Shown piece after piece: positions 1 through 64,000 of a stretch of DNA of 64,000 nucleotides. Below the pieces are notes generated by a model, which saw only the letters and a list, made by a program, of their open reading frames with translations, searched no databases and was not told the DNA's origin. The stretch covers positions 62,001 to 126,000 of the forward strand of contig CBFFRP010000065.1 of the NCBI GenBank assembly GCA_965644295.1, read 5' to 3'. Position 1 is the first letter of the stretch. Each line of letters opens with the position of its first letter. Source of the DNA: Paraphysomonas bandaiensis. Lineage: Eukaryota > Protista > Chrysophyceae. The position numbers were made by a program, and so were the translations under genes.

Positions 1-2035
1 ATATCGTAGTGTTGGTGTTGTACGTAGGATTTTGCTGCTGCTCCTGTCCTGTCGCACTGGACTTGTGCTTGTGTATGGTATATGGCACTGTACTCTATAT
101 ACAGTAAAACTATCAAGAGGATTGAGTTGGTTATTAAGCACTGCGTGTCTATCCTGTCAGGGAGTATTGTCAAAACACATAGCAGAACAGGATCGATTCA
201 GTGAAACAGACTCCGTAATCATCACTCTCCATATTCTGTACCATCACCAATGAGTCTTTCAAATGAAAGCATCATTAAACCAAGCCGGCCACACTCTTTC
301 AAAGTTGCTATTCCAGTAACACCCCAGTGGAAAATTGATGCCATTGCCAGGTTAGTTATCATATCTATTAACCAGCACCGAGATAACGATATATTTAGAT
401 ATAAAGCCAAGCAAAATTTGAAAAAACGAGGGCATGGAGCTATAGTGGGTAGGCCGTGCAATGAGTTATTTCCTAAGGCAGACAAAAAATTGAAAATTGA
501 TGCTGTGAACCAAGGATGTGTTGTAAGTAGCCCCCTTCTATATGAACTAAAACGTATTCTCAACTTAATTTCACAGGATATTACAGTCGAGATTAAGAAT
601 CTGAATAATGCCCGGTGTTTACTGATCTGGCTATTGAAGAAGTCGACCTTGTATGAAACAAATCTAAACCATGCTTAATGTCGAAATCTATCAATTCGTG
701 TTTTGCCACCACTTTGTAAATTATTTTCGCACCATTCATAATTTATTTCACTCTGAATTGTCTGATTTATATGCGTTGTTGACGTCGTTGTTGCGTGCTC
801 TACATGAAGTGCAAATGAGTCCGTTAGCTACTAATATATTTATTTTAATGGCCACTGCCTATTATGATCTAATACTTACGCACGCTATACTACCACCTAA
901 TGACTTCTAAGTATAAATGTAGTATAAGTTTTAATAGTACACTAAATATTAAATATCACAGATAGGAAACGGGTGAAACATCAACTTGTTAGCTTTACAT
1001 GAACGGAATATTAAAATAAAGGTTTCAACAAATTACCAACAAGAATATAATGTACAACGTATGAAGTATGTCCTGTATAGGTACATGTCGGAATGGTATA
1101 GTTGCAATATAAGTAATGTTCAAAGTTCAAAGTACTTTTAATATCTTACACATCATATCGTTTGCGACGAAGAATATTAAATACTGATACACTGAATCAG
1201 ATAGAAGCACGACATTCAAACTCCGTTTATTCTTTGTAGGCTGATTGTTCTGATATTCATATTAGCAAACGTGAAGTAGTATACATTTACAGCCAAGGCA
1301 TAGTGCGATTTCTGAGAAGTGTTTACTGTAATAGAATATACATAAGCATGCGACGTAAAAAAAGCTGGAGGTTTATAATATATAGTAACCAGAATAATAT
1401 CAATACACTCAATACCTCAAATATGTCTTGCTTTTATGAATCCCATCCGTGGCCTCAAACAGAGGCAGGGATATTTATGACATTGGCTTTAATACAGTAA
1501 CATGTAGCGTTCTATTTCTCCACACTATGCCCGCAAAACCATCTCAGTGCGACTGAAAAGAGTGATACTTACAACCGTCTTATCTAACCAGGTCCAATGT
1601 ACAATTGATTCCAACAGTACTGCTCTCAAATGCAGTTGCTTCGGGTACTGTCATTCATAAGATACTCCATACAATATCATTCGAAACAAAGATGAGTGTT
1701 TCTTGTGGGCTCATAGATCTCTTCTATGTCTTTGAAATGATTCATGTGGTAGATAACTAGATTTAGTAATGTATCATCTGCATATGATGGAGAGGGCAGT
1801 GAAGGATATGAGTGTGTACACACAGATCTGCATCATCTCACAGTACAGAGTACTCTACGAGTACAGAAGTGTGTAATAGTACAGATATACAATTCAGCAG
1901 TACATGAGTACATGAGTACAGGAGTACATGAGTACATTCCAGCGATGTCATAACATACATACATACATATCAACCATCACAATGCCTATCCCTCAATCCC
2001 TATAGAAACACTCCTTCACAATCCCCCCTATCAAC

Positions 2036-2697
2036 ATGCATACACCCCTGATAGAGTTCGACCCTGATACCTTCATACTCACCCCCACAGGTGTTAAAGT
2101 AAGCCGCAATGCTCTCATGTGTACACCACAAAATGTTGAGATGCCAGGAGGAAAAGTAAGAGAATACAGCTGTGTATTGAGGATATACATGTGTCTTATA
2201 TGGTCTATATAGAGTATTATTATGCCACATGCGATCATTAGAGGAGACTTCGCTCATATCAGTATACAGAGGTATGTATATATAGATGAGATTATAGGCG
2301 ATGAACTCAGCTGATGAGGTGATGCAGGTACTGCTTCATTGGAGAAAACACAGTTATAAGACCATCTTATTCGATGACAGAAACATTTAAATTTATTCCG
2401 ATGTACATTGGAAAATATACTTATATCGGTAACGACTGTGTAGTTGAGTCGGCCAGTATAGGTCAGGGGTGTACGGTTGGGAATAACTGTATTCTTTCAC
2501 AGCGAACAATACTGAAAGACTATGTTACTGTTGAGGACAACACAGTCGTACCACCCGATATGGTAGTTCCGCCATTTGCTATTATATCCGGTTGCCCTGC
2601 TAGAATTGTTGGAGAATCACCTGAAAGTACATCTACTTGCGCTCAAATTGAGGCAAAAAATAGATTTAAAATGTTTAAAGCACGATCAAAATCGTAG
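2036..2697 (+). CDS. DCTN5: Dynactin subunit 5 (p25), 3 exons
   Basis: Spliced reading: MHTPLIEFDPDTFILTPTGVKVSRNALMCTPQNVEMPGGK / SIIMPHAIIRGDFAHISIQR / YCFIGENTVIRPSY...FIPMYIGKYTYIGNDCVVESASIG...VVPPDMVVPPFAIISGCPARIVGE. These are left-handed beta-helix hexapeptide repeats typical of p25. GT-AG introns begin at 2156 and ~2272. Confidence 0.93.
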
Positions 2698-2868
2698 CAC
2701 ATCAGCTAGTTTTTTGTGCTTGTTACGTCATCATTCGTGATTAGGGTTAGACGCTGGATTTATTTATTAATTTCGTATATTTGATGTAATAGAATAGGAT
2801 GTTCTTTGGATGAGACGTAGTATGAAATTCCTCGCCGCTGACACACGTAGAAACTACAAAGTAGAGAT

Positions 2869-3397
2869 TGCCCCATTCTGAGAGCGTACCCTAGTGAAGT
2901 GTTAGTGTTGACTAAGCTAAGTAACGTATAGATTATTAATAAAAATCTCAGCGTATTCTTTGTGTGTCGGCACCAAGAAAACGCTAGCTAGATCTACACT
3001 ATACTTGCATAGCCTATATGAGATTACGAGAAACCCCGCGCATTCTAGGGGAGGGAGGGGGGCGGCCAATGTCACACTAGACCTATACTGAGTCATGCAT
3101 GGTCACGAGAATCCCCGCGTAATCTTTGTTAGATGGGAAGGTACACATGGTCCTACGTCCTACTAGAATCTGCGCGAAAGTCATGCATATAGTTATGCAT
3201 ATAGTTATGAGAAATCCCGCGTAATCTAACCAAAGAAGGTTAACACAGGTGGAGGGGACTACAGAATGTGCGCGTGATCTATGTGGTCAGCTACGTTGGT
3301 ACACGGGTGGGTGGGTAGTAGAATCAGTGCAATATCTCGGTGTTTTAGGTGGGGCACCAGCCAGCCTACACTGTGGCCACGCCCTCGGAATGGGGCA
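2869..3397. mobile_element. Non-autonomous TIR element (529 bp), TG...CA ends, 5-bp TSD
   Basis: Left end TGCCCCATTCTGAGAGCGT versus reverse complement of right end TGCCCCATTCCGAGGGCGT (17/19). GAGAT lies directly outside both ends (2864-2868, 3398-3402). An internal 18-bp motif is repeated 6-7 times. No ORF. Confidence 0.75.
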
Positions 3398-3899
3398 GAG
3401 ATGTCTGCATTTCTACTATGGTATTTAAGTTTGTGATTTAGTCGTGGCTATCAGTCACATCAACGCATCAGACTTCGATAATAGGTGGTCACAACTCTTT
3501 TAATCTACTGAGGGAAAGAAGTTGTAATAGATTGGGAAATATTATACAACTACGCTGTATTCAAATTGATCTTAAAATTGTTTGGTAGCATACAATGCTT
3601 AAGTATCAGCTATAGACTTTCAAGAAAATATTGCAATTATTTAGCCAGAACCTTCGCATAACGTTCTCTCCGTTGTATCTGTTTATTTTTCATATATTCA
3701 CATACCATGAATACCTTACATAGTCATATACTGATATTGGAACTACTTTCTTCGAAGCCAAATGCGTTGTTATATTTGCTTGGCGTTTGCTTTCTCTTTA
3801 AAAAAACTTCATGAGCTTAGAAGTGACACATAGTATATGATGATAACATAAGAAGGCAGAATTGAAGAAGTTTGTCGTCCAGTCGACTTTACGGCTATC

Positions 3900-4160
3900 A
3901 AAAGGATTTCCTGCTACAGATCAAACTAAACACTGTTGAAAGATATTCACCAAATGTGTTGAGACATACATGTTGAGTTGACATGGATCATGACTAAAAC
4001 TTATGGGAATGATCATAAACCAGCCCAAATTAGTGAACCAAGTTAGAATTAAATCGTAAGCCCAGTCGGCGTCAACACATATAGGCATATCAAATATGCC
4101 ACCACAAAAATGTACCTCTATTCAAATAGAACCGCTTACATATTGCAGCAGGACAACGTC
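3900..4160 (-). pseudogene. Degenerate copia RT/RNase H junction relic
   Basis: Minus strand reads LLQYVSGSI*IEVHFCGGIFDMPICVDADWA, which aligns with VWQYIRGSIDKGIQYGSRRFDFHMFTDADWA in the adjacent young element. It contains stops and frameshifts. Confidence 0.7.
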
Positions 4161-4365
4161 TTATATAAGTTCTATTAAGCAGTATTGCAACCTATACCCT
4201 CAACAAATTCGGGCTCGCACCTTTTCGTGGTGTTCTGGGGTATAAGTACCGGAGATATTTCTCCGGGAAACTAACGTGAGCCACATATATAGTCAGCAGA
4301 TATTGTTCTGCTCACTCATAGCCACATGCTTGTATGGTACAAGGGACACTAATATGAGTGTTACT

Positions 4366-4658
4366 TAACAGAAGTTGACATTATTTGCTAAGGTTTACTA
4401 TTCTCAACTGATAAGATGAAATTATAAACATTACATGATAAAGAACCTAAGTTGTGTTCGATGTGTTCAACATCATTCATTTACTACTATAGTGTACAAA
4501 CCACACACTCAGTGATCGTATCCTGTATAGTCATCCACTTCTACTTCAGTTTCATACTACACAATATAATGTACTAATTACATATATATCTTTCGATCCT
4601 TGCATCTCACATAATACTGCACTCAATTGCAAGTATATAGAATCTTCAGATCTCAACA
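4366..4658 (-). repeat. 3' LTR of copia element
   Basis: Identical to 9367-9659 except T4473 vs C9474. The element strand reads TGTTGAGA...CTTCTGTTA. Confidence 0.97.
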
Positions 4659-4667
4659 CTCCCCCTC
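4659..4667 (-). promoter_or_regulatory. Polypurine tract (PPT)
   Basis: GAGGGGGAG lies immediately 5' of the 3' LTR on the element strand. Confidence 0.9.
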
Positions 4668-4781
4668 AATTGAGTGTTGTACTATGACGCCTCCCAGCTA
4701 TTGAATGCCTGAGATAAAAAATTCTTGACAGTAAAATAGACTCATCTCTAAGTCTAAACCTCTGTCTAAAAAACTCAGTCC

Positions 4782-6815
4782 CTACTTGCGTCTTCTTTTA
4801 TCCCTTGGTCCCTCATTAATCACTTCAGTGGAACTCTTAACTTTCTCTCCAAGATTTCTCTTTCTCTGCTCCATATATGATAAACCAACCAATGACTTTG
4901 TATAAATATCTGCTGCTTGTTGCGATGTATGCACATGCACTAACTTAATCGTATTGAACTGATTGGGATCCACGTGCTCTCTCACCATGTGATACTTAAT
5001 CTCAATGTGCTTCGACTTCTTGTGAAACACTGGGTTTTCGGCCAAATCCTGGGCACTCTGACTGTCGATGAAGAATGGTGTGGGTTTGATGAGCCTCAAC
5101 TTAATCTCACCCGTCACCCCCCGAACCCATAGCACTTCTTGGAGACCCGAGTAAATACACTGATACTCAGACTGCATGCTTGACGTTGCCACTGTCGTCT
5201 GCAGTTTGGACTGCCAGACTATAGGCCCTCCCGCTGCAAACCCAACGTACCCCGACGTGGACTTCCTGGAGAGCTGGTCTCCCGCCCAATCCGCGTCAGT
5301 AAACATATGGAAGTCGAACCGTCTACTCCCATATTGAATCCCTTTGTCAATAGAACCACGAATATATTGCCATACGTGTGTTAGTAGCTTGCATACTTCA
5401 ATATTCACCTTATTACTGAACCGAGACAGTACTCCCACTGCATAGGCAATATCCGGCCTCGTGTTCATCGATAGATATAGTAATGCACCTATCAGCGGCC
5501 GATATGGGAAGTTATCTACTATAAGCTGTTCCTCCTCGGTATGCTCATGCCGCGCCCCTTTTGCCACTAAATCCATTGCTTCCGCCGGTAGAGGACTCTT
5601 CCGTACCTTTCGCGGTGACCCAAGATACTTTTCAAACTTTTCTAAGATCTTAGCCGCATATACTGATTGGTCAAGACGAATATACTCTGGCGTTCTTGTG
5701 ACTCGAACATTCAGAAAATGTTCCATCTCGCCCATATCCTTCATATCAAACCGGGCACACAGTTGAGCTTTAATATCCTTCACTATGTTGACATCACGAC
5801 CTAACACTAGGATATCATCCACATATATCGTTAATAATATCAATTCATCGCCCTTATACTGATAATACAAACACGGGTCTAATACACATGGTTTAAAATG
5901 CATAGATCGTATGAATTTATCCAATGTTTTCCACCACGACCGCGGGGAACTCCGAAGCCCGTATAACGACTTCTTCAACTTAAAGCAGTACCCCTCAGGC
6001 AGCTGAAAGTCCGGAGTTGCCTTCATATATACATCCCCCTCTATATCTGCATATAGAAATGCGTTAGACACATCCAGTTGATGAATTACCATGTTCATCA
6101 CGAAAGCTATGGCGATTAACAGTCGCACTGTTACCCCCTTAACAACGGGTGCGAAATGGTTCGCCCAACCACTCGACTGCTGTCCACAACCGATTGCTAC
6201 AAGACGAGCCTTATATCGGCGGACCTCTCCCTCCTTATCGTACTTCTTTCCATAGACGTACTTGGAGTGCAGTGGGACGACTCCGTCCGGTATACGAGTC
6301 ACCTCCATGGTATCTCGCTTCGCCAAACCCTCTCGCTCTACACGGCGAGCTCGTCTCCACTCCCTGTGCTCGGCACTCTCCAAGGACTCACGATGTGTCT
6401 GAGGCACTGTCGACTCTTCCGCTGACATCCACACTGAGTCTGCCTCCTGTAAAAGGTCACTCACATCACTCTCATCACTCAAATGATGGATTTGTCCTAA
6501 CACCGACACATTCGTTACCGTCCTTGGAGTTCTTGCGCGTTTGCCGTGCGGATGATTCTCGGCAGGGGTCCCTTCCCCCGAAGGTAATGCTGAGTCAGCC
6601 TGGGGCTGCACCTGCCCACTTTCCGACTGCTGTGGCACCACTCCGCTGATACCGCCGTCACGGTTGTCAGTAACTCTGGCCCTAACCACCCTCTGCGCAA
6701 GATCCTCTGTCATCTTCTTGATGTCAGCAATATGAATAGGAGTTTTATCCTCCACTTGAACCTGGTTACCAGTAACCAACGACCGGTATCCCACAATAAG
6801 TCCCTTCCTTATCAC
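4782..6815 (-). CDS. pol: Copia polyprotein, C-terminal part (IN tail, reverse transcriptase, RNase H); frameshifted from the upstream ORF
   Basis: YKARLVA, QLDVSNAFLYA, LKKSLYGL, YVDD, TRPDIAYAV, FTDADWAG, KHIEIKYH and ADIYTK motifs. Confidence 0.95.
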   Translation of the reverse strand: MIRKGLIVGYRSLVTGNQVQVEDKTPIHIADIKKMTEDLAQRVVRARVTDNRDGGISGVVPQQSESGQVQPQADSALPSGEGTPAENHPHGKRARTPRTVTNVSVLGQIHHLSDESDVSDLLQEADSVWMSAEESTVPQTHRESLESAEHREWRRARRVEREGLAKRDTMEVTRIPDGVVPLHSKYVYGKKYDKEGEVRRYKARLVAIGCGQQSSGWANHFAPVVKGVTVRLLIAIAFVMNMVIHQLDVSNAFLYADIEGDVYMKATPDFQLPEGYCFKLKKSLYGLRSSPRSWWKTLDKFIRSMHFKPCVLDPCLYYQYKGDELILLTIYVDDILVLGRDVNIVKDIKAQLCARFDMKDMGEMEHFLNVRVTRTPEYIRLDQSVYAAKILEKFEKYLGSPRKVRKSPLPAEAMDLVAKGARHEHTEEEQLIVDNFPYRPLIGALLYLSMNTRPDIAYAVGVLSRFSNKVNIEVCKLLTHVWQYIRGSIDKGIQYGSRRFDFHMFTDADWAGDQLSRKSTSGYVGFAAGGPIVWQSKLQTTVATSSMQSEYQCIYSGLQEVLWVRGVTGEIKLRLIKPTPFFIDSQSAQDLAENPVFHKKSKHIEIKYHMVREHVDPNQFNTIKLVHVHTSQQAADIYTKSLVGLSYMEQRKRNLGEKVKSSTEVINEGPRDKRRRK

Positions 6816-9382
6816 ACCACTCTGTTAGTCTTGTATAGCAGACCACCATCCTCATGGTGCTTTCCGATAAGATACTCAAACTCACCCGGTTGACGAGCCT
6901 CGGGATCTATAGCCACTTGAGCCTCCTCCAGCTCTCTATAATAATCCTGAGACCTCTCAGGTACCGATTCATCAAATAATACATGTACAGAGTGTACTAC
7001 GGTGTCCCCCACTAGCACCTTGTATCCTTTTCGATCAGCTGGATACCCTATGAAATAACCTGTCATTGCTTTGTCCTCCCAGTCCTTCCTCCTGTCGGCC
7101 TTGGGTGTTAGCACATATGCTTTGCACCCCCATTTCCGTAGCCACGATAGGCTGGGAACGCTCCCCCCTGGGACACACTCATATGGAGACATCCATCCTT
7201 GCCACGTCCGAGTTGGCATTCGTCGCACAATGTAACATGCAGTTTGATAAGCATCAAACCAGAACGACTTTGGAAGTCCAGATGCCGTCAACATCGTCAG
7301 TGTCATCTCCCCAATTGTTCGGAATTTCCTCTCAGACACCGCGTTGAGCTCTGGCGTGTCTCGTGTTGTATGTGACACCCGAGTCCCATATCGCTGCAAC
7401 AGATACTCTCTTATCTGCTGACTAATAAGTTCGGATCCTCCATCGGCATGATACTCCACTATACGGTTCCACCCCTCGTACTTCACTAAGTGGACCTCGC
7501 ACAAGTGTCGTAGACATTTGAACACCTCCTCTCCGCTTCGAGTCCTCAATCCATATTCCCATATCATCTTTGTTGCTAAGTCCGTAAATAGGAGCACGTA
7601 CTTATACCCTTGTCTGGATTCACAATTGAGGTAGACTGAGATGTCCGCTGTCACTCGTTCCAGAAACCTGACTGCGCTTAGCTCTTCGTTGTCCCGTGAT
7701 TTGAACGAATGCCTGGTTATCTTCGCCTTGGCACACCATTTACACAGGGGTTTCTTGCAACTCTTCTCCTTTGCCTTCGAAAGGTGATGTCGTTGTAGTC
7801 CTGATCCTCTGAATAACATGTGTCGGTGAGCTTCTAATAACTTCGATTTCGAGACATGTCCAGTACGCTCATGTAAGCGATCCAACGCATCTTGTCCTGT
7901 ATTATCCGACAAATTTACCTCCTCCATCTGATTGCACATAGACACATTTGGCAGATTTAACACCTCCATCAAGTCCACATACGGCATTCCTCCATGCTCA
8001 TCGTACTCTCCAGTCAACACCTCGTTTCCAGAGTCCAATTCCACGATTTTAGGCTTTCGAAGCAGTTGTAATCCGTATCCCATTGATCTCAGCATTCCTC
8101 CTGACACAATGTTCTTCACCGCTTCTTCACTAACTCTGATGTCTCTCCATTCCCCGAATGTACCAGCCCCCTGTGTCTCCAATTGAGAACCCTTTCTAGT
8201 TAGTTGGATTGCCCCAAACTCAGGAGTAAATGACTCCAGTGCAATTTTATCCTTTACTATAAACAGTCTTTTACTTGCACAACTGTCCAGATATACACGA
8301 GGTTCTTCCGACGTATCCACCGATAGCAAAACCTCTTCTCCAAACATATTCGCTTCATCATCCGACGACTCTCCGTCGTTGACGTATTTCTTCCATTCTG
8401 TCTCGAATTTCCTGTTCGATTTTCGAGGATTCTCATTATCCGGGTTTTTTATGTTCTTCCGTTTTTTCGACTTGCACTGTCGGGCTTTATGACTAAAATC
8501 TCCACAGATATGACAACCAGTATAATCCTTTGATCCTGGCTGCTGCACACTCTTCGAAGCCTTTTCCTTTGTCTTCCCTTTTCTTTTGAACTTGTCCATT
8601 TTTCTTTGTCGTTCCTTAGCATAACAATTCGCTGCTACATGTCCCTTCTTCCGACAAAATGAACAAACCACTGGCTCCTTCGACGCCGTAAAATTGATCT
8701 CTTCAGATTTGTCTCCCTTTAGTTTCTTCAGCTGCGTCATAGCCTCGTCATACTCTTCACAAGCCTCTTTCACCGAATCAAATGTAGTTGTTGCTTTAGG
8801 CATCATCGCTACCGACATCCATAAATCATGTAATTCCTCTATCTGCAGCGCTGCTTTTATCTTTGCTAATTTACTTGCCTCTGTCTGCGGTTGTCCCAAT
8901 TTTATGAGCTTCTGGATTATACCGTTCAGTCGATCTACCCCAACAGACACCTTTTCCCCCGGCCTTATTTTGAACGAATGGTATTCTGCCGTAGTCTTCT
9001 CCAATACAGTCCCAATCTCGCCTCTGAACCTATCAACCAGTGTCTGAAGGAGCTCACTGGATAACACCTCCTTAGCAGGATCATCAGCAGGTAAAATTGC
9101 CTTCCCCTCCAAATATTGATTGGCTACCTCCAACACATCAGGGTCATGCTCGCAAGCCTCCCAAATAGTACTAACACAGGTATCATTACGCTCTCTCCAT
9201 GACTCTAAATTCCTTCCTCCGGCTGGCGGGTCCTCCAAGCCAAGATGGTTTCGGTTTTTCTTCATTAGATGCATCTTGATTTTTCTCGCTGAATAGTCTG
9301 CTTGGTTCTTGTCAAACCGTAGCTTCTTGTCATCTTCCCCATCCCTACAACTACCATCCGCTACCATAACAGAAGTTGACAT
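6812..9382 (-). CDS. gag-pol: Copia polyprotein, N-terminal part (Gag with two CCHC knuckles, protease, integrase)
   Basis: CSFCRKKGHVAANC and CHICGDFSHKARQC knuckles; LDSCAS protease site; H-H-C-C zinc motif (LHERTGH...CKWC); D,D,E (TADIS, HADGGSE, NAVSER); WGCKAYV...FIGY...KGY. Confidence 0.95.
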   Translation of the reverse strand: MSTSVMVADGSCRDGEDDKKLRFDKNQADYSARKIKMHLMKKNRNHLGLEDPPAGGRNLESWRERNDTCVSTIWEACEHDPDVLEVANQYLEGKAILPADDPAKEVLSSELLQTLVDRFRGEIGTVLEKTTAEYHSFKIRPGEKVSVGVDRLNGIIQKLIKLGQPQTEASKLAKIKAALQIEELHDLWMSVAMMPKATTTFDSVKEACEEYDEAMTQLKKLKGDKSEEINFTASKEPVVCSFCRKKGHVAANCYAKERQRKMDKFKRKGKTKEKASKSVQQPGSKDYTGCHICGDFSHKARQCKSKKRKNIKNPDNENPRKSNRKFETEWKKYVNDGESSDDEANMFGEEVLLSVDTSEEPRVYLDSCASKRLFIVKDKIALESFTPEFGAIQLTRKGSQLETQGAGTFGEWRDIRVSEEAVKNIVSGGMLRSMGYGLQLLRKPKIVELDSGNEVLTGEYDEHGGMPYVDLMEVLNLPNVSMCNQMEEVNLSDNTGQDALDRLHERTGHVSKSKLLEAHRHMLFRGSGLQRHHLSKAKEKSCKKPLCKWCAKAKITRHSFKSRDNEELSAVRFLERVTADISVYLNCESRQGYKYVLLFTDLATKMIWEYGLRTRSGEEVFKCLRHLCEVHLVKYEGWNRIVEYHADGGSELISQQIREYLLQRYGTRVSHTTRDTPELNAVSERKFRTIGEMTLTMLTASGLPKSFWFDAYQTACYIVRRMPTRTWQGWMSPYECVPGGSVPSLSWLRKWGCKAYVLTPKADRRKDWEDKAMTGYFIGYPADRKGYKVLVGDTVVHSVHVLFDESVPERSQDYYRELEEAQVAIDPEARQPGEFEYLIGKHHEDGGLLYKTNRVV
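9356..9366 (-). promoter_or_regulatory. Primer-binding site, probably initiator tRNA-Met
   Basis: TGGTAGCGGAT directly abuts the 5' LTR. It is complementary to a tRNA 3' end ...CCGCU-A-CCA; U72 and A73 fit the eukaryotic initiator tRNA. Confidence 0.8.
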
Positions 9383-9659
9383 TATTTGCTAAGGTTTACT
9401 ATTCTCAACTGATAAGATGAAATTATAAACATTACATGATAAAGAACCTAAGTTGTGTTCGATGTGTTCAACACCATTCATTTACTACTATAGTGTACAA
9501 ACCACACACTCAGTGATCGTATCCTGTATAGTCATCCACTTCTACTTCAGTTTCATACTACACAATATAATGTACTAATTACATATATATCTTTCGATCC
9601 TTGCATCTCACATAATACTGCACTCAATTGCAAGTATATAGAATCTTCAGATCTCAACA
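9367..9659 (-). repeat. 5' LTR of copia element
   Basis: Direct repeat of 4366-4658. Confidence 0.97.
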
Positions 9660-9870
9660 TTACTTGGTGTAGATGTCTTTGGGTCTGACGAATGGACAGG
9701 CATTCGGGAATGGGCCCACCTCAAGAGCATCCGTGATATTGGACTGCCTGCTGAAGTCAAATATCTGGGCTGTTCACCTTGAGGACTCAAAAATCCTGAA
9801 GTTTGCAAATGTAAGGTATATCAACATTTTTTTGCTTAATGCCTTTGCTTTGAGTGATAGAGCAAAGGTG

Positions 9871-10030
9871 GTTGCACCTCGGTGCTTGCGGTGAAGCACA
9901 AGCAGCTTTCGTAGCGTTAAAAAGTAGAGTATCAAAGGTAAGCACTAGTTAGTTAAATTGTTTCGCTACATTAGTTCGGAGTCTTATACATCTATTGCTA
10001 ATAATCAGGCATTCACTACTAATTACAACA
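9871..10030 (-). repeat. Decayed LTR plus PBS of an older copia family
   Basis: Similar over ~150 bp to 43144-43290 and over ~40 bp to 39706-39740 (TTGCACC-NN-GGTGCTTGC...GCACAAGCAG). The element strand begins TGTTGTAATT at 10030. Confidence 0.65.
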
Positions 10031-10307
10031 TATCAGTCATAGGCGTTCAAGCTGCTGGAGTTGCCAGAGATGCTTATTAACGGGATAGCAATTAGATATT
10101 TCAAATATGTTGAGGAGATTGAATAATATACCCCACCAGTTGTACGAAATTACATTATAAATTTATGTTCTAATATAATTTATGTTAAACACTAGTTCAT
10201 ACACACATGAAATATACATAGCCTATGAGCATTCGAGAGCATCTTATTATATAAGGAATACAAACAACGACTATACTTCTAAATCTGAAGAGATATTAGA
10301 CGATTTA

Positions 10308-13300
10308 CTATGATTTAGGCTCACTATTCGTCGGCTCACAACGGGTATCTGGTGGTAGTTTAGTATCACATGCAAATTGCGAATCAGCACTCTCTACAGT
10401 GGTACAACGCACAGGGGTTGCACTCCTTGTTGTTGGTGGCGTCTTTGAATCAGAGTCTTTAGTGGATATGTACGAGTTCGCTTGGGAAGGAAGAGAAGGA
10501 AAGGTAGACATAGTAATGGCGGACATGTCTTTTGAGGGTGTTGATTCCTCACTCTCCTTACTCATGGCACCATACGATGCGGGAGTATCTGATGATCCTA
10601 GAGAGCGAGTTGACTTGTTTCCAACGGTCGTTGAGTCGCTATTGGCTTTTTTGGTAAGCTGGCTGACTATTGTAATAGGTAAGGTTGAAGTCCTCTTCGT
10701 ACCCGGAGGTGTCCGAGGCTTCTTTCCTACTACATGCGTGCTTTCCGTAGACTCATTGATGGTCTGCACGCTTCCATTGATGCGAGATAGCATGGCAGAC
10801 GGGTCTGTCGTCCTCCTCTCACTCCTAACGTGTAGGTCTTCGGGAGACTCAGGATGATTATCCGGCGTGCTTGGCCGGTCATCCACGCTCACTCGTGACG
10901 TCGAACTATCTTGTCGCATAAGAAAGTGACTCATGCCGGTGAGCTGCGCGAGAGAAGTTGGCAAAGAGGAGAGTGTGCGTGATCGCTTCAGTGGAGTGCT
11001 ACGGTTGTTGGAATCCTCTTCGACAAGATCAGGCTTCTTGTCTGAAAGGATAGTACGGCTGCTAACGGCCTCTGTTGGCAACCAGTGCGCACGACTATCG
11101 TGGCGTAAGAAAAGAGACGGGCGCGTACGCTTCTGCACTGGAGATGGGGTCTTGCCGGCAAGGTTGCCGTCGTCAAGAGGTGAACCCTCACGTATCGAAC
11201 TGACGCTCTCGCGTGACTTTTGCTTTCGGAGTTTTCTGTCGACCGCTGATTCCCACGAGGATAACGTTATGCCGGATATACCAGATATTTGGGACGCTTC
11301 TCTGCGGAAGGAGGCCGGGCGAGATGAAAATGGTGACCTCAAAGGGGCAAGCCAGGAGGATTGACGCGATGTATCGCTGCACATGGCTTCACTGCGAGCT
11401 GATATCGGTCGACTTGTCTGGAACTCCAGTTGGGCAATAGGAGGGCTGCTGTACTGGTCCTCGTCGGAGTTATCGTTTTCCACTTTCCTTTCCACATCCT
11501 CTCTCGGCTTTTCACCATTATTCGTCCCATCCACCTCACTCTGGGACCGATTACTTCCACGCTTGCTGCTCATGCGGGGCATGAAGAACCTACGAGATGA
11601 ATTGGAGCGCCGAGAAGCAGAAGACCTGTCGTCTTTTAGTGTTGAATCCGGACTGTCTTGTTGCGCGAATGAACTCGACGACATGGAGCGCTTAGATGCA
11701 TTCCAAATAATCTTTCGTAAAGACCTCCTGTTGTGCTTCTTTTTCTCCTCTGAGTTCATGTTACGATGCTGTTCAACCATTTGAGCTATGATGCTTCGCA
11801 GCTTCTCGCGAGACTGCTTTCCTCTCCACATGGCCTAAATCATAAAGATTAGAGTATATAAATCAACAGACAGCCATGCTAATACCTGCATCGCCATCGC
11901 GCTGTTAAATTCAACAGCTAGGTCGACCTCAGTGAAGACCTCATCCTTCATCTTCGTCTCCAACTTCTTTAGGGTCTTGTACTTCGTCATCTTCCGCATG
12001 CGGTACAAAAGCTCTTGCCTTTGCTGGTTCGACATAGCGGCGATAACATTAGTCCCTCCTTTAGTCTTGGACTGTGATCGACGCACCAGCGCGGCAATCA
12101 CGTCGACGAAATAAACACGACCTTTGGAATCCTCCTTCAAGTCCAGACTTCGGACAAATGAGAGAACGAAATTTCGATGCAGCTGCCGTTGGCCATTATC
12201 TCCAAGTGCAAGGTCTGTTTCGGGAAGGTTTTTGATGCCAAGAGGAGGAGGAATTGAATGAATTAACTTCACCAAGGCATAACAGGGGATTCTGTCTTTA
12301 TCCTCCGCGCCAAGCTCGTCGTGTATTTGTGCCCAGACCTCTATGAAGTCCTCCAGATTTTTCTGTTGGACTTTGTCTGGATCTGCAGCTAGAGCTGCTT
12401 CAAAATTTTCCAAAATTACGGCAATGAACAAGTTGAGCATCATGTATCTACAAGTGATAAGAAATAGAGCGAAATATGGGACAGCTACTGGGTAGCCCTG
12501 GTCTTGAAGGTAGTGCATCATATCGTTCCAGTTTTCACCCGTCATACAGCGGAAGAGAAGGAGCATTGAGGTACCGAAGTGTTCGAAGTTATTGTACTCC
12601 GTGAATAACTCGCCATCCCGCTCTGCCGTTCCGAATACATTCATACCGACAATCGTGAACACAAAAAATGCCAGAAACAACAGTGAACCCACATTGAGGA
12701 GAGAAGGAAGCGAAAAGAAGAGGGTTTTCAATAGGACGATAAGATTTTTGGAACTTTTCACAAGACGTAATATGCGTCCTATACGCAACACACGGAAGAT
12801 AGTCACATTGAAAACCAGGGCCATACCGGACACATCCAAGACTGCACCCAAAACAATCAAAAAGTCAAATCTGTTCCAGTTGTTTTTGGAAAAATGATAC
12901 AACCCTACGGCAAGAAAGCGCAGCAATAGCTCGAGGCCGAATATTCCAACAAACATAATATCCAGATAGTAAACCACATTCGTCATTTCATCAGGTTGAT
13001 TGTAGTGAATAAGTGTCATAAGCAAAATGTTCAGCAATATGAAAACATCCATGACCAAAATGAAGTTCGGGTTTTGAACAAGATAATAAATAGGTCGCTG
13101 CAGACCATACATGTCCGTCTCAGTGGGGACTGGAGCCTGGTTTTGTGGACGTGCTGACATGGCTACCTTCAGATCATTCAACCATTGTTGCTGATCTTCA
13201 GTCAGAAAGACGCTACCTTTATCCAGAATCCTCGCTTTGTTGAACTTATGTACTATAATCCCAACAAAAAGGTTCGTGATAAAAAAGGCGCCAACGATAA

Positions 13301-16300
13301 TGAAAGCGATGAAGTATATAGCATTAAAGCGCGAGTTGTTGAGTACTGGATGATGGGTTTTCCTATCCACAATATCCATGGCTGGGTACATAATATCAGG
13401 CCATCCCTCCATGGTTGAGAGTTCGAAGAGAGTTAATAAAGCGTTTCCAATGTTGTCGAAATTCGATGGGGCGGTTTTCCACTCCAGTTGTGCGACGTAT
13501 CCACCTGAATTAGTGACATTTCCTGTGCAGTCTAGCATGTCCAAAGTATACCGAAACTCGTTCTCATATATGGAGTTTTCGGAAGAGTCCCAATCACCAG
13601 ACGCTTTGCAGGAATATAAATGATCTCGGAACATGGATGCACCAAGGATCGCAAAAGTGAACAGAAACACACTCACAACAAGTACAAAGTTCGTTAGAGG
13701 AGGGACGACCAATATGATTGCGTTCACCACAGCACGCATACCAGGGGAGCGCGAAACTACTCGAAGAGGTCGCAGTGCACGAAGAGCTCTGAAAGCTTTC
13801 AAGAAAGACAAATCTAGAGACTTAAGTGATATCGACAACACAGATATAGCAACAACAATAAAGTCTAAAATATTCCACTCGCTCTTAAAATATCCCTGGG
13901 GAGTGTAGTATACACCCATCGCAATCATTTTGACAAGCATTTCCAGCACAAAAAAAGATGTGAAAAACAAGTCCGTGACTCGAACAGTTCTACCCAGCAC
14001 AGAGTCGCTCTTAACACCAGGCTCGTCCAGAGCGAGAAATAGACTGACAAAATATGTTAGAACTTATCAAGTAGAACAGTACATCACTCACCTGCTAGCT
14101 ATAATCATGCCGACCACAAATATTTCCGTGTACTTGTGAATCACAATTTGACCGCACCAACGCCGTATAGCACTATCCCCAAAGAACAATCCGAACGACA
14201 CGCCCTCAAGCATAGCGTTTAGCTCATCGAGCTTCTTATTCTCACGAACTTTAACCATCGTCTTCTTGGCCTCCTTGGATGTCATTAGCCACTCCGTTAC
14301 CTGTTCTCCCTGGTCCCCTAGTCGATACAAACTTCGATCGTCACTGAATCGAATATCTGTGTTCGCGCTAATTTTTCTGTTCACATATAGCGGTTTAATC
14401 GCATTGGGTGGGGTGGCTGAGGACTGGTTCGAGTATGGTGTGACAACCGACGAACCCTCGTCATCAAGAGCCACATCATCATCTTTCTCTTCGCCATTGC
14501 GCATGATGTACACTGGCAGAAGCTTTCGACGGAACACCAGTTCCTGACCCATAGCAATAGCTTGTGGTATTGAATTCACAATTTGTCGGTCCAACAGTAT
14601 ATCAACGACCTCGACAGCCATGAAGCAATCGTTGAAATACTGGTTGCCCCTTCTATACTGCCCTGGTACGATGTCTCCCAGAACTGCCCTCCGGTATGCG
14701 TCTTCCTGAAGAAAAAGGCTCCCTTCCTCGTTTTCATGTTCCAAACTGCTGTCCCACCCACCCCATTTTGATTGCATATGCTTTAAAGCTTTCCCGGTGG
14801 GACTTGGGGCCTTTGAGTATGCAGCTGCCGGGTGCGTAGGCAGTGTACGGTTTCGACTAAAACTACTCGCACTACTCGACTTGCGGCCCAGCATATACCG
14901 TAGTGACCTGACTAAAACCGACGAGTCATCACGCTCATTATCCGCATCGTAGTCAGCAACACCAAATTCGCCACTATCGGACGACATTGAGTCATTTTGA
15001 CTGCATTTCTCCCCCGTCGACTTGCGCTCTACCTCTCCATCCCCAGACCAGGATACGGGTAGCAAATTTTGGCACAGCATATACCCAAATGCCACCCACA
15101 CCTTCCTCTTCATGATAGTGGAGAATGTTCCTGCGACGGTTGATATCACCACTTGTACGTCGCGTTGATGATCTAACTGTTCGTAATACGAAACTCTATC
15201 CTTTCGATATCGACCTTCGCTAAAATTCTCTAACAGAATCGCGAGGAATAAATTGAGCACAATCAGATTCCCAATACCGTACACAATCACATAGTAGATG
15301 CCACCAATGGTGGGGTTGTATTCCATTCCTCGGAACAGCATGTCACTCCAATTCTCTCCTGACACCACCTGGAAAGTGGATACAAAAGCTTGAAATAATG
15401 TGTCGTAGTTCGCCCGAGATGTTCCATATTGAAAGTGGTCACCGTCCAACTTCCCCGCAAAAAGAGACATTCCAGCCAGTGCGCATACAAATATATAGAG
15501 AAAGAGAATAATGCAGAAGTACCCTAGTCCTGGGCCTGACTTGAATACAGCATAAACTAGTTGTTGGAGAGACTCCCACCTACTCAGGAGCTTAAAGGTA
15601 CGGAACACTCTCAGAGTGCGAAAAGCTGATAGTGCGCTGCTTGCGGTGGAGGTGAATAGTTCCGCGACACTCACAATCACAATTGCTGTATCTACAACAT
15701 TGAAACCTACGCGAAAGAACTTCGTGATATCCTCAGCTATTATGCGAATCACGAGTTCAATGACAAACAAAATAGTACAGGTCGTGTTCACATCGTTCAC
15801 AAACTTCTTCACCAAGCCCTCTGCGCCGTTTGCCTCAATGGCAAGTGCGATGATATTGAATAATATTAGCAATACGATGACCCAATGAAAATTAACACTT
15901 TCTGTCACATAGCTGATGTTGTATTTTAACTGCATATATAACGCATTCTCTGTAAAGAAGTTTCGGATGGTTTCAGGGATCAATCCACGGTCTGCAAGCA
16001 AGTCCACAAGCGGCGGAATCAGCTTCTTAGGAGGAATACGTCGATGGTGAGAGGCAACAGCATTCAAATCAGCTTTCGATGAATGTACCTCGTCTATTGT
16101 ATCGATGTACGACTGATATATTACAGCAATTAGAAGATTGATCACAAAATAGGAGCCCACAAATACTAGAAAGACAAAATAACCAGCGGATGCTTCTCCC
16201 GCCGTGTCCATGATTTCGTACATAATAGATGCCCACCCTGCAAAAACACGTCGGAAATATCTCGACAACGACGAACACACTTACCTTCCAGAGATATCAG

Positions 16301-17517
16301 CACAAATATAGAAAGAAAAGAATTCGGAGTGTTGTCAAAATTTTGGTTCGGATTTAAATTTGGATTTGGCTTGTCCGTACCGGGATAGTTGTCTCGACAT
16401 ATTTCTCTGTGATGGCACTGCAAGCCGCTGGTGTGGTCCATCGAGCACAGATCATCACCGGGGTCATAGGAGTTTCCATATTCCTCTTGGACGTCTTTGG
16501 GGAAACAGCGCTGCCGCAGTCTACCCATGTACAGTTGTGTGCCCAAAATGCCTACATGAGTGCTTCAATGGCAAGTTAGAAAGAGACGTAACGTATTACC
16601 GAAAAGGAGAAATATGAAGGTTAGAAGGTAGCCAACACTAATAAGTCGAGGAATTGCATCCAAAACCGCCTTAACAAGTCGCTTGAGACCCGGAACATTG
16701 TTAACTGTTTTAAGCACCTATACAAGACATATATCAGCAGTTGATATTATAGTGGAAGGCAAATAGACCTTCAGGATGCGAATGGCGCGAATAAATGTAA
16801 AGTTGCTAATAGATGCCGCATTGGAAATAGACAACAGAAATGGAAGCCATCCAAGCACTAGTACTGTGAAGTCGAGTCTACATGGTAGTTAGTCAGATAT
16901 TACACATGAGTACAGGCACTACCCACCGGTTCCAAGGATCAAGGAAGTACCCAGCAGGTGATCCTGTTCCGCCCAAAGCAATAAGTTTAATGCAGAATTC
17001 CACCAGAAATATCGAATTGAAGACAAATTCTGCCACAGCAAACATCTGTTTGCAATATTGTCAGTTGAGTCGCCTACATGAGCATCAAATATACGTACAG
17101 TCTTATTGTTATCATCAAGGGGGTTATCTGCCGCAAGGAACAGCGCATTCCCAATTATAGAGAGCAATATCATCCTGTCGAACCACGAATGCAGCATGGC
17201 ATTAATACAGAATTCGCGAATAGGGCTTTCAAGGGGAAAACAATATAACGTGGTTTCGTCCATGACACTCCACACATTAGGATTGCCTTCATAGAACCAC
17301 GTGCTGACTTGCTCTGAAGTTATTACAGCTTGGGATCCCTCCTCAAGTTCAGATGCTATTAAATTGTGCTCTATGCAAACAATATAACAACAAATAATCA
17401 ATATATGTCAATACACTTACTTTCCGCTAGATCACGTAGTCTGTCGATCAATGGCTTTTGGTATGGCTTTACCTCTATGCCAGTGTTGATGGAGGATCTT
17501 GCAGCAGGTATATACAT
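10308..17517 (-). CDS. Four-domain voltage-gated Ca2+ channel alpha subunit (EEEE filter), multi-exon
   Basis: Four 6-TM repeats with S4 motifs (FIRAIRILK, FRTLRVFRTFK, FRALRALRPLR, FRVLRIGRILRLVK). Pore loops SLEG|W, SGENW, TMEGW, TGENW. EF/GPHH-like region (FIEVWAQ...IPPPLG) and an IQ-like AMAMQ|AMWRGKQSR formed across intron 11835-11885. Long Ser/Arg-rich tail. The start at 17517 is inferred. Confidence 0.93.
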
Positions 17518-18266
17518 CGTTGATCAATGGTGTACTATATCAAATATATATAAATTTGTTGGCTAAATAATTGATTGGTGTTTCTAACGGTAACCATGAA
17601 GTGCGATGTTTAATATATACGGCACAAGTGTCTAGTATAAGACCTTAAGCTATAGAGAGATCAATTGGACTATTAGTCTCTGTCATTTAAGGCATAACCT
17701 CAATATTATTGACAAGAGATATAAATCATATTAAAAAATAGACCGATCAAGTCTCATTCATGTTGATGAGGGTATATATATCTCTGTATGGGGATCTGAG
17801 GTGTGCTAGTATCAGTCGAAGAGAAATGGAAGCTACTGTACTGCCGTATAGAGTATAACAACAATAAAAATATACCCACAAACAAGGCCCTGTTTAGCCC
17901 TCATCAGCAGCAGGCAGTAACCATATAGTACCCCCGTGCTATAGTTACAGTAGTCATAGTTATGGTAGTGGGTATGTATACATAGTATGGGGGATGTATT
18001 GGAAGGTTCGACGAGGGCGGAGAGTCGGTTTTTCCCATTTACAGTATTGTATAATATTCCGTTGGTTTATATATACACACATATCAGTATTGTAGCAGTG
18101 GGGGCATGTGCTTTCCGTTATAGTGAGATAGATAAACAAGATATCACTAAACTCTACGAATATTACACGGAGTATTACAAGATTTTATATCATCTTCGTT
18201 TGCAGTAGAGGTTATTAGTTCTCTGTGTGCAGTTGGGTAGCGTATTAGTGTCAGCTATATAACACT

Positions 18267-20685
18267 ATGGGTTGTTGCGATAATTCTAACCCTGACAGTG
18301 GTGGGGACAATGACACGAACCACCCTGATAACAAAAAGATGAGCGGAGATGGATGGACTAGTTTAAGAGAGAGGAAACGGCATTGTACTGACTGTTTGTG
18401 TCTGGTTTGTATAGTCATACAGTGCAAGCGTCCCTAATTTATAGACTTAGATTCTTCTAATATGTTGCTGGATTGCCATGACTACTGTGGGGTTTATTGT
18501 TACAGGAGTTATTGACGACCAACACCTCGACAAAGGATATCCAGCTAGGTAATTAGTATAAAATAAGGTGATATTCATAACCCCTAATTAATAGATTGAC
18601 CAATGCTATTGACTACGACGGACGGATTTGTGGCGCCTCGTCAGGAGTCAAAGATCGCCCGAATGCATATTACTTGACCAGTGGGGCAGGTGTGTATTTT
18701 ATATATCGGGCGCATATTTTTTACATATTTTGCAGTGGTATGTGTGAAAAGTTGTCCTAAGAAGACAGACTACTCCGAGTTCATATGCTACGACGAGAAG
18801 CAAGCAGCTGCGAATGCTAACGAATCTACAGCGTGGGTATTGGTTGGCAAACAGAAGTGTATGTATGAGGCAAAAACCGAAGAATGTCAGTCATTTTGTA
18901 GTTTGTACGTGTCGTGATTAACTATTTTCTGTTTTAGTTCTGAACAGGTGTTTATACCAGAAGGACAAGTCTGTCAATGCTTCGTCTGCCCAGGATGCTG
19001 CCAGCAGCTATGTAGACTTAGGTGAAGTCTCAATTCCATCGTCCTATTCGGACAGCGACACGGGTTCTTGGGCAACTGGCTTTTTTGCTGATATGTATAA
19101 GCTCAGAGGCTACATATTTGGATTTGGAATTGGTATTTCGGTCTTTCTGGCACTGGGCTACCTATACTTCCTTCGCGTACCTGGCGTGTTGTTCATCATG
19201 ATCTGGAGCATTATTGTTGGTGCGGGTATTTTTCATCGCCTTGTTGCACTTTATAATTCAATGATTAGGGATTGGTACGGTGCTTTTCGTGGGATCTGTA
19301 ATGCTCTACGTATTGGCGCAGCAGTGGTCACAGGACGATGAGAGAAGCAATGACGAGGCGACCACCCTCCAAGTCATCAGCATCATTGGATTTGTGATAT
19401 TTGCACTATATATATGTTTAATATGTGTAATGCGAAAGCGCATCATGCTTGCAATTGGAATCGTGAAAGAGGCCTCTCGGGCTGTGGCCGCGATGCCTAT
19501 TCTTTGCCTCATGCCAGTTTTTCAATGCGCAGCTGTAGTTGTCTTTCTGGTACCATGGACGATCTACTCTTTATATCTAGCCTCTTCGGGAGATGTAAAG
19601 ACAGAAGAAATAGAAGCTGATGGACAAACAACACAGTACAAGACCATAGAGTACAATAATAACACACGACTAGCGTTTCTATATCTCCTGTTCTGTTGGT
19701 TCTGGACTTCTCAATTCGTTGTCGCGGCTGGTCAAATAATGTCCGCCCTTTCCTTTTCTGCGTGGTACTTTACCAGAGATAAGAAGACAGAGGGCAATGC
19801 AACTGTGTTTTGGGTGAGATATTATATTTGTTATTTTTATGGCGTCGCTGATGTGTTGTGGTAGGCATTCCGTGTGACGGTCCTCTATCATCTTGGCACT
19901 GCCGCCTATGGCTCTCTAGTGATAGCAATCATCAAAACTATACGTGCGGTACTCGCGTATCTACAACGCAAAGCGAAGAAATCTGGTAACCAACTGGCAT
20001 TGTGTATACTGCGGGTATTACAGTGCTGCATGTGGTGTCTGGAGAAGTGCATGAAGTTCCTGAATAAAAACGCCTACATCCAGACTGCCATTCATGGGTA
20101 CTCTTTCTGCAAAGCCTGTAGGGCTGCTTTTTTTCTCATTGCGAGGAATGTTTTGAGAGTTATTGCTGTCAGTTATGTCGGCGACTTTGTTCTCTTTCTT
20201 GGAAAGGTATGGTGTGTAATGTATGTTGATATAAGTATGATGTCGGTGCTGTAGATATTTATTCCACTCCTAACGACTTTCCTCTGCTACCTCGCATTGG
20301 GATATGCCATTGGAGATCGCATTAATGGACTTGTAGGGCCGTTGCTGATTGTCTTTTTCTTGTCGTTTTTCGTAGCCAACTTGTTCGTTGAGGTGTTCGG
20401 TATGGCTATCAGCACAATACTTATGTGCTATTGTGCGGACGAGGAAATGTTTCCTCCGGAGGAAAGATTCGCGGATGGATCCCTCCGGGGAGCTATCAAG
20501 AAAACACAACAGTCAGCAGCTGAAGCCAAGGTGGTACCTCAGGAAGCCAATGTAGTCGCTGTGCAAGCTAAGGTTGGTGTCTGTGTTATTCGCACACGTC
20601 CATATCACGTCAGTTTTAGGCTGTACCAGACCAGGATGAAGACGAGTTAAGTAAAGATGCCGCAAAGGGAGGAGCACTTTTATAG
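18267..20685 (+). CDS. Choline transporter-like protein (SLC44/CTL/Pns1 family), multi-exon
   Basis: MGCC start; RHCTDCLCL; DYDGRICG; CVKSCP; RKRIMLAIGIVKEAS; YHLGTAAYGSL; CLEKCMKFLNKNAYIQTAIHGYSFC; TILMCYCADEE. Confidence 0.93.
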
Positions 20686-22125
20686 AGGTGCATTTATGTG
20701 AATGTGTACAGTTTTTGAAAGAGTTATTTAATAAAATTCTAGTTTTTTGGATTAGCCATTAATGAAGGAATCGTGATGTATAGAAATATAATTGAAAAGA
20801 TTCTAATCAACACATATCCTAATTCATTGGTTATAGGCATCACGGGTTACTGCATATTTGGTGCACCCTGTCAATAGCGTGAACGTCTTATTCTTAGCAA
20901 TAGGCGTAAAGAGTCATCACCAGATAAGTAGCTAGATGAAAACTAGTCAAGTTATATAGACTTCTACCTGTAATTAACTTGTGCAAACTCTCATGTTCTA
21001 AACTCTAAACCCTGTCAATATAGCACTGTCGAAAGTCAAAAGTAACAGCATTATACCACCAAGTATTAATTTAAGTGTTGTGGAGTAAGAGATGACGAGT
21101 TTTTAGAATATCTTCAATTTTTATTGAATATAACATATTCATGTATGTGGTATAAACGTATTCAGCACAAAGTGTTGACCGCTATGTAGTGATATTGTAT
21201 GCACGTATGCACTCAGTCTAAATTATTATGCGTATCAATATTATCGATGTTACTGCAATAGGTTATCTTGTACATATTCTCTTTGCACAACAGAATTATT
21301 CACTTAACACTGTCAACAGTAAATGGTACTACCTACATATAATACTGCATCCATGTGAACATGCACATCAAGCATATGGTATTTTCCTCAGTGAGACGAA
21401 ACCCCACTTTGCTCGTGAGAAGAACCATTAGGTTGGAGTTACAAAAACTCTACTCGTCGTCTGCCTTATCTAATCACATTCGATATATCAGACCATTTAG
21501 TTTCATAATAACTTGCTTTGGGCAATCTAGTTTCAATGCAGCCATTCAGATGGACTATAATATCACTCCATATTTGACATACACAACAAGTACATGAGCT
21601 CGACGCCAGAGGAGCCACATCCCTTATTTCTTTTCTATATACCTTCAGTTGTCCTGCATCATTCATCCCACTATCAGGTCTTGTTTTGGCAATGGACTGA
21701 CTGTCCAGGCTGTGCCCACATACACAGCAGTTTTGAATAGCGTAACCATAACAATTCATCCGTTAACGGTCACTCCCCGTTCTGTAACCCGTACAAAACT
21801 AATATACAGCAGTATATACTGCTGTAGTCCAGGGAAGTATTAGTCGTCTAGTGGTGCATAGAATTCTAAGCCAATAGCTTCTCAACAGATACTGTTCGTA
21901 GTTGCAATGAAAGTACGCCTTACCTTACGACTTACGACACCCCATAGATGTATATTGAACAATGTATAGTGTACAGTCCATGTGGTTATAGTTCATATTG
22001 ATATCTACTTGAGGAAACAAACTGTTATCATGTATATGTCCAGCTGTAGTATCTATACTGTCCTTATATAGGATGATCTCATTGTAGTAAGTTAGGCTAT
22101 AAGAGAATAAACAGTTGACGTCGTT

Positions 22126-25100
22126 ATGTTGGGGATAACTCTGACATTGTGCTTACTTCAAAGTGTTTTAACTGAAAAGAAATTTGCCCAACAGTTGAAT
22201 CCTGTTATTACTAAAGTAACTCCGTGGTTTGGGGGGGTTGAAGGAGGAACACAGGTGACGATATCTGGGGCTAACCTGGCATCCACCTCTCTTTTCACAG
22301 AGACTGTGGTTTTTATTGGTAATGAGAAGTGTAATGTGATCATGCATTATTCTGGACCTGAGAAAGTTGTTTGTGTGACTCCAAAGTGTTACACAGACAC
22401 TTGTTTGAGTGGTAGCATTTGGTCAGGGACAAGTAAGGTAGAGCTCAGTGTGTATGTATCTTCGGTTGAAGGCATACAAACCACTTCATCAGTATTCACA
22501 TACTACAATTACTGGACCCCGGCAGTGTTTGCGATGGACGCCTCTACATGGGGTAGTGCAACTTCGTTGGTACATGCCAAGGCACGGGTGAGCGAGCTGA
22601 GTGATATTGCCGTCACTTTCGGCGACGGCTATAGAGGCTACCTGGGTACAGAAGAGGAGCTGAATAAGGATGTGCTCAACTACAACACCAATGAGCATGT
22701 GCTCTATTATCGTCCTCCATTGGATATGCCAGGAGGCTTTTACAACCTTACTCTGAGTGTCCAAGATGACCTGGCGGCGGGTTCGACGTCAACAGGATAC
22801 GCCAAGATGTTCGTGGATGACCACTATGAATCCCACAAACTCTCTCGTCCATATCTCTTTCAGTCTTCTCTACAAGGAACATCATACAGTGTCAGCGTAT
22901 TTCCAACAGTGTCGTCAATCTATCCGTCGTCGGGAAGTATTGGAGGTGGGACTGTGGTGCGTATATCGGGATCTGGATTCTCTAGGGAAAGTCATGAGCT
23001 GGAGGTGCTTGTGGGCGGCATTCCATGTACAGTGCTTTCATCTGACGTTAACACAATCCGTTGCATCACTTCACCGCGGTTCAATCAGACCTTGCTTCGT
23101 TCGCTAACGAAAGATGATGCAGCCTCCCTTCTTGAGCTCCATGAGCACTCCTCTTCTTTCTGCTCGTATGGGTCACCCGGTTGGTGGGTTAAAACCTGGA
23201 ACCATGATAATAACCTCGCGGGAAATGTTGGACTAGATGAGCATGTAGATCTATCTTTTGGTTGGAGACATGGGGCGTACATGTCGTTCTACGAAAGTGT
23301 GAAAACTGGATACGACTGGCCTAATACTATTGGGTTTGAAACTAGAAACCAGATTTACGTGAAAGACGCCGGGGCAGTATTCACTGCGTCATTTGCTGGA
23401 CTATACACTTTTTACATTGCATCTGACGACCAGGGGTACCTTTATGCATCGTCTTCCGGAGTGGAGAGTGACGAGGTTCTCATAGCCTACAATACTAGAC
23501 ATTCAAGTTCTTACAAGTACCATTACGACCCTGCCACACAAATATCGGACCCAATACCCCTTGCTAAAGGAGAAAAGATTTTTCTGCGATTGAGACATGT
23601 GCGTGACTCGACATCTTATCTCGTGTGTGTTTCAGACATCTTATCTCTTCCTGTTTGTAATTTAGGTTAATACCGGTGGGTACGATTTTTCTATAGTTTC
23701 TGTCAAGATATCGCCTACATACAGTTGTGAGGGAGTACTGATGCCCGATTGGATGCCAAATACGAATATAACTGATGACTGTGCGTCAGAACCATCTGAG
23801 ACTACCAAAGAATCTAATTTTCCTGAGTCTCTCATTCAACTTAACTCCGTTCCTGAGGTACAGGAGATACACCTAAGCTTTGAACTCCGTCGTGAGATTC
23901 AGGTAAACTCTTGTACGCTATTTCGAACGGTAAGTAACGGTGTGTGTAGATGATAAATATCACTGGTACAGAGTCTGGTGAATTTTTATTGGTTGTTCAA
24001 GGTCGCATTATTACCAGCTATTTGTCAGTTTCCTCAAGTGCGACAGAGATTAGGGATGCACTGAACACTGCTACACGTTCTCTGGATTCTGAAGAGCGCG
24101 AGACGTACAGTTTCTCGGTGTGGCTGGAACAGAGTGAATCGAGTCTCGCTATATTTGTTCAGTTTGAAGTGGACAACACTTCGCCACTAACCATGCTTCA
24201 AATTTATCCGGTGTCATTAGTGGGTATGCAATGTTCATACTTATATGATATGCCCATTTAGTGCACGTATATAGGCTGGAATCCTCAGGCCGTTGTGACG
24301 AGAGTGCAAGAGCATTCTCCGTTTCCCGCGGATAGTTTCAATATAATTTTTGATGATGAGGTAAGTGGAGGAGTAGGTCCAGCTGTACCGTGGGACTCAT
24401 GGACGACCACTGTTGAGGCAAGCATCGAGGAATACTTCGCTGATAATCGCTACAATGTGAGGCGATAATTGTTTTGCCAATCTTGTTCAATTGTCTCTGT
24501 AGGTGGAAGTAACACGTAGTGGATATTCTCTTACTGGCTACGTATGGACAATCAGCTTCGTCACTCCCAGGGGCGATGTTCCTGAAATGAAAGTAGATGT
24601 GTCTGGCCTCAGTGGCCCAAATGCAACAGCATATGTGACCACTCAGTCCAACGGCAGTACGAGTGAACTGTGGTTTGAGCCAATTCCTTCCTGGATGACG
24701 GAGGTTCCTTTGGAGTGGGCTACTGCGGGGCGAGTTCATAGTAATGTTGAAGTTTATCGGCACACGCCTACTGGAGATGTTATAAAGGCTGTGTGTGACA
24801 GCAGCGGAGATGGAGGCCCTGGCATTATGGGAAATTTAAAGGGAAACGAATATGACTGTGCCTACCAGTACAGCTCAAACTTCACTGCTGTTGTTACGGG
24901 GTTTGCGATTGTATCATATAGTGACGACCGAACTGTGGAAGTCGGAATTTCTGGTCATGGGTTTTCGATTGGTGGTGTTAACAATACGGTGATAGTGACA
25001 ATTGCTGAGTATGTATGCAACATTACGGCCTTAACTGACGAAAGTATTACTTGCGAAGTATCAAGTGTGCCTTGGGGAAACCACGGCGTAGTTGTGAATA

Positions 25101-28100
25101 TAGAAGGATATGGCCATGCTATTAGTACTACAGATGACTTCTTGCATTTTGACTTGGAAATCTACTCATTCTTTCCTGTAGTGGGAAGTCTGTCTGGAGG
25201 GCAGAGAGTAACGATAGAAGGTCGTGGGTTTCGAAAACAAACTCAAGTTGTAATGGGGTCGGGATATTGCACAGTGGAATCGATTTCCTCATCCCGAATT
25301 GTTTGTATAACTCCCGCATTGAGTGTTTCCTTTCCTGTTAACTCTACTAATGGCATAGTCTGTGCCAATGTAACTAACTTTCATTCCCGGTGCATGGATG
25401 AATTAGAAGTCGCATGGGAGAGAAATGTTTCGATTGTTATCGACAATGTCACATCTTCGGAGTTTTACAAGTATAGTGTGATGTATAGTCCCACTGTTGA
25501 TACTATATCTCCAAGACAAATATCGTCGGCGTTGACAAGCGTTATAGATATAATTGGAAATGGATTTACAGCAATGACTACTGTTTCTATCGCTGCAAAA
25601 GAGTGCGTCATACAGCAAGTATACCCAGATATGATATCATGTTTGTTGGTTCGTTCAGCTGCAACGGATGTGGGCCTTACGCCCGTGTACATTGATGTTC
25701 CAGGTAAAGGATACGCGTCAGAAGCGAGCCACATGGGCGACTTTCCCGTCGTTGAGTTTGGGTTTGGAGTGAATTCTATTTATCCACCAACTGGAAGTGT
25801 GGCAGGTGGTACCACGCTTTATATTGATGGGTTTGGGTTTTTGGACCGAATGCCTAATAGGCATTCAGTTACGCTCACAGATGTTAATTACTCGAGTAGT
25901 GAATATGATCGACTTGTATTTGGTCTGGGTCTTTCTCAGAGACTTGGAGGTACAGTGGAGTGTACGGTACTAGAAGTGTCATTTGATCAGATTGTATGCT
26001 CACTTCCTTCAATGGATGCTATGGAAGAACGCACATATAGAGTATCGGTCACTTTAAATGATATGACTTCTTCTTGTGTGTCAAATGGTTGTCTTTTTCA
26101 TCAAGTAAATGGCAGTACCCCAATTATATCATCAGCAAATATTTTTTTCATGGATCCGTTCTCCGGATCAATGGCGATTGATGTATATGGCAATCCGCAG
26201 CTGCTTCAACCCGAGAGAGTGCAAGTATCATTGAATAATGACAACTGTATTGTTGTGAATATGTTTAACGATTCAATTCGAGTAGATTGTCCAGCAGTTA
26301 CTGCCGGTTACAACATGCTATCTAGTTTCGTTGAAGGATTTGGTTATGCTTTTGTAGAGTGGCAAGGATTTATTGAGTCCTGGCTTCATGTAACGGAGGT
26401 AGTTCCTTCTTTGGAAGTAGGTTCACTTGGAGGGGGAACTCCTTGGCAGATACATGGCTATGGATTTAGCTCAGAGTGCCGGAACAATTTTATTTCTATT
26501 CGATTGAGCGATTCATCTGTAGTAGTGGTCCCGTTTTCTCATATTATTGACTGTTCAGTAACAGTTATACAACTGCTGACTCCCTCTGTAGCACATCTCT
26601 TCGGCGGTGAGTCATTTGTTGTATCAACCGCCACTTCACTGAATGTAACAGAAGTTATGGTTGAGTACAATGGGTTGAATACCTCCCTTTCGGCTATTGA
26701 TTTTATGTATTCTCATGTGCATACACCCATTGTGTCAGCTTCAGGTACCAGAGGTGTAGCGGGTGATAATATCACTCTGTTGCTGTCGATGCCTGTTGTT
26801 GGGATTAATAGCACCACGACAACTATTTCTATTAATGGCACCACTTGTTCCGTTTTGCTCTATAAGCCCATTTCTGTCGTCTCAACAGCATTTTTTTGTC
26901 AAGCACCACCACTTCAAGGAGGAGTTTTGCATGATGTGATTATCAGTGTTGGACCATTTGGAAATGCGTTGACCTCGACAGGTACTGTGCCAACATTCTA
27001 TTCTGAATTCATAGTTGCAGCATTGGCCTCAACAAAACTGATCAGCAGCGTGGCTGGCGGATCTCTAATTGAAGTTACAGGGTCTGGTCTCTCTGCGGAA
27101 ACCTCTGTATCAGTGTGTGGCATAAGTTGCACTGCCAGTCACTACGGGTATGATCACTTTTGCTGCTTTACTCCATCTCGCAGAACTATATCATCTGTTC
27201 TTTATTTTGAATCTATTGGGGCAATTACTGATACCATCGAGAACCTGGAGGGATCACTATTTGGATCGACGTCAAGTAGACTCGGGTATTTGGAAGATGG
27301 GGACTACACGACCTACTACTACCACAATACAGTTAATTGCTATATTGGCATTGATATTCCTGACGGGCATGCAGCACGTCCCTATCGTCTGCGATTCTAT
27401 CCCCGGTTACAATACGCTCACTACATTGGTGCAACTGTTTTCGAAGGTAGCGTGGATGGAGGTGACACATATATTGTAATCGACAAAATCGAAAGTGCAC
27501 ATGAAGGATGGAATTATTTTGAGGCGAATGAATCTACGAGAGAGATGTGGTTTACCAAACTTCGATTCCGTTCCAGTGATCCCTTAAAAACTTCAATGTG
27601 TCTGATATCAGAGATTCGATTTCTTGGTACATATGCTGCACAATCTGACTCATGTGACATTGCGGTGTCTTCGACGCCATCCACAAGTTCAACAGTAGTT
27701 GGGACAGTGACATACGATGCTGCAACTACCACCCCGCTTGTAAAGTCTATATCTCCCAATAATGGAAGTGCGCTCGGAAAAACTACAATTACTATCCAGG
27801 GACAGAATTTTTTATCTCCAGTAAATATGACTTCGGCATCCATGAATATGAATATGTTTGGTATGAACCACAGTGACGAGGTGGCGGTCCATGTTCACCT
27901 TAATGGAATGCCTTGTGAAGTGATAAGCGCATTGTCAACTGAGATTACATGCATAACGGCGGAAAGAGATCTCGATCATGTGCATCATGCAGATACATCT
28001 GTTTACGTCAACGGAATTGGGAATGCCGTGGTCGATTCCAGCGCTAAGTTTTTGTATATTGATAGGTGGAGTGATCTGACTACTTGGAGAAATCAGGAAC

Positions 28101-31100
28101 CACCAGTGGATGGCGACTTAGTCTGGATTCCTGAAGGACAAGTAGTTTTACTGGATATTAATACTCCGGTGCTCTCCATGCTTTTGATTGAAGGGGAATT
28201 ATATTTCGATACTACTCGGGATGTGAAATTAGATGCGGAGTATATATATGTAAACGGAGGTCGCCTCCAAGTGGGAACAGCGGCGGAGCCTTATGAACGG
28301 AAGGCAATCATCACGCTTCACGGTGATAGATATACTTCTATTGAAATTCCTCATCTGGGGTCGAAAGTGCTCGGTGTTGCTGCCAAAGGCATGGTACACT
28401 CACACGGTGGGACCGGAGAGCATGTGGGTGAACATAGTATGGGATATCTTGAAATACACGGTGCAAAGCGACTTCGAACGTGGACGAAATTAAGAGAAAC
28501 AGCACAAGCTGGTTGTAATTTTATTATAACTGCAGAAGAAGTTGATTTCAAAGCAGGTGAGAAAATTGTTATAACGGGATCCGAAATACCCCATGACGGG
28601 GAATTCCAAGAAGAAGTTGTTACAGTCCTTTCAAATGACGACCTACATACTGTATATTTCGAACCACCGTTGATTTTTACTCATCGCTCCGAAGTTGTCA
28701 TGATTGAAGGCCGTGAAATCGACCTACGTTGCGAGGTGGGTTTGTTGACACGTAATGTGGTCATACAAGGCGATGACAAAAGTGATAGCCAAATGTTTGG
28801 AGTTCATACCATAGGAATGTCTGGTATATATCGTATCGAAAACGCTGAAATAACAAAATGTGGACAAGCGTTTAATCTTGGACGATATTGCACACATGCG
28901 CATCATGGAGGGAATTTCGAGGGAAACTATGTGAAGGCGAATAGCATTCACCACAGTTTTCAGCGTGCTGTCACCACACACGACACTTCACACTGGGAAG
29001 TGCGTGATAATGTTGCGTATGATGTGATGGGTCATGCATACTTCGTTGAAGATGGAAACGAGTTTTACAATAGTATCAGTGGAAATTTAGGTATTCGCAT
29101 CAAAACGTCAAGTGCTTTGCTAAAGTCAGACATCAAGCCAGCAGTTTTCTGGACTACTAATCCAAACAACTTTTGGTATGATAATGTTGGTGTTCATTCT
29201 CATTCTTTCGGCTTTTGGTTTGAGCTACCACCAGAACCACCTGTTGGGGCTATCAACAATGTATGTAGCCACAATGAACACCTAGGGGAATTCATCAACA
29301 ATACTTTTCACGGAAATGGTGTCTTGGGACTCCGTATTTATCCACGCTGGACACCACACGAAATTCCATGCGACGAATCATCACCTCCAGCTCCGCAGTA
29401 TCTCCGCGATATGGTTTCCTATAGAAATGGTGGTAACGGTATGTTCAGTAAAAACCACGGTGATTTGCATCATGTCGGGCACACCTTTGTTGAAAATGGT
29501 GGCATCGGCATCTCGATACTTCACTACTTGCATGTTGGCTACACGATGAACCCCACATTTTTGGATACATATTTAATTGGATCAATTGATCCCCATTTCA
29601 ATTCTGATACAGTTATGAATTTAGCTGTATTGGCCCCACAAGATGAGTTCTTTTATATGAAAGATACAACTGTGATAAATTATGGCAGGGGCGGCGCATT
29701 ATCAGGTTGTAATGGCTGTTTAAACGGGGAAAACATGAATCAGGGAGCGAAGACATATCGTTTTTCGGGTTTGAAGTTTGTCAACACAACAAGGCGAACG
29801 CGCTGGTCCCCACATTACAAACAGATTTTTTGGGACTTAGATGGAACATTAGCAGGATACAGTAATTCATATGTATTGCAGTGGTATGATTTTAACGCCT
29901 GGTCTCCTCATTGCTCCCGACTTCCGATTGAAGTTTATGGTGACACTATGATCTGTGTCAATACGACAGTGAGGAGAGTAGAAATCGATTTTGTTGAGCC
30001 TATTGAATTAGACTTTACGGACCTAAGCATTTATGGTGACAATCGCAGTGCGGAGCTATACTTCCTCCCTTATGATACCTACGGGTGGGTAGCCCCCCTT
30101 GTAGTAAACCACACATACTCACTCGAGTGGACGGATTCTGGTGTGTCACCGACTAAATTCCATTTGAATATGGGTGCTCAAGCACAGACATATATTGCTG
30201 AGGTTGTCGCAACTGGTAACAACGAGGCTATTGGCTTGAATTTTCAACCTAACCCTTATGATTATATACCGTACTCTTATGAGGTCAGCTACAACGGGCT
30301 ATGGAAATATAGCGATGTGAACTTCAGCGTATCGTTGTCTGACGATATGGCCAGCAGCTCCTTTGTAAATGGTAGTCTGAATGTTATATTGTCCTCCAAT
30401 GCAGCGAATGAATCTATCGCCGATCCGTATGGGGTTGCCGTGGAGGCTCGACTATGCCCCCCAGTGGGTTGTCCGATTCCACCACTTCCTTCGATACCTT
30501 CCAATTACACTTTATGGAGTGATTACACATCTTGGCCTAATAATGTGGTACCCTCTGCGAATCAAGATGTAGTTATTGAAGGGGATATGTGGATTCATAT
30601 GGACATTTCACCTCCCCCACTTAAAACTCTAATTGTTTATGGGAAACTTACATTCAAGAGTGGCTTGGATGAAACGCTGAAACTTCAGGTTTCTAATTTG
30701 CTAGTGTATGGTGTAGTTGAGGTTGCAGGTCTTCACAAGGCTCCGTTTAATGGCAAGGCAGAAATAATTCTAGCAGGAAAGAAATCTTCGTCGCTTCCGG
30801 TACTTGTTGGAGAGGGCAAATTTATTGGTTCAAAGGTGCTGGCAGTTATGGGTGATCTTACGATGATTGGTAAACCGGTAATTGAATCATGGGTGCGACT
30901 GGGACAGACCGCTTATAGAAGCAGTTCCACTGCTGTTTTGAATGTGAAATCTACGTCTTGGTCCATCGGGGACGAAGTTGTGTTTGCGCCAACTGCATAC
31001 TTTGTCGAGGATGGTGGACTATGGAGTGACAGTGTTGAAGCTGTAGAAATTCGTACAGTGACAGATATCTCGAAGGTTGAAAATATGACTCAGATTAGCT

Positions 31101-34100
31101 TCGACAAACCACTGGAACACACTCATATGTGCCAGCTCTTAGAGGGTCATAATTTTTGCGGTGCTGTGGGTATACTATCCCACAACCTTAAAATACGCTC
31201 CCTGGATTCCGATATTGTTTCCGATACCACTAATTATGGGTTTGGAGGACATATTGTCGCAGTTGATTTAATTGAGGAACTTTACTCAGCAGAAAGATTT
31301 TTCTCCGGTGCGTTACATCTAGAGGGCGTAGAACTTAAAAACCTTGGTAAAGTGAATTCCGACCATTACGCCGTGTCGTTTGATTACTCTGGTGAACATG
31401 CTTATAATCTAGTGGCAAATTGTTCCTTTGTTGGTGGCTATAACTTTGCTGTTAAAGCTGCTGCAACTGCTGGACTGGTCATTCGAAGTAATGTCGCCGT
31501 TGGAAATTGGGGTGGTGGTATATATGTAGAGTCGACTTGTTCAAATTTTACGATTATTAACAACCTTGTTGTCGGAGTTCACCAACTACCGTCAGTGTTG
31601 TTGAGTAGTTTCCCCTGGGTTAGACCTGTGGCAGGTTTTACTGTGGAGAGTATTGATGGAGTTGTTCGGGATAACATTGTAGCCGGTTCGTATGATCAAG
31701 GGTTTGCGATTGCGACGAAATTTTTTATACGTTCTGATAGCTCTCTGTGCACTGTGACAAGAGGCCTTGCGTACGACTACAACCCGGACGATATGATTAC
31801 CCGTGGACGCTTTTTTAACAATGAAGCTGTGGGTTGTCGAGGTGGTTTTTCCGTAATGAATGTAGGTGCGTTCGAAAGTGCGCCGTCTGATTGCGCCGTT
31901 GTGAACGGTATGAAGGCGTGGAGGAATGCTCACACAGGAATTATGGCTATTGCAGCCGAATCCAGTATAGTTGTGGCCGATGTAGTTTTAGCAGAAAATC
32001 ATATTGGGATTGTGGTTGATTATTTTAAGTTATCGACGAATGCTTTTTCCGGTATTGTGATGTCGACTATCATAGGGAGTCTGCATCCTGACGGTGCTTA
32101 TAATTTAAATGACACCAATTGGGACAGAAAATGCCAAGTCTTTTCTGAAAATGATCCTTTTGGTTTGTCTACGGAATGTAAATCTAGTATAGGTCAGTTT
32201 TACCAGAGAGTTGGAATTCTTGTATCTCAGTTCACGAACCGTGGGAAAACTTGTGGCGTGGAAGGTAGATGGGATCAGTGCCAGCCTCCTACCACCCCAG
32301 ACAGACTTTGCTCCATGCCATTTGAGAGCAGATACGGTTTGCCCGTGGGAATACAATATACAGAGATGCATATTCATGACACTGTCTTTAGTGGGTTCCA
32401 AAGTAATAACATGACGGATACTGCACGAGAATCTGCAGCAATTGCAATCAATCCTACCCAGGTCGATCAACAGCCGAGTATTATTGTATCTGGACTAACG
32501 TGGAGGGGCACCACAGAAGGGAGAATGGACAGAAGCGCTCGATTTGGATTCAAGTCGACAGGGCGAGGCTGTGATTCACGAACGTGTATGGGATTGGATA
32601 TGGCATTGATTCATGATATTGACGGGTCTGGTGGAAGTTATGGGGCTGCGGGGCAGATTGTGTTTGGTAATCCTGGATACAGTGCGCCCTACCCACTCTG
32701 TACTTCAGCGTCAGAACTTGGCATCAGTCTGACCTTTTGTCCGAGTATTTCAAATGGGTCGAGTACAACAGCTTTCCGTCAGTATGGAGCCACCTGGCGG
32801 GACCACCAAATGTTTCGCATCGGACCTATGCAAGTAACTCGTGAGTTTGCAACTCCACTGGAGAATCGAACTTTTGCGTCGTATGGACCAACAGATCACA
32901 TGTGTCCTAAGCGCTTTTACTTCAGCCGTTTTCCATTGTTCCTTGCTGCTGGTGTGAAACACAGGATAGTTTCGACTGGCACCGTCCCGTCAACATGGTT
33001 CTTGCGTTGGGACTCCCCATACGAAACTGATTCGACTGTAGTTGAGTTTTTCATACACGGCTCGAATAGTGTGAGAGTGTTTATTTCATCGAACCCTACT
33101 GGTCCTTACACTGAAATCACCCGGTTTACAGACCGTTATCCCACACTAGCAGACCCTGCTGGGTCCAGTGCACGTGATCCACAAAGACGAACCCTGACAG
33201 TCACACTACGTGGTGGAAAGAAGAGGTTTTATAAATTTGTTGTTGTTCCTGTAGTTGCCATTAATATGAAGCTGGAGATGGATTTTGATACTTTTAACAC
33301 AGACAATTTTATCGCTAATATGGCAATGCTATTGAAAATTCCTATAAGTCGTATCAAGGTTGCCGAAGTTCGCCGCGGAAGTGTCATCATTGATTGGATC
33401 ATAGATCCTGTGGAATCGGGTAATTCGTTACTCAATACAACAGTCGGTAACTCCACAACTCCAAGCAATGCGACCTTAGGAAACGTGACCGAATCAACCA
33501 ATTCCACTGAAGTGGAGATCAATGTCGAACTTGAACTTGCTCAGCAAGTGCAGGAGATGCAAGAGATCGTCAGTAATTTTACGGCAGTTGTTTTTTCTGG
33601 TGAGCTAGCAGAAGTCCTTGATGTTCCAATCGATACATTGACTCTCATTGAGCCAACAATTCCTGAATCTACAACAGAGGATTTTGAAGATGATGATGGT
33701 GGGCATAACACCACTGAAACGAATACCACTGAATCCGAAGTTACATCGCCAGCCAAGCAGGGAAATGTGATGTTCTTGGTGTCGAAGCCACCTACTAGTT
33801 ATCCGACTGGTCAACCATCAAACATGCCCACAGGTGAACCAACAACTGTGCCGAGTGGTGAGCCGTCAAGTCAACCATCGTGCATTCCAAGTGGCCAACC
33901 AAGTTCTTGGCCTACTGTTACACCATCATCTGCACCGACTACGATTCCAAGTGGAGAACCGAGCTCAGTTCCATCAGGTGAACCGTCTGGGTTCCCCACT
34001 TGTATGCCAAGTGGCGAGCCAAGCACTTCACCATCCAGTCAGCCGTCAGGACAACCAACATCTGTTCCAACGTCATCTGCACCGACTACGATTCCAAGTG

Positions 34101-37100
34101 GAGAGCCGAGCTCAGTTCCATCAGGTGAACCGTCTGGATTCCCCACTTGTGTGCCAAGTGGCGAGCCAAGCACTTCACCATCCAGTCAGCCGTCAGGACA
34201 ACCAACATCTGTTCCAACGTCATCTGCACCGACTACGATTCCAAGTGGAGAGCCGAGCTCAGTTCCATCAGGTGAACCGTCTGGATTCCCCACTTGTATG
34301 CCAAGTGGCGAGCCAAGCACTTCACCATCCAGTCAGCCGTCAGGACAACCAACATCTGTTCCAACGTCATCTGCACCGACTACGATTCCAAGTGGAGAGC
34401 CGAGCTCAGTTCCATCAGGTGAACCGTCTGGATTCCCCACTTGTGTGCCAAGTGGCGAGCCAAGCACTTCGCCATCCAGTCAGCCGTCAGGACAACCAAC
34501 ATCTGTTCCAACGTCATCTGCACCGACTACGATTCCAAGTGGAGAGCCGAGCTCAGTTCCATCAGGTGAACCGTCTGGATTCCCCACTTGTATGCCAAGT
34601 GGCGAGCCAAGCACTTCACCATCCAGTCAGCCGTCAGGACAACCAACATCTGTTCCAACGTCATCTGCACCGACTACGATTCCAAGTGGAGAGCCGAGCT
34701 CAGTTCCATCAAGTGAACCGAGTATAGTGCCATCAACATCTCCATCGGCGGAACCCTCTGCCCTGCCTTCAACGTTACCAAGTAGTAGTCCAAGTGGTGC
34801 ACCATCTGGAGAGCCTTCTAGTTTGCCAAGTGGGTCCCCATCTTGCATTCCTTCTTCCCTTCCATCTTACGTCCCCACATCATCACCCTCAAGTGAGCCG
34901 TCATGTATACCATCGTCCTATCCGAGTGGCGCTCCAAGTAGTAGTCCAAGTGGTGCACCATCTGGAGAGCCTTCTAGTTTGCCAAGTGGGTCTCCATCTC
35001 GCATTCCTTCTTCCCTTCCATCTTACGTCCCCACATCATCACCCTCAAGTGAGCCGTCATGTATACCATCGTCCTATCCGAGTGGCGTTCCAAGTAGTAG
35101 TCCAAGTGGTGCACCATCTGGAGAGCCTTCTAGTTTGCCAAGTGGGTCTCCATCTCGCATTCCTTCTTCCCTTCCATCTTACGTCCCCACATCATCACCC
35201 TCAAGTGAGCCGTCATGTATACCATCGTCCTATCCGAGTGGCGTTCCAAGTAGTAGTCCAAGTGGTGCACCATCTGGAGAGCCTTCTAGTTCGCCAAGTG
35301 GGTCTCCATCTCGCATTCCTTCTTCCCTTCCATCTTACGTCCCCACATCATCACCCTCAAGTGAGCCGTCATGTATACCATCGTCCTATCCGAGTGGCGC
35401 TCCAAGTAGTAGTCCAAGTGGTGCACCATCTGGAGAGCCTTCTAGTTTGCCAAGTGGGTCTCCATCTCGCATTCCTTCTTCCCTTCCATCTTACATCCCC
35501 ACATCATCACCCTCAAGTGAGCCGTCATGTATACCATCGTCCTATCCGAGTGGCGTTCCAAGTAGTAGTCCAAGTGGTGCACCATCTGGAGAGCCTTCTA
35601 GTTTGCCAAGTGGGTCTCCATCTCGCATTCCTTCTTCCCTTCCATCTTACGTCCCCACATCATCACCCTCAAGTGAGCCGTCATGTATACCATCGTCCTA
35701 TCCGAGTGGCGTTCCAAGTAGTAGTCCAAGTGGTGCACCATCTGGAGAGCCTTCTAGTTTGCCAAGTGGGTCTCCATCTCGCATTCCTTCTTCCCTTCCA
35801 TCTTACGTCCCCACATCATCACCCTCAAGTGAGCCGTCATGTATACCATCGTCCTATCCGAGTGGCGCTCCAAGTAGTAGTCCAAGTGGTGCACCATCAG
35901 GAGAGCCTTCTAGTTTGCCAAGTGGGTCTCCATCTCGCATTCCTTCTTCCCTTCCATCTTACGTCCCCACATCATCACCCTCAAGTGAGCCGTCATGTGT
36001 ACCATCGTCCTATCCGAGTGGCGCTCCAAGTAGTAGTCCAAGTGGTGCACCATCAGGAGAGCCTTCTAGTTTGCCAAGTGGAGTTCCGTCTTTTTTGCCA
36101 ACGACACTTCCATCTTTCGTTCCTTCTAGTGGGCCAACCTTTGTTCCGTCAATTTCTCCTACTGGATTGCCCTCCGGACTTCCAGTTTCAGTCCCCACTT
36201 GTGTTCCGACTCTTGAACCGACAACTGCTTTACAAACAGAGCTGACCATTTCCGCTTCGTCTTCCTTGTCTGGTATCAACGCATCGGGATTTGATGCTGA
36301 TTACATCGACGCATTCAAAGAAGGGCTCGTTGAGTCATCCAACCACACTCTGGCGAAAAAGAACATAAATATCACGGGAGTAACGAATGAAGTCGGATTA
36401 TTATCCGGTAGAAAGTTGAGCGCATCGTCCGTTTTAGTTCACTTCAAAATTAAATTTATTATTGAGAAGCTGGGTGTACAGAGGAGTGATGCTTTCGATA
36501 CTGTATACACGAAAATTAAGTATTCAATTGAGTCTCCAAAGATGATGACAACCATGAATAATTTCGTGGCTGCATCCAAAGGAGATAGCGCTGTTATTTT
36601 GTCGGTTGAATCGTTTGAGGCATTTATGGACGATTCCCAAATTGTATCTATTGTCAGTGCGTCACCTTCCTCACAGCCAACGTCTGAGCCGAACGACAAT
36701 ACTGGAAGTGTACTAGCGGGATGGATGTTGTCGACTATGATATTAGGAGGTTCCGTTGTAGTCTTAGTGCTGATTGCCGGCTGCTACTCACTTCGAATCG
36801 CTGCCAGTAAATATGTTGAATCGAAGACACATTCGAAGAAATTTGTAGACCTAAGTGAACTTCAAGATAAACCGAAACCGAGCAATCGTGCGACCGGAAA
36901 GCTCAGCCGTATTGCTGTTTTTCAGGAAGAAAAGGAGTGGAATGTCGAGTTAGACAAACCTATCCAAAGCGGACCTGTAGAGATTATCACACCGAATGAC
37001 CCTCCGGTATCGTATTCTAGCAGTCCTACACCTGACAATGCAATATATCAAGCAGATATTGTAGAACCTATGGTACACATTTCTTTGAATTTCTGATGTT

Positions 37101-37598
37101 TTGTTAACCTCTGACATTGTTTGTGTTTATCGTAGATTAACCCCCGTGCATCTGTCAAGCCGATCAAAATTGCAAGCGGTCAAACTTCTTACAACATACG
37201 CGACGGTAGTGTGTCAAGACTTGACTGCGGAGAGGTATTGTTTTTTAATGTAATTCTCCTGCATGAACTTATACGTTGAATAGATTGCTGATTCAAAGCA
37301 TGATCCTTCTGGTGAGGTTGGAGCTTCTACTGAAACGGACTCTGTTAAACCTGTGTCGAGAGTTGCACCTTTCAAGAGAATGGCTTCCCTGGATTTGGAG
37401 GGAGGAAGTCGAGTTCCTTTACCTTCCCAACCGACAAATGCCAACTCTTTACCGAGTTCAGATGTGAGTAGAGAGGAACAGCAAACTAAAGCGGCGACAG
37501 ACTTGAATGATATGCTTTGGCTGCATCAACAAGTGCAAGAAATATCCAGGTTAAAGTCGTCCAAAAGAAATGATACTTATGTAATAGAAGACTTGTAA
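22126..37598 (+). CDS. Giant fibrocystin-L/PKHD1L1-like type I membrane protein (~5000 aa)
   Basis: Signal peptide; many IPT/TIG repeats (P.SGS..GGT.V.I.G.GF); PA14 (YTFYIASDDQG); F5/8-like domain; two G8 domains (WSDLTTW..., WSDYTSW...) each followed by PbH1 beta-helix; Pro/Ser repeat stalk; TM (MILGGSVVVLVLIAGCY). Short introns near 23599, 23903, 24224, 24456, 37073 and 37235. Confidence 0.88.
33926..34718 (+). repeat. Coding tandem repeat, 147-bp unit x ~5.4
   Basis: Units start at 33926, 34073, 34220, 34367, 34514 and 34661 and encode a 49-aa SSAPTTIPSGEPSSVPSGEPSGFPTC(M/V)PSGEPSTSPSSQPSGQPTSVPT unit. Confidence 0.97.
34778..36081 (+). repeat. Coding tandem repeat, 156-bp unit x ~8.3
   Basis: Near-identical 52-aa units PSSSPSGAPSGEPSSLPSGSPSRIPSSLPSYVPTSSPSSEPSCIPSSYPSG(A/V). 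Confidence 0.97.
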
Positions 37599-38155
37599 GC
37601 AAGCATTTCGGAGCTTTTATGTATATATTTTACTTGATATAGCGTACTAAGTACTAAGTAGTACATTGTAATGAGAGTGCGACGATACGTGCACCAGCAT
37701 TGAGCGTCAGCTTGTGCTTGAAAGTAAACAATATGTCAATTAAGAAGTGAATCATGTTTTGTTTACGGAAGTGTGTAATCTATATTCACTCTTGTTCCAT
37801 TTGCAGTCATAGATTTACGATTTACGGAAGTCGGACCTATCAATGAAGACACAAATAATAATATATATATACAATTCCTATCATATTTTTTTTGGTTTTT
37901 CAGATAGTACGCACTCCTTTTTACCCTTACTGGTGCTCCACTGGGTATGAAAATACAGCTCCCAGGCAATCCTCCACTAGGTACACTACTCAGACTTTAA
38001 ATATTCTGATCTGAAGTAGCAGATATTTGATCTATTGAGGACGTCAGGAAGGACAGAATGTAACGAGCTCAACAATGTATTATATGATTATGATATATAT
38101 AAAACACTATCTTAATATGTGGGAAAGTTTCGTAGAGCTTCAGGTATTGCGCTTG

Positions 38156-39790
38156 CTATGCTATTGCAATCAGGTTTAGCAGTACAGTTCTGGTTAGATG
38201 CGTATTATGCCGCCCTTTAGACTCGACTTCCCACCAAGACGGACAACGGGTATAATCTCCATATGAGTGCGTGACAGGACATTCACCTAGTCTCTGATTT
38301 TTTAGAGTATGGGGGTGTAGAGCATGCGATGACTCCTCGTGCCTGTCAGCCTTAGGAGTCAACACATATGTTCTACACCCCCATACTCGAAAAAAATTGA
38401 ACTGTTTTATATCTCCTCCGGAAACTTCTGTAAACGGCACAAGCGCCCTGCTGCCTGCCTTCTTCTTATGTGTGTCTTCTGAGTTCGCTGATGCAGTCCT
38501 TTGACCCAGAATATCTTGCTCGGATGATGAGTGAGTTTGAGCGCGTAACGCTCTCCTCCACGTGCAGGGCTGTTTAGAAAAACTTGCACATCAGCAGATA
38601 AATCGGACTTGATAGCTGAAGGAAGTTTCGTCCGAAATGAATCCCTAGTAATTTTCGATCTTGCGCATAGACTACTGGGGCAGGATCTCTTTAACGTAAT
38701 ATGACTAATGTTTCCTCTTCAGGTTGGAGCCAGTAAATAACATCCTTCTGTCAGGGCTCCCTTGTTGAAGTACTCAAGCCTTTTATACGATAACTCCAGT
38801 TCATCTTCTCAGTACTGATCAGTCAAATTCAATTCTCGTGCTTCGTTACTGGAGACATCTGGTTAAGTCAGTATCTTTGCGTGGTACCGCAGTCATTTCA
38901 TTTATCATAGTTCCCTGCAATACTGTCGCTCTAGTATTATGATCAACAATCTGAATTCCATTCCAAACGACGAATTCGTATCCCATATCATTTAGTCTTT
39001 TCCTGAGCGTAAGAACCGATTTATGTCCGAATACAGTTCTATGTTGCTCCAAGCATTCGCACTTCTTGTAGCAGTTACATTAATCTCAATTCCTTTCTTG
39101 GAGCCTCTGACAACTCTATCTGTGTGTGACATGTCATCAAATATATTCTGGTCATTCACCAGAACAGCATATATCAATATATGTATAGTGTACATGATCA
39201 ATCAACAGAACTAGCAGCAGCATTTGGCCATAACATCTCCACTTCCCTCCGAGCACACGAGTTCCACTAATTTGAGAAATCCATAACCACCCTGCTCCGC
39301 CCCCTATACGAAGGAGGGATCAGGATTGTCAATGATAGGGGACAGAGACATCACAACTGCCCTTTTCTCCCCACCCAATCGCAGTCCCCCCATGAGACTT
39401 CACAACGCCGCCATTTCTCCTGACATGCATTCATACTGAACATACTTACCCTACTCAACTTCACCACCACCCCACGACGCCCACCCGCTCGGCGTGCCCC
39501 GTTGCGGCCTCACCCTGCCCCACATACATACGACAGATGCTTCTACCCGTTCAACCACCATCCTCCACATGCCACACATTCATCTCACTCACTACTCTTC
39601 AAACTCGCATCGACCTTACACCCTCGAGCGACCACCTCCACCGACCAGCGTTACAGGTGTGTTACCCAAAGGACGATCACCTGACTAGGTATCAACTTCG
39701 GAACGGTTGCACCATGGTGCTTGCAGCAGTGCACAAGCAGTGAGTGTTTCTCTTAGGTCTATTATTGCACCAATGTATTAAACTACAATA
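38156..39790 (-). mobile_element. Degenerate, deleted copia relic with LTR end and PBS
   Basis: FFRVWGCRTYVLTPKADR matches LRKWGCKAYVLTPKADR of the young element; RLNDMGYEF resembles MLRSMGYGL. The junction ...GCAAGCACCA|TGGTGCAACCG at 39715/39714 is an LTR CA end followed by a PBS. Confidence 0.8.
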
Positions 39791-40073
39791 GTATTGTTAG
39801 ACTGTCAATAAAACTATTGTAATAGTTTGCTCCCAGAAATAAGATTTATAGCTGTTCTCCGCATGACGAAGAGGAACGTCTGTTTTATTTTCGATATCAA
39901 TACATTCAGAAATCAATGCCATGGTGAGGTTACAAGAATCCCTGCGTATCTCTATGAAGCATACACGGGTGGGAGTAAGAGGATGAGACTCACATCATCT
40001 GCACTCATTCAATATGCAGAGTGTCGTGACATCCCTTGAAATACATCACCTGCACCTGTGAGTCTGTCAGTCG

Positions 40074-40138
40074 ATACACTATACACTATACACTGTACCT
40101 ATACACTGTACCTATACACTATACACTATACACTATAC
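40074..40138. repeat. Short tandem repeat (ATACACT)n with GTACCT variants
   Basis: Directly visible in the sequence. Confidence 0.85.
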
Positions 40139-40707
40139 GTGTATATGTTGCTACTAAATCTGAAGTGTTTCCCTGTGAATCTTCAGCACTGTGCTGATAG
40201 ACTTCGATAACTTCATAAGATTGGAATCATATGAATGTAGGGGTTTATACACTGCAGTGTGTCTTGCTTGTATGGAGTAGAGTGAGAATATCCGGATATT
40301 GGGGTAAAACAGATTTTCCTACTGGTGTGTGTTGGATTTTGAGGTATAAAAATCGGGATAAAAAGTAGAAAAAACACTCAATAAAACAACAAAAAGTTTT
40401 CAGTGATGAATTTAGAAATCCTATTTTCTGGGAATATCGGGAGTTTTTATGTCATTTTTGGATGAAAAGTGGGTGTAACGGGCAAATTCCTACTGCTCTG
40501 TACAGTATACATGTATGTATATGCTCTCACATGATTCTGTTAGAGGGTATACTTGATAGTAAACTCACTCTATGACACTTGGTTGTATATTACCCTGTCT
40601 GTTATCCCTTCTCTTTCATCTCTGTTAATCGGTATGAAGAAGGGCTATATATTTCATTGTGAAGATAGTGTATGACGAGCTACTGTACGTATCATTCACA
40701 GGTCGAC

Positions 40708-42563
40708 ATGCATATGGTTATAAGTGGTGATATGGGGGAAGATCTCCTTGACGCATTGATATCTAATGACCAGGATTATGCTCGATGGATCATTGGACGT
40801 GACAAGCAATGTGTGAATTGGCAAGATCCCAACACGAAGATATCTATATTGCATACTCTTGTCTATAACAACAGTTATGATTCTATAAACCTTTTGTTGT
40901 CACATGGAGCTAATCCTAATTGCAAGAATAATGTACGTGTATGTTATCATCTCCTTATGTTTGTAAGAAACGTTATGTAGAACGAGGAAACCCCACTGCA
41001 TTGGGCTATTCGCATGAACAGTCTGGCATGTGCACAAATTCTAATCGAATTCGGCGCAGATGTAAATGCTCCTGATCACTCGGGGTCCACTGCTTTACAC
41101 ATTGCTGCGTTTTACGGGATTCCGGAGATTGTACCTCTGCTATTGTCACATAACTCTAGAACTGACTGCGTTGATATCGAAGGCAAGACTGCACTGACTA
41201 TTGCCATGGAGCAGAGTGATAATGACGCATCGTTGGCTTGTGGAGTAATTATTCGACGATTTGATGATATTGTTTCCAGAACTCATTCTCAGTTATCCCG
41301 TATGGCGCCGATTCCAGATATTGGATCTCTAAGTCTTTCCCAGCAGCCCCAGGGAATGCCAAGTATCCCTGTTCCATCAAAAGTGGATGGGCCAGAGGTA
41401 CAGGAGAAAAAACGCGGCAAAGGTTTGCACACTTCCCCCTTATTGCAAAAGAGCAGTAGCAGTAAGCCATTCATCGCCGGGAGTACACTGCGAGTACAGG
41501 AGTGGTCATCCGAACAGCTAGTTAAATCTTACTCATCACCTACCCTTCGGGAAAGTGCAAGTCCTAAAAAACTACAACTTATGCGCGATAGAACGACTTC
41601 GTTACCGAGGCCGGGGCGGCAGAGCGGCGGAAAGGAACAATCATCACATCAGTCAACCGTTCAGCTCTTTGCTAGCCGTGAAACTTCTCCTAGAAAAAAG
41701 GGTCGCCAACAAGAACCCCCTCGGGACGAGTATCACTGGGCCCCTTTTTTACCTAAAGCTGCAGCAGAGTTAGATGTTATTGTGTCCGTGGAGCATTGTA
41801 ATGGTTGCCACAACCACAACTGGTCGTTGTGGCACAAAGAGGAGTGCTACTGTAAATCAGCCAACAAGAGCCTTAGAGCAGTGCTAAGTGCGATTCGGCG
41901 AAAGTTTGGTGGTCTCCGTGTATTTGCATTTACAGTTACCAAGGCGAAACGCTTAGGGGCGTTGGAGGTAGTGATTTCAGTCAAAACTCCGGCAGAGGGT
42001 AATCAGTGGGAGTCAAAGACAGTGCACTCTAAGCTCGAGACAAAGAGGTGACGAAGTATTGTTGGGAAATATTCGCCTTTAACCTTTTTTATGAAGTTGG
42101 CCAAGGCGGACTTCTATGGTTTCCTCTGCATTAAATTTCATCCATTCGGTGTTGTGCAAGCATGCCACCGAATCCCTATTACAGCTACAAGAGCAAAAGC
42201 CCATGATATTGAAATGTGGGAGTGAGGACCGATTGGATGAGGACGTTCTTCGTTATAATCAATTCGGTATTTTTTAAATTTCGTGTCGTATGTGTTGTGA
42301 CGTATTTTACAGATACTATGTATTCTCATTGGCAGGATCGCTTAAAAAGCAATAACACTGCACCCCATGGTAACACCAGCGAGTTGTATAATGAACTTCT
42401 TACTGCCGATGGAAAGTTTCTTACGTCAATTCCTCCAGCCATTTCAGAATCGAGAGAAGATTTAGAAATAAGCGCACTTAAACATTTTCTTGTATTTGAT
42501 GGGAGGTTTCGTGATGATGAAATATCGGAAGAATTTACTAGTCAATGGATATCAGGAAAATAG
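40708..42563 (+). CDS. Ankyrin-repeat protein with C-terminal Rdx/SelW-like CxxC domain, multi-exon
   Basis: SILHTLV...LLSHGANPN, ETPLHWA...FGADVN, STALHIAA, KTALTIA. Then VSVEHCNGCHNH...RLGALEVVI...VHSKLETKR|WP. The start codon is uncertain. Confidence 0.8.
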
Positions 42564-43143
42564 TGATCTAGTTTGTGTAGTGTTGTATATAGTATATGTA
42601 TATTCGAAATATGTGATTCTTCCCAAACACTCACGTTTTCTTGCCAGCACAGAGACTCCTTAGCGAATCAGTAGTTTTCTACCGATCTTGGTCATTGATA
42701 ATATGCATTGACGATAGTATTCTCTTAACCTTACCAATGAAGTAGGCTTTAGCTATGTCTTGAACCCCCGCAGAGGTTCCGCTTCCATAATCAGTTATGA
42801 GGCTATTTTATGCTTTGGTGTCTCGATTGTATATGCTCAAGCTTGTCCATAATCTAGAATGTCTTGTTATTAACAATAGGCATTAAGAATCTTAGGTCTA
42901 GGACATATATAGTTAGCTAATAAGGAGGTGCCCTTGCTACTGATATATGAATTGATGAATTGATTTAACAGAAGAAGACAATGAGATACCTTACACATTG
43001 ACGATGAGTCAAGTTGTGATAAACTGATATATCGGTAAGGTATATGGATATATGGATGAAGGTCATTCCTTTGACCAGGGAAAAGTAGGTAGTATACTTG
43101 AATTTGTCTGTAGCAGTAGACACATTAATTTATAATGAAGTGA

Positions 43144-43290
43144 TTGCACCTTGGTGCTTGCGGTGACGCACAAGCGCACAAGCAGCTTTCATAGCGTCAA
43201 ATAGTAGGATATCAGAACTAAGCACTAGTTAGTTAAAATATTTTGCTACATTCTTACACACCTATTGCTAATAATAAGATATTCACTACT
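43144..43290 (-). repeat. Decayed LTR plus PBS of the older copia family
   Basis: Aligns with 9872-10020 (GCACAAGCAGCTTTC, AAGCACTAGTTAGTTAAA, CTATTGCTAATAAT, ATTCACTACT). Confidence 0.7.
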
Positions 43291-44417
43291 ATTTATATTG
43301 ATTCTTACTATGGAAGAGGAACCGCTGGTGGAGGTCAAAGACCCAGCTAAAACCTACCTCATTGGTAACGTTAAGAGAATACTGTTGGAACAGACTTTGT
43401 TCATACGTTCCTGAAGAGAAGTAATTTTGTTGAATAGTTTCAATAACCTTCTTTGTGGGTTTACAGTTTTCTGTTCAGGCGGAAACTGCAGCAGATGTCC
43501 CCTCTCAGTTCCCTTGCATGGACCAAATTACCACAATCCCGTCAATTTCTTAACATTCAATTGTAACTTATCCCTTCAGCTGATAGAGCTTGGATCTACT
43601 AACTTTTCGCATAGCTGACAGACATCTGCTGCTCTGCCCACGCTACGGCGTCATCTTAGGTAGCTCTGCTCTTCAGTCTTAGGGGTTGTGGGATGAACAT
43701 ATTGTTCAATCAACCACTATGTGTGGAGAGGTTATCAATGACTTTTCCGTTCCTCCGCAACATCCTTATCATAATTTCCGCGAACCGCAGGTGCCGCTGT
43801 GGTATGGAAATCGGTTTACTCATCAAGGTGCTCATCATATAGAGCAGTACTCCAATGCCTTTACAACACTTCACCACATCCATTGTGCTATAGTTAGCCC
43901 CCAAGAGACTAGGTGATGCATGAAATATCGTGAACAATTCATGTCATGCTTCAGAGCGTTTCTGTCGATGCTCAATGTATCTTCTAGTCATAGATATCAA
44001 GATATCCATGTACAGATATAGGCATCATTGTACAGTTACAGATCCCACTGACACTGGCTGTATGAAGGTTTTCTACGGGCTAACTACGAAATCTATACGG
44101 CCGTCTGTAATCCGTATCTGCCCGTCGAAATTGCTGTAGTTGTATACAGTGTACATCATCTCGAGTGCTTATGTATGTATATGTATGTTATTATGGGTAC
44201 ACAAATTCAAAATATGATCCATTAAATTGACCCAATAGAAGCATATGCAAGTTGAATGACTTGAAATTTAACACTCTTGAGGGAACTTATGATCATCTTT
44301 TCCACTAGTGTAACGATTGATATTTAAATGGCTCCAGTATAGCGTCATATAGAGATCTACCTGGAAGACCACTGCACTGATCTGATAGAACACACTGGTC
44401 GATACTGGGAATATAAG

Positions 44418-47400
44418 ATGATCTCATACACACTTTTATTGATGAAAATATTGTTTTTTTATTGTTTTTTATGTACTGTTCAGTCTGAGTTTGTGACTAT
44501 AAGTAAGAGTTATATAGAGGTGATGCCTCATTGCTGCAGTGTATATAACTTATACTAACATATGGACATAGAATGAAAATGCCCTCTGTCTGGATGGTTC
44601 ACAGGCTTCCTACTACTTGAGACGTAACGTAAGTAGTTCTGGGTGGGTTGTATATGCCGAAGATGGCTTTATGAACTGCCTTGGGAACGATGACAATTGC
44701 AGGAAATCCATGATCCAATGGCCATATTTTTCATCATCTGATAATCATTACCACCCGCAAACTGTGGAGGCCACTGCAATATTCTCCGATGATCCAAGCA
44801 TCAGTCCATGGGCGGGCTACAACTTTTTATATCTGAACTTCTGTTCTCAGGATGGATGGCTTGGTAGGTCGGAATCTCTCGTCAATGGAGCTTATCTACG
44901 AGGGTCTACGATCTTTCAGGCCGCCCTCTCTGAGGTGCTCAATAGTACGAATCGGGATAACGCGGAGTTGGTTCTGATAGGGAGTGGTGCAGGTGCTCTG
45001 GGGATTTTCAACCACATGCGATGGATTGTCGACACTCTCGGATTCAGTGAGGGCCAGTTGAGCGTTGTTCTAGATAGCTATCTCTCCCCAATCACACAGA
45101 CCCAACCCTCAAAGGTAGGTACTGCTGAAATATTTTTTTATGTTTTCTCATATGATATAGAAATTAGTAGATATTCTACCCATTGTAGCGGAAGGTTACT
45201 CTCCTGCGTCTGAACTCTGGGTAGACGGGCAACCATGTGCACTTGTTTATGACTGTATGCAAAGCATGGGCTATATTCCGAGAGGAATCAAAACACTAAT
45301 CATTGCCTCCTCCTTTGACGCTGCTGTATTTGCGTTTCCTTCGTCCGCCTCTTCAGGTTTTTCATTTTGTCGTTTCCATATCGTGTCTTGTGTGACTTCA
45401 GTCCGCAGAAATGACCATTGAGGACAAGGATCTGGAAGGGATATCAAAACTAATTTCTCAGTATGTGACCTACTCAGGTTCTGTGGTCCAGTCTGCCACC
45501 AGTCTCTACTATGACAGAGTCTCCTCGAATATCACAGTGTTTGTCGCAGGCTGTTTGCACCATGTGTATATCACTCCTATAGACCCTTTTCGCCGAGATT
45601 TGAGATATAAAGAAGTTTCTGCGGGGCTAGGACGTTGGAAACGCTCTACAAATTTGGACAGGTTTGCTCGAGTTAACAGTGTGATAGGACCTTTTAGGTG
45701 GTTCAGAGTAAATTTTCCTGGTTCAAGCGTAGAATACGGGGCGCGTGTGAGTCCTGTTCAGTACCCCACAGGTGCCACTCTTGGGGAGATGGTAAGCATA
45801 TGGGCGCGCAGCAACACACCAGATATAGCTGGTGACCTCTGCGGCGACACCCCACAGTGTGGTGCGTTCTGTAACAATGAAGAACTCACTGCGGCCCGGG
45901 TTCCATTGAGAGAACAACTCTTTCGACGGCTGGGGTTTGCCTCGATTTCTGTTTTGGCAATTGTTCTAGTCGTGATATGTGTGCTACTCTTAACTGATGG
46001 AGTGCACCGACGTGTTGGAGAAGAAGGACTTAGTGATGACAAAGACGACCTCGTGAATACTTTTGTGGCTCAGCGGAGGGCTAAGCGGCTGCTGGAGGAG
46101 AACGATGATGATGGGACAGGAGAAATGGTCCCATCTCCTGGTGTGCAGCGTAGCAGAGGTAGTGGGATTGCTATGGCTCGCGCTGCAATGAATATCACTT
46201 TCGGGAAGAAGAGATTTGCGAGACAACAGATGACTTCAGGCTCGAGTGAGAACCAAAAGTATGCCATTTGTTGGAGTAGTAGATGAGTGTTTCTAATGCG
46301 GGTTGTGCTCAGATTGATGAACCTATTGCATCAGATGGATGGACACAGCGCGCTTTGCTGGAGTGGTCTCAAGTACCACATATCGGCGGAGGAGTCTGCA
46401 ACCATTAGCGGGAGTTGGGGGCGGCTGCGATACGGGCGTGTAACTGGTATACTGGTCGGTATTAAGCTCAAGTTACTTCATGTGTTTGATAACTTGTCTA
46501 TGCAGGGACCCTCTGGCTGTGGTGAACTGGCTTATTGTCGGTTATTGCTCGTATAACCTTGGATGCAGGGAAATCAACGCTGTTGAAGATCTTATCAGGA
46601 CGATCCAGATCGGGTGTACTCTCAGGTCCAGCATGTATATATCTCTTTTACCGTATTCTAATGAGTAGCACAGCATCCTATATAATCAAGCACTTGCTTC
46701 TTTGTAGTTTCGAACTTGTCTCAGAGACGGTATCCGATGTGCCCCCTTATTACCACTATCATTTGACGCTTTATGTGAAAAGGGTATGGGCATCTCCCTT
46801 GTGCATAGAGACGGAGAGGGCACACTTGTTCCGCATATGACAACTGAAGACAATCTGTTCTACAGAGCCTCTTTATTTGCATCTTTGCGGAGTTCTGCAG
46901 AAACTATTCACAAACATGTTGATGCTATTCTGGAAAGATGTGGACTTTTCTCTCGCAAGTACACCCAGGTGATGATTACATGAGTTCATTATGTTGGCTC
47001 TGCACAACTGATGCGCTTGATTAGGTTTCAAAGCTGACAGACGGGCAACGAATCCGGCTTCTAATTGGTAATAGTATGGAGTTCTAAAATATATTGGTAA
47101 TATATACATGACAGGAATGGAGTTAATTGCTAACGACTCAATTTTGTTTTTGGTAAACTACACTTGATGGTATACTTTATGTTCTTATGACAATGATAAC
47201 TGTAGGACGACCCTACAAGAGGATTGGATGCATCATCATCACTGGAAGGTACACACCACCGTGACATGTTCATAGACTTGAGTAGATTATCTAATCGTGT
47301 ACAGTGATGACAGTGGTGCAGAACGAAGCGATGATACAGGGAAAGTGCATCGTGGTGGCCATGCATCAACCTAGAAACGAGTTATTTGAACTTCTTGATG

Positions 47401-49738
47401 ACCTGATTCTCATTAAGGTGGTATATATGGTGGTGTTTTGTTTGCTAATTTAACATGCAGGGTGGAAAAACCATATACTGTGGAAGTGCCTTTGATTTCA
47501 AATCCTACATATTTGATCAACTCGAGGAATCTGTTTACGATTCAACAAGCGATCGCATTGTTGGTCATCTTGAGAAACATCGCGATCTCTTTATTCCTAG
47601 TCAGTGGGACGAAGATTGCGTCACAACCAAAATGGTGAAGCTTGACGTTGTTTCGAAAATAGTGCGTTCATCACAGCTGGTGGTGCCTAGAGCTGAGGAG
47701 AGGTACCTCGGAAAACACGAGAAGAGTATTCAATTTGAAAGGGTCTCTGACATGTTTGTCCAGTTTTGCAATGCTATTACGGATAGCGATGGAGAGCAGG
47801 AGTTCATTCCTCCCGATATTGTTTGTGAATTATATGCGGATGGAATACAGAACGTTTCCGCAGCCGATATTGTAAATCAAGTCAATTTCGTGCTGGATCG
47901 GCACACGAGTGGCGAGGAAGAATACATACCTGTGGGAGTGAATGTAGAACAGAGAAATATATCCTACTTACTACGACGGTGGCTGATGAAGATCACCATC
48001 ATTATTCGACGACTATGGCTTGTGCACGACTCTCTCTTCTATATGGGCTTGTTCGGCTTGGCAGTTCTCGTATACCCGCTGATGGCTCTCCTTCTGATGG
48101 ACGGTGTAGGTGTCAACGACCTATTTCTTGGACTTTGTTTCATTACATTCTTTCCATTTTTTGTTCTTACTCTGGTTGTTCCATCTTACATGGCCGACAA
48201 CTACCGGCTTATTCGCAATGAGTTAGACAGCGGAGTGTATGGAGCGCTTGCTGTACAACTGGCGTTTCTTGGGTTTTACACGTTCATATCTATCTGTGTT
48301 GCTCTGGTTATATATTTTTCGATATTTGTGATTCATGAACACACGAACTTCTGGGAGGTTTATAGGGGGGTTATTATCCTGTGAGTAGCTCCTTCCGAAG
48401 TAGTTATAGTGTCTTATTTACAACTGTAGGAATATGGACATGTGCTTCCATGCGAGCGTGATATACTTATCCACTTTGGTCTTTGATGGTGACTCGAGAA
48501 CGGTGAGCGACTATTTCTGTTTTGAATTTATGTCACTTCCTTTTCAGGTTTTTATTGCCATTTCTGCACTTCTAACTGTACAAACGTTATTGAGTGGCAT
48601 ATTTTTTAGAATTCACAAGTTTCCTGGCGCTGTGAAAGCTATAATGCAAATCAATCCTATTTTTAACACTGCAGCTTCATTCCAACACTTTTATATAGGA
48701 TCATGTGGTGTGGACTATGGGGATGAAAAGTTCTGTAGAAACGCACTTATGTTGACTTTCGGATATGAGCCTTACAGTGAACCCTCCTATGGACTATTTG
48801 TGCTCATTGTTTGGACGGTACTGGTGAATATGCTATCCATATTTGTAGGTGTGTTGCGTAGTTGGATGGAACCGGGAGTGAAAGTTCAGAGGCGTAGTAT
48901 GGATGGATCTGGCAGCCGATATCTATCTCATTCGTTGGAGCACCCTGGGTTCTCCCTAGATAATGGAGCACGAAACGATGATGGAAACCCTCTCTCGTCA
49001 GAGGTTGGAGCCGAAGAACAACAGCACAATATTGACAGTTCAGAGCTCGATCTTGGGTTGGAGTCAGTAGAAAAGGAAGATGTTGACTCAAACCACGGGC
49101 AGGAGAAAGAGGCAACGGAACGTACACGTGAAGTTGAAATGGAGGACGACAGGAAAGAAGAACTAGTGGACGGCGATAGCCAAGAAGCTGATATTCAACA
49201 CCACAGTGATATGAAAAACAGTAATTTAGACATGGAGATTGAGATGATTAGCGGAGAATTAGAGTCAAAACAAAGCAAGGAAAGCAGCACTGCTGGGAGT
49301 ATATTAGATGATATGTCGCAAGTCAGCAGTCGTGATTGTCCATCTCCCAAGACGCGCCCACCGTTACGTAATGCTGTGATGACGCAGGAGTCCATGGCAG
49401 TTATCGATGTAATAGACAGCGCCCTAGATGACGAAAACGCTGTTGTGACCACTAACAATCTGTTTACGTGCACACAGACCGTTCAATCAAGCGGGCACGA
49501 GTTTGCAGAATTATGTATTGTAATATCATTTCATCAACAAGTGAACTCAAAGAAAGATATCATACTAGGTTTGTCAGACTCGCAATTAAGTATGAGTGTT
49601 GCTCTTGTGGATTCGCCAGATGAGGAGGAAACGATTTCCTTATTCCGGATGATTGATGGTGAAACTATTAACTCTAGGTTTAGCAAGTCGAATTCCACTA
49701 TTACTGTTGTGGCAGCAATTATTGATTTTGATTGGTAG
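44418..49738 (+). CDS. Pectinacetylesterase/Notum-like ectodomain fused to an ABCG-type half transporter, multi-exon
   Basis: Signal peptide; ALCLDGSQASYYLR, YNFLYLNFCSQDGWLG, YLRGSTIF, LIGSGAGALG, GCLHH; one TM; NBD GPSGCGKST, LTDGQ, ILFLDDPTRGLD, MHQPR, GGKTIYCG; ABC2-type TMD (IRNELDSGVY, LLSGIFF, INPIF); acidic tail. Exon junctions around 46625-46780 are uncertain. Confidence 0.82.
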
Positions 49739-50347
49739 TATTCGCTGTATATTGTATGGTAGTTACACAGTACATATTTAATAATAAGTACTCCCCAAAA
49801 AGTGAATTCTCACTTGTCTGCCACAGATAAAGTAGAATGTAGTATTTGTACATTTGTACCATTTTGAACTGATGAAAAGTAATATGCTTACATTTACCCC
49901 ATTACGACTCACTACAGGAGACAGGAGGGTACTTCGCCTTTATAGACATTACCACAAATGAAGATAGAGTTTCTATTTTCTATGCAATAGATTTCCACTA
50001 AAATGGTAGCACATGAGATGTTGCTGATGTAGTGATGACAAACTAAACAAGAGTATATGATGAAGAATAAATAATAAATACATGTATCAAACGTAGATTT
50101 GTAACAGCAGTAATGTTGACATGTTGACTTATATTGAAGTGCGAAGGGTATCGGTGATACATAGATGTGCACATCTGAAGTAATAACAACTAAAAGGAGT
50201 TCAAAACAAAAAGAATATATACTGTGACATCCTCATTATTAATGCGTCATTACACCATGTCGAAAACTTATTTCTATCTCATCTCAAATTAAGAAACGAC
50301 ACCGTTATGGAGCGAGTATGCTACGTAGGTGACTGCTTTTAGTCAAC

Positions 50348-51964
50348 TTAATACTCATCGTCTTGTGTGGTATCGGCAGAAATGGTCATATCCAGCTGCT
50401 CTCCGGTGATGCGCTCGTAGAGACTGAGCACATCATTTGCAGCAGTCTCAAAATGACTAAAAGAAAGTAAGGCATACAGCTGTGCTATTGCTTGAGATAG
50501 GCTTACCTGGTGGCATCATAGGACTTAGAGATGTAGCACTTGTCTCGGGTGCCATCAGCCACAGGGGTAAGAAGAGTCGAGACACTGTCAAACCTTTCCA
50601 TGATGTTCCCGAGTAGGGCAATACCGGGGTTGAGTTCAGCCATGGGGTTGCTAGTCTCCACAGTTGTAGAAACGATCGCAATGTACATACCACGGGAGGC
50701 AACCATATGGGAGCTCGAGACAACGGCGACATAGATGTCGTTGCGGCGGCGGACCTCACGTGCTGGAATAATGATTTGTGCTGATTCTGAATTGTCTGTC
50801 CCAGGCACAGGGTGGTTCAGCAAACAGATGGAACGCACAACCTGTCCGGTAGCCTCACATTTGGTCGGGGGAAAGTAGGAAGGTTCCCCAATGATCTGGG
50901 GTGCCTTGGCAACCTCATTACCAGTTTTAATACCCCAAGCCTTGCCCTGTTCATCGAATAGAACCTCATCCACACCCTGTAAGTATGCAGGTCAGAAGGA
51001 ACCGGTGAATATACATTCTATGCAGGGTTACCTTGTTGAGCATGAATGTGCCTCCATGAATGGCGCAGAGGCGAGAAAACCCTTCCGGCAATCCTCCCAA
51101 CCCGTAGATGGGGTAGATGTATGGGGACTTTCCGTATCGCTCTAGCGAGTAAACGTATAGCTGGATGCATTCACATGCGTATGAAGCACGCTTGTTGAGG
51201 TAGTCATCGTCCGTCTGTAAAGCCATTGCGTGGCCAGTGAAGGACTGAGTATTGGCATCAAGACCAAAGTCTTCGAAAAGTTCCCTCATGGTCATTTGAT
51301 CCAAATTCTTACCGTTGCGCCAGGTAGAAGGGTTTGATTTGTCATAGGCCTGAAGAAAGAGCAGGAAGTTGCGAAACTTGCGCTTTTCAAAGAACCCCAT
51401 AAGTGATGAGTTAAGGGCCTCCTGGCCGGTGGCAGGAACTTTCTGGGGCTTGTTGTCCTTGAGGACGTAGCTACCATCAACACTCTTGAATTCCAGGTAG
51501 CGGGTCACCTACAGATAGGTTAAGTCAATTCTCATCACTGCAAAACACAAAAGACTGACCTTGGCATGGAGAAGGATTTTGACAAGATCACCACATGCCA
51601 TGATAAATTTCGGAACCAAGTCAACATTCCAGTCACGAGAATGCCCTAAGCTCTGTGGAGGTTCTTCTCCGCCGCGGAACTTCTGGTAGAGATTAGATAA
51701 ACTCAAAGAGGCGGTGTCCGATCCATAATAGTTGTTCTTATCAACATGCAACACACGTTTGCCTTTCACAGACAACAATCCACTGATAATACACTCCGTA
51801 AGTCCAGTTCCCATAATAATGGCATCATATTCTCCATCTAATTAATAGACGTTAGATATCATGATACATACATATATATATACATGTACTAGCATATTAC
51901 CCGCTAGTGGCTCACATCCCTCTGGAAGCCAATCAAAATTAGCACTTGATTTTTCTTCTGACAT
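50348..51964 (-). CDS. GDI1: Rab GDP-dissociation inhibitor, multi-exon
   Basis: EYDAIIMGTGLTECIISGLLSVKGKRVLHVDKNNYYG, RDWNVDLVPKFIMA, YGKSPYIYPIYGLGGLPEGFSRLCAIHGGTFMLNK, SKSYDAT|SHFE. Confidence 0.97.
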
Positions 51965-52485
51965 TTTAATTTGATCACAATATAAACTTTTCTATTAGTC
52001 TAATAATGGAGTGAGTTGTGTGGTATTGACGTAATGAGTATGTTACTAGAGTGTGCCTATATATACATACACAGCAGTATTGATCCATATCATATGCATA
52101 ATTTTTGTTGTATGGTGGGATGTATATGAAAGTCCTGTACATATAGGGGGATGTGTATGCATGGAGTGTTCAGACCCCACCTCATCGCCGGTGTACGTAC
52201 CTCACGGATATAGGTCAATAGATATCCAATAAAATATAGGAATCATGATATGATTCGATGTAAATGTACGCGCCACTTGGCAGATGCAGAGCCGCTACTT
52301 ATCTGCAGTAGAGTACAGGCACATACTGCTGTATATGGTATATTGGTATGTATATATATGCAGCACTGCAGTTCCTTCTGGCTTCTAGAGCAGCACTTTG
52401 TGTATTATAAATTACACTCGAATCAAGGTACATACCATTCGATTCATATAGTCTCTAGTTGTAGTAGATTAACGTGAAAGGTTCC

Positions 52486-54153
52486 ATGATTAGACGGTGG
52501 GGATTCACGGGATTGGCTGTAATAGCGCTGCTTGCTCTGAGCAGAGGAGGTGCAGTAACACTGATGTACATTAAACTTTATACAAACTAACCCACCTGTA
52601 TTAATATAGATGACTTTGAGGACTATGCTGGAGCAGGGGGTGATATGGACTATGGGTGAGAGCATTATTATGTGTTGTTGCTGCTTCTTATGTGACTCTG
52701 GGGATGTGTAGTTACGGAGAGGGAGGATATGGAGGGGACCCCTATGGTGGATATGGCGGTGGGGGATACGGTGGCGGGTATGGCATGGACCCATACGGTG
52801 GAGGGTATGGAGGTGATCCTTACGGTGGTTATGGTGGTGGCCCTCCTCCTATCCCAATGAAAGAGTTCACTTCTATTGAGGAAATCAAAGAATTCGTTGC
52901 CGAAGATGACAAGGAACCTGCAATAGTAGGATATTTCGACTTGGAGACCCACAGTGCTGATAAAGAGGCTTTTGATGAGGCTCATCAAATGGGTCAGACC
53001 AAGTATAGGTTTGGATTCACCAGCAGCAAGGAGGTGCTGGAGGCAATGAAGTACGATGGGTGCTCAGTTGTTGTGTACCGCCCGGTTAGTTAGTTGCACA
53101 CACACCTTTCCCGATTTTATTTTCCCTTCAGAGTAAATTTGTAAGTGAGAAGTACGAAAAGCCGAAGAGCCGTTACCCCTCAAAGAGTATTAAAAGTAGT
53201 AGCGCTCTAATGAAGTTTATTGAAGACAAATCGTTGCCTTTGGTGGGTCTGAAGACCGCCGCTGGAGCCTCTCGTTATGAAGACCAGGGCCTACCCGAAG
53301 TGACCCTTTTCGTGGAGGTTGATCTTGACAGAAACTTCAAGCAATTCCAGTACTACGCGAACCGCCTTCGTAAGGTGCTTTACTTTATTATATTCCTTAC
53401 GTACCACTCATTGAATTTCTTATGTCTAGGTGGCCAAGGACTACACCTCTAAAGTAGTGTTTAACATTGGCGATAAGGAGTAAGTCAGTTCCATGAACTA
53501 TGTAGTTTGTGCTTATCATTAACTATAGGGAGCAGTCATACCTTGCCAGCAGCAAGTATGGGATTACTCTTCCGGACCGTAAAGACGTTGGGTTGGGTCT
53601 CCGCAGTGGTGGCAATTTCTACAAAATGGAAACTTCCTTCTCTATGGACAATGTGCGTGCCTTCGTAGAGGAGTTCCTTGCGGGAGGACTTGCAGGGAAG
53701 GAACACCAGCAGGCGGATGACCTAGATGCCTACGGAGAGGAAGAGGAGGACGGACCAAGTGCCGTTGTGACACTCGATAATTCCAACTTTGACGAGGTAG
53801 TGACTGAAAGCGGGAACGATGTGATGGTCGAATTCTATGCGCCCTGGTGTGGTCACTGCAAGGCACTCAAGCCCACTTACGCTAGCGTCGCCAACAGACT
53901 CAGCGATGTGGAGACTGTCACCGTTGCAGCTATGGATGCGTCAACCCATACTCCACCCAGCTCTTTCGACGTTCAGGTAGTGCTCCACAATCGTTTGTTT
54001 ATTCTCTCTAAATGTGTTTGTACACCATAGGGTTTCCCAACGCTATATTTCGTTCCTGGAGATAAGAGCAAATCTCCCATGCCTTACGAAGGACCAAGGG
54101 ATGCGGATGCTATCGTAGATTTCATCAAGAAACATGCAACCACTAAGTTTTAA
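52486..54153 (+). CDS. Protein disulfide-isomerase-like (PDIA3/4-type b-b'-a') with N-terminal Gly/Tyr-rich region
   Basis: Signal peptide MIRRWGFTGLAVIALLALSRG; GY repeats; b/b' motifs (KYRFGFT, KFVSEKYE, VDLDRNFKQFQYYANRLRKVAKDY); EFYAPWCGHCKALKP; FDVQ|GFPTLYF; ends KHATTKF*. Confidence 0.9.
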
Positions 54154-55372
54154 ATCGTAGAGAATACATAGTGGGATATATAGGAATCATTGGAATGTGG
54201 CGAGGAGAAATTTGTAATAAAACATTTAGCTTCTGATATGGTGATGTTTTTGCAACTGTAGATGCTAATCTTATACTGCAACGCAACAAGAAGGTGTCGT
54301 AAATAAAAAAGAGATAATAGTTTACCAAAACAATGAGAGGTCGAATACAATGATGAATAGTGACATATAATATGTTCCATGAGCAGCACGACTAACGTAG
54401 AGTTTGTATTTCGCCAAACTACTCAAAGTAGAGTGAGTTATATATACGCTGGGTTCTTTTTCCAATAAGTTATACGATTGTATTTACACGCCGTGGTTTT
54501 CATCAAATTTACAATGAGCTTTTTATCGAACATTGAGAATTACTCTAAAACAGTTTGAACGGACTTCTTCATCAAATCTGCGAAAAGACATATAACTTGC
54601 TTAAGAATGGTACAAAGATAATTGATTTTTTTTGTAAATATTATCAGTCAGCCCATGAAACCCAAAAACACTTCATATAGATATTATGTTTAGCGGGACT
54701 CTGAAATAGGTACGAGAATATAGCTTTTCAGTTGGGCATCTATGTTACTATAACCGTTGTTCTACGAGTTGTTTTGGTATTAGTGTAGCAGTGATAATAT
54801 ATACTTATATGATATGGCTCCTGTAGACTGCACTGAATGAATCGTATAGTTTGTGTCAGCCTTTCCTTCAATGTATGGGAGATCATATAGAGAAAATGTT
54901 GAGGACTGATTTGATCTGAGCAAACTGCCTTTGCAGAGTTTAGTTATCTGCTGCATGCCTACCTGCAAGATCATCACCTGAGCTGATATTGACATTACCC
55001 CAAACAACAGCTCATTCGACCCTATCATCATCTCGTACGTCGAATTCCTGTACGATGATTCGCTAATCTCGCTTTCAACTTTGATGTGGAATAGATATCG
55101 GAGGATATTGAGTTCCTTCCAGAAATGCGGCACAATATTCCTGCTTTATCTACTAAATTTCGGATTTTTCATTTTCTGTCACCAGATTTTGGAATATTTT
55201 CTGTTGATTATGACGTACAGAGTATATAGAGATTTATGGAATGTATGACTGTGAGTGTTAAAGTATGGCATATCTGTTGCAGTAATTAATAGACCGACAA
55301 ACAAAATAGATGACTGCTTATCGAAGGAGGAGATAATGAGAATTGTGTAAGACCAGTGTTTTCTTAGCCGGC

Positions 55373-58300
55373 ATGGAGAAAGGAGACACTCGCAGACCTC
55401 TGCTATCGGTTAGCAGTGTTATTATATTAATTACTATATGAGTGTGACTATGAATGTATAGGAGTATGTTGCACATGATCAGACCAATGAAAGACATCGA
55501 TTATACTCACAGAATGCTCCAAAAATAATGCTTGAGACAATCTCTGCTCGGGCGAATGGAATATTCGCATTGACTTATATCGTGTTTGTATTGGCACTCA
55601 TGTTCGATATCCACACAACTGTTAAGGGGTTCAATGGACGAAATGCTGAGCTTTCGTCTGAAAGTTGTAAATCTCAAAACATTGTTGTGGGGACGACAGA
55701 AGGCAATTACGGTAAGTCAATTCCTGGCAATTGCAATGCACAGTGTTGGGTGTTAGAGCATTGCTGTTACTCTTTTAAATACAGATGTTTAATGATACCC
55801 TTGCGCAGGATGTACTGATATACTGAACAGTTCGCAATCCTCCAAAACGTTGACCTGGATAGGACATGCCAAAGGATTTACGAACGTTATCTCTGTTGCA
55901 GTAAAAGCGAAGTTATCTAATACATCAACTATATTCTACAATGGCAGCTATATAGACGATGATTCCGTCATATCAGATATTACAATCAAATACGACCTGT
56001 ACTTGTATTGCTGCTACAGCAATTCTAATTGCGGCAATGTTTCCATTCCTGGGCAGGATGACGTCAATGCCAACGGAGACTGGAAGAGCGTGCTATCCCT
56101 CAACAATGAGAAAATTAATATAGATAAGTATGTGTCGTTAGAAGATGGCGACTCATCCACAATGACACTGCTACCCAACACATTTCAGAACCAAGAGTCT
56201 CTTCCGACAGAAGGGAAAGTTAAATCCTACTTGGTGTACATAGTTTTCGATCAAGAGTATTCGTCATACGAATCTTGGGATCAAGTGACGTACACATTTC
56301 GAGATATTTCTCGTCCTGATGTTTCCAATACTGATATGGCCCTCCCTGTTGTGATTCTACTGACCATTATTGCATTAGGCATGTATGTATATGCTATATT
56401 CGGCATCACTCATGGGAAAATTCGTCAAGCTCTTCCAGAACAAAAGTGGTGTATTGTGTATTTGCTTGCTGTTATTCTCTTTCAGAATCCAATCTATGCT
56501 GTAATAGTAGTGTTCATCGACAGCCCATCACCTACCGCGGTGTATGCCTGTTATGTCCTCGATGCACTTGCACAGTCTATGCTTATCACTGTATGGCTTC
56601 TATTTGCAGATGGCCTACGGAGACAGACAGACTATATATGGTTTTACGCTCCTAAAGTAGCTACAGGAGTTTGTATATTTACATGTAACTTGGTTGTCTT
56701 AACTCTTCAATTTCCGTCTATGAATCCGCATGATACTAGGAGCCCAGTGGAAGCAGTTTCTAACTGGTCCGACGGCACAAAATTGGTGTTCATTATTTTT
56801 TCCATATCACTCATTACCATATTATGGTTTTGGACATTTTGGTGGTTTTATATGTTATGGTACACTGGAAAGACTTTGCAGCAGCTGCCCTACATGACAA
56901 CACGTTATCTACAACTATCTTTTCGTTTTTTCTCTTTACAAGCAACACTGGTGACGCTATACTACTTTTTGCAAAATATATTGATCGTCTTTTACATTTT
57001 GCAACGGAGTGATTGGAAGCACGAAACTCTAGAGAACATAACAGATAATATCAATGTAAGACGTTGGATATGTAACTGCGATGTATAGTTGTGTAGTTCA
57101 TTTGTACCTCTATGGTGTGAATATTGTGATATAATGAACTGTGGAGTTTTGTAAACCTGCTTTTGCGTCTAACGTCTAATGTTTTCAGACGTTATTCCGG
57201 CAGCAAAGTTTATCATTTGGAAAAGTAATTTTTCTGACCACTTATGGTCTCATTTTGGCCTTTTTCTTTCTGCCAGCATCATCAGCCAAAGTAGATAACG
57301 CCATGGTTTCCCTTCAAGTGTCATATGTGGTATCTGAAGATGAAATGAAATCCGTTCGCCGTAAGCGGAAAACGGCCATTCGTCGCTTGGTGGCGTTGCG
57401 GCAACTTGTGGATGCCAAGTTAGATATATTTTGCGTTGATTTGGCACTGGAACTGCATGCTCTTTCGAATGAGGTATATCAAACAATAGCATATTGTATG
57501 TGACTTTTTTGTTATTCCGTTGAATTGAAAGCATATTTACGTCTAGGCATTTGTGAAATTTGAGCTAACCCTTGTATGTATGAAGGCGTACAATGATGGC
57601 GGTGGACTCATCACTTTATCTGGCTATGGCCCGTTAAACCTTGAGCTATGTGGCTATACTCTGATCAACCAGGCCTATGACAGTGAACACGAGGCAGTAT
57701 GCTACATCGTCAGGCATAAAACGATTAATAGAGTAGTTGTCATATTCAGGTATGATTCACTGTCGATATTACAATCAGCAACTTGTACTTGTGTGTCAGT
57801 AGTGTGCACATTTTGTGACTTGATGTATTCCAGAGGAAGTGCAAGTCGGCAACACTGGACAGACAATTTAAAGTTTTCTCAACGACCAATAAATTTAGTT
57901 GAAATGCCACTAAAGACTCTTGATTTAGTGGATGGTCTACAGATTCCAATGCAAAATAATACAGGTACAATATATCAGTGCTGTAGTATAAGTGGTATGT
58001 AGTTTTATGCATTACATATAGGTATTGGACCATCCATATTTTGTGTATATTTTGCGTTATAGATGCAGCTAAAGTTATTGTATATTCAGTGACATATAAT
58101 CAAGGGCACGGGTTTAATTTATTCGGTGGGTATGACTCTGACAGCGATTCTGATGAGGATGGCTGTGAATTAGTAGACACCGGGTATGCTGAAGAGGAAC
58201 AAGGGTAACTCTGAACTAATTTTAGTATCCTTTGTTACGTATGTGTAGGTACAATGCTCTAAGGAGTCGCACTGAGTCAACCACATCATACGGTGATAGT

Positions 58301-59795
58301 GACGACCATAGTAGAACATTGCGACATTCGTTTGCAGAGGTAAGTGCACCGTTCATGTCTTTGAAATCTGATTTTTTCTCGTGTAGGGTGCAAGTATGGT
58401 TGAGGGGGGACTGAAACGTGTTGCCACCACTGTTGGTGGAGTAGTGGATGCCACTACTGGCGCCCTTCGGACAGCGGCCTCCCACACACCCGTACTTCAG
58501 CTGGCAGTTAACACATATGTGCACAGGTGTTTTACTATTATGTTATTGTATATAGCGTATAAAGTACTTTACAAGTCACTATAATTTTAACGTGTGTACT
58601 TTACGTTAGTGGCTTCTGGGAAGTATATTTAACAGTCCGCGAGTTCATTCATTCAACATTACGACAAGAGCTCAGCAGATCACCAGCTCATTTGTACTTC
58701 ACTGGACATTCAATGGGAGGTATGGGATAAGTGGATACACGTTTGCGGTGCATACCACATTTGACACTCTAGTTACTTTAATAGTATTTCGTATATTGCG
58801 GTGGTTGCAATTATTGTTGCTAATGGTGTTATGTATATACTCTGTGCAATTTCGTGTACTCATGCATATATGAAGGGGCACTAGCGACACTGGCAGCGGC
58901 TGACGTAACATTGAACACAGTTCCTAGAATCAATAGATACCTTAGACATAAGAGAAGGTGAGAGTTTCGTGCGCTTGTGATATTAGAGTGACCAATTTCA
59001 TTTATACATATATATCTGTCTGCAATATTGTGCTTCACATTTAAATGTGTTCTAAAGTGTTCCCGTATAAGTAGGGCGGATAGGCAAACGACGGAGTCAT
59101 CTGTCGACGAGGATATTAGTGACAGCAGAGCATACGGAATTTCTGCCTCTACACCAAGTAGAATAAGAGTCGGAATGTATAATTTCGGTTCTCCAAGGTG
59201 TGTATACAGTTCAACTATTTGCTCTCCATTTTTATACGTCTTTTCACAATCATTTTATTCGTTTTGAGAATGTACGCTAATTCTTTAATAGGGTTGGAAA
59301 TTGGAACTTCGCGAGTGCTTTCAACAAAATTGTTCCGGATGGTTTCAGAGTGGGTAAGTAGACGACATATCATGTTATTGTCACTGACAGGATATTTTGT
59401 AACTTTTTGCAGTTGTAGATGGCGATATCGTGACAGGCATACCAAAAGGGAACTATAAACATGTTGGAACTGAAATATTAATCGATGGGCACGGAAGTGG
59501 CACTATAATAATTGACCCGAGTTTCGTTGAGTCTCGTTTACAGAAGAGTAACAAGACATCTGTAGAAGCTCACTCACTGCTTGTCTGCAAGCGAGGGCTA
59601 TTGGGAGTTAAAGCAGCAACTGAATATTTACACAACAATGCCATGGAGAGGTCACAAAACCATGATGGATGTGATGACGGTTATATGTATTCAGCCCTTG
59701 ATATACAGCTGGCCATGGAATCTAGTAAAGCTGCACTATTTGCGGTGTCTAGCGGAGAATATAAAAGTACATATAGTGGAGAAAGGAGCAAATAG
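55373..59795 (+). CDS. TMEM181/Wntless-like multi-TM domain fused to a class-3 lipase, multi-exon
   Basis: TM1, lumenal Cys-containing loop, then TM bundle with LPEQKWCIVYLLAVILFQNP and WLLFADG. Lipase motifs IFRGSAS..HWTDNL, VHSGFWEVY, FTGHSMGG|ALATL, YNFGSPRVGN, VVDGDIVTGIP..YKHVG, EAHSL. Confidence 0.85.
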
Positions 59796-60735
59796 TAAGT
59801 AGACAGCTAGCATTTATAGCTTATGGTTTTGACTTGTTTTGTATTACTTTAATAATTGTGTCCTGTGAAGTGATAGTGAGTGAAGGCTAAAGTAGTACAT
59901 AATATATACGTGAATGGTCTCAGTATAGTTGTATATAAAAAAACAGGTGACGATATGTGCTCTATTCGGGACTAAATGTGCAATTGCTTTGTTATGGTGT
60001 TACATCAGTTAAATTCTGTGGTGTGTAGTTACTATAATAATGCATCATACCTTGTTCGTTTTATAGTTTGAAATGTACACTTACTTCGTACTTCGTACTA
60101 TTGACAATTGACCATTTTCAGATGATTAAGATCGTTGTAAGAGAAGTTTAAGTTAGTCAAAACTAGATAGATTACTTTATTATGATTGTATACACAATTG
60201 TGTGTGTTGTCATGTAACACATGTCAACAACATGATAAATTATCTCGTTCATGTCAACCACTGCTCAACTTCCGTATCTTGAATCGTCATGATATAATAC
60301 TTCAGTTTCACAGTTATAGCTATATAGCACCTGTGACTATTGACTACGTATTACTGTTTTTCACATTGTATTTAACGTATTCTACAGTACTATCTTAGAG
60401 AACCATACGTATTCCAATACGTACTAATGTGATGTAGTAATAAGCTTAAACAGCACCACATTGATCTAAATCATTTCTTTTCTATAATAACGAAGTTAAA
60501 CTAGCACCAATCAGTGCGTAACTACATAAATCTTTTTGAGAAATAATACAAATATTACAATTTACTTTACCTACGCGAACATATAATTGTAAACGACGCG
60601 AGAAATGATGATCAGGTTGATATTTCATCGACGCGTTCACATTAAATCCTCCCCAATATGATACATTACTACAACGGTGTTAAATTTCCGCAAAAACAAA
60701 TACATGCATTCTTAATTATGTCTGGAATGCTCTTA

Positions 60736-61161
60736 TTAAGCACAGAGAAACAAGAAAACAACTATCACCACAAAAAACGATGCAAATCCAGCAACGAGAT
60801 ATCTTGAGTTTTCATCTAACCATTCAAATACACTAAGAGGCTCAATGTCATCGATATCATCAGTGTCATCAATATAAGTGGGCTCAGCATTCTCATTCTC
60901 TGTATTGAGATCATTCGACTGTTTCATCGGCTCTGTTCGTTGATTGTCCTCTTCAGTATATGCGACACACTCACATGAGGGACATGCCTTATAGTCATAC
61001 CAGCTCAATCCATGTTCTCTCCGACAGCCTTTTCCTCTGCATGAATACTTACATATACACTCTCCTGTCGATCTAGTGGGAGTCCCATACTTACTATCAC
61101 ACCCTTCATCAGCAGAGCACACTGTGCAGAGATATATTAACAGGAAAGAGAAATAACGCAT
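60736..61161 (-). CDS. Small Cys-rich single-pass membrane protein, unknown function
   Basis: Signal peptide MRYFSFLLIYLCTVCSA, an 8-Cys domain, acidic linker and C-terminal TM. Confidence 0.75.
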   Translation of the reverse strand: MRYFSFLLIYLCTVCSADEGCDSKYGTPTRSTGECICKYSCRGKGCRREHGLSWYDYKACPSCECVAYTEEDNQRTEPMKQSNDLNTENENAEPTYIDDTDDIDDIEPLSVFEWLDENSRYLVAGFASFFVVIVVFLFLCA

Positions 61162-61229
61162 TGGGTTACAAGTTAAGAAATTCAAGCAATATGCTTCTTA
61201 ATTCCATTTATTGTTATAGAGAGAGTTGT

Positions 61230-61520
61230 GCGCAGGATGGATATGTATGTATATATACATGCTACGGTATATGTATCAGTGCACCTGTACCTACAGACCT
61301 ACAGTACATGTATATACATGTATATGGCTGGGTGTGTTCCTGCTACAGTACTGTATATCCTACAGCAGAGTATACTACAATCGTATATAGGTATGCATAC
61401 GTATGGATGGTATGGTTGGTATACTATATATGTATATATGTATATTTCTGCCCTGCGTATACATACGTATGCATATATATTGTATACTATATCATGAGGT
61501 AGATGCATATATATGTACAC
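61230..61520. promoter_or_regulatory. Purine-pyrimidine alternating low-complexity tract in a divergent promoter
   Basis: Dense TGTA/TACA/TATA/CATA alternation between head-to-head starts at 61161(-) and 61652(+). Confidence 0.5.
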
Positions 61521-61651
61521 TGCTGCTGCATTTGTATATGATAGAAACTGCTTCCAGCTGCTGTGCTATGAGCAGAAACTATCCATAGCATCACACTGCT
61601 CCATTCGTTCATGAATCTATCTATTGTATACTCAGGTCACCCTAGATAATT

Positions 61652-62500
61652 ATGAATCCTATTGTAGCTGCCCGCACATCCTCTTTCTCTTTGGAAACTG
61701 TTGATGGGCACGCTAAACTACTCACAGCTATAAACCTATCCGATAGCATCATTATTGTAGGATTTGGAACTTTTCTTGTCACATTTGTGTTATTTTTTGC
61801 TCTTCATATCCACAGAATGGAACATGAATGGGGTGCACTTCAAATCCCTACAATAAGTTTGACTGGGTCATATCTTCCAGAGAGTATTATATTTACATTA
61901 GGACTCCATATCATGGCATTTTTATTACTGCTGGCGTATAGTGGTTTGTATATTGTATACGATCAGAACATTAGAAAGGGACAGTTTCAGAGTTTCACCT
62001 GTGACACATCTAGTATACAGCGGAAGCTACTGTACTGGAATCGATTTCTGTGGCGAGTCGGCGCCTGTTCGTGTATATTTCTTGCCGTAACGGGATCAAT
62101 ACCATTGACACTGAATTCCTTTCTACATGGGACAGTAGCTTTCTTCATGTTTCTTTCGCAGATACTACATTTAGTTCTATTTCATTACAAGTTAGCAAAG
62201 CCACTAGTTACAGATCATCGTGTGTTGCTGCTTCAAAGAGTCGCTATATTCTTGAGCCTTCCGTTTGTGATATCCGTGTATATAATAGCTGGGGTGGTAC
62301 TAATGATGTGCTCAGAGTACAGATGTCGTAGTTTTGTTGTCAATGTTCATGTTGCGTTGGAGTATGTGGTGACCATCGCGCTCGCAGCATACGTACATTC
62401 GTGGAGAAATGACTTGAGTAGGATGTCATGGGCAGCAATGTTGGACGCATCTATCAGCAATGGTCCTATATTGCTCACCCATGGCTCAGATCACGCCTAG
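61652..62500 (+). CDS. Frag1/DRAM/Sfk1 (TMEM150-like) membrane protein
   Basis: Six hydrophobic segments; IPTISLTGSYLPESIIF, LHGTVAFFMF and ALEY family motifs. Confidence 0.85.
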   Translation: MNPIVAARTSSFSLETVDGHAKLLTAINLSDSIIIVGFGTFLVTFVLFFALHIHRMEHEWGALQIPTISLTGSYLPESIIFTLGLHIMAFLLLLAYSGLYIVYDQNIRKGQFQSFTCDTSSIQRKLLYWNRFLWRVGACSCIFLAVTGSIPLTLNSFLHGTVAFFMFLSQILHLVLFHYKLAKPLVTDHRVLLLQRVAIFLSLPFVISVYIIAGVVLMMCSEYRCRSFVVNVHVALEYVVTIALAAYVHSWRNDLSRMSWAAMLDASISNGPILLTHGSDHA

Positions 62501-62941
62501 TTTTTCTGTGTGGTATTGATAGCAATATTTCGGACATTGAATTCTAGGTTTGGTGATTTTCTAAATAATTGTAGTTGTATAATTAAGTCTGTGAGAAAAA
62601 GTATATAAGTATAGGCATTAGCGTTAAATTAATGTCAATTTATTATTTATTTCAATATGTATTAGCGATACTTGCTGTGTTATTATTATTATTATTATTA
62701 ATACTGCTTCTGTTAGAGCTCTATGGTGATTACACATTACACACACTTCTCTTTGATTGCAAACTTATGTGTGTTATCAACTATATGATACCAAAAATAC
62801 CATTGTCGGCGAGAATTAGTTCCAGCAAATCTTCGTGCCTACCTAATCTAAGCTATGCTTTGTGCTCCGACTACATGATATTTTTGGGAATAGTGACAAA
62901 TTTACTCGATGCATTAAATTAATTTCATTATTAATCGACGA

Positions 62942-63426
62942 TCACGTAGAATTGTTCTGCTTTTCCGCTGCTTCAGCTTTTGGATTCACCCACGTTCCGT
63001 TCTCCTCAAACCACTTATTAGCATCGCTGATAATATCGTCCACATCTGTTGGTTTTCCTTTGAATTTACTGTAGTTTGGTACGTCCACGAGTTTCCACTC
63101 ATGTTTTCGCGCAGAGTGAATTCTGCGATCACGGGGCTGGGGGCGCCCTCTCCACACTAGGCGTCCCCATACCTTTCCATGATCTTGATCCTTGGATAAT
63201 TCCACCCTAGTAGAATATGAGACACACATACACATTGTGAGAAAGGAGTACCCACCTTCGCAAAATCCAATACGTTTCAGGAAAGTGGTAAATGTCCCGC
63301 GTCACTTTGCATCCCATACCAAAATACCTCATTCCATTGACTACCTGAAACCATAATAGTAAACGCTACCGTTATAAGTGAGAGCTCTCGTTATGGTACC
63401 TTAAACAAACTTTTAACCTCCGACAT
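62942..63426 (-). CDS. MRPS34: Mitochondrial ribosomal protein mS34, 3 exons
   Basis: MSEVKSLFK/VVNGMRYFGMGCKVTRDIYHFPETYWILRR/VELSKDQDHGKVWGRLVWRG...RKHEWKLV matches the mS34 pattern G.G..V.R...YW...RV...HGK.WG...W.LV. Confidence 0.85.
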
Positions 63427-63864
63427 CTGAAGAAATGTTTCAAGATATAAGTCACGAGGAATAATGCACTAAATTTGAGATGATATATCAATCCTGTATG
63501 TTAACAGGACGGTCCAGCAAATATTACGCTGGTAAGTTTATTTACAAGGAGTTATGAATTGCTGCTGGCTGCTGGCTGCTGGCTGTGTGATGCTATCACG
63601 TCAATAGGGAGTCAGATGAACACATACTGCTGTAATGTACACTCTACTATACACTACTGTATCCGTCCACCGGTGAGTGTGTGTGGTGTGCTGTATACGG
63701 ATGGTAGATGGTAGGTATACATGGGTGTATGTTGAGATGACTGGCATATGGGGAGTGCTATATTCTGTGTATACAGTGCTGTATACAGTGCTGTATATCT
63801 CCATATCATGATCATATATGCTACTTGCATATCGCGTTAGTCGCATGAAGCAGTAGCAAGAACG

Positions 63865-64000
63865 ATGCGGTATAGCAGTGTCATAGCTCTCCTGATATCA
63901 GGAATTCTGTCGGTGAGTGTCTCATGTGCTGGGGTTTGCAGCAAGGGGTCCATTGCAGTGTTTGGTGGAACAGGAAAGTTAGGCAGCGAATGTGTGTTTC
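63865..64000 (+). CDS. 5' part of an NAD(P)-binding Rossmann-fold protein (flavin reductase/BLVRB-like) with signal peptide; truncated by window end
   Basis: MRYSSVIALLISGILSVSVSCAG...SIAVFGGTGKLGSECVF (GxxGxxG). Confidence 0.75.
   Translation, partial: MRYSSVIALLISGILSVSVSCAGVCSKGSIAVFGGTGKLGSECVF

What the first reader, a model, noticed from the sequence alone, without database searches (positions are those of the whole stretch)
44418..49738. Double pseudo-enzyme: dead Notum/pectinacetylesterase ectodomain fused to a degenerate ABCG, a candidate receptor
Seen: signal peptide, PAE/Notum-like domain, one TM, ABC NBD, ABC2 TMD and acidic tail on one strand, joined by plausible GT-AG introns. 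In the esterase the nucleophile motif GxSxG reads GSGAG (Gly codon at 44986), and the EGGGW oxyanion motif reads EDGFM. In the NBD, Walker A (GPSGCGKST) and the H-switch (MHQP) are intact, but the signature is LTDGQ rather than LSGGQ (47034-47048), Walker B is ILFLDD rather than DE (47206-47211), and the Q-loop Gln is absent (LVHRD). Known: ABCGs with an N-terminal ectodomain exist (yeast Adp1, EGF-like), but I do not know one with a PAE/Notum domain. Inference: both halves have lost catalytic residues while keeping open frames, which fits a ligand-binding sensor for acylated glycans, lipids or peptides, or a regulatory partner in an ABCG heterodimer.
Basis: partly seen in the sequence, partly recalled or inferred. 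Interest (0 to 1): 0.8.

Follow-up and report, generated by a model that had tools for sequence, protein, structure and literature searches.

The report
Catalytically dead esterase–ABCG fusion protein
A marine flagellate (Paraphysomonas) expresses one 1,522-residue membrane protein joining an outward-facing Notum/pectin-acetylesterase-like domain to an ABCG transporter half; both have lost key catalytic residues yet are kept by strong selection, so it probably binds rather than cleaves or pumps.

Summary
Spliced transcript contigs define a 16-exon gene (44418-49738, + strand) with 15 GT-AG introns and a 1,522-aa open frame. It encodes a signal peptide, a PAE/Notum-like ectodomain, one TM helix, an ABCG-type NBD, a six-helix TMD, an acidic tail and a conserved C-terminal domain.

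The architecture is not unique. PAE+ABC_tran+ABC2_membrane proteins occur in corals, sponges, a diatom, a xanthophyte and a green alga. All 14 with a readable NBD have the serine nucleophile and canonical ATPase motifs.

This gene and a 65%-identical paralog on another contig share GSGAG, LTDGQ and LDD. Between them dN is 0.05-0.24 against saturated dS, so this is not decay.

A more distant relative with Gly at the nucleophile also has a degenerate NBD. A close relative that keeps the serine has a canonical NBD. Both activities therefore seem to have been lost in the same lineage.

The receptor reading is untested. The ABCG5/G8-style partner idea is weakened, because this protein would degrade both ATP sites of any dimer.

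I rate it a new variant of a known kind, of moderate interest.

The parts
44418..49738 (+). Whole coding region: 16 exons, 1,522 aa. Exons: 44418-44519, 44572-45114, 45161-45356, 45409-46258, 46313-46454, 46506-46521, 46569-46625, 46674-46729, 46783-46968, 47025-47067, 47115-47152, 47206-47248, 47305-47417, 47461-48380, 48430-48502, 48548-49738.
   Evidence: Spliced contigs with all joints. Open frame and GT-AG ends. Identical to MMETSP ORF P0001.
44418..44519 (+). Exon 1: signal peptide (aa 1-23 hydrophobic) and the start of the ectodomain.
   Evidence: Hydropathy. The paralog has the same exon and intron position.
44572..45600 (+). PAE/Notum-like alpha/beta-hydrolase ectodomain (aa 35 to about 345). 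EDGFM at 44659-44673. Gly173 replaces the nucleophile Ser at 44986-44988. Asp268 at 45317-45319. His332 at 45561-45563.
   Evidence: Pfam PAE 42.3 bits. Notum is the best PDB match at E 8e-15, with the Notum GSSAG Ser aligned to Gly. Motif alignments.
45601..45929 (+). Cys-rich juxtamembrane stalk of the ectodomain (GPFRWF ... LCGDTPQCGAFCNNEE), conserved across the subclade.
   Evidence: Alignment A1, invariant columns. tblastn to L016-L019 and L029.
45930..45995 (+). Single transmembrane helix TM0 (aa 455-476). It puts the esterase-like domain outside and the NBD in the cytosol.
   Evidence: Hydropathy maximum 3.2.
46313..47475 (+). ABCG-type nucleotide-binding domain across exons 5-14. Walker A at 46506-46521 plus 46569-46579. 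LVHRD at 46798-46812. LTDGQ at 47034-47048. ILFL at 47141-47152. DD at 47206-47211. MHQP at 47361-47372.
   Evidence: Pfam ABC_tran 61.4 bits. Best PDB hits are ABCG1, Cdr1, Pdr5, ABCG25, ABCG2 and G5/G8, with residue alignment. Comparison with canonical fusions.
46506..46521 (+). 16-nt micro-exon encoding GPSGC of Walker A. The paralog has the same micro-exon.
   Evidence: Letters between joints in X1 and X2 (table 5c). Paralog exon 6 is also 16 nt.
47956..48874 (+). ABCG-type transmembrane domain (aa 961-1235), six helices, with a Cys-containing loop between TM5 and TM6.
   Evidence: Hydropathy. The AF2 model of aa 580-1250 matches ABCG25, ABCG16, ABCG2, G5/G8 and ABCG1 over its full length: the top 50 hits are all ABCGs, E down to 1e-20, TM by target 0.61-0.75. 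Pfam ABC2_membrane is below its cut-off.
48875..49429 (+). Acidic, fast-evolving cytosolic tail (aa 1236-1420). There are 44 D/E against 17 K/R in 180 aa, and 28% identity to the paralog.
49430..49738 (+). Conserved C-terminal domain of about 100 aa (aa 1421-1522) plus the stop codon. Predicted mostly beta-strand. No known family.
   Evidence: 66% identical to the paralog, omega about 0.14. No Pfam hit. No usable Atlas hit. AF2 pLDDT 49, not usable.

Best explanation
This is a real, expressed Paraphysomonas gene. It encodes a type-I-anchored Notum/PAE-like ectodomain fused to an ABCG half-transporter.

It belongs to a widespread but uncharacterised family of PAE-ABCG fusion proteins found in corals, sponges and ochrophyte and green algae. 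The other members look catalytically competent in both domains.

In the lineage leading to this gene and its paralog, the esterase lost its nucleophile Ser (now Gly173) and the second oxyanion-loop Gly. The NBD lost the catalytic Glu (now Asp745), the canonical signature (LSGGQ to LTDGQ) and the Q-loop Gln. Walker A, the Walker B Asp, the D-loop and the H-switch were kept.

Inferred mechanism:
- The protein still dimerises through its ABCG core and still binds ATP.
- It hydrolyses ATP slowly or not at all, because its own Walker B/Q-loop and its signature would degrade both composite sites of any dimer.
- Its ectodomain binds rather than cleaves an acyl-ester ligand.

It would then act as a non-catalytic binding or regulatory module, not as an esterase-coupled pump.

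Shown: gene structure, expression, motif states, conservation and family context. Inferred: loss of both activities, ATP binding without turnover, and ligand binding.
For: One transcript and one open frame.

Domain identities.

The family exists elsewhere with all three Pfam domains. Members include Oscarella lobularis XP_065837240.1, three Oculina patagonica genes, Ephydatia muelleri, Geodia barretti, Tribonema minus KAG5177704.1, Seminavis robusta CAB9525697.1 and Cymbomonas tetramitiformis KAK3260720.1.

All 14 fusions with a readable NBD have xSAG, a Q-loop Gln, [LI]SGG, DE and, where that stretch is present, the H-switch His.

The PAE-domain tree puts all fusions included in it in one clade (95/91). 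This gene falls in a subclade of 10 (98/94), and the four Gly-type rows form one weakly supported group (79/54).

The paralog at C577:31797-37074 is intact at 1,509 aa. At least 14 of its 15 intron positions match, and the 15th matches after manual correction of exon 15. It shares GSGAG, LTDGQ, ILFLDD and MHQP.

Between the paralogs dN is 0.05-0.24 with dS at 1.6 or more, or saturated. LWL85 omega is 0.13 over 1,270 codons.

A distant Gly-type relative, L014, has GSGVG together with signature LTMLEQ and an H-switch His replaced by Arg.

The close Ser-type relative L029 has GTSAG together with VRQ, LSGGQ, LDEPT and IHQPR.

Lack of the Walker B catalytic glutamate is described as the hallmark of degenerate, non-hydrolysing ABC sites (PMC7544095 abstract; PMC7756269). 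The PAE/Notum triad lies in the GCSxG, NxayDxxQ and HCQ motifs (PMC5465549).
Against: No biochemical data exist.

Glu to Asp at Walker B and Ser to Thr in the signature are conservative changes. Residual ATPase activity cannot be excluded.

The paralog has a Gln one residue before the canonical Q-loop position (LVQRE), which might substitute.

Asp268 and His332 of the esterase triad are retained, and so is Ser172 next to the lost nucleophile. A non-canonical catalytic arrangement is therefore not formally excluded.

The link between esterase loss and NBD degeneration rests on one evolutionary transition, or possibly two. It is an observation, not a statistic.

The L014 NBD was read from tblastn across unverified introns.
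Confidence: 0.6

Rival explanations
1. It is still a working, if slow, ATP-driven exporter. Asp745 and the LTDGQ signature would support enough hydrolysis, alone or in a heterodimer with the paralog or another ABCG half-transporter. The dead esterase domain would serve as an extracellular acceptor or dock for the exported lipid or acylated substrate.
For: Walker A, the Walker B Asp, the D-loop and the H-switch are all intact. The TMD is under purifying selection, with 71% identity to the paralog and omega of at most about 0.1. The genome holds many other ABCG-like NBDs. The substitutions are conservative (E to D, S to T).
Against: No site of any dimer containing this protein would be fully canonical. 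Its own Walker B and Q-loop are deviant, and so is the signature it lends to its partner. In the asymmetric ABC transporters that I recall from the literature (not re-read here), one site stays canonical. The related L014 lineage has lost other catalytic residues (signature, H-switch), as expected if hydrolysis is no longer selected.
Confidence: 0.25
2. It is a cell-surface receptor or sensor. Ligand binding to the pseudo-esterase would be transmitted through the ABCG core to the cytosolic tail and C-terminal domain.
For: Both catalytic centres are lost while the folds are conserved. A conserved cytosolic C-terminal domain of unknown fold follows a variable acidic linker. The Cys-rich ectodomain stalk is conserved.
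Against: No signalling domain was recognised. The C-terminal model is unusable. I know of no precedent for an ABCG acting as a receptor. Nothing tested here separates sensing from passive binding or scaffolding.
Confidence: 0.12
3. It is a decaying or non-functional locus, or an artefact joining two genes.
For: Several catalytic residues are lost in both domains.
Against: One spliced contig and one uninterrupted 1,522-aa frame. It appears in culture transcriptomes and in polyA marine metatranscriptomes. The paralog is intact with the same intron positions, and omega is far below 1. The same domain order occurs in at least 20 other proteins.
Confidence: 0.02

Closest known systems
Uncharacterised PAE-ABCG fusion proteins (for example Oscarella lobularis XP_065837240.1, Oculina patagonica ACROYT_G036176/77/81, Geodia barretti 'ABC transporter G family member 8', Tribonema minus KAG5177704.1, Seminavis robusta CAB9525697.1)
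   Same: Same order: signal peptide, PAE/Notum-like ectodomain, one TM, ABC NBD, ABC2-type TMD. The PAE domains of the members included in the tree group as one clade with this gene.
   Different: All those with a readable NBD keep the Ser nucleophile, Q-loop Gln, [LI]SGG signature and Walker B DE. This gene and its paralog have Gly, Arg, LTDGQ and DD. None of them has a described function in the papers I could search.
ABCG half-transporters (ABCG1, ABCG2, AtABCG25, ABCG5/G8)
   Same: The NBD precedes the TMD. The NBD is most similar to ABCG1, Cdr1 and ABCG25. The predicted fold matches ABCG structures over its full length.
   Different: It has an extra N-terminal ectodomain and TM0, a linker of about 150 aa, and a tail of about 290 aa. 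The signature, catalytic Glu and Q-loop are all degenerate in the same subunit. In ABCG5/G8-type asymmetry, as I recall it from the literature, one composite site stays canonical.
Notum / plant pectin acetylesterases (CE13, PF03283)
   Same: Significant similarity to Notum structures (E 8e-15). The CLDGS start, CSxD motif, Asp and His of the triad are conserved (PMC5465549).
   Different: The nucleophile Ser is replaced by Gly and the oxyanion-loop Gly-Gly is reduced to one Gly. The domain is membrane-anchored as part of a transporter rather than secreted.
Degenerate nucleotide-binding sites of asymmetric ABC proteins (TAP1, MRP1 NBD1, CFTR NBD1, Pdr5 NBS1)
   Same: The Walker B catalytic Glu is replaced and the signature is deviant, which is the recognised hallmark of ATP-binding, non-hydrolysing sites (PMC7544095, PMC7756269, 10.1101/2021.02.09.430491). 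The named proteins are from my own knowledge.
   Different: Those proteins pair a degenerate site with a canonical one. Here both contributions of the subunit are degenerate, so a homodimer or a dimer of the two paralogs would have no canonical site.
Cholinesterase-like adhesion molecules (neuroligins and others) and yeast Adp1
   Same: The first is an alpha/beta-hydrolase ectodomain with the catalytic Ser lost and reused for binding, on a single-pass anchor. The second is an ABCG with an N-terminal ectodomain. Both comparisons are from my own knowledge and were not tested here.
   Different: They use a different hydrolase family and are not linked to an ABC core. Adp1 carries EGF-like repeats rather than an esterase fold.

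Membership tests
ABCG subfamily of ABC transporters | Reverse domain order: NBD N-terminal to the TMD in one polypeptide | tested here: met
   NBD at aa 576-800, TMD at aa 961-1235.
ABCG subfamily of ABC transporters | NBD sequence closest to ABCG NBDs | tested here: met
   Best PDB matches are ABCG1 (2e-28), Cdr1, Pdr5, ABCG25, ABCG16, ABCG2, ABCG8 and ABCG5, ahead of ABCA and importer NBDs.
ABCG subfamily of ABC transporters | ABC2/type-V transmembrane fold with six helices | tested here: met
   The AF2 model (TMD pLDDT about 60-90) matches ABCG structures over its full length, and the top 50 hits are all ABCGs. Pfam ABC2_membrane reaches only 17.2 bits against a cut-off of 26.9.
ABCG subfamily of ABC transporters | Canonical ATPase motifs (Q-loop Gln, LSGGQ signature, Walker B Asp-Glu, H-switch His) | tested here: not met
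   Arg at the Q position, LTDGQ and Asp-Asp. Only Walker A, the Walker B Asp and the H-switch are kept.
PAE/Notum esterases (PF03283, CE13) | Domain similarity above the curated threshold | tested here: met
   42.3 bits against 26.6. Notum PDB chains at E 8e-15.
PAE/Notum esterases (PF03283, CE13) | Nucleophile Ser in GxSxG | tested here: not met
   GSGAG, with Gly173 aligned to the Notum and PAE Ser. The motif definition is from PMC5465549.
PAE/Notum esterases (PF03283, CE13) | Asp and His of the catalytic triad | tested here: met
   Asp268 (SSFDAA) and His332 (GCLHH) align with the conserved Asp and His columns.
PAE/Notum esterases (PF03283, CE13) | Oxyanion-loop EGGG(W) | tested here: inconclusive
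   This gene has EDGFM. Ser-retaining close relatives have EDGG, so 'ED' is tolerated. The second Gly is lost only in the four Gly-nucleophile sequences. The structural effect was not tested.
PAE-ABCG fusion family (uncharacterised) | PAE ectodomain + TM + ABC_tran + ABC2_membrane on one chain, with the PAE domain in the fusion clade | tested here: met
   Architecture. Clade support 95/91, subclade 98/94.
Pseudogene | Disrupted frame, no expression, or omega near 1 | tested here: not met
   Open frame, spliced transcripts and omega of about 0.13 or less.

The most novel reading that the evidence does not exclude
In the canonical PAE-ABCG family, extracellular deacylation and ATP-driven export are steps of one coupled mechanism, so losing one makes the other dispensable. 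The Paraphysomonas lineage has turned the scaffold into the first ABCG with no canonical ATP site. It would be an ATP-binding, ligand-binding membrane receptor or regulator whose dead Notum-like pocket senses an acylated molecule.
Probability: 0.15. Interest if true: 0.8.

Novelty: new variant of a known kind. Interest (0 to 1): 0.55.

Why it matters
Three points matter.

1. An ABCG transporter with a Notum/pectin-acetylesterase-like domain on its outer face is a widespread architecture, found in corals, sponges, diatoms, xanthophytes, chrysophytes and a green alga. It seems never to have been studied. It suggests a transport step tied to extracellular removal of an acyl group.

2. The Paraphysomonas genes are a natural double-loss experiment. 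Esterase and ATPase catalytic residues disappear in the same lineage while the protein stays under strong purifying selection. That argues the two activities are functionally linked in the canonical family. It also shows the scaffold has a second, non-catalytic use.

3. A dimer with no canonical ATP site would be an unusual state for an ABC exporter. It would be a useful case for asking what ATP binding without hydrolysis can do in the ABCG fold.

The biology is that of a free-living marine grazer. I see no medical or applied stake.

Tried and rejected
- Word-index search with P0001. It found only generic ABC proteins and none of the PAE fusions. Those came from the HMMER representatives search and from a second word search seeded with the sponge protein.
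- First metagenome scan with the exon-4 alignment A1. It found nothing. The second scan, with A2, gave L028 and L029.
- Contigs of the Ser-type fragments P0004, P0006, P0008 and P0010 (L016-L019). They were too short to reach the NBD.
- Contigs for P0056 and P0139, other fusions that lost the nucleophile. They are not on record, so the coupled-loss idea could not be tested on independent lineages.
- Other PAE loci of this genome (C11, C232, C146, C318, C424, C426, C432, C296). None has an ABC NBD within about 8 kb, so I found no canonical PAE-ABCG partner. The genome search is a lower bound.
- C-terminal domain. There was no Pfam hit and no usable Atlas hit, and the AF2 model had pLDDT 49, so no fold search was attempted.
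- Literature searches for pectinacetylesterase+ABCG, PF03283, and an ABC inventory of stramenopiles. None describes this architecture.
- Pseudogene and two-gene artefact. Both were considered and rejected.
- Complex prediction. Not used: two ABCG halves exceed the size limit, and a pass would not separate a homodimer from a heterodimer.


Full report
**1. Gene model and expression**

The region is eukaryotic with very short introns.

Public runs that hold the stretch were laid on 44300-49900.
- Run X1 contains one 4,808-nt contig covering 44300-49796 with 15 segments skipped.
- Run X2, filed under another organism label, shows 14 of the same joints on two contigs.
- A polyA marine metatranscriptome (X5) shows six of the joints between 46966 and 48547.
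- DNA run X15 carries the stretch unspliced.

One skip (46455 to 46568) holds 14 extra letters. These resolve into a 16-nt micro-exon at 46506-46521.

Joining the 16 exons gives 4,569 nt, or 1,522 aa, with one terminal stop. All 15 introns are GT-AG and 43-56 nt long.

The tool labels X1 'probably DNA'. I still read the spliced form as RNA, for three reasons:
- The genome holds only intron-containing copies.
- An MMETSP1103 Paraphysomonas transcriptome ORF (P0001, 1,442 aa) equals residues 81-1522 with one substitution, T1139M.
- X5 is a polyA RNA library.

The 'two separate transcripts' and 'non-expressed decaying locus' refuters are therefore not met.

**2. Anatomy**

| Feature | Residues |
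|---|---|
| Signal peptide | 1-23 |
| PAE/Notum-like domain | 35 to about 345 |
| Cys-rich stalk | about 346-452 |
| TM0 | 455-476 |
| Charged linker | 477-575 |
| NBD | 576-800 |
| Low-confidence linker | about 801-960 |
| Six-helix TMD | 961-1235 |
| Acidic tail (44 D/E against 17 K/R) | 1236-1420 |
| Conserved C-terminal domain | 1421-1522 |

The topology is self-consistent. The esterase-like domain faces outside. The NBD, tail and C-terminal domain are cytosolic.

Supporting scores:
- Pfam gives PAE 42.3 bits and ABC_tran 61.4 bits. ABC2_membrane is below its cut-off.
- By sequence, the NBD is closest to ABCG1, Cdr1, Pdr5, ABCG25, ABCG16, ABCG2 and ABCG8/G5.
- An AF2 model of aa 580-1250 has NBD pLDDT of 80-94 and TMD pLDDT of about 60-90.
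- That model matches only ABCG structures among its 50 best PDB hits, over the full length.
- Exon 2 matches Notum structures at E 8e-15.

**3. The motifs**

*Esterase*
- The sequence is GSGAG. The Gly173 codon at 44986-44988 aligns with the nucleophile Ser of Notum (GSSAG) and of the PAE family.
- The literature places the triad in the GCSxG, NxayDxxQ and HCQ motifs (PMC5465549).
- Asp268 and His332 are retained.
- The oxyanion loop reads EDGFM.

*NBD*
- Walker A GPSGCGKST is intact.
- Arg663 sits at the canonical Q-loop Gln position, within LVHRD.
- The signature is LTDGQ and Walker B is ILFLDD.
- The D-loop is GLDASS and the H-switch is MHQP.

**4. The architecture is a family, not a one-off**

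The HMMER search with exon 2, followed by Pfam scans, found many proteins with PAE followed by ABC_tran. Where they are complete, ABC2_membrane follows as well.

Their sources:
- Tribonema minus, Seminavis robusta and Cymbomonas tetramitiformis.
- The sponges Oscarella lobularis, Ephydatia muelleri and Geodia barretti.
- The coral Oculina patagonica, with three genes on one contig.
- Numerous environmental contigs.

In a maximum-likelihood tree of the exon-2 region, all fusions included in it form one clade (95/91).

I found no paper on this architecture. The family is therefore in the databases but apparently undescribed.

**5. The relatives are canonical and this lineage is not**

All 14 fusions with a readable NBD combine four canonical features:
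- an xSAG nucleophile;
- a Q-loop Gln;
- an [LI]SGG signature;
- Walker B Asp-Glu.

All have the H-switch His too, except one truncated protein that lacks that stretch.

This gene sits in a well-supported subclade of ten (98/94). Six members of that subclade keep GxSAG and EDGG.

One of the six is L029 (JACCDR010843177.1), which reaches the NBD. It is canonical there: VRQ, LSGGQ, LDEPT and IHQPR.

The four sequences with Gly at the nucleophile group together in the best tree, with weak support (79/54):
- this gene;
- its paralog;
- L014;
- L015.

All four have also lost the second Gly of EDGG.

L014 reaches the NBD. It has signature LTMLEQ and an H-switch His replaced by Arg, but it keeps the Q-loop Gln and Asp-Glu. 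That reading crosses unverified introns.

Different catalytic residues are thus lost in different branches while the domain persists. This is what one expects if hydrolysis stopped being selected in their common ancestor.

**6. Purifying selection**

The genome has one paralog, at C577:31797-37074. Its 16-exon model has the same exon lengths for exons 2-3 and 5-15, and the same micro-exon. Exon 15 needed manual correction after the automatic model mis-spliced it. The frame is open for 1,509 aa.

Identity to this gene, by region:

| Region | Identity |
|---|---|
| Overall | 65% |
| Ectodomain | 72% |
| NBD | 81% |
| TMD | 71% |
| Acidic tail | 28% |
| C-terminal domain | 66% |

The paralog shares GSGAG, EDGY, Asp, His, LTDGQ, ILFLDD and MHQP. 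It differs at the Q-loop, which reads LVQRE.

Per-segment dN is 0.05-0.24. dS is 1.6-4.1 or not computable because of saturation. LWL85 over 1,270 codons gives dN 0.218, dS 1.69 and omega 0.13.

Both degenerate domains have therefore been conserved since the duplication.

**7. Interpretation**

In the ABC sandwich dimer, each ATP site combines two sets of parts. Walker A, Walker B, the Q-loop and the H-switch come from one NBD. The signature comes from the other. This is established knowledge of the family.

This subunit is deviant in both sets, so no site of any dimer containing it would be canonical. In TAP, MRP1, CFTR, Pdr5 and ABCG5/G8, one site stays canonical. Those examples are from my own knowledge; the general reviews are PMC7544095 and PMC7756269.

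No canonical PAE-ABCG gene was found in this genome.

My preferred reading is an ATP-binding, slow or non-hydrolysing ABCG dimer with a ligand-binding pseudo-esterase outside. I put confidence at about 0.6 for this package, and higher for its descriptive core.

Residual transport activity is the main rival, at 0.25. A true receptor function remains speculative, at about 0.12.

**8. Surroundings**

The neighbouring genes are unrelated:
- an ankyrin-repeat gene upstream, at 41014-42051;
- Rab GDI on the minus strand, at 50503-51508;
- a thioredoxin/PDI-like gene at 52656-54030;
- a gene with a WLS-like transmembrane domain at 55850-57088.

**9. Verdict**

- The finding is a new, conserved, doubly degenerate variant within a widespread but unstudied PAE-ABCG family.

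Noticed in passing
G000:C577:31797-37074 (= L013:1298-6575): An intact paralog of 1,509 aa. It is 65% identical, has the same micro-exon and intron positions, and shares GSGAG, LTDGQ and ILFLDD. Its Q-loop reads LVQRE.
   Followed up: partly
window 49430-49735: A conserved C-terminal cytosolic domain of about 100 aa (LFTCTQTV...ITVVAAIIDF), predicted mostly beta-strand. It has no Pfam or Atlas match and is 66% identical in the paralog. The AF2 model is too poor (pLDDT 49) to search with. It was not found in the other PAE-ABCG proteins by BLAST.
   Followed up: partly
window 46506-46521: A 16-nt micro-exon encodes the GPSGC part of Walker A. The paralog has it too. Gene callers miss it: the Tribonema protein P0111 has a truncated Walker A, probably for the same reason.
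   Followed up: yes
P0258, P0259, P0263 (Oculina patagonica); P0252 (Oscarella); P0273 (Ephydatia); P0277 (Geodia): Canonical PAE-ABCG fusion genes exist in corals and sponges. The coral has three on one 24-Mb contig. They are named only 'hypothetical protein', or in one case 'ABC transporter G family member 8'.
   Followed up: partly
hits P0001-P0150: About a dozen of roughly 137 PAE homologs lack the nucleophile Ser (for example P0009 SGAGG, P0024 KGGGA, P0056 TGAGG, P0139 TDAGG). Dead PAE/Notum-like domains therefore arise repeatedly. P0056 and P0139 are themselves PAE-ABC fusions whose NBDs could not be retrieved.
   Followed up: partly
window 48585: The window reads C. All laid runs read T, including the near-identical DNA run X15. 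This turns Thr1139 into Met, as in P0001. It is either an assembly difference or an allele.
   Followed up: no
window 48138-49342: The metatranscriptome contigs of X5 differ at five positions and carry a 1-nt insertion after 48156 at depth 6.6. This is either a close environmental strain or an assembly error. The insertion would shift the frame in the TMD.
   Followed up: no
window 55850-57088: An ORF with a WLS-like (Wntless-like) transmembrane domain (Pfam 42.5 bits) lies about 6 kb downstream of this Notum-like gene. In animals Notum and Wntless both act on Wnt. Here it is probably coincidence, since stramenopiles are not known to have Wnt.
   Followed up: partly
window 50503-51508 (-), 52656-54030 (+), 41014-42051 (+): The flanking genes are Rab GDP-dissociation inhibitor, a thioredoxin/PDI-like protein and an ankyrin-repeat protein. 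None has an evident link to the finding.
   Followed up: yes
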